Shown here piece by piece: positions 1 to 64,000 of a DNA stretch of 64,000 nucleotides. Under the pieces are notes generated by a model. The model was not told where the DNA came from and did not search any database. It saw only the letters and a list, made by a program, of their open reading frames with translations. The first letter of the stretch is position 1. Every line of letters begins with the position of its first letter. The position numbers and the translations under genes are program-made. The stretch comes from Zygnema circumcarinatum SAG 698-1b. Lineage: Eukaryota > Plantae > Zygnematophyceae. The stretch lies in contig CM074817.1 of assembly GCA_037447605.1 (NCBI GenBank), positions 1,798,001-1,862,000 on the forward strand, in the 5' to 3' direction.

Positions 1-2595
1 CGCACGACGAGATGGTGCAGCGCATGGGTCTCCAGGCTTCGCCATTACTACTTCGTCATATGAACTGACCACCACCTGCAGCATGTGAGTAGGGCGTCTG
101 GTCCAAATCAGAGCTGGCCCTCACTAACACAAGGGCCCTACAGAAAGGCATATAAGACCCTCCAACTTTTCTTCTATGGAAGGGCACCTGTTGGAATGCC
201 AGGCGGAGGGAAGCACGCCAAAGGCCCTGCGTGCGGAGAAGCTCCATCAGACCGCCTATGACCACACTGTCACACTGCGCAGGGGCAGAGCTTCCGAGCA
301 CTCGATGTAGCCACAACGCCATCTCCGCATGCGTGCGATCTCTGGCAAAAGTGACAATTTGAGACTTCTACGGTTTCAGGACATATTGCAAGGTGAAAAC
401 AGGGTTCTCGATTCCGCATCGACAGCCAGTGAACTGCACACACGTCCTCGGAAAGAAGAAGACTCACCGGCCAAACATGTTCCAGAACTCAAAATCCCCG
501 TTGTGAGTGACAAACACGCCAACTTGCTCCTTGCTGCTGTAAGGACATCCATTAAGCTGGTTGACACGCCACATGTATTCTCTGCGAGTTGGGGTCCATT
601 GATGCGGGTGGGTTTCCAGTGGAGAGGGGATGCTGGAGGTGGCAAACCTTGTGTGTCCAGCAAAAAGCTTCATGCTACTGCCGTCTCTACCTGTCCCTCT
701 GGGTCTCCGTTGGAAACACCAGGTAAAAATAGAGCGAAGATAGGCCCAGATTTGGACAAGGGAGCAGCTCCACTGAAATCGTCCAATTAACTGTCATCGC
801 AGAGCAGCAAGAAGCAGGGTGTCAAAATTCATTTATAAGATAAGGATGTCTTACGATTCCTTATGAACTTAGGCTAGACTGAAATGGACTTCATGTTTGA
901 TTATGGACCATGCATATGATGAGCCCTGCTGAAAAAAACACAACTGCAACATGGGAAAGTCTGGAGTCTAATGGCTCTGTAATGAAGTTAGAACCTCAAC
1001 TTAATAAGGGGAGTGGTCGTCCACGAACTTCTCCTATCCATGCTGATTTACGTGAGAGAAACTAAAGAGTGTTTGAAATGGCAAATAGGATATCGCCAGA
1101 CTCCTTAGATGAATTTTGGAGTGAGAGCTGTTTGTAAAACGGAGAAAAATCTAAATGTAAGCAAACGAGCAGAGAGAAGCCTGACACTCTGTGCGGTGAA
1201 AGCTCGCCCTGGAAGAGTTACTGGGCAAGAAACAGGCTTTCTACGCAAAACAAAAAATCAAGCGCGTGCGCAAAAGTGAGTATCATACACGAGGCGCGCA
1301 GTATTGTTGAGTACCTTGTGGGAGAGGGATTCACGCTTGGAGGGGCACACGCGCACGCGTACGGGAGTCATCTCTCCTCCAGACGTCTCAAGGAAGGTGA
1401 CTAGGCCTCCAGACTGCCCCCCACGTTCAGTCGACACGGCCGCCATGGCCTCCAGCACCGCCATTACATCAACTGCCTTCTCCCTGCCAGTAAGCCCAAA
1501 AAGAAACGTGACAGATCAACTTCTGCTCACTAATTGACTTCTCCAGGATACCTCCATTCATGGCGCAGGAGAAAGGTCTTTAATCTCTGAGTCACGTATT
1601 TCCCGACCGTAAAAACTAGAAGAAAGGAGCTATTCCTATTTGAGGTGTTCCCCATGCCAAGCAAGAAAAGTAGGCACGTCTGCACCTACGACCCAGAACC
1701 AATGTCGAAAGTCGTTTTACCTGAGACTGCTTACAGTCCCAGCAAGCAAGAGGCCGAAATTTCCGCAGAAGAATGCAGAATCTCCTACAGTTACCGGCAA
1801 ACTTGCTCGAACCAAATCTGTTGCACTTGCTCCCACCAAGCAGCACAAGCAACCGAGCACAGCTTCTGCTCCGCAGTCCCTCCATGGAAACACAGGGCCG
1901 TGACTAACTTCCCCTCTGTTCAAGGAAAGCATCCATTGGCCTCCACAGAAAATAATAAGACTTGCCAACCAGCCAGTCAAATGAATGGCTCTTGCAACAT
2001 TGCTCTCCGGCCTGGCACAGCAGCTTATTCCCGTGCTAGTTTTAATGCTTGGTGTGAACCCGGGATTTTCTTTTTCCGGCGGAAATATTCTGTCCATGTT
2101 CTGAAAGCCTCGATCGATCGCAGCCAATGCAGAGGCTTCTAATTTTGGATGCGACTCAGGTGGGGAAGGGGAAGCGACCACGTGAGGGGCGAATGAAGCT
2201 GGCAGAGGCCTAAAAGGATTAAGTATAGAGAGCCAGACAGATATTGGAGTATTTCCTGCAAAGTTTGCAAAGGTGCAATAATCTTTAACTCCGCGCATCG
2301 CACAGCCTGCGAGCAAATGTGCCCACTCATGCAGCAGTGTTGCTATAATAAGTCCTAGTCGCAGGGACATGGCAGGAACCACAAGCGCCAGCAAACTTTG
2401 AAAAAGTTCTGCTGCTCCCAACTCTCCAGTCTGCGAAGCAAACCCTACAAATCCGTATCGCATAGAACTGCAGCAAGCAGCAGTTTCCAGCACCCTCAAA
2501 ATGAGGAGGAAAGCCAACAGGCGCCCGGGCATCTCAAACCCGAGCGATGCCACGTGGAGCGCTCCCAGAAGCACAGACATCCTGGGAGCCTCCAT
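1..2595 (-). CDS. Class-II glutamine amidotransferase (GlmS/GFAT-like) protein with N-terminal hydrophobic HExxH domain; multi-exon, 3'-partial (continues beyond left edge)
   Basis: Exons read by eye with GT-AG ends: 2595-1721, 1483-1315, 790-468, 341-188, 75-<1. Motifs: CGNFG, ERGGQSGG, GHTRFATS..P..LETHPH, THNGDF and CDS, matching Ntn/GATase-II motifs. TLLHEWAH lies in a hydrophobic segment of exon 1. Confidence 0.8.
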
Positions 2596-2704
2596 GGCCG
2601 CGCCTCCTGCAGCAGCAGCCTTACCAGGAAGACCCCCTCAGCCCGAACAGCCCGCCCTCCGGCCCAGCCCTCAGACGGAATGAAGTTGCTTTTTATACTC
2701 GCCT

Positions 2705-2995
2705 GAGCGTACGAGACCGTACGGTACAAAAACCGTACTGTTATGTACCAATTACTACGGCACCTCTGCTGGCCTAAGCGTGCGCCACGCGGCAAAACTG
2801 ATCGGTTGACCCAATGGCGGCGGCTTTGGCGGCGGCGACCGCGACCCCATTGGTCGAGCGCACTAGGGGCACACCCTAGAGGACGTGTACGGTTATACGA
2901 ATATGTACGACGGTACAAACGGATAAGCGCCAGCGCTGCCACGTCTTGGTGGCGGTTTCCTCGTGGATTTGTCCGCTGGCCCGGTCCAAGTACAT
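2705..2995. promoter_or_regulatory. Cluster of about 9 GTAC cores upstream of the GlmS-like gene (candidate SBP/SPL-type binding sites)
   Basis: GTAC counted about 9 times in ~290 bp, 110-400 bp upstream of the ATG at 2595; about 1 would be expected by chance. Function is inferred only. Confidence 0.35.
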
Positions 2996-3324
2996 CGCCG
3001 CCGAAACATTAGGGCCTAGTCAGCGGCCCTGAGCGAGAAAGTGGTTACTTTCAGCCAATGAGAGATCGACACGTCAGCAAGGAGTCCATGCTGGCACTTC
3101 GGCGGCTCCGTCGCGACTCGCGGCTGTACGGCTTCTTTCGGACCGTCCGATTCGGACCGACGACGACGAGCAACCGTCCGATCGGTTTGGACGGTTCGGT
3201 CGCCATTCAGCGGAGGCCATTGGTGCACATGGGCGCCGCCGAGGGTGCGTTGACACTGAAACCGTTGGGGACAACGGAACGCCGGCGGTGGCTGGCCCTC
3301 AGTGGGCTGTGCGGGATGATTTTT

Positions 3325-3390
3325 AGGCTTTTTATGATTCTAGGGTTTTAGGTTTAGAGTTTTAGGGTTGAAGGGTTTAGATTTTTAGTG
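3325..3390 (+). repeat. Degenerate telomere-like (TTTAGGG-type) tract
   Basis: ttttaggctttttatgattctagggttttaggtttagagttttagggttgaagggtttag. Confidence 0.5.
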
Positions 3391-4191
3391 TTACAGGATG
3401 TGAACACAGAACTCAAAGAGCAACATTCAGAGATTCAAGCGAGCAAGGAGGACATGATAAACAAACAACCCTTCCCATCTTGCGTCACACAAGGCATGGG
3501 CAGATCTGGGTGCCAAGAATTTACGCATTGCGTAGATGACTAATTACATTGTTTACAACTACCGCCATTGCAAAAAATGTTGGCCTATCTCAGCTACAGC
3601 GAAAAGAATAGCTGAAAAGAATTGACATAGTAATCGACCTAGCATCGATTGTAACCAATGAAATCAGGGTCACCTCTACACACAGCATGCTACAGCAGGC
3701 TAACACCCAATCAAGCTATCTTTGAAAATTGCAGCTCTGCCGGAGGAGCGGTAAACATACAGAATCTGCAGCAGAGGCAAGAATGAAGGCAAAACGTACA
3801 ATGTTCGGAGTACATTCATAGAGAGGAGATAGGTGGACTGAAACGTAGTGAAGAGCACAACGAATAGGAATCTGCCAATCTCTCGTCAAAGTGAGAGAGA
3901 GTCATAGGCCTCTTCAAACGCATCCCTTCAAGCACGAATTTGAACTTCACTCCTCTCTTGGTCGCTGCATTGCCCAAAACTATGGCCGGGCATGTTGGGG
4001 ATGGGCCAAGAGCTGCAGCTCAAGAATTTCCTCCTGCAGGGCCCAAGCAATCGAGCTGCCACCAAAAGCTCTGCATCTCTGCAGCAGTAAAAGGAGACGC
4101 AGCACCTCATCCTCTCGTGTAGCAAGCCGATCGTCGTACATGCATGCATGCATGCATGGCCCCGAAAGCAGAAGAGAGCAATAGCAAGAAT

Positions 4192-7100
4192 TCATGCTCT
4201 CCAAGAGTCCCCTTTTGCCGATTCCAAAAGGCGCAGACGCTTCCTGAAGGTGAGCCCAATGACGACTCCCAAAAACACCAATCCCAATGACAGAGGGAAA
4301 AACCCATCTACATATTTTGCGCATGTGCCGCCGGCAGCTGTGCAGGGGTTTAGTGGCGATGAGGGATTGGCGGGGCATGCGAGGTTACTACTACCCGCCG
4401 GCTGCCCAATGCAGCGGGAGAGAGTGAGCCGATCTATGAGCATGAACACGAAGAATTTTGGCCATGCGGAGCCGAGATTGGATAGGGTGTTGAGAAGAGT
4501 GAGGTATGTTCCACCCATGGAGGAGTCACTTATGCGTGCGAAAAATGTGCCCTGCAAAACCAGAAACTGCTTTAGGTTTTGTGAAAGCTTTGAGATTTCA
4601 GGAGGGTTTAGGATTTAGGACTTCACACTAAACAGGAAAATGCCTCAATTTGCTCCCTGCAGGTTACATATCTGTAACCCAATGAACCTCACCTGTGCTA
4701 CGAACATGATGGTCGATGCGAATGATGTGGTCAGTCCTACTGCAATGATAGCCGCGTAAAAAGCTGGGGCTGTGCGAATAGTGGCTCCCATTGGAAATAT
4801 GGCCACTAGCAGTGTGGTCGTAGCCGCCGTGCCAAGTCGGAGGAAGTACCCCGCCAACCATGGGCTGAAGGGCCGCCCTCGGCTCGCCCAACGGCCGGCA
4901 AAAACCGCAAAGCAGAGCTCTAAAGGGAACTCCAATAGGACAATCAAAGCAATGGTTTCCTGCACACCTGCATATAGCAGATCAGCTACTTCCTCTACTG
5001 AATCTGACTGCAGATCATCATGGGTTCATCATCAGGGTTTTGGGACTGGGCATAAAAGGAGGAAGAGTTAGGTATATTCAAATCAGTCTACAGTTTATGG
5101 TTTTAGGGATGAAATAGGTTTGGGTGACAGAGTTTGTTCACCCGAGAAACGCCCTTCTCCATAAGCTTGAACACTCCTGCAGCTTCTGCTGTGATGCAGC
5201 CCAACTGACATCCCATCCACATGTCCAGAATCAGAACCTCTCTGATCGTTTCTTAAATACGAGCTTTGAGTTTTTTTTTTGTTAAAAGGGATAGCCATAA
5301 GATCCCTGTGTTCAGATGATGCTGACCTTACAAAGCAGGAGCACTGTTGTCAGTGACCGGATATCTGGTAGTGAGAGAGAGAATCAAATCAAGGCCAATC
5401 TGCAGAGAGATGCCTCCCAATGACCTTCACCCACCATGCAATCAACAAATTTTTTGGGCTAAAATGAGACTTCAAGGATGTGAATGCATGTGATATCATG
5501 CACCAAGTATGGGGATACGAGAAAGCGTTGCGACTTTCCAGAGCCGTTGATACATTTGACGAACTCCGATTGAACTTAATGGGCCCCCTCCTGCATGATC
5601 TGTATCGCCTTCATCGAATCTTTCGTCACCATACGAGCTGCTGCTGAGTAACAAATAGTTTCCAGTGTGCGATGAATACATTGGTGGGGTAGATGTTGGG
5701 AGTTCCATGGAATCAGTGGGAGGAGGAGGGGGAGAGGACCCCCCCTGCTCCGTTTTAAAAAGAAGGAGAAGTGCTACAAGGACGGATGCCCATCCCCAGA
5801 ATACTAAATAGTTGGTGAGGGTCAAAACACCTGCACAGAGGATACACCCACACACGCATACATACATACACACAGATATGCAGTCAGCTTCCAATTGAAA
5901 CCTGCTGCTCTGCTTGGATGCAGGAGGGGAGAGACCCTCACCTTGATCTCTTGAAACCCGTCGCAAGTAGCGGTTGCAGAAGCTGGAATCGCTCAAAGCC
6001 AAGAAAATGGTGAAGGAGAGGAAATAGCCGATGTTCATTCCTACCGTCTGCAGTTTTCCATGGGAAACAGAAACACTTAACAGATTCCCATGCGAAACCT
6101 CTCACTGGTATGATATGGGATGGCATGGCATGGCATGGCATGGCATGCCGCACCTGACATGTGGAGGCGTGGCCGAGGCTCTGCTTGGAGAGGAGAGTGA
6201 GGGCCCATCCTGCAGCCACCTCTCCGCGGAGAGAGAGAGTCAGTCGGGGGAATAGAGCCTGCTATTGAGGGGGGTCCGGCCACTGAAAGACTGCCACGTG
6301 GCACGTTGAGGTGGTCGGTCAGCTGTGAGAGAGTTTGATGGAGGCTGACCGTCTACTGCAATGTCCTGCATGAGAGCAATCCATTCCCGCAAGGATCGCA
6401 AGGTTGAGAAGAGGGAAGTAGGAAAGGGGCGAAGGAAGCGACGAGGGGGTGAATAATGGAGTATCAGTGAAAGAGAGTATCGGAGAACTGGTAAAACTTG
6501 GCTGGAACTTGGAACGAAACTGCAAAGTAAAACAAATAATTGCTGAGCAAGATGCAGGAACAAAGGAGACTGTCTAAGTTATTTGCAAGAAAAAAAAGAC
6601 TAATTCGTTACAAAATAGCTTCAACAGGTGCTCAGCGACCAAAACGTGTAAAGAGAGAGACATCACCCATAGAATAGATTCACACAGTTTCAAGACATGG
6701 AAGCTCATTATCTCCCCTATACTTTCCTAAAGTGGCCGCATGCTTACCTGAGTTGCCGCCAGCAGAACGATGACAAAAAAGAGTGACGTCATGGCCCGAA
6801 CATTGGCAGTATCCAGCTATGCTCCCCTCCCTTCCCAAATCTCGGCATCAACTTCCTCCCATACAGACTTGTATGGGATATCTTCTGGTCAGCTGATAGT
6901 CTCTCTGCAGCAATTGCGGAGGAAGCTGCTTTCTCAACTGTGAGAGCTTGTACGACTGTATGATCCTCACTCTGAAACTCTAAAGGTCTCTGATTAAATA
7001 AAAATAAACCTTTATCACAACATCTCCGGGACCCTTGGAAAAAATGAGGTTCATTAGAGGGAAGTCAACTTGAGGCATACCCAAAACTGCGCAGTGGAGC

Positions 7101-8024
7101 TGGAGCAGATCATAAGCAAACCAAGCATCAGCTGAATGGGAATCACCCTGCAACACCACATCCAGAAAGTCTGCCTTCACTTAATTCTGCTGCATGTCAA
7201 TATGCCCAAACGAAGCTGGCCGAAAAAGTGATCCACCAACAAATTGAAGCTGCTATGGCTGTTTCATTCTTCCTTCACCTCCCTCCAAGAAAACCAAAGC
7301 AATTGCGATCACCAAACTGACCATGATTTCCTGCATCCAATAGCGGGATGGAAGACGGTATCCACTATGGGACTCCAAAGGAGCTTCATTGCATACGGGT
7401 AGCCTGCGAGGGAGAACATGCTGTCCAAGGACAACGATGACAGTGAGGACACTAAAGGGGCAGAGCGAGGCGGCCAACAAAGGGATTAACTGGGGAGTTG
7501 AAGTTGTGCGCACCCAATTTCAGTGTAGCTGGCCCTAGCTTTAAGAATGAATGGAATGCTTCCACTCGACAGCCCCAAAGGCACTCCCTGAAGGGCATCT
7601 GCACATTCTCACACCCCTCGGATTCTTAACGAGCCTCTGCTATCTCCACTTCCTTTGAAGTTTTTGAATTGACCAGCATGTGGTCAATAATTCTACCCTT
7701 CACACTCTCCCAACGTTTCTGAAACTCCCTTATCTTCTCGCCGATCAGTTAAAGGGAGAAGAACAGGTATGACATTGATAACTCTGCCGATTATGCAGGT
7801 GACCATATGGCATCAGGGCTGAAGAGCAGGAGAACGAGAATATCAGAAAAGGAAGGAAGGTCCTCACAAAGCAGCACAAGAAGCGCCATGTTTGCGGCAT
7901 CAGAGGAAACTCCTCTTCGAATCCCCCTCCAGCTCTTGCTGTCAGGGCTGCCTCCCTGGAGGCCCTCTTCTAGCGCCACCAGCCGCCCTGAGCTGTGGCT
8001 CGCCTTCCGCAAGCGCGCATCCAT
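4192..8024 (-). CDS. SLC33A1: Acetyl-CoA transporter 1 (AT-1/Acatn, MFS), multi-exon
   Basis: Spliced motifs: LLVLLYALQGVPLGL..GSIPF, YPYAMKLLWSPIVD..RKSWVIPIQL, LAATQDIAVDGWALTLLS, ASTCQ..NIGYFLSF, FVAQGTFFARISD..MGGTYLTLLNTLSNLG.WPK. Introns are GT-AG. Confidence 0.92.
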
Positions 8025-8228
8025 GGCGGCCTATTCACCTCTCCCCCAACTCGTCTCAAGTACGCACCTCCGCAGTTAGGGTTTGTTCATCTCCCTCCAT
8101 GACCTCCTTTTCCCTTCGCTATCTGTGACCCACTCGCTCCCTACAGGAAAGCCGCTTCATGCCCTTCCGCCTCCAGGTCGTATATCTCCCTCGCTCTCTC
8201 CCTCTCCCGAAGCGAAGCCAATGCGGCG

Positions 8229-11200
8229 ATGCATCCCGCTCGCTTCTCCTCTCTGCGGCAGGCCTTGCATGCCACGTGTCGCTTGGTCAGGGCCTCTTCC
8301 TCCGCAGGTTCTGCAAAGCCTAGAAGTAGTGCTGCTAAGGGAGGAGTGATAGAAGCGCCTGTGGCGGAAAAGGAGGCCTGTGAGAGGAGGGCGTATGGCA
8401 TCGGCTGGGAGGATCCCTTTGCATGGATGGAAAATCTGGAGGATCCAAGAATGCTGGCGCACTTGCAGAGAGAGAATCGGTATGTGGAGGCAGCCATGGC
8501 TGACACGAGGAAGCTGCAGCGCAACCTCCTGCAAGAGATGAAGGCGCGCATGGCAACAGAGGAGGACTCACCGCCAGAAGTTTGGGGACACTGGTGAGTT
8601 TCTTGAAAAATCAGAAGGTATCAGAGTCTATATTTAGTGCAAATGCAGTTTCTCGTCTCACACAGGCCCTTGTGGACTTTTTCTGATCATGCCTCCGTTT
8701 TTCGCTCTCAGTCGGATGCAGCAGAATGCCTGCAGTGTGCTGCTTCAGTCACTGAGATGTACCTCCCACCACTGGGATATCTGAAAGTTTCACAAGGAAA
8801 TATTTCGTTTTAGAAGAAGACTCCTAGAAGATATTTTTGAACTTTTGAGGGTTTTATACTTTAGTAAAGTGATTTCAGGTATTACTACGTTCAAATTCCA
8901 GAGGGTGGAGAGTGCCCTGTATTCTACCGCTCTCCCCGCTTTGTTCCCGAGCCAGTGAATGGTGTGGACGAGAGATCAACCGATTCAAACCATACAAAAG
9001 GCTCTGAAGGGTGGTGGAAGCGATTGCAAAGCACTCTCAACCGCTTGCGTTATGGTGGAGTAAATGAATCAACTCAGCCTGCAGTCGAAGTGGTCTTTGA
9101 TCCAGACGAATTGGCGGAGTTATTTGGCATGGTGCCCAAACCTTCCTCCTCTCGCTTGCATTCAATGTATTTGAGAGCATAAGCTTAGGGGAGTGAAAGG
9201 CATTGGAAGCCATGAAAATGCAAAACTGGGGCAGCAAAGATACCGCATAGAGTGTGAAATCTGCATCGTGTTCCATGAGCAGCTCAGGGAGGCAAGGTAC
9301 AAAGGCTGTATTTTGAAGCTTGCCATTTGTGTACCTGTATGCAGGCCAGTTTCAAATTGGAATGTTCCGCATATCCTCGGATCACCGATGGGTTGCTCTC
9401 ACCCTCGATTCGTCTGGTCAAGAGAAGTACATGCTGGTCTTGAAAGATTTGCAAAGTGGGGATATTCAAATGCAGCACTGCATCCCAGGAGTCTCAAGTG
9501 TGGAGTGGGCAGCTGATGGCCGTACCTTTTTCTACACAGAGGTCAATAATCTGCTACGCCCATACAGGTAATGCAAGCACGGAGCTTCACATCTATAGGG
9601 AATGCAATTGGGATTTGAACGTTTTTGTATCCAAAAATGGTAGCGACATCATAAAAAGTTTTGTGGGGTGCTGCAGAGTCCGTCGTCGCACAGTGGATGC
9701 AAGAGAGGGGGAGGAGGATGAGGTAGTATTGGAATGTGAGGACCCGGGCAAGTACATCGACATCTCACGCACAAAAGACTGGCACTTTCTCACCTTGAAT
9801 GTCAACTCCAAAACATCGTCAGAGGTAACCTCTTGCTTATAGCCATGTGAAAGGTTCAAACTGGGGTTTCTAATGTCTCGCCTGATCATTATCATTTTGC
9901 AAGGGATGATTTAATGCGTCAGAGAGGTTCAGCTCTCGATTCCCATTGAAACATTTCAAATTGCATTCCTGCCTTAAACTAAACAGACTGCCTCCATATT
10001 CCATTTGCATGATGCTTGCCAGGTCTTTCTGGTAAATGCTCGGCAACCTTCCGAAAGTCCGCGATTGGTCGAGCCCCGTATGCCACACGTGCAATATTTT
10101 GTGGAGCATCATAGAGACCATTTCTATATCATCACCAATGGCGGCGAGGGAAGTAAAGGCGAATACCAGCTCGTGAGAGCACCTGAGGACAAGCCTGGAC
10201 GTTCCGACTGGCAGGTAATAATCACTTGCATGTTGCAAATCATTGATTGTGGTTGGTCAGCATCTTAATGAAACATTGCAGGTCCATACTGTATTTTTTC
10301 AGTGTTTTCGCGTATCTTCAAGTGTCCAACCATTGCAAATTGTTAGAATTGATGTTTGGGGTGTGGCGGGTCAGCCAGTTCTGGACTCAGAGGGAGAGGA
10401 TTTTGTCGCACTTGAGGACATGGAGGTGTTTGAGAGCCAAGCAGTCCTGTTCAGACGAAGGAAGGGTCTACCGGAAATTGCCATTCTTGACCTGCCCCTT
10501 GAGGAGTTCTCCATCCCTCTCCCTCCTTCAAAACTGCGAACAGTGGCTTTGCCACAAGCTGTTTGCTCCATCGTAATGGGCATCAACAAAGATTTCAACA
10601 GCAGGCATCTCCGGTTCTCACTTTCATCACCTAAAGTGAGAACTTGAACTGCTGCCCCATTCGCTGAATATCGGATGTTTATGCCGCAATTTGGATTTTT
10701 GGGAGTTGATATACTGTTCTGAATTCAGTTTTCGGGACGTATGTGCAGATGCCTGATGCTTACTTTGACTGCCATCTACCAACTGGGCAGCTCACTTTAC
10801 TCCAACAGCAGCCATTGCTGTCCATTCCTGAGCAGCTGCGTAACGCACTCAGAATCATAAATGGTGCTGGGGAAGCAGCTTTGGCAGTGAAGCCTTTGGT
10901 AGTGGATGAAGGCCCAAAGGCTCAAGGTGAAAGTGGAGACAAGAAGAAGCCTCTTGTGGGTTTGATCGACGAAATTTCATGCGAAAGGGTTGAGGTTGAC
11001 TCCCATGATGGAGTGAGAGTGCCGCTTACGATTGTGCGGTTGCAAGGACTGCCACAAGATGGGCTTGGCCCTGCCCTTGTGGAGGGCTATGGGGCATATG
11101 GACAATGTCTTCCTATAGAGTGGTGCCCCCACCAGCTGAGTCTTCTTCAACGGGGTTGGACTCTCGCTTTCGCACACACACGGTAGTGCCACCACCAAGA

Positions 11201-12381
11201 TGGAAAGAAAACTCTCACGAAAAACCAGTAAACGAAAAGAGGAAGGGGGAGAAGGGGGGGGGGACTGTACAGAATGTCGCCTTTCATGGTTTCTTAATCA
11301 ATCTCTCTCCCTCTCAGAAAACCCCTACAAACCCGGAAAACCCTAATCGGCAAGGCTGATGAAAGTGTAGGTGTTCTGCAGGGGAGGTGGTGAGTTGGGG
11401 AGGGCTTGGCATGCGTCGGGAAGGCTGCAGCATAAGGAGAATTCCTTTCAAGATTTTCTCTCTTGTGCGCATCTTCTGCTGGAGGAGGGATATGCCGCTC
11501 GTGGGAGGTTGGCGGGGAAGGGGACAAGTGCAGGGGGGCTTCTGCTTGCAGGCGTGGCCAACATGGAACCGGAACTTTTTCGGGCCCTTGTGCTAAAGGC
11601 AAGATTCACTGCTTTTGCAAGGCTTCTGGAAACGCTTCCAGCCATGAGGGTGCAGCAATTTGATGTTTCAGTATCTCATTTTAGAGCATTGTTATGCGTG
11701 GGTCAATGAGAGAGGGTGAGCTCATCGCATAGCAGGCAGTGGAAATGCCGTTTAGACTCGTTGCAGAACACCCATTGCACGTGAGTCTGAAGCTTAGACT
11801 GCTTCTGCGGTGAAGGGAGGCAGGTGCCATTTTTGGATGTGTGCAGTAGCATGCTGAATGAAGAGCTGCCGCTTACTGCTCACGAGTATGAAGAGTGGGG
11901 GAATCCTGCGCAAGAGGGAGTGCTTCAGCGCCTTTTTGGCTATTCTCCTTATGCCAACATTCAGGCAGGAAGAAAGTATCCGGCAGTGTTCCTCACTGCC
12001 GCTTTGAATGACACTCGGTACACCCCTCACCCCTCATGTCTCCGTGTCCCTTCTACCTCACATTTCAACATTTTAGTGTGCTACCATTAGTTCATGACCT
12101 AAAGCTGATTCTTGAACCTGCATTGCCTTTGCCAGCACTTAACACCACTCCAGTTTTTGTTTGTTGCTGTGAGCAGAGTAGGGTGCTGGGAAGCTGCCAA
12201 GTGGGCTGCTCGGCTCCGTGAAGCCATGGACTGCGGCGAGGAGAGGGCGGTGCTGCTGCGAACGAGCGCGGACAGCGGCCACGGAGGGGCCGGAGGGAGG
12301 GACCGCCGCCTGGAGGAGAGCGCGCTCGAGTACGCCTTCCTGCTGAAGTATAATGGGGGGGAGGGCCCGCGAACGCCCTGA
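8229..12381 (+). CDS. ptrB: Oligopeptidase B / protease II (family S9A), copy 1, probable organellar transit peptide
   Basis: PVAEK..WEDPFAWM..ENRYVEAAMADT; ISSDHRWVALTLD..G.E; GYGAYG; RGGGELG..W; catalytic GTSAGG; VPFLDV..PLTAHEYEEWGNP; LNDTRVG.WE.AKW; SGHGG; EYAFLLK. About 10 exons. Confidence 0.93.
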
Positions 12382-12382
12382 G

Positions 12383-12602
12383 ATGGGTCTCGGAAAGGGG
12401 AGGGAGAAGGGAGGGGAGGGGAGGGGAGGGGAGCGGAGGGGAGGGGAGGGAGAAGGGCGGGGAGGGAGAAGGGAGGGGAGGGGNNNNNNNNNNGGAGAAG
12501 GGAGGGGAGGGGAGGGGAGGGAGAAGGGCGGGAAGGGGAGGGAGAAGGGAGGGGAGGAGAGGGGAGGGGAGGGAGAAGGGAGGGAAGGGGAGGGGAGGGA
12601 AG
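12383..12602 (+). repeat. (GGAGG/GGGAG)n purine-rich low-complexity tract, includes a 10-N gap
   Basis: Seen directly; a shorter equivalent lies at 19965-20030. Confidence 0.85.
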
Positions 12603-12656
12603 GGTTCATTTGGGTTTGGGGAGGAGAAGGCTTTTTTTGTTGCCTGGTTATTTTTT

Positions 12657-13475
12657 TTATTTTTTTGTTGCGTTGATGGAGAAGGTCGCCCATTGCTCCT
12701 TTGCAGAACTGGGCACAGCATATGGGGGTTGAATATGTGGCCACTGTGCATATATCGCGATCCAGGGATGTACATCATCCTGATACAAACCAAGCAGAGG
12801 CAGCTTAGGTATATAAGCAATTACGCACATGAACATTTTTTTAAAACCCAAATTTTGTATTTCGAATAGTACCATCAACACAAATAACAAGCATTTCTGT
12901 AAAACAATCCGCAAGGGAAAGCCATATATGCACAGGGTGCTGTTTGCAGGAGCTTGCCCACCATTCTGAAGCTGTCTTGTTCAATATACATAGCTTCTGC
13001 ATGCTCCTCTGGCAAGAACTAACGCCCCAACAACCTAATTTCAGAAGTGAATGAAGCATTTACTTCCTATGTTTTTCAGAAAAGATTATTAGCTGAGACT
13101 TAAGAAATGCGTAGCCGAAAAGCCGTGAAAAACCCTAAAAGCCCTAAAAACATTAAAACCCTAAATACTCTAAAATGAAACCCAGAAGGACTTATGGACC
13201 CATGGATACAAAAAAATAGGATTGTTTTGTACCGGAGTGCGAGGCTACGCCTTCGTCTGAGAGACGGTCAGAGACGACGTCGGTGTTGTCGTCGACTGTA
13301 GATATATGTGTCGATTCTTGCGCAGTTTCCAGTTCTGTAAATGTTACTCTTCAGGGAAACCGTTATTCGCCCGGTACAATATTTGGAGATGCATTGTACG
13401 GACAGAAGTTGGATTGTCGTATTAGTACTTACGGACAGTGAGCTTCAAGGTCCAGTCCTTCCTGTCGTCTAACGA
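12657..13475 (-). pseudogene. Unrecognised multi-exon gene, copy 1, convergent with ptrB; damaged
   Basis: Candidate exons ~13475-13433 (KDWTLKLTV, GTAAGT donor), ~13337-13232, ~13011-12931 (1-bp insertion; donor mutated to AT) and ~12806-12657 (LPLLGLYQDDVHPWIAIYAQWPHIQPPYAV...). Splice phases are compatible. Confidence 0.5.
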
Positions 13476-13652
13476 GGGAGGGAGAGAGGGGGAGAGACAT
13501 GGTTCATTGTTGTAAATGGTTCTTCGTGTTGTGCTTCGCACTGATGTTAGCATTCCAATTTGCTATTTGCTTGTCTTACTTTACTTAGTTCTTTACAACA
13601 CAGAGGCAGAGGGTTGCAGCTGGCCTCGTAGCGCACTTCCATACAAATACAG

Positions 13653-13676
13653 TTTAGGTTTAGGTTTAGGTTTAGG
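13653..13676 (+). repeat. (TTTAGG)4 telomere-like array at a rearrangement junction
   Basis: tttaggtttaggtttaggtttagg directly beside the inverted ptrB fragment. Confidence 0.8.
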
Positions 13677-13684
13677 CTCCAGGT

Positions 13685-14135
13685 AGTGAGGCGAGTACCG
13701 AGTGTCATTCAAAGCGACAGTGAGGAACACTGCCGGATACTTTCTTCCTGTCTGAATGTTGGCATAAGGAGAATAGCCAAAGAGGAAGCACTCCCGCTTC
13801 TGCAGGACTCCCCCACTCCTCATACTCGTGGGCAGTAAGCGGCAGCTCCTCATTCAGCATGCTACTGCACACATCAAAAAATGGCACCTGCCTCCCTTCA
13901 CCGTAGAGGCAATCTAAGCTTCAGACTCACGTGCAATGTGTGTTCTGCAACGAGTCTAAACGGCATTTCCACTGCCTGCTATGCGATGAGCTCATCCTCT
14001 CCCATTGACCCACGCATGGCAATGCTCTAAAATGAGAGACTGAAAAATCAAAGCCTTGCAAATCTTTGGAAAAGAGCAGTGAATCTTGCCTTTAGCAGTA
14101 GGGCCTGAAAAAGTTCCGGTTCCATGTTGGCCACG
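13685..14135 (-). pseudogene. ptrB: Inverted, frameshifted fragment of oligopeptidase B (third copy)
   Basis: Reverse complement matches ~11555-12030, including the GC-AG intron and the VPF(L/F)DV..EYEEWG exon. The frame is broken after EEWGSPA. Confidence 0.88.
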
Positions 14136-14273
14136 GGATATCCCGATATATCCAAAACAGAGGGGGACGAGATATCCAAAATAGGGGACCCTGAAAAAAT
14201 TCCGGTTCCATGTTGGCCACGGGATATCCCGATATATCCAAAACAGGGGGGACGGGATATCCAAAATAGGGGA
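14104..14273 (+). repeat. 86-bp tandem duplication joining a ptrB exon piece to TIR-like tatccaaaa..ggggg sequence
   Basis: Units start at 14104 and 14190: cctgaaaaa.ttccggttccatgttggccacgggatatcccgatatatccaaaacag... Confidence 0.85.
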
Positions 14274-14538
14274 CTCAGACCTTGACCATCGCTTACGAAA
14301 TGATTGAATTCCTTTTACTAAATGTCAGTTCCGGGTCGGGATCCGCGGCTCCGCCGAGCCTAGCCGTATCGAAATGCGTACCTAGCCAGTGCTTAATTCG
14401 CCCGACAGGCTTACGAAATTGATTTGGCGATGGTCAAGGTCTGACTCCCACGACCCGGAATTCGTACACGAAAGAAGTGACTTTTAGTATAAGGAATTCG
14501 GGAATTTCGTAAGCGATGGTCAAAGGTCTGACTCCCCC
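14269..14538. mobile_element. MITE, ~33-bp TIRs, TA on both flanks
   Basis: TA|GGGGACTCAGACCTTGACCATCGCTTACGAAAT ... ATTTCGTAAGCGATGGTCAAAGGTCTGACTCCCCC|TA. An internal partial TIR lies at ~14412-14450. Confidence 0.8.
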
Positions 14539-14668
14539 TATTATTATTATTATTATTATTAATGGGAGAGAGGGAAATCCAAACAGTGGGGAGGGTATCC
14601 AATTTTTGGGGGGTGGGGGGCGCGGGGGGGGGGGGGGGTATATCAACTTGAGGTTGAACTTGAACTTC

Positions 14669-15608
14669 AAGTCAACTTGAGGCATACCCAAACTGCGCAG
14701 TGGAGCTGGAGCAGATCATAAGCAAACCAAGCATCAGCTGAATGGCAATCACCCTGCAACACCACATCCAGAAAGTCTGCCTTCACTTAATTCTGCTGCA
14801 TGTCATCAATATGCCCAAACGTAGCTGGCCAAATAGTTAAGCCGCTATGGCTGCATCATTCTTCCTTCACCTCCCTCCAAGAAAGCCAAAGCAACTACGA
14901 TCACCAAACTGACCATGATTTCCTGCAGCCAATAGCGGGATGGAAGACGGTATCCACTATGGGACTCCAAAGGAGCTTCATTGCATACGGGTAGCCTGCG
15001 AGGGAGAACATGCTGTCCAAGGACAACGGCGACAGTGAGGACACTAAAGGGGCAGAGCGAGGCGGCCATCAAAGGGACTAACTGGGGAGTTGAAGAAGCG
15101 CGCACCCAATTTCAGTGTAGCTGGCCCTAGCTTTGAGAATGAATGGAATGCTTCCACTGGACAGCCCCAAAGGCACTCCCTGGAGGGCATCTGCACATCC
15201 TCACACCCCTCAGATTTTCGCGATTCTGCGAGATTTTTTTTTTTTTTTTGAAAATTGACCAGAATGTGGTCAATAATTCTACACCATCACACTCTCCCAA
15301 CGTTTCTGAAAACCCTTCTCTTCTCGCCGATCAGTAATAGGGAGAAGAGCAGGTATGACATTGATAAATCTGCCGATTATGCAGGTGACCATATGGCATC
15401 AGAGCTGAAGAGCAGGAGAACGAGAATATCAGAAAAGGAAGGAGGGTCCTCACAAAGCATCACAAGAAGCGCCATGTTTGCGGCATCAGGAAACTCCTCT
15501 TCTAATCCCCCTCCAGCTCTTGCTGTCAGGGCTGCCTCCCTGGAGGCCCTCCTCTAGCGCCACCAGCCGCCCTGAGCTGTGGCTCGCCTTCCTCAAGCGC
15601 GCATCCAT
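14669..15608 (-). pseudogene. SLC33A1: Truncated AT-1 copy (first four exons only), frameshifted
   Basis: Matches 7062-8024. A 2-bp deletion in exon 1 (gtttcctgatg vs gtttcctctgatg) gives an early stop. The copy ends in intron 4 at the duplication breakpoint. Confidence 0.85.
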
Positions 15609-15807
15609 GGCGGCCTATTCACCTCTCCCCTAACTTGTCTCAAGAACGCACCTCCGCAGTTAGGGTTTGTCCATCTCCCGCCATGATTTCTTTTCCCTTC
15701 GCTCTCTCCCTCTCGCTCCGTACAGGAAAGATGCTTGATGCTCTTCCGCTTCCAGGTCGTATATCTCCCTCGCTCTCTCCCTCTCCCGAGGCAAAGTCAA
15801 CGCGGCG

Positions 15808-18800
15808 ATGCATCCCGCTCGCTTCGCCTCACTGCGGCAGGCCTTGCATGCCACTTGTCGCTTGGTCAGGGCCTCTTCCCTTCCGGCTTCTGCAAAGCCT
15901 AGAAGTAGTGCTGCTAAGGGAGGAGTGATAGAAGCGCCTGTGGCGGAAAAGGAGGCCTGTGAGAGGAGGGCGTATGGCATCGGCTGGGAGGATCCCTTTG
16001 CATGGATGGAAAATCTGGAGGATCCAAGAATGCTGGCGCACTTGCAGAGAGAGAATCGGTATGTGGAGGCAGCCATGGCTGACACGAGGAAGCTGCAGCG
16101 CAACCTCCTGCAAGAGATGAAGGCGCGCATGGCAACAATGGATGGTACACCGCCGGAAGTTTGGGGAGACTGGTGAGTTTCTTGAGAAATCATAAGGTAT
16201 CAGAGTTGAGTCTGTATTTTGTCCAAATGCAGTTTCTCGTCTCGCACAGGCCCTTGTGGACTTTTTCTGAACATGCTTCCGTTTTTCGCTGTCAGTCGGA
16301 TGCAGCAGAATGCCTGCAGTGTGCTGCTTCAGTCACTGAGATGTAATTCCCACCACTGGGATATCTGAAAATTTCACAAGGAAATGTTTCGTTTTAGAAG
16401 AAGACTCCTAGAAGATATTTTTGGAACTTTTTAAAGGTTTTATACTTTAGTAAAGTGATTTCAGGTATTACTACATTTACAATCCAGAGGGTGGAGAGTG
16501 CCCTGCATTCTACCGCTCTCGCCGCTTTGTTCCCGAGCCAGTAAATGGTGTGGACGAGAGATCAACCGATGCAAACCATACAAAAGGCTCTGGAGGGTGG
16601 TGGAAGCGATTGCAAAGCACTCTCAACCGTTTGTGTTATTGTGGAGTAAATGAATCAACTCAGCCTGCAGTCGAAGTGGTCTTTGAGCCAGCCGAATTGG
16701 CGGAGTTATATGGCATGGTGCCCAAACCTTCCTCCTCTCGCATGCATTCAATGTATTTGAGAGCATAAGCTTAAGGGGGTGAAAGGCATTGGAAGCCATG
16801 AAAATGCAAAACTGGGGCAGCAAAGAAACCGCATAGAGTGTGAAATGTGCATCGTGTCACATGAGCAGCTTAGCGAGGCAAGGAACAAAGGCTGTATTTT
16901 GAAGCTTGCCATTTGTGCTGTATGCAGGCCAGTTTCGAATTGGAATGTTACGCATATCCTCGGATCACCGCTGGGTTGCTCTCACCATCGATTCGTCTGG
17001 TCAAGAAAAGTACATGCTGGTCTTGAAAGATTTGCAAAGTGGGGATATTCAAATGCAGCACTGCATCCCAGGAGTCTTTAGTGTGGAGTGGGCAGCTGAT
17101 GGCCGTACCTTCTTCTACACAGAGCTCAATAATCTGCCACGCCCATACAGGTAATGCAAGCACGGAGCCGCACATCTATAGGGAATGCAATTGGGATTTG
17201 AACTTTTTTGTATCCAAAAATGGTAGCGACATCATAAAATGTTTTGTGGGGTGCTGCAGAGTCCGTCGTCGCACAGTGGAGGCAGGAGAGGGGGAGGAGG
17301 ATGAGGTAGTATTGGAATGTGAGGACCCGGGCAAGTACATCGACATCTCACGCACAAAAGACTGGCACTTTCTCACCTTGAGTGTCAAGTCCAAAACATC
17401 TACAGAGGTAACCTCTTGCTTAGACCAAGTTGAAAGGTTCAAACTGGGGGTTGTCATGTCTCGCCTGGTCATTATCATTTTGCAAGGGATGATTTAATGC
17501 GTCAGAGAGGTTCAGCTCTCGATTCCCATTGAAACATTTCAAATTGCATTCCTGCCTTAAACTAAACAGACTGCCTCCATATTCCATTTGCATGATGCTT
17601 GCCAGGTCTTTCTGGTGAATGCTCGGGAACCTTCCGAACCTCCGCGATTGGTCGAGCCCCGTATGCCACACGTGCAGTACTTTGTGGAGCATCATAGAGA
17701 CCATTTCTATATCATCACCAATGGGGCAGAGGGAAGTAAGGGCGAATATCAGCTCGTGCGAACACCTGAAGACAAGCCTGGACGTTCCAACTGGCAGGTA
17801 ATAATCACTTGCATGTTGCAAATCATTGATTGTGGTTGGTCAGCATTTTAAGGAAACATTGTTGGTCCATACTATATTTCCTGTATTTTCTCGTATCTTC
17901 AAGGACATTGTTAGAAGTGATGTTTGGTGTGTGTGTGGTGGGTCAGCCAGTTTTGGACTCAGAGGGAGCTTATTTTGTCGCACTTGAAGATATGGAGGTG
18001 TTTGAGAGCCATGCAGTCCTGTTCAGACGAAGGAAGGGTCTACCGGAAATTGCCATTCTTGACCTGCCCCTTGAGGAGTTTTCCATCCCTCTGCCTCCTT
18101 CAAAACTTCGAACAGTGTCTTTGCCACAAACTGTTTGCTACATCGTAATGGGCATCAACAAAGATTTCAACAGCAAGCATCTCCGGTTTTCACTTTCATC
18201 ACCCAAAGTGAGAACTTGCACTGCTTCCCCATTCGCTGAATATCGGATGTTTGTGCCGCAGTTTAGATCTTTGGGTATTGAAAAAAAATTCTGAACTCAG
18301 TTTTCGGGGCATATGTGCAGATGCCTTATGCTTCTTTTGACCTCCATCTACCAACTGGGCAGCTTACTTTACTCTCACAGCAGTCATTGCTGTCCATTCC
18401 TGAGCAGCTGCGAAACGCACTCAGAATCATCAATGGCGCTGGGGAAGCAGCTTTGGCAGTGAAGCCTTTGGTAGTGGATGAAGGCCCAAAGGCTCAAGGT
18501 GAAAGTGGAGACAAGGAGAAGTCTCTTGTGGGTTTGATCGACGAAATTTCATGCGAAAGGGTTGAGGTTGACTCCCATGATGGAGTGAGAGTGCCGCTTA
18601 CGATTGTGCGGTTGCAAGGACTGCCACAAGATGGGCTTGGCCCTGCCCTTGTGGAGGGCTATGGGGCATATGGGCAGTGTTTTCCTACAGAGTGGTGCCC
18701 CAACCGGCTGAGTCTTCTTCAACGGGGTTGGACTCTCGCTTTCGCACACACACGGTAGTGCCACCACCTAGATGGAAAGAAAACTCTCACGAAAGCAAGT

Positions 18801-19960
18801 AATAGAAAAGTGGGAGGGGGAGGGGGGGGGGGGGGGGGGGGGGNNNNNNNNNNGGGGGGGTGGGGTACAGAATGTCGCCGCCTTTCATGGTTTTTCAATC
18901 AACCTCTCTCACTCTCAAATACCCCTACAAACCCGGAAAACCCTAATCGGCAAGGCTGATGAAAGTGTAGGTGCTCTGCAGGGGAGGCGGTGAGTTAGGG
19001 AGGGCCTGGTATGCGTCAGGAAGGTTGCAGCAGAAGGAGAATTCCTTTAAAGATTTTCTCTCTTGTGCTCATCTTCTGCTGGAGGAGGGATATGCCGCTC
19101 GTGGGAGGTTGGCGGGGAAGGGGACAAGTGCAGGGGGGCTTCTGCTTGCAGGCGTGGCCAACATGGAACCGGAACTTTTTCGGGCCCTAGTGCTAAATGC
19201 AAGATTCACTTCTCTTTTCCAAATATTTGCAAGGCTTTGATTTGGCTTTGCAGTTTTATTTTAGAACATTGCCATGCGTCGGTCAATGAGAGAGGATGAG
19301 CTCATTTCGTAGCAGGCAGTGGAAATGCCGTTTTAGACTCGTTGCAGAACACCAATTGCACGGAGTCTGAAGCTTAGACTGCCTCTGCGGTGAAGGGAGG
19401 CAGGTGCCATTTTTGGATGTGTGCAGTAGCATGCTGAATGAGGAGTTGCCGCTTACTGCCCACGACTATGAGGAGTGGGGGAATCCTGCGCAAGAGGGAG
19501 TGCTTCAGCGCCTTTTTGGCTATTCTCCTTATGCCAACATTCAGGCAGGAAGAAAGTATCCGGCAGTGTTCCTCACTGCCGCTTTGAATGACACTCGGTA
19601 CACCCCTCACCCCTCATGTCTCCATGTCCCTTCGACCTCACATTGCAACATTTTAGTGTGCTACCATTAGTTCGTGACCTAAAGCTGATTCTTGAACCTG
19701 CATTGCCTTTGCCAGCACTTAACACCACGCCTGTTTCTGTTGTTGCTGTGAGCAGAGTAGGGTGCTGGGAAGCTGCCAAGTGGGCTGCTCGGCTCCGTGA
19801 CGTCACGGAGTGCGGCGAGGGAAGGGAGGTGCTGCTAAGAACGAGCTTCGACTGCGGCCACAGAGGGGCCGTAGGGATCGACCGCCGCCTGGAGGAGAGC
19901 GCGCTCGAGTACGCCTTCCTGCTGAAGTATAATGGGGGGGAGGGCCCGCGAACGCCTTGA
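15808..19960 (+). CDS. ptrB: Oligopeptidase B (S9A), copy 2, reading frame apparently intact
   Basis: Same exons as copy 1, with no frameshift seen. GTSAGG, LNDTR and CGHRG (triad residues) are retained. The GC donor context is altered from AAG|GC to AAT|GC. Confidence 0.82.
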
Positions 19961-20081
19961 GATGGGTCTCGGAAAGGGAAGGGAGAAGGGAGAAGGGAGA
20001 AGGGAGGGGAGGGGAGGGAGGGGAAAGGGAGGGGAGTGTTCATTTGGGTTTGGGGAGGAGAAGGAATTTTTTGTTGCCTGG

Positions 20082-20640
20082 TTATTTTTTTATTTTTATT
20101 TTTGCGTTGACGGAGAAGGTCAAGGTCTCCCATTGCTCCTTTGCAGAACTGGGCACAACAGCATATGGGGGTTGAATATGTGGCCACTGTGCATATATCG
20201 CGATCCAGGGATGTCCATCATCCGCATACAAACCAAGCAGAGGCAGCTGAGGTATATAAGCAATTACGCACATGAACGATCTTTTTGAAACCCAAATTTT
20301 ATATTTCAGATAGTACCATCAACACAAATAACAAGCATTTCTTTAACAAAACCCGCAAGAGAAAACCATACATGCAGATGGTGCTGTTTCAGGAGCTTGC
20401 TCACCACTCTCAAGCTGTCTTCTTCAGTATACATAGCTTCTGCATGCTCCTCTGGCGAGAATCACCGCCCCATCAGGCTAACGCCAGAAGTGAATGCAGC
20501 ATTTACTCTCCGAGTTCTTCAGAAAAAATTATAAGCTGAGATTCTACGACTTCGTCTGAGGTGCGGGCAGAGAGGACTCCGGTGTTGTTCTTGACTGAAG
20601 GTATATGTGTAGATTTTTGCGCAGTTTTCAGGTCTGAACA
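20082..20640 (-). pseudogene. Unrecognised multi-exon gene, copy 2, 5'-truncated
   Basis: Clean exon 20451-20372 (AG..EHAEAMYTEEDSLRVVSKLLKQHHLH..GTATGG) and exon 20246-20082 (LPLLGLYADDGHPWIAIYAQWPHIQPPYAVV...). The upstream exon has lost its donor through deletion. Confidence 0.5.
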
Positions 20641-21033
20641 TATTGAACTTCATGCAAACCGTTATCCGCCCAGTGGGTTGTGGTGCCTAAACAACTTTGG
20701 TGTCTTTGGCTGTTCTTCATTTTTTTTGGAGAACTATATACCGCCCCCCTTTTTTGGTTATCCCGCCACTGTGTTTTTGAAATCCGACCCTCCCATTTCG
20801 GCTATTCTGCCCCCTTCCCCCATTAGGGGGAGTCAGACCTTGACCATCGCCCGCGGAATTGAAAGATTCCGCCGGCGGAAAGGTATTGATTTCGATTGCA
20901 GAATTCGGTTCGGAAACCGCGGCTCCCTCCGAACCTGTCTGTCCCGTCCGTACTTCGAAATAGGTTACAAAAATGAGATACAGGCTCGGCGCCCGAGCCT
21001 GTCGAACGTCCACTTTTGGCGAAANNNNNNNNN

Positions 21034-24000
21034 NCTCCCATCGCTACGGTAGACCTTTAGCAAGCCCACATGAAAGACCGGATGCACCTTCATGTGGGAT
21101 GGTAAATCCAACCTGTAAGCGACATCATTGATTCGCTTCACGACCTTAAAAGGTCCGATGAAGCGGGGCCACAGCTTACGTGTTCCGCCATAAGCTTTGA
21201 GTCTCAAGTTCGCCGTACTTAGCAACACCTCATCGCCTTCGTTGAAGGTGAGTTGGGTACGGTGACGGTCAGCATAGGCCTTTTGTCGCGACTGGGCCGC
21301 TAGCAGGGTCTGCCGTGCCCTCTGCAGCGCCTCAGACATTAGTCGGACAAAAGATCTGACTGCGGGAGGTTGAGTCCCATCAGTCCCTCTCAGCTTCCAA
21401 GGATCGGGGGTTCTGTGGACGCCCATGTTCCACGGATCAGGGGGCTGATCCCTTGGTTGCAGGGGATTTAGAGGATGCTGGCCAAANNNNNNNNNNCCTG
21501 TACGGAGGATCGTGCATCTCACTCAGTATGAGCTGCCGTACAGATCCAGCCTTGGGTACGACTAACTGCTTATCGTGGTACCAAAAACCGTCCCGAAGCA
21601 CGAGCTTGTTCTTATAGCCATTGCCTTGGCCGTCCAGGAACAAAGGATCACCAGTGTACCCCTCCTGGATCATCTGTCTGAAATCAGAGAGAGCAGGAGG
21701 GTTGACTGCGTCACTGGTGGAGGGGTTTATGACAAAACATACTGGAGATGTAAACGCCGGGTTGGCCTACCTTCGCCTCCACCATCTCGCATCACCAACA
21801 CTGAGTCGAGAAAGGCATCATCCGTGCTAGGATGAACGGGTTGCCCCGCCTGGTCCGCCATTTAGCTTCCCTGTGCTCAGATACCCACTGCAATGGAACC
21901 GCTGGAGGAAACTGCATCAAGGCTCGGCCAGCCTCGAAGAGTTCGGCCGAAAAGTGGAGAGTGAACGCCGCTGGATCTGCGTGGTCTCGTGACTGGCCAG
22001 ATCGCCACCGCTTCCTCCAAATAGCAACGCCATGTCCTCAGGGCGTGAACAACGGCCAAGAGCTCCTGCTCTGTGGCTGAGTAGTTTCGCTCAGCTGGGT
22101 TCATCTTGCGACTTTCGTAAGCAAGAGGTTGGTCGTCTTGGAACAAGACCAAGACCCAAAAGTTTAAACCCTGTCATGAGCGTCACCTATGGCAACCGCT
22201 GACACCTAACCTCAAACGTGAGGGAAATGCCTGGCTGGAAGCGATGTCTCTGACCAATGTACGCCGTTCTCAAGACTCGTGTCCATGCATTAATGCCGAC
22301 ACCCGAATTTGTCAAATTGGTAAGAGGTGTTACCAACTTACTAAAGCCTTGGATAAACTTACGAAAATAATTCGCAAATCCAAGAAAAGACCGCAACTGA
22401 TGAAGATCAGCCGGTACAGCCCATGTCTTTACAGCAGACACCTTGGCTGGATCAGGTTTCAGTCCCTGATCGTTCAAGATATGCCCAAGATACAACAACT
22501 CTCGTTGCATGAAGTTACACTTCTTTCGCTTGGCATAAAACGTGTGTTTTCGCAACACCTCGAACACTTTGCGTACATGCACAAGATGTTCAGCGTCCGT
22601 CTTGCTGAATACCAGGATATCATCCAGGTAGACAAGGACAAACTCATCCATGCCGACGAACATTTCGTTCATCACAGCTTGGAATGTAGCCGGAGCGTTG
22701 GTCAGTCCAAAAGGTAGCACCTTGTACTGGAAGTGACCAATCGGCGTCCGAAATGCTGTCTTAGGCACATCGGCATCCGTGACACGGATCTGATGGTACC
22801 CTTGGGCCAAATCGAGCGAGGTGAACACCTTTGCCCCTTGCAGACGATCGAGAAGATCATCTATCCGCGGTAAAGCAAACCTGTTCTTTACCGTGATCTT
22901 ATTGAGTGCTCGATAATCGATGCACATTCGCAAAGACCCATCCTCTACCAACGTAGAGGACGGGAGCCCCAAAGGGACCTCGGCCGGGCTCAACTGTTCT
23001 CTCTCACGCAGGGCACAGTTGCGCCAGATCTCCGCCTCCTTCGACTAAGCCTATGATAAAGCCTCCAAGGAGGTTTCTGTTCTGGCTCAAGGGGTATGGT
23101 ATGCCCCACCCCTTTGGCTGGAGGCAGACCCCTTGGCAGATCGTCTGGGAATACATCCTCAAACGCTTTCAACAAGGGTTGAAACACAGTTGGGACAGTT
23201 GGCATTGTTTCACCCGCAGTGGTTGCCACTCCTGGTCCCCGTCATGAGCGTCCTCGGTTGCCGTCATGACTTGCACCATAAACAAGATGCTACTCGTTTT
23301 TAGTGCTCTGCCCAATTGCATGGCGGAGCACAGAAACGACAAAGATGACCGCGACGAGGCTGGTCCCGAAGGAGTGCCTGGTTGCAGAGTCATGCGTCTT
23401 CCTTCACTGCGGAGGACGCAATTAGGGACAACAAAATCTAACTGAGCGCCCATAAGCGTCAGCCATTTGCTCCCCAAGATCAAGTCCGCTCCCTGGCTAA
23501 TAACGCCAACAAGCAGCTTGACCCCACCCTCCGGAGTAAGATCAATTCAATTTCACGACGCCGCCGAAATCTGCCCGCAGGCCCATCCCCCTCTCGAAAA
23601 GTTACACTATCGACGAGGCCGGACCGCAAAACCCCAAGCAGCTTCCCTCGAGAAAGGCTTCAAGCAATAAAGTTAAGGCCCGCGCTGTCCGCCATATTAA
23701 ACCATCGCTGAAAGTGTCCATCGCCGTAACCCCTCGAAGGTCATAAGACGCATGAGACAAGTGGAAAATGGACCGTAGCACATTCGGTGCGTGGGGGCGC
23801 GCTAACCGCCACACAAGGGAATGAGGAGACTTCACCAGCGCACTGGTGGGAGCTCCAATCACCCACCTAAGAAGGGAGAGAAGCCCTTCTTCCAAAGCTT
23901 TACCACTTTCCACTCAGTCTGTGGATAAGCCTTCACTGCCACGTGTTGTGGGAGCAGTACTCGTAAACTGAGTACATGGTCTTTCGACCGCAGCAAGCGC

Positions 24001-26648
24001 AAGGCATCAAATGCACATTGCACTAAGGCATCACTGCCCATGGCATTCAAGATGATGACATGCCATTCTTTCATCAAGACAGCATTCGGAAATGCTGTTG
24101 GAGCCACAAGCATAGCAGGTGGCAATGAATAATCAGCAGGGAATGCATCGCACACAAACAACAGATTCCCGCTGAAAACTCCCCCAATCACTTTAAGAAT
24201 GTCATCCGCCCTTGGAATACAACATTCTACACTAGTGATGGCAGCTAATGCGCTGCCCCCCCTACTGTCAAGCCCACCAGCAGAGACCCCTAAGCTGCCG
24301 GTGGGGAGCCGTTTTCCGCCGGCCCTTTCCCCTTCCTATCCTTCTTGAAAGATGGGCAGTCATAAGACCTATGCCCCACTCTCCTGCAACGGAAACACTT
24401 GTTTTCCGCGCGCAAAGCCTCCATCTCCTGTGGAGCAAGTTTTTGCGGCTGGGGCCGCTGGTGCTGCTGATGAGAGGAAGGAAATTTCCTCTTGCCATTT
24501 CCCTTAGGTCGGCCGCCCTACGCACTGGGCTTTGGCGCTGTCGTCAATCGCGAACCGCGACGCCAGCGACGCGAAGGCCCCACCATCTCAGAGACCTGTA
24601 CTGCCGCTTGGAACCGCTAAAATGCAAAACATCTCCGCCACATCCATAGGTCCCTAAGGTTCCAAGGTACGAGGATTCAGCCGAAGCTGTTTCCGAACGT
24701 ACGGCTTCAATCCATGGCTGAACCGGAAGAAGAATTCTTCGGGTCTAGGTGGGAACTTGGTAATTGAAGCCCAAGCCGCACGCAATTCCCGACGGAATTC
24801 AGCCACGCTTCCAGTCTGCATGAGCGACTGGAACCTGTCCCGTGCAACAGCACTGGGGTCCAGGATGCCAAAGTGTTTGAGAAGTTCCGACTCGAACTTC
24901 TCAAAGTCTTTGCCGATTAACGCCTTGCGGCCGGCATAGACGCTCCATGCCACGCCCCTCAAAGCGGGTACAGCAAAGTTCCCCCATTGATCGGGAGGGC
25001 ATTGGTAAAGACACAGTAATACCCACGACCCCCGTACCAATGATCAATTGGGTACGCAGATGCTTCATCCCCCCATAAGGAGAGATCGGAGGACCTTCTT
25101 CGATTTCTGGGAGGGTCTCTTGTGCCGGGCGACCCCCAATGGGGCCGGTCCGCCCAACAAAGACCAAAATGTAAGGTGGATTGTCGTCAAGGCCCGGCCA
25201 CCTCTTCAAAAGGAATCCACGCACGCTTCCCCGCCGGTGCTGGGGAGGGCCACGCGCCATGAGCCCCACTGCGGGTCGGGAGCGCCACAAGGACCCATCA
25301 CGCTGCAGGCAGCCACTGCTGTAGGGTCCTTGCAGACACCTACCGGGCGCCGGGTAGCCTCTATTTCCCCTAGAGCCAGCTTCCTACTCAGACGCGAAAT
25401 GCTGTGAGAGGTCAGGCTTACCAAAGGGCCGAGGGGAGGGTCCCCGCGTTCTCACGGGCCCTCAAGCCAAAGATCTCGCCAGGAGGCGCCACGTTCCCCA
25501 TTGAACGCCGCCTCGCCGGCTATATCCGGAAGCCAGCCTTCCAAGGAAAAGCGCTTTATTCGCTGGGCCGTTCGCTACGGCTGAGACTTCATCCCCATCC
25601 ACGTGGGATGGGCACCCCATACCACGGGTGTCGCGCCCCCGCCGAAAGGGCAGCCCCTCCCATCTTCCTCACGGGCGCCAGTGAGGCCGCCGCTTCCTCG
25701 CTGCCGCGACCGGGCGCCGCTTCTCCGGGCAGCCGCTGGTTGCCGAAGTCTCTACCGTGGAAGTTGTAAGCATATTATGAAGGGGCAGCCGGAGGTGGGG
25801 CCGGTGCCTGTGGCCCGCAATCCATGGGGCCGCGCCAAATCGCGGCCCTCGTTCGCGCTTCATGTCCACGCCCTCCCTCCGGGACCGAGAAGGGGAGGTG
25901 AGGCCATGCCACCGCCGCCGCCGGGCATGACCGAAGCCAAGGTAAGCGGTCCCTCCCAAAGAAATTCCCCGTAGGCTCTAAACTCGGCTCTGATACCAAT
26001 GTAACAACCTGCCCCCTGGCAGGCTGCTCTGAGAGTCTAAGTGTCAAGAGAGGAAGAGAGAGAGAGAGAGGAGCGTGAGCTCAATGCTGGTGTTAAAGAG
26101 CTCGATGGCTTCCCATCTCTAGCCCCTTAAGCTCCCCTTCAACTCCCCTACCAAAGATGGGAGGACCTGAGCTGGATCGCCTAACGTGAGCCCGCTGCGG
26201 CGAGATCCCAGCCGAAGTTATACCGGTGACAAGCCCGCGTCCTCGCCGCGATCCTCACTCGGCGCGCCGAGACGCCGCGCGCCGCCGCGTACCGGCAAGA
26301 CGCTAAAACCGGCCGTGAAACGTATTCACGCCCGTCCGCATAAAGCATCGACGCGCATTTGTCAAAAGATGCCGCCAAGATTTCGCGTCGCGCGCCGCTG
26401 AGCGCGCCGCCGACACGTGCAAGGCGGCGCCGCCAAATTGGTCGCGGATCCGTGATACGGTGCGTCTGCGACACCCGTAATTTTATCGACCGCGATTTGG
26501 ATCCAAAAGAGATCCTGCGACGCCATTAAAGGATCGGTGCCTCAAGACCTCCGGGTTCGCGCCGCCTCTAACCTATCTCATGGCGCCGAGATGAAGGGAT
26601 ACATAGTAAATACTATGAGTACGCCTGTGGTCACGCCAGAAGGCTACG
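21034..26648 (-). mobile_element. Ty3/Gypsy LTR retrotransposon A (gag-extra domain-PR-RT-RH-INT), frameshifted; 3' end lost in a gap
   Basis: 5' LTR 26000-~26648; tRNA-iMet PBS TGGTATCAGAGC at 25987-25998. Gag LMQTGSVAEF; [17 protein letters not shown]; RH YESRKMNPAERNYSATEQELLAVVHAL; INT C-terminus FIGPF..AYRLDLP..HPVFHV. Confidence 0.92.
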
Positions 26649-29600
26649 CCATGTGCCGCTTACTTAGTGGGTTCGCACTGTGCCTTTCCCGCCGAGTAAA
26701 ACCCACCGCATAGCCAAACTGAGGAACTTCCAGACCAAATAAGTTCACGCCTGCATGTGGTCTCACAGTGGCTGAGAGGAACGCCACGGCGTGGTCAAGG
26801 ACTGGCTGCGGATCGCTGGGCCTCTCTAAATAGCACCGCCATGTCTCAGAGTGGACCACTCAAGTAGCCTCGCTCTGCTGGGTGTAATTGGGCCAAGGGC
26901 CAGCTGATCTATTTTTTGGCGACTTTCTATACGCCAAAGGTTGGCTATCCTGAAATGGGCAAGACTCAAGCACTCCAAGGCTAATCCCAAGCATCACAAA
27001 CCACTTCCATAAGGCTTGATGGCCATCCTCGCTAAACGAGAGTGGGTGCGATAACAAGTGCATGGCGCATACCTTCAATGCATCCCCGCATTCAGGTCCA
27101 TGTAAAGGGACACCGAACGCAAGTCAAATTAGCCGGCGTAACCAGCTTACTAAACTCCTTGGATGAACTTACTAAAATAATTCGTGAAAGCCCGTGAAAA
27201 GACCTCAACTCGGGATGCAAGTCAATGGTGGCTTCAAGTTTCTACCGCCGAAACCTTGGCAGGGTCTGGCCGAAGGCCCTGATCATTCAAGATATGCCCA
27301 AGATAAAGCAACTCACGTTGCATGAAGTGACACTTCTTCCTCTTGGCATAAAATTGGTGTTTCCTCAGGGTCTCAAACACTTTCCGAACGTGTTCAAGAT
27401 GGTCCTCCTCCGTCTTACTGAAGACAAGGATATCGTCGAGGTAAACCAAAACAAATTCGTCCATGCCGATGAACAACTCGTTCATGACAGCCTGGAAAGT
27501 TGCCGGAGCATTAGTCAATCCAAAGGGCAACACCTTATATTGGAAATGACCAATCGGTGTCCGGAACGCAGTTTTTGGCACATCAGCTTCCGTAACACGG
27601 ATCTGATGGTACCCCTGAGCAAGATCAAGTGATGTGAACACTTTGGCGCCGTGAAGACGATCCAACAGATCGTCGATACGTGGTAAAGCAAATCGATTCT
27701 TTACAGTGATCTTGTTGAGTGCGCGATAATCAATGCACATCCTCAACGAACCATCTTTCTTCCCAACGAACAAGATGGGCGCCCCAAAGGGGCTCTGACT
27801 GGGTTCTATCCAGCCCTTGTCACGTAAAGTTGCCAACTGCTTTCGTGATCTCCTCGCTTCTTCGGATCAACCGATAGATCTGGCCGCCAAGGCTGCTTTT
27901 TGCTCGTGCTCAAGAGGGATTTCGAAACAACCCTCTCGATGGGGCAACCTCTTGAAGGTCGTCGTGAAGACATCCTCAACTCATCCAACAGAGGTTGGAT
28001 CTGAGACGGAACAGCCGGGAGCACATCCGTAGATGTGATCTGCCATTCTTGATCTTCGTCATGAACATCCTCAGTGGCTGCCATGACATGCACCATGAAC
28101 AAGGTGCAACCCTCCTTAACTGCCTTGGCCAATTGCATAGCCGAGCAGAGATAAGGAGTATCAACCTGCGCGAACGCAGTGGATGTGGTTTTGCCAGGGT
28201 GTAGTGTGATGCGCCTATCCCCACTGTGCAGAATACAGTGTGGGATGGAAAAGTCCAATTGGCCTTTTGGACCCTTGCTAACCAAGACCTCTCAAAAATA
28301 ACATCCGCCCGTGAGGCCGGGCTGTGTCAGTAAAGCACTAACGCTCGAGTAGGATTGAGCTTTGATCTTTGGGACGCTACTCGTGATCTGGCCTTGCGTC
28401 TATCCCCGAAAGTAACACTTTCTGAATGGGGATCTGTGGTCAACCCAAATCTCTGGGTGAACGCAGAACTAACAAAGTTAGCATCTGCCCCAGTATCTAG
28501 CAGTAGAACTGCTGGGTGGCCATTGGCTGACCCGATGAAGGTCATGGCACGATGGGCAAGATGGAACATAGATCGCACTATATGCGAGGGTTGAGGACGA
28601 GCCGTCCTCCACACCAAGGTGTAGGGGGATCCAACCAGTGAACTGGTGGATCCTTCCATCGTTTGCACTAACTTGTGCCCTTTTCTCAGCTGTTTCACCA
28701 ACCGCCAGTTGGCGTTGGGAAAAGTGCGAACTGCCAAGTGCTGAGGAACCAGCACATGCAGCCCAAGGATGTGGGAAGTATCCCGCAAGACAAGCAAGGC
28801 ATCCATGGCACATCTCATCAAGACATCATCCCCCATAACATTGAGAATTGAAACATGCCACTGGCCACGCATCAATACATCCATAAACCTAGAGGGAGTC
28901 ACCACGGTGGCAGGGGAAAAGGACATGGAATCAGGAAGCGCATGACACACAACGAGATCGTGCACCCCCAAAGGTCTGCCCAGCAAGTTAAGCATGTCCG
29001 TGGACCTAAGCCACAAAAGTTTCTTAACATTGACGGCAACTGTCTTCCCATCCCCTAACCTGCTTACTCCACCAGCAGCGACTCCTAAACTGCTGGTGGG
29101 TTGGGGTTTTCCGGCCCCTTGCCCTTCTTGTCCTTGGAGTTGAGAGGGCAATCCCGGGCCTTGTGCCCCTCCTTGCGGCAGCGGAAACACTTGTTCTCCC
29201 GCTGCATCTTCTCCATTTCCTCTGGAGTCAACTTCTGCGGCCGTGCAGTGGGTGGGCGGGCAGCCACTTCCGGCTGCTTCCGCTTATTCTTTCCTGCCAG
29301 TTTGGCAGGAGCTGAGGGTCCCGCCTTCCACGCACTTTACCACGCCGGCCCGACCTCTCGCCAAGTCGGGAAGGGCCTCGTGACCGGGCAGGGCGTGTCC
29401 AATCAATGGCCGTGATCAAAGTACAAATTGAAGTCACGTCCCACGGTTTCTTCGCAGAGTCCGTGGGTTGTTCTTAGTCAGCTCGTGTGGCTTCAAGCCA
29501 TTCCCGGCGGGAAGAAGAACTCAGCAAATCGTCTGTGCTTGTGAGTGGTGATCTGAGGCACCACTTGTCGCAGGTCTCGCAGAAACTGCTTGACGCTGCC

Positions 29601-31154
29601 GGTTTGGACCATGTTCTGAAACTTATCCCGGGCCTCCAAGCCGGGATCCAAGGTCCCAAAATGTTTGATAAGTTCATCTCTGAACTTATCCCAATCGTCC
29701 CCAATCTCGTCAGAGAGGCCCTCATACACACGGTATGCGGCTCCTCTGAGTGCTGGGTAAGCAAAGCTTACCCACTGGAGGGGGGGACAGTTTGTCGCAA
29801 GAAGGTAACCCTTCGTTTGACTCCAACCACCGCCAATCGAGCGGGGCCCGCAGGTGGATGTTCCTACCCTAAAAGGAAAGAGGGGGGCCACCTTGGCCCG
29901 ACTCCGCTGGCATCCCTAGGGTTGGCGGGGAGCACAGTCCGACCGGATCTCTCCGCCAGCACCGCCTCGACGGGTCCCCATCACAGGGTTCGCCACCCCA
30001 TGGGGTGACTCGCTGGAATCAACATGGGGTCCACCCCGCCGGCCGCTTCCGGCAAATGGGTTAGACGCCGGTAGCTAATGATGCTATCAGCGTGGTGTGC
30101 CTAACCCCTTCCCCTGTGACCTCGGCCGCATTCACGCCTCTACAAACAGGAGGGGCCTCCCGAGGCATTCTCGCATCCTCCTGGCTCGGGTCCGGAAGGC
30201 CCCTAACTCACATTTGGGAGCGTGTCTCACCAAGCGGGCGGATCAGGAGCTCCATGTCGCCCACCTGCCTCGCATGTGCCATGGTGGCTACGCTGGCCAC
30301 GCTTTACATCCGGCCCTTCGCCGACCTTCTTCATCTTCGCGGGAAGCGCCCACTGCGGATGTGGGCCCCGCATCATGGGATCTATGATTCTACCGGAGCC
30401 GGGCCCGTGACGCTGGGAGAGGGGCAAGAAATAAATCGGATGACCTGGTCATCCAGGCTCGACTGGGCCCTCCATGGGATGCAGGTCATAGCCTCGATGT
30501 CTCTCCATCACCTCGCCCCAGGATCGTGTGGTGGGAGGTGGCGGCTCCCCGGTGGGCCCCGGGTCCCTCCTCCGCCCTAAGGAGTGGTCACTATGACCAA
30601 CACAGGTTCCTTCCCAAAAAGAAACGAAAAACCCGCCTGATACCAAATGTCATGACCGAAATCTATGAAGCCCCTTCACCAGGCGCTGAATTACACTTCT
30701 CGAAGTTCAAAGAAAGAGAGGGAGAGAGAGAGAGATGCTTCCGTGAGTGGGGAGCAGCCCGATCTGGGCGTGCAAATCAGATGCTTCAGATGTTGGTTGC
30801 GACAACAAATACCCACGCTCTATACGCCTCGCTGAACCTCCTCCTAATACCAAAGATGGAGGATTGGAAGGTGGTCGCCCAATGGCAAATCACACGGTCC
30901 CTCTCTCGACTGCAGATGGGTCGAGGTGTACAACGTGACGCATCGCTCGCCAGATTCTCCGCTGGGCGGCTGCCAAGGACGCGGCGCACCGCCAGACGTT
31001 GCACACGGTTGATCCTACGCTACAGGCGCTGGGTTCATCGACGCCCGTCTGCATTCATCGTAACCGCACCCACGGACGGACGGGCGCATTCCAAAGGGGA
31101 TCCGCCGCGGGTCCGGATCAGTAACCCTTCCTTGGGGTGATCAGAAGCGCTACA
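26649..31154 (-). mobile_element. Ty3/Gypsy LTR retrotransposon B (5' LTR-gag-extra domain-PR-RT-RH), interrupted by element A just after RNase H
   Basis: LTR 30648-31154 with PBS remnant ..CTGATACCA at ~30637-30645. CCHC zinc knuckle KCFRCRKEGHKARDCP; protease LLLDTGA; RT YLDD; RH TWRCYLE..ADPLS. Confidence 0.9.
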
Positions 31155-31795
31155 TTCTCTCTCCTTTATACTCTCTCCCCCAGCTTCTCGCCCTTGTTTC
31201 CTCTCGCTTCTCTCCTTTTGCCTTTCCTCTAGTCTTTCTCTCCTCTACTCTCCTTTGCTCATTATCTCTCTCCTTGCTCTCTCCCGCTCTCTCCTAGTTT
31301 CTCTCCCCTTACCTTTCTACTCTAGTCTTCACCGCTTCTCAATTCTCTCAGCCATTCTCTCTCCTTGCTCTCTCTCCCTCGTGTTTTCTACTTCTAGTCT
31401 CTCTCTCTCTCCTTTGCTCTCCCCTCTGCTCATTCTCTCTCTCCTTTGCTCTCTCCTCGTGTTCTCTACTTGGGGCTCCTTTCTCCTTTTGCTCTCACTC
31501 CTCCGCCATTCTCTTCTTCCTTTGCTCTCTCCTCAGGTTTCTACTCTAGTCTCACCGCTTTCATTCCTCTCTCCTTTGCTCTCTCCCCGTGCTCTCTACT
31601 CTAGTCTCTCTCTCTTGCTCTCACTCCTCCTTCATTCTCTCTCTCCTTGCTCTCTCCGTGTTTTCCTCTACTCTAGTCTTTCTCTCCTTTGCTCTCACCT
31701 CCGCCATTCTCTCCTTGCTCTCTCTCCCTGTGTTTCTACTCTAGTCTCTCTCCTTTGCCTTCACTCCTCACCTCTTCTCCTTGCTCTCTCTAACG
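31155..31795 (+). repeat. CT-rich degenerate minisatellite
   Basis: Repeated ctctctcctttgctctc / tctactctagtct / ctcactcctc.gc.cattctc modules. Confidence 0.85.
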
Positions 31796-32020
31796 CTATA
31801 CCATGTGTGAAAGGAGAAAACGGGGGAGGGAATATCCAAAATGGGGGGGGGCGGATATTTCAAAACAGGGGGCAGAGTAGCCGAAATGGGAGGGTCGGAT
31901 TTCAAAAAAACAGTGGCGGGATAACCAAAAAAGGGGGGCGGTATATAGTTCTCCTTTTTTTTTTGCTAAAAATAGTTAACATATTGTTTTTCAAAGCATA
32001 AAAAAGTAACAACAACAATA

Positions 32021-32177
32021 GGGGGTGTCAGACTTAACAAAATCTTACGAAAAGCGTTACGAAAAAAAAGGTTACGAAAGTACTCCGCCGCAGCAGGATC
32101 GCGATTATACTGGAGTACTCGTTCTGATGTCAAACTTACGAACACGCGTACTGAAATTTTTTAAGTCTGACACCCCC
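32021..32177. mobile_element. 157-bp MITE with perfect 17-bp TIRs and TA flanks
   Basis: TA|GGGGGTGTCAGACTTAA ... TTAAGTCTGACACCCCC|TA. Confidence 0.85.
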
Positions 32178-32207
32178 TAATAACAAAGTAACAATGTTGT
32201 TTGAACG

Positions 32208-33324
32208 CAAACTTTCATTGAACTCGCGATGGCGAGGCCATCAAATTTACATGGATAAAGGCAAAATGTGGAACCACGAAGGACTGGTCACAAAGGACCA
32301 AACACAAAACGAAGCTAGAGCGGAAAACTACGCCAGGCACAACAACGCAGCTCCCCAGAAGCAGCCGCTGGCTGTCACCGAAGGAGGCACGCCAAGGAGG
32401 AGGGAGCGCGAAGTCCACTTCAACACGGGTCACCAACAACCGCAAAGACGCCGGCAGCGTGAAGCTTGGTAAGTAAACGCCGGCATGCACGGAAATACGC
32501 TTGTCGAAGGCAAAAGGTAGCCAAGACGCCGAGAGGGCTTCCGGGCCGCATCCGAAAAGAGCCGGCGGGCGACCGCGTAAGGAAGGTATCCAAACCGCGT
32601 CGAGGCAGCCAAAAATCTCAATAGCCATAGGAACAAACTCGCCGGCTGCATCACACGGGTGAGCATATGCACGCCCTTGCGAAAGGTCGTGACGCGAAAG
32701 CAAAACACACGCCTTCATGATGTGCCGCGACGCGGACAATAAATCGCGACGGGTTGGATCGGCCAACACAATATCCCCAAAAATACTGGCACCATCCATA
32801 AGAGCCAAATCGCTTAACTCCGCCACAATTTTAATAGTCGGGCTGTGGGGGACACCAGGTGCTCGCCCCGCTGCACAAGGTAGTTAGCTTTGAGCCACCG
32901 CACAATTGCATCACAAGCATTAAACATTATGAGCCACCGCGTTTCGCCTCGCGGTGCACATCAAGTAGATGAACGCTTCCGCGCATCAATCAATCACCAC
33001 AAACACAACGAGAATCCCCGTAATGGCGGATGGGGAGCCCGAGATCGTCGCCACAAGTAAGTCAAACCGCCTGGGTCAAACGAAGGGTGGAAAATATCGT
33101 AATGTACCAACCAAGCTCCCGTACCCCCTGACCCGCACAAGAGCGGCCGGCACGCCGCTAAACATCGTAAGGAAGAGCCGCAATAAGGGTAGAGAAATCC
33201 CAAGAAAGAACAACCTCACTGGCCAAAGTGAGTCGACATCGCGGAATGTACTCGACGCAAGAAGCTTAAACAAACGGGGCGACGAAAGCCCTCGAAAGCA
33301 CCAGTGTGAAGCAAACCATGGGCG
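32208..33324 (-). mobile_element. 3' part of CRE-like non-LTR retrotransposon (duplicate of ~40565-41704)
   Basis: DLALMDG..IFGDIVLADPTR and FVPMAIEIFG endonuclease-region motifs; colinear with 40565-41704. Confidence 0.75.
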
Positions 33325-33423
33325 NNNNNNNNNNNNNNNNNNNNNNNNNNNNNNNNNNNNNNNNNNNNNNNNNNNNNNNNNNNNNNNNNNNNNNNNNNNN
33401 NNNNNNNNNNNNNNNNNNNNNNN
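33325..33423. other. Assembly gap (99 N) separating two copies of an ~8.4 kb sequence
   Basis: N run. The left flank corresponds to ~41704 and the right flank to ~25046. Confidence 0.95.
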
Positions 33424-35027
33424 NTTGGGCAGTGTCGCGGCCCGATCCCCATAAGGAGATGGGAGGGACCTTCGCCTGCTCGGGGAGGGTCTGCAGCGGA
33501 CCCCCAATGGGAATTAAGCCCGTCCATCTTTAACACCAGCGAAGGTGGATTCTTTGGCGGTCCGCCACCACCTCCTTCAAAAGGCGGCGCGGCTGCTCCC
33601 GTAGAAGAAATATACTTGGCGCGGTGAGCCGACCCCTACGTGTTTGGGGCGCCCAGCCGGACCACGCCCGTACCCGAGAGAGCAGCGGACGGCGAAGGGT
33701 CCTTGCACACACCTACAGGCGGCTACTTGACTCCTCTATTCCCCCTAGGGTACGCCTCTCCTCTTGTATCGACAAATGCCTACAGGGGGAGGGGTTCAAT
33801 GAACTTACAGTGTAGGCTGGAGGGTCCTGCAGCGGTTACGCCGTACACAACTCAAAGATCACCATGAGGCTCCGTTCCTGGCGGAGCAGCGTCTGTGGCC
33901 GCCATCCGGGCGACGCCTCCTCCGGCCGAGGCGGCTTATCATGGCCTCGCTTGTGAGAACTTCATCCCCCATCCCACACGGGGATGGGCACCCCAGCTAC
34001 TCACGGTGTTGGCGGGTGCCCTGCCAGCGAGGGGCAGCCCCTCCCCGTCTGTCCGAGCCTCAGTGAGCCTTTGGCTCCCCTACTTGTTGCGGTAGCTTAT
34101 TTGCTCCTCTGGCGGCCCGGCTGGTCGCTGAAGTTCCGGCCAAGTGAAGAAGGGGCAAAGCGGTCGAGCCGAAGCCGGTGTCCATGGGGTCGCCGAAGTC
34201 GCGCCCCTGGTTCGCGCCCATGTCCACGTCCTCCTCCGAATCTGGAGAAGGGGGAGGTGAGTGGCGCGACGCCATCTGCTTCGGCCGCGCTTTCGGCATG
34301 ACTGCGCTGCGCGTGCTGGTCCCCTCCCAAAAGAAATTCCCGAGTCTCTAAACTCGGCTCTGATACCAATGTAACAACCTGCCCCCTGGCAGGCTGCTCT
34401 GAGAGTCTAAGTGTCAAGAGAGGAAGAGAGAGAGAGAGAGGAGCGTGAGCTCAATGCTGGTACAAAGAGCTCGGATGGTCTCCCCATCGGTAGCTGACCT
34501 CGCTCCCCGCCCCGAGACCCTACCGGCGCATGGAGGGCCGGAGGCCGGGACTGCCCAATGAAACCCGCCCGGCGTGGTGAGATCATAACCCGAGGATTGC
34601 TCGGGCGAGGACAAGCAGTGGTCGCCCTCGGGGCCGCGTCGGGGAGCGCGGCGCGCGTAAATCGCGGCGGCGCCGCGGCTAGAATGCGGCGAGTGGGGCT
34701 TGTCGGCCGTCGATGCGATGCGGGGCGGGTATTGTCGAATGCACGCCGCATCTTCAGCGAGGTCGCGCCCGCCCGGCGTATCGCCCGGCGATCGCGGCGG
34801 CGCAGCGGCTAAATCTCAATTCGCGGGATCCGTATGTCCGATTGCGTCCATTGCACATGCGGACGACGATCACGATCAAAAGAGATCCTTTACCGCCACA
34901 GGATGAGCCCAAGACCTCCTGCGGTCTTGGCAGCGTCCTAACCTATCCGCTAGGCGCTGAGATGAAGGGATAGTCATAGTAACACTATGAGTACGCCTCC
35001 AGGGTCACGCTGTAGCGTTACGCTACA
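33424..35027 (-). mobile_element. Ty3/Gypsy A, second copy (gag 5' region, PBS, 5' LTR)
   Basis: PBS 34357-34368; LTR 34370-35027 (TGTAAC...GCTACA on the + strand); offset 8370 bp from copy 1. Confidence 0.85.
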
Positions 35028-38000
35028 GGCTGCCTACTTAGTGGGTCTGCTACATTCAGCCTTCCGGGCCGATAAACCCACTGACAGTCAAACCTTTGGA
35101 GGAACTCAGACCAGCGTGCCTGCCGCCTAGACAGGGTCTGTTGGGTTGAGAGGAACGTCAGCGGGCGGTGGTCAGTGACCAGCGTGACCGCTTTCGCCCC
35201 CTCTAAATAGCACCGCCATGTCCTCCGGGGCGTGGACCGCTACTGGCTTGAGTTCGTTACATTGCGGGAATAGTTGCTTTCGGCGGGATTCATTTCGCGA
35301 CTTTCATAAGCCAAAGGTTGGCCATCACGAAACAAGAGCTGGCACCCAAAGCGAATCGAAGCATCACAAACCACTTCATAAGGTTTGGACGGGTCCGCTA
35401 AACGGAGAGTGGGTGCGGTAACAAGTGCATGGCGCACACCTTCGAATGCATCCTGGCATTCAGGGGTCCATGTAAAGGGGACACCGGAACGTGTCAAATT
35501 AGTCAAGGGGGTAACCAGTTTACTAAACCCTTGGATGAACTTACGAAAATAATTCGCAAAGCCCAGAAAAGACCTCAACTGGTGCAGGTCAGTCGGTGGC
35601 GCCCAAGTTTCTACCGCTGAAACTTTGGCAGGGTCAGGCCGAAGGCCCTGATCATTGAGAATATGCCCAAGATAAAGCAACTCACGTTGCATGAAGTGAC
35701 ACTTCTTCCTCTTGGCATAAAACTGGTGTTTCCTCAAGGTCTCAAACACTTTCCGAACGTGTTCAAGATGTTCCTCCTCTGTCTTACTGAAGACAAGGAT
35801 ATCATCGAGGTAAACCAAAACAAATTCGTCCATGCCGATGAACATCTGGATTCATGACAGCACAGAAAGTTGCGGAGCATTAGTCCCAATCCAAGGCGCT
35901 TACCTTATATTGAAATGACCCGATGATTGTCCGGGCGCAGCGTTTGGCACATCAGCTTCAAGTAACACCGGATCTGATGGAGTACCACCGGCGGGCTCAA
36001 GTGATGTGAACACTTTGGCCGTGAAGGCGATCCAACAGATGCGTCGTCACGTGGTAAACAAATCGATTCTTTACGGTGATCTTGTTGAGTCTTGATAATC
36101 AATGCATCCTCGGCGAACCATGCGTTCTTCCCAACGAACAAGATGGGCGCCCCAAAGGGGCTCTGACTGGGTTCTATCCAGCCCTTGTCACGTAAAGTTG
36201 CCAACTGCTTTCGCATCTCCTCGGTTTCTTTCGGACTTAACCGATAGATCGGCCGCCAAGGCGGCTTTTGCTCAGGCTCAAGAGGGATTGTGTGCCCCAC
36301 CCCTCTCGATGGTGGCAACCCTCTTGGAAGGTCGTCAGGGAAGACATCCCTGAACTCATCCAACAGAGGTTGGATCTGAGACGGAACAGCCGGGAGCACA
36401 TCCGTAGATGTGATCTGCCATTCTTGGTCTTCGTCATGAACATCCTCAGTGGCTGCCATGACATGCACCATGAACAGGGTGCAACCCTCCTTAACTGCCT
36501 TGGCCAATTGCATAGCCGAGCAGAGATAAGGAGTATCAACCTGCGCTAACGCAGTGGATGTGGTTTTGCCAGGGTGTAGTGTGATGCGCCTATCCCCACT
36601 GTGCAGAATACAGTGTGGGATGGAAAAGTCCAATTGGGCTTTGACCATGGTTAACCAAGCACTCCCCAAAATAACATCCGTTCCAGAGGCCAGTTGTGTC
36701 AGAAGGCACTTCACTGCCCCGGAGTAGGATTGGAGCTTGATCTTGAGTGTGACGCTACCAGGAATCCGGCCTTGCGTCCATCCCGAAAGTAACGCACTTT
36801 ACGAATGGGGATATGTGGTCAGCAAATCTGCGGGTGAGTGCGGAGAACTAACAAAGGATTAGCGTCGCCCGGTATCTGCTTGAAGAGTATCAACTGCGGG
36901 GGTGGCCAGGTGACCCGATGAAGGTCGTAACGCGATGGGCAAGATGGAACATAGATAAGCACTATATGCGAGGGGTGAGGACGAGCCGTCCTCCACACCA
37001 AGGTGTAGGGGGATCCAACCAGTGAACTGGTGGATCCTTCCATCGTTTGCACCAGCTTATGCCCTTTTCTCAGCTGTTTCACCAACCGCCAGGTGGCGTT
37101 GGGAAAAGTGCGAACTGCCAAGTGCTGAGGAACCAGCACATGCAGCCCAAGGATGTGGGAAGTATCCCGCAAGAGAAGCAAGGCATCCATGGCACATCTC
37201 ATCAAGACATCATACATAGCATTGAGAATTGAAACACTTATGCCACTGGCCACGCATCAATACATCCATAAACCTAGAGGGAGTCACCACGGTGGCGAGG
37301 GAAAGAAAAGGACATGGGGCTCGAGAGGCGCATGACACACAAGCGAGATCGTGCACCCCCCGAGGTCTGCCAGCAAGTTAAGCATGTCGGGACCTAAGCC
37401 ACAAAGTTTCTTAGCATTGTATTTGTCTTCCCACATCCCCTAACTGCCCACTCCTGCTTGGCGACTCCTAAAGCTGGCCCCGGTGGGTTGGAAGGGTTTC
37501 CAGGCCTGCCCTTCTTGTCCTTGGAGTTGAGAGGGCAATCCCGGCCTTGTGCCCCTCCTTGCGGCAGCGGAAACACTTGTTCTCCCGCTGCATCTTCTCC
37601 ATTTCCTCACGATGGAAACACAGCGTGATGCGGTGGAGGTGGGGCGGGCAACCACTTCGGCGTTGCTTCAGCTATTCTTTCACCTTTAGTTTGGCGGTAG
37701 AATCACTTCCGCGACCATCCCGTCGCCCGACCTCTCTTTGGGGTCGGAAGGGGCTACGCTCGCTGCGGTGTCCAACTGAATAGGCGCATCAAAGTACGGC
37801 TCTCAGAGTCATTGGGGTCCCGCGGTTTGATCCCGTGGGTTGGTTCTTAAATTTGCTTCCTGGTGTGGCTTCAAGCCATTCTGAAGTGGAAGAAGAACTT
37901 CGGCTTGTCGAGCTTGTGAGTGAGTACGAGGCACCACTTGTGGCGAATCTCATGGCCTTGTGGCTGCCGGTTTGGACCATGTTCTGAAACTTATCCCGGG

Positions 38001-39539
38001 CCTCCAAGCCGGGATCCAAGGCCCCAAAGTGTTTGATAAGTTCATCTCTGAACTTATCCCAATGCGTCCCAATCTCGTCGAGGAGAGGCCCTCCTTACGG
38101 TGTCAGGCTCCTCTACGAGTCTTTGGGTAAGCAAAGCTTACCGGAGAGGGAGACAGGTTGATGCCAGTAGCCGCCGTTTGACCCAACCTTGCTCAATCCG
38201 TGATCCGTGGTAGGATGTTAGCCCCAAAAGAAGGAAGAGGGCCACCTTGGCCGATTAGTCGGGCATCCTGATGAGTTCTTGAGAGCGGTCCAGAGGGCGG
38301 GATCTCCTCCCGCCCGCCGGCAAGCCCCTTGCCGACGGGGTCCCCCACTGCGGGGTGGTTCGCCACCCCCATGGGGGTGACTCCCCCCCGTTGAATCAAC
38401 ATGGGGTCCAAATCTCTGCCGGTACGCCCCAGGGCCGGTTCAAGGACGCGGTAGCGGCGATCTTTGCAGCGGTGGTGTACTAGCACTTCGAGTTACTGCA
38501 TCTCTCACGCCTCTACGGCGAGGAGGGGTTGAGGCATACCTTCCCGATCCCTCGAGGAGCATCCGAAAGGCGGAACTCCATTTGGAGCGTGTCCACCAAG
38601 CGGCGGACCGTGAGCTCCATGTCGTCCACCTGCCTCGTACAGGCCATGGTGGCGACGCGCTGCTGCCTGACATCCGCTCCCAGTTCGTCGATCTTCTTCT
38701 TCATCTTCAGGGAAGCGCCCACCGTGATGTGGGCCCCGATCATGGGATCGGCGGATTCTGCCGGAGCCAGCGGCTCCGGTGACGCGGGGAGAGGGGCAGC
38801 AGTCACCGGATGACCTTGGTCATCCGTGGGCTCGGGACTGGGCCCCTCCATGGGGATGGCCGCAGTCTCCGATGTCTCCTCCATCACCTCGTCCCGAGGA
38901 ACAGGTGGTGGAGGTGGCGGCCCCGAGGGCCCCGGGTCCCCTCCGGCCCGGCGAGTGGTCACCATGACCAACAGGTTCCTTCCCAAAAAGAAACGAAAAC
39001 CTGCTCTGATACCAAATGTCACGACTGAAATCTAGCCCCTTCAGCCGTGCGCGGAATTACACTTCAGAGTTCAGCTAAGAGAGAGAGAGAGAGGGAGAAA
39101 GCGCTTCAGAGTGGGGAGCAGCCCGGGATGGGCGTGCAACCGTATGCCGGTATGTTGGTTGGGTGACCGCGATCGCCGCGCCCTATCACCTTCCCCGTTG
39201 AACCTCCACCACGGCATGGAGGATTGGAAGCGAGGCGTCAATAGCCAAAGCTGCCCGCGTGTCCCTCTCGCTGCATGGAGTCCGAGAGGTGCTGCGCCAC
39301 GAATGCCGCCGCGCACGGCATTCAGCGGCCGCCCAGCAGCGCGGCAGCGGCGCACGCCCGTCACGTCGGTGCGCGGTCCGGATCACAGCGGCGGCGGGAG
39401 TCCGGCGGCGTCTGTCGCGTACCAGCCGGGTAACCCGTTAGCGTCTCTGGACGGACGGCGAAGCCTAAAAAGGGGATCGGGCGTGGCCCGCTGGATCCGT
39501 AACCCTTCCCCCTTGGGGTGACTGTAGCGTTTCGCTACA
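35028..39539 (-). mobile_element. Ty3/Gypsy B, second copy
   Basis: ADPLSRQP at ~35050-35028; RT YLDD ORF 35240-35845; PBS 39003-39014; LTR 39017-39539. Confidence 0.88.
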
Positions 39540-40143
39540 TTCTCTCTCCTTTATACTCTCTCCCCTCGGCTCTCGCTCCTTTGCTCTCTCTCTCGCTTCT
39601 CTCTCCTTTGCTCTCTCCTCTAGTCTTTCTCTCCTCTACTCTCTCTCCTTTGCTCATTATCTCTCTCTCCTTTGCTCTCTCCTGTGCTCTCTCCTCTAGT
39701 TTCTCTCCCCTTTGCTCTCTCTACTCTAGTCTCTCGCCTCTCTGCTCTCACTCCTCTGCTCATTCTCTCTCTCCTTTGCTCTCTCCTGTGCTCTCTACTC
39801 TAGTCTCTCTCTCCTTTGCTCTCACTCCTCTGCTCATTCTCTCTCTCCTTTGCTCTCTCCTGTGCTCTCTACTCTAGTCTCTCACTCCTCTGCTCATTCT
39901 CTCTCTCCTTTGCTCTCTCCTGTGCTCTCTACTCTAGTCTCTCTCTCCTTTGCTCTCACTCCTCTGCTCATTCTCTCTCTCCTTTGCTCTCTCCTGTGCT
40001 CTCTACTCTAGTCTTTCTCTCCTTTGCTCTCACTCCTCTGCTCATTCTCTCTCTCCTTTGCTCTCTCCTGTGCTCTCTACTCTAGTCTCTCTCTCCTTTG
40101 CTCTCACTCCTCTGCTCACTCTCTTTCTCCTTTGCTCTCTCTC
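39540..40143 (+). repeat. CT-rich minisatellite, ~70-75 bp unit
   Basis: Near-identical tandem units: ctctctcctttgctctctcctgtgctctctactctagtctctctctcctttgctctcactcctctgctcatt. Confidence 0.9.
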
Positions 40144-40149
40144 TCGAAC

Positions 40150-40313
40150 GTTGCGCTGATGTGTGAAAGGAGAAAACGGGGGGGGAGGGAATATCCAAAA
40201 TGGGGGGGGGCGGATATTTCAAAACAGGGGGCAGAGTAGCCGAAATGGGAGGGTCGGATTTCAAAAAAACAGTGGCGGGATAACCAAAAAAGGGGGGCGG
40301 TATATAGTTCTCC
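40150..40313. mobile_element. Second copy of the MULE-like right TIR
   Basis: Near-identical to ~31800-31954; ends GGGGGGCGGTATATAGTTCTCC followed by poly-T. Confidence 0.75.
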
Positions 40314-40379
40314 TTTTTTTTTTGCTAAAAATAGTTAACATATTGTTTTTCAAAGCATAAAAAAGTAACAACAACAATA

Positions 40380-40536
40380 GGGGGTGTCGGACTTAACAAA
40401 TCTTCTGCAGCGTTACGAAGAAAAAGGTTGCGAAAGTACTCATACATGGCCGGATAGCGATTATCTTTGGAGTACTGGATTCGATGTCAAACTTTCACGA
40501 ACAGCGTCTTGAAATTTTTTAAATTCACGACACCCT
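40380..40536. mobile_element. Degraded copy of the 157-bp MITE
   Basis: GGGGTGTCGGACTTAA ... TTTAAATTCACGACACCC. Confidence 0.7.
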
Positions 40537-40564
40537 ATATAATGGCACAATGTTGTTTTGAGCG

Positions 40565-43500
40565 CCAAACTTTCATTGAACTTCAGCGATGGCGAGGCCA
40601 TCAAATTTACATGGATAAAGGCAAAATGTGGAACCACGAAGGACTGGTCACAAAGGACGAGAAACACAATAAGCGAAGCTGGGAGGCGAGGAAAACTACG
40701 CCTAGAGCGCACAACAGCGCAGCCTGAGCAGCAGCAGAAGGTCACCGTCTTGAGGCCGCGTCGCTGAGGAGGGAGGCGTGAGGAGATCCACCAACACGGT
40801 CACCAACAAGCTGCGACGCAGCGGTAAGCATTAGAAGCGGGGAGCAGCGTTGAAGAGCGGCGAATCTCCGTTAGCCGATAAAAGGAGTAGCCAAGATAAG
40901 CGGGAGGAGGGCTTCGAGGGCGTGCATCTCGAAGCGATGAGCGCAAAGCGCGGAAGGTATCAGCGGGTGTCGGCGACCAAAAATCTCAATAGCCATAGGA
41001 ACAAACTGTCGGTACGCATCCGCGGTGTTGAGCATATGCGCATCGCTGCGAAGGGGCAGCATCGCTGGCGGCCAGCGCGCTTACCGTGATGTCTTTGCGT
41101 GACAATAAATCGCGGCAACGAAGGGTTGGATGCGGCCAACACAATATCCCCAAAAATCGCCCGGGCACCATCCATAAGAGCCAAATCAGGGCAACTCCGC
41201 GCTCGCCACGAATAGTCGGCCGTGGGGACACCAGGTGGCTCGGCTCCCGTCGCACAAGGTAGTTAGCTTCTTGAGCCACCGCAGCAATCGCATCGCGCAC
41301 AACATTATGAGCCAAATTGCGTTCGCCCCCGTGTGCACATCGAAGTAGATGAACGCCCTGCGCATCAATCGAATCACCACAAACACAACGAGGAGAACCC
41401 GGCAATGGCGGATGGGGAGCCCGAGACGGTCGCTACCGCAAGTCGTAAACCGGGCCTCGTCAAACGGCGGGTGGAAAATATCGGGTAATGTACCAACCAA
41501 GCCCCAAAACCCCCGTGACCAAGACAAGAGCTGCTCTAGCACGCCAGCAACATCAGAAGGAAGAGCCGCAATAAGGGTAGAGAACTCAAGAAAGAACAAC
41601 CCTATCGGCCAAAGTGAGTCGGACACGGAATGTAATTCGGCCTGCTAGTTTAAACAAACGGGAAAGACGCAGCCCGAAAGACCAGTAGAAGCAAACCATG
41701 GGCGCGCCACGCACGTAAACCTAAAACGGAAGATCACCTCATCATCAACATGAGCGACAACAGATCGGGGCAACGGACGCATCACCACAATAAAACGCTG
41801 GCCAAAATAGTGAGCAACGAGCCCAACTACCCAAAAACGAAGAATTCGCCACAAGAATTGTCGGGATGAGTCCTAAACCGCCCGACGAAATAGGGATCTA
41901 GGCTTGCGTACGTTCAAGCGGACCCTCCGGTCGATCGAAAAATACCAGACCCAAAAAGGCGGCGACATACGTAAAACAAACGCCATCGAAAAGATTGCAA
42001 TGACTCAAGGAAAGCAGGGTTAGGAGGGAGAGTTCGCAAAAGGTATGACGGACGCAAAGCAAAACAACGAGTAAGCAAAGAAAAAGCCACCTGAGGATCT
42101 GAAAGATGTGGAAGCTCATCGACCTGAGACGTATCCTTGTTGATGTATGGGGTACATCAAGGTGTTGGTACTTAGTTCCTAGCATGAATGTTGTCCGGGA
42201 GATCAATGTGTTGGTATAGGGACAATGTCATGCATGAACGGTCATGTTTGGTGTAGGACCGAATGATGGGGGTGCCTGACATTAGGGGTACCCGTGACGG
42301 TGTCTAGGAATAGCGTTTAGGGTCGAGGGTTTGCGCTTTGACTTAGATCGAACTAAAGGGGGTGCGCGAGGCGCTTTTGACGGATTGGAGCGCCGCCGCA
42401 TTTGACCGCTGCCGCTGACTGTACGGACGACGCTGAAGTTTGCGGACGCTGATTTGAAGCTGAGCGATTTGCTGCTTACATGATTGACGCGATAAAGACG
42501 CTGGGGAAATGCCGGGCGCATCTCGGAAGCTGACGTGACGCAGGGTTCGCAATGTCGCGGAGAACTTGTGAGAGGCTTTTGGAGTGCGCCGATTGGTCGC
42601 AGCTACAGTGCGGAGGCAGGCACGAGCGCTAAAGTTGCCGGTGCGCGCCATGCAGCGCCGCTGAGTACCGGGACGAAGCGACCTAATTAAGACGCGCGCC
42701 GAGCGCCAAACGCTGGAGGGAGAAGTTGCGCGCTGAAACGGCTGCTGAATGTCGGCAAGGCGAATCGGTGACACGCCATGAATTACTCGCTGAGTGGGGT
42801 TCGCCGCTCGATTGTACGCGTAATGGTCGTATGGGCTAAGAATGCTACCGGTGGGTCAGCGGCTGGGCGAACTGCACGGGATGGACAACTAGGTCGGCGC
42901 TTCATCGTAGGGTTACGAAAGGCATCTACCGTCGCTAATCTTGAGTGCGCCACTCAGCTGAATGCAGGCCGGGCCGACGGACAATTGTGTCACGCCACAT
43001 CGCCGCGAAGTTGCTTGGGAGAGAGTGCTTGGCTCTCTCACTCAACTCACTCACTAACTCAAGCTCAACTCTCTAATGTACGCCGCTCGTCAGCCGGTCA
43101 AGCTTAGGAAGAGCAAGCAGAGGTTGAGGCGTAGGAGGAGTCCGCCCAGGTAACGGCTGGGTCGTGAGAACTAGCTCTCATCATGCTGCTTTGTTTGCTA
43201 AGTTAGATGATGTGTCCCCAGTGTGTTGAGTGTGTAGAGGAGGAGTTCATGTGGGCAAGTAGGGTGGCTATTACCGCTAGCCGGGGTAGGCTATCGTGAG
43301 AATAGGATAGGCTATGTGGAGAGTGAGAATCTAGCATAAGTGATTATGTAGATTTCAAAGAGCTTGTATTACACTCTCAAGTTTAAGGAGTTTTATGGCC
43401 GCGGGCTTTTCTCCTTATTACCGTGATCATTTGTCATGTGAGTCCTCGTGGTTGGATTGACGGGTGGATGAGTGGAGGCAGCCATTGTATGGCGGTGTTG

Positions 43501-46500
43501 CTCCACACGAGGAGATCATTGAGGAGCGCGGACTTGAGGAGCCGGTGACCACGGAGGAGAGTTGAAGTGTTCTTGTAGGGTGACGCTGGCTAGTTTTCTC
43601 CGGCCGCGGCGACCTCGCAAGGTGGATGGAAGGCGCTTTGTGGAGGAAGTGCATGTGGCCCGCGAAGATGAAGAAAGTTTTGGGCTTCATCCGGCATGTG
43701 GCTTGGTCCCTTCCCTTGAAGTTCCGCTTCGGCCCTCCTTGCACCAACAAGTGGTATCAGAGCTAACGGTTGAAATCTTGGAGCATCTAGTGCTTAAGGT
43801 TCAGTCTTAGAGCTTATAGTTGTAATCCGAAAGAGTACCAAGTGAGAGTGAGGGTTTTGGAGCATACTAGAGTGGGGGGGTTTCAGATCCTTGAGAGTAT
43901 GAGTTCCAAAGGGATAGATCCTTGACTAGAGAAAGAGCTGAAGATGTAGTTCTTTGGGGGAGCTGAATAGTTGGCTCAACGGTACTCAAGAGGATAGCTA
44001 TGGTCAAACCTGGAGTCACGCTATGTATTTCTGCTTTGTAGCAAGTAAGTTGTCGAATACTCGCTTTGAGTAGTCACAAGGGAGAGGATGCGTTTGAGTA
44101 CTAGTCTTGATGTACTGAGGAAAAGAGTGCGAAAAGAAGGCGCTAGCCTAATCCATTGATTCTAACGCTGTTTGAGAGATCCGCTCAAGGGGAGTCAAGT
44201 GGTCCGGGCGGCGTGGAGGTGCTGCATTGAGTAGCACACACTTGAGGTGACCCAACTCAGCGGAGTTGGTGGAGTCAGCGTGAGAGACGAACAAGCAAGG
44301 GTGGACTCACCTTTGGGAGCTTGTATGCTCGGATATGTAGAAGGCGAAGTGGCTTCATCGAAGGATTCGAGGGGAGAACTTACCAGCACTTCGAGAAGTG
44401 GAGAAGGCTCCAGTTCCATATCGAGATTGCCACGGTATGTGGAGGGGACTGCCCTCCCAAGCACGCTCTTGGGATTAGAGACTAGCTTTGGAGTTAGAGA
44501 CTAACAAACTGGAATCTTCACATCTGTTGTGGGAGAGACTAAGAGAGGTGTAGAGTGGCAAGCAGTGCCACGTAAGGAATTAGTTCATTTCAGATGCGTC
44601 TGGGGTGAAGGAGGCCCAAGATCTAGGATCTAGGGGAGAAAGCTGCCCAGGAATCATTGCTTAAATCCTGACTAGTCTGGTGGACAGATCTAGTGGAATT
44701 GATTGTCACTAAAGTTGTTAGTGAAGGACCANNNNNNNNNNGTGAGGTCCCAGGATCATGTAGAGGAAGTTGTTGGAGAAGGAGGCACTTCATTTGGGAG
44801 GAGGCCTACAACAAATGGCGAGAGTACCACGAGGAAGATTCGGAGGACAGTTTTGAACGACCTCATGTTTATGAGGGGGTGAGCGGCAATGGAGAAGACG
44901 ACATTTTGGATGTGTGAGTTGGGAGGAGAAGTTGGGACTTCTCGGGTTTACCTTTGGAGAATGACTTTGCAGATGTTGAAGGTTCCAACCACATTATTGA
45001 CAAGGTGTCAATTGGCGCCATGATGATCTGATGTGCAATCGATGCACATGCGCGGAGGGAAGACCATCGCTTAGCTGAGATGGCCCTGGGGAGAGTGCAC
45101 GGCTACCGAGATTCACGTGAATCAATCAAGGGGTTGATGCGTAAGCTGCAAAGGGTATGCCTGCTAGTGTTGCTGCTTCTTAGGGTGCAATGTTAGTATA
45201 GCTTGCAAGGAACTTACGTACCAAGAGGGGGATTGTTGATGTGTGGGGTACATCAAGGTGTTGGTACTTAGTTCCTAGCATGAATGTTGTCCGGGAGATC
45301 AATGTGTTGGTATAGGGACAATGTCATGCATGAACGGTCATGCTCTTGGTAGACCTAACATGGGGGTGCCCGTATCATTAGGCAACGGCACGCGTGTCTA
45401 GGAATAGTTTATAGGGGTCGTAGGTTTGCGGGCTTTGACTTAGATCGGACCAAAGGTGCGCTGGAGTGCGCGCTTGACGATTGGAGGCGCTGGCCGCACG
45501 GACGGCGCTGGGGCTGAATTGTACGGACGACGCGGTTTGCGGACGCTGAGATTTGAAGCGCTGGAGGCTGGATTTGCTGCTGTATTACGATTGGTCGCGA
45601 CAAAGACGCGAAAAACGCGCGCATCTCCGAAGGGATGTGGACGCAGGGTTCGCAATGTCGGTGGAGAACTTGTGAGATATTTGAGCCGCTGATTGGTCGC
45701 AGCCAGCGGCTAAGTGGAGTACGGAGCTGTGTCGTTGAGTGCGCCGCGAGCGCTGGAGTAATCGACGAGCGCATCTACCTGGCGTCGCTGGCGCTGAGCG
45801 CCAAACGCTGGAGGGAGTAGTTGGCGGGCGCTGAAACGATAAGTGGAATGCCTACGGCTTAATCGAGACACGCTTACGCGCGACCACTGGCTGGAGTGGG
45901 TCTTCGCTGGCTCGCATTGTACGCGTAATGGTCGGCGGCGCATGAATGCTACCGAGGGTCGGGCTAAGCGAAGCGGAACTGCACGGACGGACGGGCATTC
46001 AGGGTCGGCTTAATCGTAGGGTTTACGCAGGCGACTAGCCGGGTCGCCAATTCCTCGGTGCGCGCCACCAGCGGAATGTATAATGGCCGCGACGTGACAA
46101 TGTGTCACGGCCACATCGCCATGGTTGCTTAAGAGAGCGCCTGGGCTCTCACCTCAACTCACCTTCACTCAACTCAAGCCTCAATCCCTCTCTCAATGTA
46201 ATCGGCCGCCTTCCTGGCCGGGCCGGTCGCTTAGGAAGAGCAAGCGAGGTTGAGGCGAGAGGAGTCCGCCTCAGGCAATGGCTAGTCGCGGAGTAACTAG
46301 CCTCATCATGCTGCAGCGCTGAAGAAGTTGTGATGATGTGTCCCCTGGGCGCTATGCAGGGAGGAGTTCATGTAGGCAAGTAGTGCTCGCTACCGCAATG
46401 GGTGTGTAGGCTATCGAGAATAGATAGCGCTATGTGGGAGAGGGAGAATTCCAGCATGCGGGATTATGTAGGATTTCACAGCTTGTATTACACTCTTGAA

Positions 46501-49500
46501 GTTTGGGCTGAGCCTTGCCACGCTTCCTTACACGCGATCATCATTTCCGTCACGTGAGTCCTCGCGGCGTTGGATCGACGCGGGTGGACGCATCGGGAGG
46601 CGCCCATTGTGGCTGGGCGGTGTGTTGGGTTCAATACCCAGGAGATCATTGATGAGCTGCGGGACTCTGGAGGGAGCCGGCACTCACGGGAGGAGTTTCG
46701 GGGCTGCTCTGTAGGTGACGCTGCTTAGCTCACGCGCCAAGACCTCGGCAAGTGGGCGGACGGAAGGCAGCTTTGTGGAGGGAAGCTCGCATGTGGCCCG
46801 CGGAAGATGAAGAAAGTTTTGAGCTTCATCCGGGCATGCATTTATCCCTTCCTTGAAGTCTGCTCTCGGGCCCTCCTTGCACCAACAATCCTCAACCAAA
46901 GCATCATCAACAAAACGATCAACACATAAGACGAACGCCGAAAGTGGCAAAATTCTTAAAACACCTAATACTAATTCCACCGCTACATTGTTCCCGCGGA
47001 TACCACAAAAGTGGGAGTTTTAAAGGGCAGGGCGGATACCAACCGAGACCGCTAAAACACTTCTCGGCTAAATTCTATCACAAACGATACGCCAATCGAA
47101 AGTAGTAAATCGCGAACGCTGCGAATTCATTCGGGTCAACAGGGCTAACGATACGAAAGTATCGGCCGGCCATCGATGGAAAAGGCAAACCGAAAAGCTC
47201 GCGGCCGAAGCCCGGCCAGCATCGGTAATCGTGCTACCAAAGCCAACAAAGGACCTCCTATGGTCGCCTTTAAGCGGGTCCCGTCGCTAGACTCCAAGGT
47301 CGCTTACTCCACCGCATGCACGCTAAGAGAGGAAAGCGGAGCGGCCTCGAACGAGAATAAAATGTGCTGACAAAAAGGAAAAAGTGGACGCATCAGCAGG
47401 GCCTCTCAGAATCTCGCGAAAAAATCTCATGATCTATCCTACCTTATTAAAAGCTGCTTTGTCACATCAACCTGCAAAACAACCCAATCAGGGTGAAGAT
47501 CCAACATCGCACGAATGCCATGAACTACGGCCTCGCAGCCCCCAGGGGTCGCCACACCAAACTGGTAAGGGGAAAAATGATCCTGAAAGGCCCCTTGTAA
47601 CTGAAAACACATAGCGCGGCAACCAGGCCACACAAAACCTCCTTACGACATGGCCGACTTCTTTAAAAGCTTGGGAGGGCAGCCAGATCGAGTCACGTAA
47701 GAATATGACTCACGGACGAGGGAACACGACCCTGCGATATGACACAAGCAAGCTGAAAAAGCAAACCAAACCCACTATCCCCGGTGTCTGGAGAAAACAC
47801 ATCACGAAGCAACTCATAAACCATGCCCGAAGGCCCCCCTGCAGACAAATGAGGGGAGCGAGTAAGCGCCCGAATGAAAGCGGCACGATCAAGCACAAAC
47901 GAGTCGCAGACTGAGTGTTGATGAAGGAAGGGACACTTGGAAGCGCATCGCATGGGAATTCGAGATGATCCCAAGTGTCGCTGCTGCCGGCGGGATGGCC
48001 GAGCGCTGAGCAGCCAGCATGCCTCCTGAATCGCTGCAATGACTGCCCCGACCATGTTTGAGCGAGGCGTCCGAAGGGAGGGCGGGCGAGTGGCGGCAGA
48101 CGCCGACAGGGCACGAATGCGATCAGCGTGCTCGGCCTGCAAAAGCTCCCAATCCCCACCCAAAAAACGAAGACATCGCCGACGGGTCTCGCGAACGGCG
48201 CTGGCCCCACCACGAGGGGGCAAAATTAAAACCCAAAGGGGGAAAAGAAGAAGGACATGCCAAGCGTAAAGAACATCCGATGGATCACACTAGCACGCAG
48301 CAAGAGGCAAAACGCGCAGCATCACTAACACAACACGCAGCCCTCGATACGAAAGCGTAAAGACGCAGGACGACGGACCCAACAAAACGACCCAAGGACA
48401 TCTAAAGACCGAAAGACACGCCCAAGCAGAAATGGATCTGAAACATGCAAAGCAGGTAGACCTGTGGGCGGCAAAGTGACGGGTAGAGAAGAAGAGGGAG
48501 TAGAAGAAGGGTCGACAATGGGAGGAGGACGAAGAGGACACGCCGCGCAGCATGCGCAGCTCGGACCTGGACGCAAAACAACTCCCATAATGACCACAGG
48601 AATTGGATAGGCCTGGGGCGAGCAGCAGGAGGGGAAGAAGGAAGAGGGGAAGAACGGACAGGAGGGGGAAGAGCAACAGCAGATGACAAGGCAAGGGGGT
48701 GGGAAGGGGAAGGGGAACGAGAGGAGCGACGAAGAGGCATGACGAAGGAGAAGGGAATGGATGAGGGAAGGGAAGCGGGTGGGCGGGGAGGAGAAAGGGG
48801 AGGGAAGGGTAGGGAAGAGAAGGGAAGGGACGGGAAGGGGAGGGAGAGGAAAGGAAAGGAATGGCGAGAGGAATAAGGGTACGGAAAAGAAGGGAAAGGG
48901 GAAAGGATAAGGGAAGGGGATGGAAGGGAAGGGGTAGAGGAAGGGGAGGGAAAGAAAGGGAGAGGAGGCGGGGGGGGGGGAGGAAAGGGAAGGGAAGAGG
49001 AGGGAAGAGAAGGGACAGGAAAGAGAAGAGAGAAGGGAGAAGAAAGGGGGGAATACGGGAAAGGAAGGGGATGGGAAAGGAAGGGAGGAGGGAAAGGAAA
49101 GGAGAGGAGGAGAAACGGGGAGGAAAGAGGGAAGGGAAGGGAAGGGAGAAAGGAAGGGGCGGGGAAATGAGAAGGGGGGGGGGAGAAGGAAAAGGAAGGG
49201 GCAGGACAAACGAAGGGATTGGAAGGGAAGGGATAGGGAAACAGAGGTGGAGGAATAAGGAAAGGAAGGGAAGGGAAGGGACCAGGGAGGCGACGGGAAG
49301 GGAGAAGGGAAACGAAGGAGAAAAACAGCAGAAAAAGGGTGGAAAGGGCATAAAAGGCGAGAGCAGCTCAAAAAGAAGAAGCACAAGGACGAAGAGACGC
49401 AAAGGGGGAGACAAAAGGGAAAACGCAACACAGCAAGACAAGCTACGGCAGAAAATGTCAGAAAACAAGGCGAGAAACGTTAGAACAGAAAAAACCCCAG

Positions 49501-49690
49501 CAAAACAACAGCAAAACAACCAAAAACAAAAAACAAAAAACGAAAAGAAGCACAAACAACAAAAACAGAGCAATGCAGCAAGACACGCGACAGGAAAACG
49601 CAAAGACAACGACAAGAGGCTGCCACGTGGCCGCGGCAGAGGCAGCGGCAGCAGGCGCAACGGTCGGAAGCGACAAACCACGAACCACAA
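40565..49690 (-). mobile_element. CRE-like (RT + zinc finger + restriction-like endonuclease) non-LTR retrotransposon, degraded, interrupted by an LTR element
   Basis: SAGGPSGM.YE.L; SPYQFGVATPGGCEAVVHGIRAMLDLHPDWVVLQVDV (RT); CVCG..DAQGVHLLRCAHGGERNLAHNVVRD (Zn finger); ALMDG..FGDIVLA; FVPMAIEIFG. Candidate ~15-bp TSD aatgttgtytgaacg at 49691-49705 and 40549-40564 (cleaner at 32193-32207). Confidence 0.78.
42138..46887 (+). mobile_element. Complete non-autonomous LTR retroelement (LTRs ~1.6 kb, internal ~1.5 kb)
   Basis: 5' LTR 42138-43749 and 3' LTR 45234-46887 (TGTTG...CAACA). PBS TGGTATCAGAGC at 43752-43763; PPT aagaggggga at 45223-45232; perfect 5-bp TSD ATCCT. No RT or integrase motifs recognised. 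Confidence 0.9.
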
Positions 49691-49928
49691 AATGTTGTCT
49701 GAACGTTTTCTTCACGTATGTCTATTCATGTACGCGTTGTATTGTTCCGTCCCCTGTTTCACACAGGTGGCGCGTCCAGTTCCAGTTCATAAACACCAAT
49801 TCTTTTTCTTTGCTTTTACTTTTTTAAATAAAAAACATTTACAATTCTGGTCCACCGCAGCTCCTTTCCGAGGAGCTCCTCCGAAGCACCAGCTGTGAAG
49901 GGGGGAGTGGCGCCCCCTCCCGTCCGCC

Positions 49929-51104
49929 ATGGCGGCAATGACACGTGGCATTACGCGTGGCATAGACGTCTCCTACAGCGCCAGCTGTATGGCGGCCATT
50001 TGCAGAAAGGTTCCACGTGGAAGCATAAGGACTCGCCACATGGCGAGTGCAGAGACGGTCTGCAGTCTGAGCAGCGCGGAGTACGGCAGCCGCTACAGCC
50101 GGCCCGACCGCTTCCCGCGGCTCAAGAGGAGCTCTGCAGCGCAGCGGAAGGTGGCTCCAGACCTATGGCTGCAGGGCCTGGCGGAGAGCGTGGAGGAGGT
50201 CTGCAGTGGGAGAGAGGCAGCGGGGGTGGCGGGGAGGGAGGGGGGGGGGAGGAGAGAGGGGGATGGGGACGGGGAGGGGGAGGGGGAGGGGGAGAGTGAG
50301 GGAGAAGAGAAGCGGGAGGGAGCGGGAGTCGATGAGCAGCTGCACTCAGCACTACTGAGAGCAGGGCGGTTGGATGAATGTCTCGAACTTCTGCGCTCGG
50401 CGGTTCCCTCTCCCACGGCGGCCATGGCTGCCGTTCAGCCCTTGCAGCTTCTTCCCCTCGAGCGGCGACGGTAAGTTGCAGCCTTTGCTTATTGGGTAGG
50501 GCAGGATTTCTTGAAATATGGAGGAGGAGAGCTTGAGAAAGGAGGTGGGAGGGAATGGTTGCAGGGGAGCTGATCATGTGAGCTTTTTGATAGCAGCAGT
50601 GGAGGTGGGTTCTGTCGACGTGGCGTTTGAGTATGCTGGGACTCTGCCTCCAAACATGACCACATACAATGTGCTGCTGGCTGCATTTCTGCTGGCTGAC
50701 CACCAAGCAGCCATGGAGCTCCCCCTCACAACAGCTCGAGGTCGAGGTCTCTCACTCGACCGGCTCTCATTTGCACTCCTCATGTGCTCAGCTCTGAAGG
50801 TTCGCTCATCAAGTTGACTTCAGAGCCGCCTGCAGATTTAAATGGAGTTTGCTGTTGGAAGCCATGGGTTAAACTGTTTTTTTTTCCTTCGTCTTTTTCC
50901 TTCTTTATGTCTTATTCTCCTTTGTGAGTTGTTTTTGCTCGTGTTGTGCAGAAGGGAGATATGGATGATTCAGAGAAGGTATATCGGGAGGCACTGTGTG
51001 CAGGTGCCTTCCCGGACTCGGTGACCTTTGAGGCCATGGCAAATGCATGCAGGGCACATATCATAGCAAACGAATATGGCGTGGTGACAACGTTACGAAA
51101 ATAA
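49929..51104 (+). CDS. Short pentatricopeptide-repeat protein resembling the N-terminal PPR region of MRL1
   Basis: Exons 49929-50470, 50565-50799 and 50952-51104 with compatible phases. LLRAGRLDECLELL, ADHVSFL, AFEYAGTLPPNMTTYNVLL, G...D..SF..LM....KKGDMD....VYREAL..GAFPDSVTFEAM. Confidence 0.72.
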
Positions 51105-51373
51105 AAGGCACTGCTCCTTTCTGGCATTCATTTGCGCCCTAAGGGAGCATGACCTGAATTCAGAGAGACAACAATCTACATAATTTTTCAGTTTCCAACA
51201 TTTTTTATTCCAAGCAATTTCTGCACATCAATAATTCATATCAAATGAAAGGCTACTTATAATATGGACGCCCACGGAAGCCCCTTCGCTTTTGAACCGG
51301 TTCCCATGTTCAAGTCGGTGAGTAGACGCCTTATGGTGAGTTGACTTCATTGCATCCTTGAAGATGTTTATAG

Positions 51374-54300
51374 TCAGCTTTCAAGACCAGGTTCGGACGG
51401 AGTTCTGGCAGCTTGCTGCAGCTGCGACGACAAAACCATCCCCATCTCAGTCAGTACAATAAGACAAGCTGCAATGGCATGCCCCGGACCCTGCGAAAAA
51501 GCTAAACCTGTGAAACCTTCCCATTAAAATTCAATTATTGTGCCGGTGAAAAGAATTTATCCTGAATCTTCGTACCTTTTTCAAATGCTTCTTATGTAGA
51601 CGGACCGCAAGTCTGCAGACGTCTTTCAGTTCTAAGTGAATCATCGCGTCATTGAAGTCCTGTTCCCCAGAACCCAATCGTCATCACCTCTGTATCGACA
51701 TTCCCAATGTAGCTGCCGTTGTACAGCACTGCAGACATAAGCCCAGAGACGAAGCGGGGGGAAAGGGGAAGGAGGGGGATGAGGAGGAGGGTAGGAGTGT
51801 AGGGGAGTGTATCCCTCCTCACCTTCATGACTTGGTCAAGGGCCTGTGCCTTTGTCAATATGCTCTCTCGTCGCTTCTCCACAAGCGCTGCCACACAATA
51901 TGTGGCCACTCGTTCCTCGGGAGGAGATGCCACTCCTCCGCTGTTTAGGTGTTCTATGGTGTCCCGTCGGTATGCTCCCAGGCCCCTACTGCTACGAGTT
52001 CGCCCCCCAAAATTTGCTTTCCCCTCGCCTGCCTCGAGTGGGCGAACAAGCCCTTCAGGCTCCCTTGAGGGCTCCCAATGAGCTTCAAGAGCTGCTTCAG
52101 ACGCATCATAGTCTGCAGCCCACATCATCTGCATTTCCGATGCAGAATAAATACCACATAAGCCACAGAAAATAACATTTTCAGCTGTGCTTTGCTGAGA
52201 CAAGCATGTTGCTGTAAAGAGGTCTCTGCTGTCTGTCTACGCTTCGAAGCGCAAAGCATCTAATTCAGGCATACCTCCCACATGTATAGGGAATCGGCAA
52301 AGCTGAGCTCCCGTCGAAAGAGAACCATGAGTGTGCGAACTGCAAAGAATAAGCTTCCAGCTCCAATGTCCGCTGCAGGCAGTTCAGTCAGGTTGTTGAG
52401 TTAGACTGGACAAGGATTAAGAGACAAGAGGCATCATAGAGTAGAAAGGAGTAGGGTAGGGGAGGGTTCCCATAGGGTAGAAATGAAACCACTCACTTAA
52501 ATGCTTCATCACCGGTGGGTCCACAGACTCAAGAATGTTGCGGAGGGCATCAAGCTGCTGCTGCACACCAATGCTCGTTTTGTCCCCTTTGAAGTTCACA
52601 CGCTGCAAGGAAAAATGGCGCGAGTCCCATGGGTTGGTTCATTCAGCTATTGATGTACTGGAGAACAAGCTGACTGCAAGTGACCCACTTTGCACTCACC
52701 ACACGCCGCATCAGACGCTCGAAGCACCAAAAAGCATCGCCATCATTGGAAAAGAGCACCACCATTGGTGACATCAGATCACTCATTCCTGCAGAACCCA
52801 AAATCCCTGCCCATCTTTTCAAGAACTCCCTCAACGTAGCCCTTCAAGTCGAAGTCAGGTCTGGATACTTTGCAAAGCTATGAAGCCAAGCATCAGAGCT
52901 TGCAGCACTATCGGAGCTTGCCTTGGCAGTATCCCACGTCATCGTCTAGCCAAGAATAGACAGCAAGTAGGTCCATCAACCGAGCACGATTGCTCTTTTT
53001 CTCGTAAAACTCCAAAGTACGGTCTGTTCGTAAAACATCCACACCTGCTTCACCCAATCCCAATGGCCATATCCACCTTGATCTTCTTTAAATGTAGCCC
53101 AATCCGCATTTCGCACTAGAAATGTGCCTACTTTTCAACCAGACCCTTCAAAGAGCAGAAACATAATGGCTCCTCACGTGTCAGACAGTTACGTCTCGGC
53201 ACAAGACTTGGGAAGTTCAGATTTTTACACCATGCACTCCAGAAAATGAGAAAAAAGGCAAGTGCTATTGAATGCAACCCCACTCAAGTCCACAGAATAA
53301 TTTTTCATATGCCTAAGCAAGGCATCCTCGCAGCCAACTCTCCGCTCAAGGGCTAAATTGATGTTAAGCTATCTCGACAAGTTTAATGAACGAGAAGTCT
53401 TGGCGATATGGTGACTTCTCGAGTATATGTTCAACTGTGGAAGGAAAAATGAAAACATATGCCGTTGTCTCTCAACAAGAGACAACTTCACTATGCCATC
53501 AGCTTGTTGAAAGTGAGGCCGTGGACTCATAAATAGTTCAAGGCCCTGGAACTAGGCTCGTCTCAATGAACATGCTTGATTCATTCAGTTCTGCCCAACG
53601 AAAAACACACTTAAATGATTTGCATGTGATGCAGCAAGTCTTTCTCACGTGCTTGTGTTGCATCACTAGAGTGGCAGAAACTCCGTCAAACAATACGCAT
53701 TGGACCAAATGAGTTGTGTAAGATTGAGTATTTGCATACGGACTCTGCTTGAAGAAGTAAACGGTATGATGGTAACGTAATCTGAACTACCCCAGATACC
53801 ATAATTGCACCCCTGGAAAGAAAGACAAGAAGAGTTGAAAGAAAAGAAGTACTCACCAATTTGGTGCAAAGTCCAGCGCCATTTGCGTGCACGCTCAGAA
53901 AGCTCCAATGTACTGAGCCCACTGTCTTGCAACGACTGGTGAATGCCATCCTGCTCTCTCTCTGCATTCTCCATAGCAGCTCCATTTGTTTCTTCAGAGT
54001 TCCCCCCATCCACATCCCCTTCGTGGCGGTTTCCTGCCTCCTGCGTGCTTTCTTGAACCACATCAGCCACTGTGAAAGAACCGGCCGGAGCTGCCAGTTC
54101 TTGATCGAGAGCAGATTCTGCAGTCCCTTCCTTCTCTCCTGTCTCATTCATTTCCTGCGGTTCCTTGGTATGAACGGAAGGCCTCTCGATGGAGGTTCCA
54201 TCCTCGCGAATCCGCGGGAATTCTACCACCTCTCCACATCCAATTGCCGAATCAATTTTCCGGCACTCCTCCAGTAGCTGAGCATATGCCTCCCTGTCAG

Positions 54301-54971
54301 CACGTCAAACTCAGTTTTCAGAATTTCATGAGTCTCATCTACCCCCTCCCCCCTGTTTCTTACGTCCTCTCCTCCCCGTCGTCACGTTTGGAGAGCCCTA
54401 CCTGCGTTGCAGTCGAGTTCGTCTCCGCTCCGCCAAAGTGCTGGAAGTATCAAAAACGCCCAGAAGAAATTCCCAAACCTCTGGACGGATGTTTGGCTCC
54501 ACTCCCTGCACATCCCATGATTATCACATGACCATCTGAATTCCATTCCAGCTTCCTTATATGACAAAGAGAAGAGTCGCAAGGGATATCAAGCATGACC
54601 CACCCCTTTTTGCACGTGCCGAAGCACACTATCGATGCGCACAAGGCGGCCTTCTTCATCAAAAGCGGCGCGCCAACGATCTGCAGTCAACCTTTTGCGG
54701 ACCTGCAGCAGCAATGCGGGCCCTTACCCTACCCAGTCAGCAAACCCTGACATTTGCTTACAATCTTGAGCACTCTCCTCTACAATAACAAATTTTGCTG
54801 TTCAAATCGTAAAATAAGGATGCATAACCCCACAGGACCACCCACTCTCGGTCGAAAGCGGCTTCCATTGCCGGGCTCCACGTCTACACGCAGAGGGTAC
54901 GCCTCGTCCAAGTCCTCCCTGACACGATCTCCCTTGAATATGGCCCCGCACGTGGGAAGAAGCTCCCCCAT
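51374..54971 (-). CDS. TBC-domain Rab GTPase-activating protein (plant GYP7/TBC1D15-like), multi-exon
   Basis: LTADRWRAAFDEEG; GVEPNIRPEVWEFLLG; WRWTLHQIG.DVLRTDR; GYCQGMSDL.SPM; DAFWCFERLMRR; FAVR.LMVLFRRELSF.DSL..WE; RLHKKHL. Confidence 0.92.
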
Positions 54972-55312
54972 GGAAGCCCTCCCTGCGAGGTAGACACTCC
55001 CTCTCTAATCCTTTCCTCCTCTCCCGCCTTCTCCTCCCCCTCCTCTCTGCAGAGCAGTGTTGCAGGACGGCGAGGAGAGTAAGCAGTTGCCAAGCAAGCA
55101 GGGGTGGGTTGACTTCCGAACCACCGAAAATACGGCTAAGAAAATAAGGAAATTACAGAATTTGAATGTTCAAGTTCTAAATTCTATAAGAAGCCCTTGA
55201 AACCAAGGTTTGACATTACAGCACCAGGCTACTTCAACTTCCTCATTTTTCAGAATGCTCAAATTTAACGTGGCAACAATTGGAAATCATGCAGAGAATG
55301 TCAACTTATTAT

Positions 55313-56256
55313 GGGTAGTGATATTTCCACCCCTTTTTTGGATCCAAACACCCCTTCCCGGCCGGGCAGATTTCAAAAGGGATTAAAAACAGAAAATGCT
55401 TTTTTCACACCTTTTTGGAATCGATACCCACCTTCTTCCGTCTGCTGATTTTATTTTTGCTAACCAAGGAAAATGATACCCCGTCACTGCATTTTGGAAT
55501 ACTGTATCCCGCCTCCCTGAATTTTTTTTTTGAGGGAAAAAAATATCTGCCTGCCCGAATCCGCTCGGAGCGGAAGATCCGTCCACCACGAGATCGTTCG
55601 CGGGTGTACGTCCTTCACACGTGCGTGTCAATCGCATCTGTCGATTTCCCTCGCAGATCGCACCACTGCAGGTCACCGTTCGATCTGCAGCCGGGCTCGA
55701 TCTTAGCGAATGGAAAGCGCCCACGAGTCCCGCCAAAGCCGAATCGCAAGTGCGAGTGCGCGCGTCCCTCGGCCCGAGATCTCGTGCATTCAGCTTTCAG
55801 CCAATCAACATCTGCCACGTGTTAAATTTTGACGTGGAAAACATTGATTGGTCCAAGCTCTCAATGTACAAAATACTGGGTTCCTCAAAGTTGCGACCGT
55901 ACGACATTCATACGGACAAACTTTTGAGACGAGTTTGGCGGGATACGTGGGCACGTGCCATTCGCTGTGACCGAGCCCGGCTGCAGAGCAAATAGTGATC
56001 TGCCGTGTTGCGATCTGAGAGGGAATCGACGGCTGCGATTGACCGCACGCGTGAAAAAAAATTCAGGTAGGCGGGATATTCAAAATGGGGTGATGGGTTA
56101 TTTCCTTGTTTCGCAAAAATAAAATCTGCCGATGGAGGGTCGGTATCGATTCCAAAAAGGTGTGAAAAAGCATTTTCCGTTTTTCATCCTTTTTGAAATC
56201 TGCCTGGCCGGGAAGGGGTGTTTGGATCCAAAAAAGGGGTGGAAATATCACTACCC
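55313..56256. mobile_element. 944-bp non-autonomous DNA transposon with long TIRs (MULE- or hAT-like), 8-bp TSD
   Basis: GGGTAGTGATATTTCCACCCCTTTTTTGGATCCAAACACCCCTTCCCGGCC... is mirrored at the right end. TSD CTTATTAT at 55305-55312 and 56257-56264. Confidence 0.85.
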
Positions 56257-56479
56257 CTTATTATTGTTTCTGTTGTTCAATTTTCTTCAAACACAAACCA
56301 TTCTGGCCTTCAATTGTTTTCTTTCTCAACAACAGCAACAACAACAACAACAACACAAGTTCATATTTGGAGTAGTTTGAAAAAGTCAAAATGAAGTAAA
56401 TTTTTGTTTTAATTTTCTCAACCGTTCTGGTGTTACGTGTGCCAACCAGTAGCGAAGACCGCCACGAGTGCAGTTCGAA

Positions 56480-56960
56480 AGGGGTCTAAACCACAAACTG
56501 AAGCGGCCTTTTGCAAACCAGGTTTTTAGTTTTCGGCAGAGAGGGACGACTTTGAACTTTACACGAGGCACATCCAACGGTTGGATTTTCAACGTGCCTT
56601 AATTTGCAATGGTCACGTCGCAAACCGCTCGCTGCCCGAGCCATCGCTGGGGACATGGACCATTGGGAGCAATGATTCGCCGACCAATGGTTGGCAACCA
56701 TTGCAATTTGGAATGGTTGGCAAAAACCATTGGATGCAACCATTGGCAATGTCGATTCCGTCCGACGCCAATGGTTCGCCAGTCGCCACTATTGGAATGA
56801 CAGCCATTAAATCCAATGGTTGCTTGTGTCGCGAATCAATGGTTGGCAGTCATTGCCAATGGTTGATCCAACAGTCGCCCAAGGCCCCCTAAGGGGGCCG
56901 CAACCATACGCTAGGTCCGAGCATTCAACGACTGTCTCAGTTTCAGTTTGAGTCCCGTCC
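56480..56960. repeat. Internally repetitive, palindrome-rich segment (CAATGGTTG/CAACCATTG motifs), possible MITE
   Basis: Multiple inverted copies such as caatggttggcaaccattg between 56686 and 56870; only weak terminal similarity. Confidence 0.4.
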
Positions 56961-57065
56961 GCATGGAAACCCTAGCCATGACGGGGCGTGACGGCTGCGG
57001 CCGCCACTAAAGCCGCAGCGCCTCTACGTGGAAGCCCTTTTTGGCTCCCGCGACTACGGTATTGC

Positions 57066-57074
57066 AAACCCTAA
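57066..57074 (+). promoter_or_regulatory. Telo-box (AAACCCTAA) upstream of the ribosomal protein gene; second AAACCCTA at 56967-56974
   Basis: Exact motif ~50 bp before the ATG. Telo-boxes are established elements of plant translation-machinery promoters. Confidence 0.65.
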
Positions 57075-57119
57075 TTTTGCTCTCCGCCTGCTGGGAGAGG
57101 CGAGGTCAGCGACACCGCC

Positions 57120-58043
57120 ATGGCCGTCTTCATGTTCATCTGCAAGGAGGACGACGGCACCTGGAACGCCAAGCAGGTGAGTTCTCTCTCGTCTCGGGTT
57201 GAGGTTTTTGTCCTTGAAACGGTCACCTTTAAGCCGATGGCTACCTGGACCGTCTATAAAATGAGTGGATTCGAAGGCGGCGTGGCAAAGAGATGCAGTG
57301 AATTGTGCAGAAATAATGCGCTAGCTTTACTTGAGAAGGGATCGTCTCCTTTAGCTGAGGCTGGCTGCTGAATCGCAGACGAAGAAGGACGGTGATGCCA
57401 ACCTCGAGGCAGAAGCCAGCTCTACTTTTGAGCTTGGACGCAAGCTGGTGAATTTGGCCTTGCAAGAGGCGGGGTCTGGAAGTGTTACGTCGTTCTTCAG
57501 CTACACAACCCCCTCCACGGGGGTGTATGAGGCATGCCCTAATTTCCTATGCACCTCCGAGCTGGAATAGGATGTATTCTTTTACATAAATTGACCCTGC
57601 TTTTGTAGTGTCCGCCCCCACTACAATTCATTTGAACAGCCGAGTCTGGTATGGGGTCAGGTGATTGTTGGAGGTGGTGGCGGAGGCTTTGCTATGGGTG
57701 GTGGAGGTGGCGCTGCAGCTAGCGGAGGCGGTGCCGCTGCCGCAGAAGCAGCGCCTGCGGCTGAGGAAAAAGAAGAGAAGGTTGAGGAGAAGGAGGAGTC
57801 AGATGATGTGAGTACCAACTTGCTTTTGAGCCTAGCATATAAGCACTTGCTTTGGATGTCTTGGCATTGGCAAGGTTAGAGACACAAAGAGAGGCATGTT
57901 GGCTACTTTCGCTGCTAATTTGTTACGTGGGGTTTTAGGACGCTGAGGTTATGTATGTTGTTTCAACAATGTAATGACTATGCGTATAATGACATTGTGT
58001 TTCTCTTTTGCTGCAGGACATGGGCTTTAGTCTGTTTGACTAA
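57120..58043 (+). CDS. RPP3: 60S acidic ribosomal protein P3
   Basis: Exons 57120-57176 (MAVFMFICKEDDGTWNAKQ), 57379-57531 (LEAEASSTFELGRKLV), 57661-57807 (VIVGGGGGG..EEKEESDD) and 58017-58043 (DMGFSLFD*). Confidence 0.92.
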
Positions 58044-60906
58044 GCGAGAACTATGGCAGCAAGTCCATGGCTTCTTATATTCAGGCCTAGGGACTATTTT
58101 TTTTTGAAGAAGAAGGTTAGGAATTGAAGCCTCCATCATGCATATGTGCCAAAGCAATTTGAGATGTCCATGAATGCAATGTAGCATGTGGACTGTTTGC
58201 CGAGCACGTGGACGACCTGTGAGTGTGTGAATGTGAGTTCAAACTCAAACTATGGGTTTGCGAAAACATGATGCTCCTCTGAATTTTAGTGGTTTAGGCA
58301 GTCAAGTAAGGCACGGGGATGGGGATCAAGGAGCAGGGGACAAAAGGAAGGGTAAGGAAACTATGGTCCACAATAAAGGTAAGTCACACAATGAAGGATG
58401 CACTATACAATGTGGGTAGATATCACTTAAGCGTTTGGAGGAAATGAGGGCTACACCGGTTAGAGGAAATTGGAGACAGTCCAAGGTATTGATTGACTAA
58501 CAGACATGAGTCCCTGAACTCTTTGTACTGAAGGTAGTATTACATGTCACATGGAACCTTTTCAGAGCTTGCATTAATGCTTTGCTGGACAAGGTAGGGG
58601 ATATTTTGGTTTGTGGCCGAATGTTGCACCAGGAGAACGTACCAACCTTCTAGGAAGGTGAGGATCAGCGGATACTGTTGTGCCATGTGCATTTAGTTTA
58701 TCTAAAAAAAGGACGAGCACTTTTATGTCTGCTTAAGATTGGTGGGTGCCTGCACAAGGCTCGAAGTAGCCCATGCACGATAATACCGCGGCAAGTTTGG
58801 TACATATTGTGAGTTCATTCAGTGCATCATCCTATCTGAGGCAATGACGAACACGGCGCAACAACCTGTGGTGGTCATTGTCGCCCACTTTTAGAGCTCA
58901 AATACAAGGTGCTTCAGGCAAGCTTGAAAGCAAACGGTTAGAAACAATACTGAGGCAGGACAGTAATCGGAATGATGAACGTAGAACCACTCGAGTACCA
59001 AGTTAGTTGAATAACTTGGAGGCACTACTCAAGCATCGGTAGAGAGTCAAAGTGTGGCCTGTTGTGTGAACACTTGAAGGGTCAATGGTCCATTTGCTGT
59101 TATGGAAAATTTCAAAGCTGTCTATTTACACGGCCTGGACCAAACACTGGACTTATTACAAGCAGTTCTATGAAACCATTAGGCACATCAAGGCTCCCCA
59201 AATAATGTCATTGGCCAGCGAATACCTGTCCACAGACAGTTTCAGCAAAGTTATTGTAGGGTAAACTTTTATTCAGCTGGCTGGTCTTTAGTTTAATGAT
59301 TAAAAAATCACCCGTTGCACGTTTCCTAACACTACCTACACCTTGGCAAAACTACGCTTGGAACCCCTGATTCTGAGTAGCCTCCTGTTAGCCTGTGATA
59401 AAACTCCCCATTTCTGTCGCCCACATGTTGTAGCCCATCAAGATCGTACAGAAGCAATTTAACTGTCAAGAAGTGTATGTTTGAGTCTCCTTCGACATTG
59501 CTTTGTTCAACATTTCTCAAGTTTCGCCTGCTTGGTGTTCACGTCGGAGTCATGGTTAGAGTTGGAGTTTTTGGAATACTCGGACTATCGCCAGCGTGAC
59601 AGCTGGCAAGCCATGATTGGAGAAGTTTTGGCCATGGCATGGGTTGAATAGAGAGTATGGTCCCATGGCGGAAGATGAGAGCGAGGGCCTCATAGAAGAG
59701 CTGGCAATAAAAGGAGTAAAACATGCTCAAGCCATGGCTGTGGAGGGGATGGATAGCTCTCAGCTAATGTTGCTATTATTGCTTACTAAACAGCATCAGC
59801 ATCAGCATCAGCATCGGCATCAGCATTATGGCATGTAACTTCAGCGTTTTAATAGTTTATTTAAAGATTTGATTGATGCTGCATGAGCAGCAGCAGCAGG
59901 TCATTCTTGTTGTTCATGGCACATGGTGGAGGGCACTTTCCTGCGAGTGAATGGGAGGGAGGGAGGGAGGGAGGGATACTTGTTATCGAATTATTGACCT
60001 GCCTCCACCGCTTGTGTTTGGGCGTCCGTACGCCGCCCGCGTTTTCCGTACTGTACTTCCTTTTCGTCCGTACTCCCGGGCACTCGTACGGCAGTCCCCC
60101 AACACAAGAAGCAATACTAAGCTAACTCTTTGTGTCTGCGTGGCCTATCGCCGCGCGCCACGTGCTCAATCCCGACTCCTAAGGACCTCGGATATCGGCT
60201 AGAGACCTGCGACTTGTGTTTAAAACCAATAAATGGGTTAATTATTGGGTGTGAGTTTCTCAGTGCTGAATTTTGTGAGACGACTGTGTACAAAGTTTTC
60301 TGCGAGGCATTTCTATCGAGAAATCAAATCCTTAGAATACCAGTACAGTACAAGGTACATTGGTATGGCCGAGCCTTGCCGTGTAGTGCACTCCATGGTG
60401 GCCTTTGCTCCAAACATTTGCACTGTTCTACTCGAATCAATTCAATGTGGTGTTGGACTCTAAAGAAAAACTCTAAAATTCGCTTGTACAAATGACAAAT
60501 GTTCATACCTACGTTCCGGCCGACAGTACGTGACAAGCAACCCACGATCAATGTCCTTGAAGACAATGTTAGGTATTTGTTCTGTGAAGCGCTGGCATGG
60601 ATCTCACAACGGCGAACGTACATTGACAACACCAACATGGGAAACCACCAGGAATCATCCGGTCACAGAGGAGAGGACCTAAGCACTAAAAGTAGGCACA
60701 AGTAAAAAGCTACCGCATGAGCTGGAGGCTGCTGCACGTCGTTACGTTACGTTACGTTACGTTAGTTCCTAGACCACAATGAATGTGCGGTTGGTTGCAT
60801 GATGAATGCTCCTCTCTGCGCGCGGCCAGGTCACGTCACGTCACATCACGTCTGTCACGTCCGACAGCAGCCCCTCGGCTCCGACCCGTCCCTGCGCCAC
60901 CAGGCG

Positions 60907-61833
60907 CCACGTGGCACTAAAAGCGCAGGCAGGTCCACGTGGCGCCTCCAGCCGGCGAGCTGCGCCGGAGCGATCTCCAGGCTGGCAGGTAGCGGCCGCA
61001 GTTACATGCCGCTCTCTCCGTTGCGTACGGCGCCGTAACGGCCGCCGTTCCTGGACACTGCGCTCGCACGTGCGGCCAAGCGCATGTCGGCGGCTCCTCG
61101 ACGCTGCTGACGTGGCGCGCCCACCGCCGCCAGGCCATGCCGATTGACGAAAACGACAGAGGTGATAATGAATACGGACAAGCGCATTTAAGGAGCAGGC
61201 GGCAGATCTCGTGGGCCTGCGCCCGTTACGAACTGTACGGACGTCCCTGCGCGTGTGCGTTTGAATGCGGACAAAATCCTGAGATCGACTACGCCCGGGC
61301 GGGCGGTCGGTGGATTTTATGGTGGGCCCCACTGACGGTGTACGAACGATCGTTTCGTACGGATGTCGCCGTTGGCGGCAGCTTTCGATGGAGGGGCTCG
61401 GGATCGGACCCATCGGGCGCTGTGCGGCCGCCACGTGGCATCTGCCCGCCACAAATATTTCCCACGGCGACGTCAAACGTGGGCCCAGTGGCAGCCCGCC
61501 CGGCGGGGCCGTAAAAAAAAATTTGGAATCTTCGTGGGGATCGAAGATCCGCCGTCCATTTCACTCGCGGACGATTCTCTGCCGTTCGATCTTCCCTGCC
61601 GACAGATCCGTGGCGGGGCCCTGTCCTTGGGACACAGGTTCAACCGCATAGGCCGTACAAGTGTACGCATGTGTCGGTTGAACGACGTCAGCTGGAGTCA
61701 GAAAGGATACGTACGGCAGTACGGCCCTGTGGGCGTCCACTGAGGGACGGCCGACGGACGGGCGGGCGGACGGGAGGGCATCATCGGTTATGACGAGGGA
61801 TGGCTGCTGCAATGGGGGGGGGGGACACGTGGC
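60907..61833. promoter_or_regulatory. G-box/ABRE cluster upstream of the USP-domain gene
   Basis: CCACGTGG at 60907, 60935 and 61431; ACGTGGC at 61110; CACGTGGC at 61826. Confidence 0.45.
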
Positions 61834-61975
61834 GGCCACAGCTGTCGCGGGGGCTGCTGACGGGCGGGCGGTAGGGAGGGGGGGAGGGAGGGAGAGGGAG
61901 GGTGAGAGGGTGAGAGGGAGAGAGGGAGGGAGGGAGGGAGGGAGGGAGGGAGGGAGAAAGGGAGGGGGCTTGATT

Positions 61976-64000
<2,025 letters not shown>

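What the first reader, a model, noticed from the sequence alone, without database searches (positions are those of the whole stretch)
1717..2595. Ntn amidotransferase whose N-terminal nucleophile Cys is buried behind a membrane HExxH (M50-like) domain
Seen: exon 1 encodes ~275 residues with several hydrophobic segments, TLLHEWAHLLAG and a later HLTGWLASL, directly before FF-CGNFG; the downstream exons are a clear class-II glutamine amidotransferase. Established: GlmS/PurF/AsnB-type Ntn enzymes need the catalytic Cys at residue 1 with a free alpha-amino group, and M50-type intramembrane metalloproteases use HExxH within a helix. Inference: the protein is either a zymogen activated by cleavage at F|C (autocatalytic or by its own membrane protease domain), or a membrane-anchored enzyme with a different chemistry. 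This would be a protease-gated amidotransferase. Similar fusions may already exist in algal databases under a GFAT label.
Basis: partly seen in the sequence, partly recalled or inferred. Interest (0 to 1): 0.72.

Follow-up and report, generated by a model that had tools for sequence, protein, structure and literature searches.

The report
Membrane protease-like domain capping an amidotransferase
This algal gene, like its relatives in many algae, places a membrane zinc-protease-like domain directly in front of the cysteine that an amidotransferase needs at its free end, so the enzyme probably has to be cut, perhaps by itself, to work; no paper found describes the family.

Summary
Window 1717-2595 (minus strand) is a 292-codon first exon with HEWAH in a hydrophobic helix, and CGNFG starts at residue 277. 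Four exons in the window match Klebsormidium nitens 'putative type II glutamine amidotransferase'.

The architecture defines a large uncharacterised family (312 clusters or more) in green and streptophyte algae, haptophytes, diatoms, pelagophytes, dinoflagellates and a cryptophyte. Across 54 N-domains, H89, E90, H93, S212, D260 and C277-G-N are invariant. 111 of 126 long members have HExxH upstream of the cysteine, and most of the others look truncated.

The N-domain resembles site-2 proteases (M50) only weakly. No member reaches Pfam's threshold, four of the six best PDB profile hits are S2Ps, and fold Z is 5.3-6.1. The AlphaFold model puts residues P3-P1 in a strand, with the only other strand lying where S2Ps have their substrate-binding edge strand. 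A Diacronema paralogue without the domain starts Met-Cys.

Most likely this is a zymogen cut at Phe|Cys, possibly in cis by its own protease-like domain. Cleavage is untested, and PurF-type autocatalysis is the main rival. The amidotransferase part is divergent, not 'clear'.

The scan already noted this gene from the neighbouring window (s1-378453).

The parts
1721..2595 (-). Exon 1. It encodes the start codon, the whole M50-like membrane domain (aa 1-276), the Cys277-Gly-Asn-Phe-Gly motif and 10 further residues. It ends in phase 2 at CAG|GT.
   Evidence: ORF; tblastn to Klebsormidium P0006 E 3e-19; boundary read; same intron position and phase in Logan contig L083.
2317..2331 (-). HEWAH (aa 89-93), the putative zinc-binding and catalytic motif, inside a long hydrophobic helix (aa 61-101).
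   Evidence: H89, E90 and H93 are invariant in 54 N-domains. pLDDT above 90 in the model.
2176..2184 (-). H138-V139-V140, a predicted beta strand between the HExxH helix and the next membrane helix. S2P proteases have their substrate-binding edge strand at this position.
   Evidence: DSSP strand 138-140 in the model built with the alignment. The 'PHV' / 'RxVxxP' stretch is conserved in the family alignment. S2P edge-strand mechanism from PMC11864173.
1960..1983 (-). HLTGWLAS (aa 205-212), a membrane helix with near-invariant G-W and invariant S212. It aligns with the GPxxN helix (TM2) of RseP.
   Evidence: S212 invariant; hmmsearch alignment to Aquifex RseP; hhalign to E. coli RseP residues 95-121, E 0.004, above all 40 shuffles.
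1813..1821 (-). T259-D260-L261. The invariant Asp lies near the end of the third core membrane helix and is the putative third zinc ligand.
   Evidence: D260 invariant; D130 of P0028 invariant in the full-length alignment; helix 239-262 at pLDDT above 90.
1768..1776 (-). A274-F275-F276, positions P3-P1 of the proposed cleavage site, predicted as a short beta strand.
   Evidence: DSSP strand 274-276. P2 is F or L in 116 of 140 members, and P1 is mostly F, L, Y or H.
1753..1767 (-). C277-G-N-F-G, the nucleophile motif of the amidotransferase domain.
   Evidence: C, G, N and the final G are invariant in 140 of 140 members and F is present in 138 of 140. The motif aligns with Cys1-Gly-Ile-Val-Gly of E. 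coli GlmS.
1484..1720 (-). Intron 1 (GT at 1720-1719, AG at 1485-1484).
   Evidence: Read from the sequence. It restores the frame and gives the same Cys-to-RGG spacing as the homologous gene in L083 (36 residues), one residue longer than in P0006 (35).
1289..1483 (-). Exon 2 (3' end approximate), carrying the RGGQSGG motif that matches RGYDSAG of GlmS.
   Evidence: tblastn to P0006, E 3e-14.
468..700 (-). Exon 3 (5' end approximate), carrying GHTRFATSS...ETHPH and THNGDFEF (the Thr/His and Asn-Gly motifs of GlmS).
   Evidence: tblastn to P0006, E 1e-35 together with exon 4. Donor CCG|GTGAGT, GT at 467-466. Weak GFAT hit.
188..341 (-). Exon 4, carrying DRTHAEM...QCDSVVIGGLMELLRTQG (the conserved Asp-Ser). 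The gene continues beyond the window start.
2596..4190 (.). Upstream intergenic region between this gene's ATG and the 3' end of the neighbouring acetyl-CoA transporter gene. It holds the presumed promoter and 5' UTR, which are not mapped.
   Evidence: No RNA data were available.

Best explanation
The gene encodes the N-terminal part of a large polytopic membrane enzyme. The family's order is an M50/S2P-like minimal metalloprotease domain, a divergent class-II (Ntn) glutamine amidotransferase domain, SIS-like sugar-phosphate domains, and further membrane helices. The protein is made as an inactive precursor, because the nucleophile Cys277 is internal. A cut of the Phe276|Cys277 bond frees the alpha-amino group that class-II amidotransferases use as general base. 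The most likely agent is the protein's own HExxH...D domain acting in cis. The junction lies only about 14 residues after the Asp ligand. It is modelled as an extended strand, and the only other strand in the model sits where S2Ps have the edge strand that holds substrate residues P3-P1. Shown here: the architecture, its conservation, the invariant H/E/H/D/C residues and the conserved hydrophobic P2/P1. Inferred: zinc binding, proteolytic activity, that cleavage occurs, and that it occurs in cis.
For: Family and conservation. An exhaustive phmmer search found 16 relatives, and every complete one carries HExxH and F-x-CGNFG. Word and profile searches found 312 or more clusters in many algal lineages. 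H89, E90, H93, S212, D260 and C277-G-N are invariant in 54 diverse N-domains at 16-35% identity. 111 of 126 long members have HExxH 67-243 aa before the Cys. The Gonium 'exception' is a truncated gene model: its domain lies upstream of the annotated start.

M50 likeness. The ESM feature search put bacterial M50 clusters first, at 0.88. Per-member Pfam scans hit Peptidase_M50 in 9 of 54 members (best 8.3e-5) and M50B in 6 of 54 (best 4.5e-5). Four of the six best PDB profile hits are S2Ps: RseP twice, aq_1964 and SpoIVFB. In the representative-wide fold search, four S2P structures (two RseP orthologues, SpoIVFB and M. jannaschii S2P) rank in the top 13 of 48,161 chains, at Z 5.3-6.1 over 107-131 residues spanning model 72-266/292. 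hhalign to E. coli RseP TM2 scores above all 40 shuffles.

Geometry. The model built with the alignment has pLDDT 76 overall and above 90 in the core. Its only two strands are 138-140 and 274-276, the latter being P3-P1. S2Ps bind P3-P3' by strand addition to an edge strand (PMC11864173).

Need for a free Cys. The family profile aligns with GlmS from Cys1 through HTRxAT..HPH in register, E about 1e-3, above all 50 shuffles. A Diacronema paralogue that lacks the domain starts exactly Met-Cys, with in-frame stops upstream and no HExxH-coding site upstream of the gene on its strand within the 3 kb fetched.

Site chemistry. P2 is F or L and P1 is aromatic or hydrophobic. RseP cuts RseA at Ala108|Cys109 and a model substrate at L/F-S bonds (PMC10024687).
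Against: Every M50 similarity score is below the usual thresholds. The window's own ORF hits no Pfam model, and no member reaches the M50 gathering score. Foldseek found nothing significant. Z of about 6 is within the noise range for helical membrane proteins, and PsaL scores the same. The Asp sits in a TDL context, not the NxxPxxxLDG of M50. Class-II amidotransferases with propeptides (PurF) are reported to remove them autocatalytically (PMC7056826), so a protease domain is not needed to explain cleavage. I know of no S2P that cuts its own chain. pLDDT at residues 271-280 is only about 70, and the amidotransferase domain was not in the model. There are no RNA or protein data for this species.
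Confidence: 0.45

Rival explanations
1. Autocatalytic zymogen. The Phe|Cys bond is broken by the amidotransferase domain itself through an N-to-S acyl shift at Cys277, as in other Ntn enzymes and PurF propeptides. The HExxH domain would then be a membrane anchor or chaperone, or a protease with other substrates in trans that is delivered stoichiometrically with the enzyme.
For: PurF-type class-II amidotransferases are reported to shed N-terminal propeptides autocatalytically (PMC7056826). The nucleophile motif and glutaminase residues are invariant. The rest of the protein has membrane helices of its own, so the N-domain is not needed to release anything from the membrane.
Against: An anchor role does not explain invariant H, E, H and D over lineages this far apart, and in particular the Glu, which a purely structural metal site would not need. 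It also does not explain the conserved hydrophobic P2/P1, the constant short tether between the Asp helix and the Cys, or the predicted strand at P3-P1. A trans-acting protease remains possible and is not excluded by any result here.
Confidence: 0.3
2. No cleavage. The protein works as an uncut fusion, and the internal Cys acts by different chemistry (or the amidotransferase-like domain only binds a ligand), with the metalloprotease-like domain as an independent module.
For: The amidotransferase domain is so divergent that no Pfam GATase model or PDB sequence profile detects it, so departure from the canonical mechanism is conceivable. No experimental data exist.
Against: C-G-N-F-G and the Arg-Gly, His-Thr-Arg, His-Pro-His, His-Asn-Gly-Asp and Asp-Ser motifs that match GlmS catalytic positions are invariant. 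The domain-less Diacronema paralogue begins Met-Cys, the canonical arrangement for a free N-terminal Cys.
Confidence: 0.17
3. Gene-model artefact. The 292-codon ORF is not all coding, or belongs to a separate upstream gene, and the real amidotransferase transcript starts near the Cys.
For: No transcript evidence could be obtained for this species. The loop at aa 141-198 is poorly conserved and has low confidence.
Against: The Cys motif lies inside the same uninterrupted ORF with no Met near it. The same continuous arrangement is found in transcriptome ORFs of other species and in intron-poor diatom genes. The intron position and phase after the motif are shared with another alga.
Confidence: 0.04

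Closest known systems
Site-2 proteases / peptidase family M50 (RseP, SpoIVFB, M. jannaschii S2P)
   Same: HExxH lies in a membrane helix. It is followed by a short strand, then a helix with a small-residue motif (GWxxS here, GPxxN in RseP), then a helix with an invariant Asp. M50 is the best family by ESM features, Pfam sub-threshold hits, PDB profile and fold search. Like SpoIVFB with pro-sigma-K, the proposed job is to remove an N-terminal pro-segment.
   Different: No member reaches the Pfam threshold. The Asp context is TDL, not NxxPxxxLDG. There are no PDZ or CBS domains. The core is only about 120-200 residues. The proposed substrate is the protein's own chain, which I know of for no S2P.
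Class-II (Ntn) glutamine amidotransferases with propeptides (B. subtilis and plant PurF/GPRAT; also glutamate synthase, from my own knowledge)
   Same: The catalytic Cys is followed by G-x-x-G and is preceded by a peptide that must be removed to give Cys1. The precursor is inactive (PMC7056826).
   Different: The PurF-type propeptides described in PMC7056826 are short and are reported to be removed autocatalytically. Here the pro-segment is a conserved 120-280-residue membrane domain with a metalloprotease-type active site.
GlmS / GFAT (glutamine-fructose-6-phosphate aminotransferase)
   Same: The order is an amidotransferase domain followed by an SxSGxT-type SIS motif. The profile aligns with GlmS residues 2-90 in register. 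SIS gives weak hits.
   Different: The proteins are 1,300-2,260 residues long with large insertions, membrane helices inside the C-terminal half and, in many non-green members such as diatoms, EF-hands. They miss the NCBIfam glmS model entirely. The substrate is unknown.
Klebsormidium nitens 'putative type II Glutamine amidotransferase' (P0006) and UniProt 'Glutamine amidotransferase type-2 domain-containing protein' entries of Volvox, Gonium, Chlamydomonas incerta, Guillardia, Symbiodiniaceae and diatoms
   Same: Same family and same architecture; the window gene is the counterpart.
   Different: They are database entries only. None of the labels seen mentions the N-terminal domain, and seven full-text searches found no paper on the family.

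Membership tests
Peptidase family M50 (site-2 protease) | HExxH motif within a transmembrane helix | tested here: met
   HEWAH at aa 89-93 lies in helix 61-101 and is invariant in 54 family N-domains.
Peptidase family M50 (site-2 protease) | Third zinc ligand Asp in a later membrane helix within the NxxPxxxLDG motif | tested here: inconclusive
   The invariant D260 sits in helix 239-262, but its context is [ST]-D-[LIV] with no NxxP. The ends of the aligned ranges fit D260 lying opposite the Asp of SpoIVFB, but only range ends are reported.
Peptidase family M50 (site-2 protease) | Significant match to the family model (Pfam PF02163 or PF13398 gathering score) | tested here: not met
   The window ORF has no hit. 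The best relative scores 22.5 bits against a cut-off of 27.2. At E<=0.1, 9 of 54 members hit M50 and 6 of 54 hit M50B; no member reaches the M50 cut-off (27.2 bits), and bit scores of the M50B hits were shown only for P0007 (18.2 vs 26).
Peptidase family M50 (site-2 protease) | S2P core fold (three-helix core plus a membrane-reentrant strand) | tested here: inconclusive
   VIA-align Z is 5.3-6.1 to four S2P structures (7w6z, 9j83, 8vjl, 3b4r), all in the top 13 of 48,161 chains, but PsaL scores the same and Z below 8 is weak. Foldseek found nothing.
Peptidase family M50 (site-2 protease) | Zinc-dependent peptide-bond hydrolysis | not testable with these tools
   Needs purified or expressed protein with active-site mutants.
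Class-II (Ntn) glutamine amidotransferase | Nucleophile Cys followed by G-x-x-G, with the glutaminase motifs downstream | tested here: met
   CGNFG is essentially invariant. R-G-x-Q-S-G-G, G-H-T-R-F-A-T, H-P-H, H-N-G-D and D-S are invariant. hhalign to GlmS residues 2-90 is in register, E about 1e-3, above 50 shuffles.
Class-II (Ntn) glutamine amidotransferase | Significant match to a curated family model (Pfam GATase_2/4/6/7) or to a solved member by sequence | tested here: not met
   No GATase model matched 20 members even at E<=1. The profile found no PDB sequence at E<=0.1. ESM features give GATase_6/7 clusters at only 0.89, a lead. Sources label the proteins 'type-2'.
Class-II (Ntn) glutamine amidotransferase | Cys is residue 1 of the mature chain | not testable with these tools
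   In the gene it is residue 277. Only protein chemistry can show the mature N-terminus. The Diacronema paralogue starts Met-Cys.
GlmS/GFAT | Two SIS domains with the sugar-phosphate-binding S-x-S-G-x-T loop and match to the glmS model | tested here: inconclusive
   This part lies outside the window. In relatives, S-x-S-G-x-T-F is invariant, Pfam SIS is weak in 7 of 20 (best 0.0058), and hhalign to the GlmS SIS loop gives E 0.03. The NCBIfam glmS equivalog is far from met.

The most novel reading that the evidence does not exclude
This would be a self-processing intramembrane metalloprotease: an S2P-like domain whose dedicated, single-turnover substrate is its own polypeptide. It would cut the Phe|Cys bond about 14 residues after its own Asp ligand to create the N-terminal nucleophile of a fused amidotransferase. 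That would make it a membrane 'protease-gated' Ntn enzyme shared by most algal lineages with plastids, perhaps switched by calcium in the EF-hand-bearing forms.
Probability: 0.4. Interest if true: 0.85.

Novelty: new variant of a known kind. Interest (0 to 1): 0.7.

Why it matters
Ntn amidotransferases need a free N-terminal cysteine. How propeptides are removed is understood only for short, self-cleaving ones. Site-2 proteases are known as proteases that cut other membrane proteins to send signals. A conserved fusion that places an S2P-like active site about 14 residues from the bond that must be broken would link the two fields. It would be the first candidate for an intramembrane metalloprotease acting on its own chain, and a new way to gate a metabolic enzyme.

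The family is large and occurs in ecologically dominant algae: diatoms, haptophytes, Symbiodiniaceae and green algae. It has no Pfam model for the N-terminal, amidotransferase or SIS-like regions and no paper I could find. Its substrate, probably an amino-sugar-type reaction at a membrane, is unknown.

The hypothesis can be tested directly with a tagged construct and four point mutants in Chlamydomonas or Phaeodactylum.

Tried and rejected
The 5' end of the transcript in this species is unchecked.

2. The single-sequence AlphaFold model was useless (pLDDT 40).

3. Foldseek against the PDB and the ESM Atlas shape search gave nothing meaningful.

4. The word-based homologue search with the 292-aa ORF found nothing, because full-length relatives lie outside its length window. 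The exhaustive search was needed.

5. The full-length profile against the PDB was flooded by EF-hand proteins. Profiles of the amidotransferase region and the SIS region found no PDB sequence.

6. The genome-contig scan, meant to collect diverse GlmS sequences for a better profile, returned only Enterobacteriaceae at 92-100% identity. It was not used, so GlmS and RseP were compared as single E. coli sequences with shuffle controls.

7. The first shuffle script timed out.

8. The transit-peptide reading was rejected on conservation and predicted membrane helices.

9. The 'exceptions' without HExxH were checked. Gonium is a truncated model. Diacronema truly lacks the domain.

10. The spliced model was searched exon by exon by reference. 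The joined protein was not built, searched or folded.
Full report
**What is in the window.** On the minus strand, nt 2595-1717 form a 292-codon ORF, the longest in the first 8 kb.
- It begins with hydrophobic segments.
- HEWAH lies at aa 89-93, HLTGWLASL at 205-213 and TDL at 259-261.
- FFCGNFG lies at 275-281, so the nucleophile-type Cys is residue 277.

The reading frame continues 15 residues past the Cys to CAG|GTAAAA. Exon 1 ends at nt 1721 with donor GT at 1720-1719. The acceptor at 1485-1484 restores the frame. tblastn with the Klebsormidium nitens protein P0006 maps four exons in the window: 2496-1732 (E 3e-19), 1479-1285 (E 3e-14), and 673-188 in two pieces (E 1e-35).

I searched each exon by reference. 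I did not build, search or fold a joined protein.

**Is it a gene family?** Pfam, NCBIfam and PDB sequence searches of the ORF gave nothing. The length-limited word search also gave nothing.

The exhaustive phmmer search found 16 relatives:
- About ten are 190-290-residue ORFs, and eight of them end a few residues after F-x-CGNFG. These look like exon-1 fragments of the same gene in other algae.
- Two are full-length proteins of 1,359 and 1,418 residues.

One such fragment lies on a 10.9-kb Logan contig. There the next exons encode the same amidotransferase motifs, and the first intron sits at the same position and phase as in the window.

Searching with P0006, and then with a 25-sequence alignment, gave 36 and then at least 312 clusters. 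They come from:
- Klebsormidium and Closterium;
- Volvox, Gonium and Chlamydomonas incerta;
- Pycnococcus;
- the haptophytes Chrysochromulina and Diacronema;
- many diatoms and a pelagophyte;
- the Symbiodiniaceae Durusdinium and Effrenium;
- Guillardia theta.

Their labels are 'Glutamine amidotransferase type-2 domain-containing protein', 'EF-hand domain-containing protein' or 'hypothetical'. Several entries are transcriptome ORFs marked complete. In other species, therefore, the mRNA does encode the N-domain in frame with the amidotransferase.

**Co-conservation.** Of 126 long members with the Cys motif, 111 have HExxH 67-243 residues upstream, and CGNFG itself occurs in 121. Most of the others still show the TDL helix and are N-terminally truncated. 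For Gonium I checked the DNA: the M50-like sequence lies in frame directly upstream of the annotated start, and an HExxH ORF lies further upstream.

In an alignment of 54 diverse N-domains (16-35% identity to the window ORF), the invariant columns are H89, E90, H93, S212, D260, C277, G278 and N279.

Around the junction:
- P2 is F or L in 116 of 140 members.
- P1 is mostly F, L, Y or H.
- P1'-P5' are C-G-N-F-G.
- P3-P8 vary.

The Asp and the Cys are separated by a median of about 19 residues. The gap is 17 in the window and 13-14 in the most compact members.

**Is the N-domain M50-like?** Every line of evidence points the same way, and every line is weak.
- ESM features rank bacterial M50 clusters first, at 0.88.
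- Pfam Peptidase_M50 matches 9 of 54 members (best 8.3e-5, 22.5 bits against a cut-off of 27.2). M50B matches 6 of 54, and DUF3267 matches one.
- The family profile against PDB sequences gives six hits at E 0.5-1.6. Four are site-2 proteases, and the alignments run from HExxH to the GPxxN helix.
- With the alignment, AlphaFold gives pLDDT 76 and pTM 0.75, with the core above 90.
- Foldseek finds nothing.
- The Foldseek-independent search over 48,161 representatives puts four S2P structures (two RseP orthologues, SpoIVFB and M. jannaschii S2P) in the top 13, at Z 5.3-6.1 with 107-131 residues aligned over model 72-266/292. PsaL, a generic three-helix subunit, scores alongside them.
- hhalign matches the GWxxS helix to RseP TM2, E 0.004. 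The score of 23-26 compares with a maximum of 17.2 in 40 shuffles.

I therefore call it M50-like in arrangement and probable ancestry, not a demonstrated member.

**Is the downstream part a class-II amidotransferase?** It is divergent.
- No Pfam GATase model matches.
- No PDB sequence matches.
- The family profile aligns with E. coli GlmS from Cys to HTRxAT..HPH in register over 89 columns, E about 1e-3. The score of 31.9 compares with a maximum of 21.4 in 50 shuffles.
- The invariant columns are the expected glutaminase motifs.
- ESM features give GATase_6/7 clusters at 0.89.
- The SIS-like part lies outside the window and is detectable only weakly.

**Mechanism.** From established knowledge, class-II amidotransferases use the free alpha-amino group of Cys1. 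PurF-type enzymes are made with propeptides that are removed to expose it, reportedly by autocatalysis (PMC7056826).

Three results here bear on the question:
- **Diacronema paralogue.** It lacks the N-domain and starts exactly Met-Cys-Gly-Asn. Stop codons lie in frame upstream, another gene lies 600 bp away, and there is no HExxH-coding site upstream of the gene on its strand within the 3 kb fetched. This suggests the family needs the Cys at the end of the chain.
- **Invariant Glu.** H, E, H and D are invariant. The Glu argues for catalysis rather than only a structural metal site.
- **Strand positions.** The model's only two strands are 138-140 and 274-276. The first lies between the HExxH helix and the next membrane helix, where S2Ps have their membrane-reentrant sheet. 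The second is positions P3-P1 before Cys277. In RseP, substrate residues P3-P3' bind by strand addition to that edge strand (PMC11864173). RseP cuts RseA at Ala108|Cys109 and a model substrate after L or F (PMC10024687).

That the two strands pair with each other is my inference from the DSSP string. I could not read coordinates, and the amidotransferase domain was not in the model.

My odds:

| Reading | Probability |
|---|---|
| Cis cleavage by the fused domain | about 0.45 |
| Autocatalytic cleavage, with the domain serving another role | about 0.30 |
| No cleavage | about 0.17 |
| Gene-model artefact | about 0.04 |

**Novelty.** Seven full-text searches found no paper on the family or on any protease-amidotransferase fusion. 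The proteins are in public databases but are unexplained. I rate it a new variant of known kinds: an Ntn zymogen combined with an S2P-type protease.

**Limits.**
- The loop at aa 141-198 is poorly conserved and low in confidence, and could hide a small in-frame intron.
- The organism was not identified beyond 'streptophyte alga'.

Noticed in passing
window 4192-6038 (minus strand; the gene extends beyond this): The gene immediately upstream is an acetyl-CoA transporter of the SLC33A1/Acatn type. Three exon-sized ORFs hit Pfam PF13000 at 1e-22, 3e-9 and 3e-11, all above the gathering score.
   Followed up: partly
window 3344-3385 and about 4570-4625: Degenerate 7-nt repeats resembling the plant-type telomere unit (TTTAGGG / GGTTTTA, 5.9 copies, 65% matches). 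One lies in the intergenic region upstream of the amidotransferase gene and the other lies within the Acatn gene region.
   Followed up: partly
L084:3001-8583 (Diacronema lutheri, P0047): A divergent paralogue of the family lacks the M50-like domain and starts Met-Cys-Gly-Asn-Leu-Gly. Stops lie in frame upstream and a TatD gene lies 600 bp away. It is a natural control for the need of an N-terminal Cys.
   Followed up: yes
L085:888-3102 (Gonium pectorale, P0023): The annotated protein starts MLVFFCGNVG. However, the M50-like helices (GWxxS, SDL) continue in frame upstream of that Met, and an HELAH ORF lies further upstream across an assembly gap. The public gene model is truncated.
   Followed up: yes
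P0026, P0028, P0029, P0036-P0045 and most diatom members (profile positions about 1160-1260 of A1): Many non-green members (diatoms, a pelagophyte and others) carry a pair of EF-hands in the C-terminal half, with calmodulin/centrin-like hits at E about 1e-8. The green-lineage members do not. This suggests calcium control of the enzyme in those lineages.
   Followed up: partly
A4 / P0006:1040-1110 and equivalents: About three hydrophobic helices are inserted in the conserved C-terminal half, followed by a near-invariant block (D-H-x-V-H-R-x-T-H-R-V-x-R-G ... G-R-P-D-G-R) that hits no known family. This region is as unexplained as the N-domain.
   Followed up: no
window 4139-4158: A perfect (CATG)5 microsatellite about 35 nt downstream of the last Acatn-matching ORF (which ends at 4192) on the minus strand.
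   Followed up: no
L083:6001-9110 (Logan contig of run SRR9302961): An AT-richer alga carries the orthologous gene, with the first intron at the same codon and phase as in the window. A peroxidase-like ORF lies upstream. The organism was not identified.
   Followed up: partly
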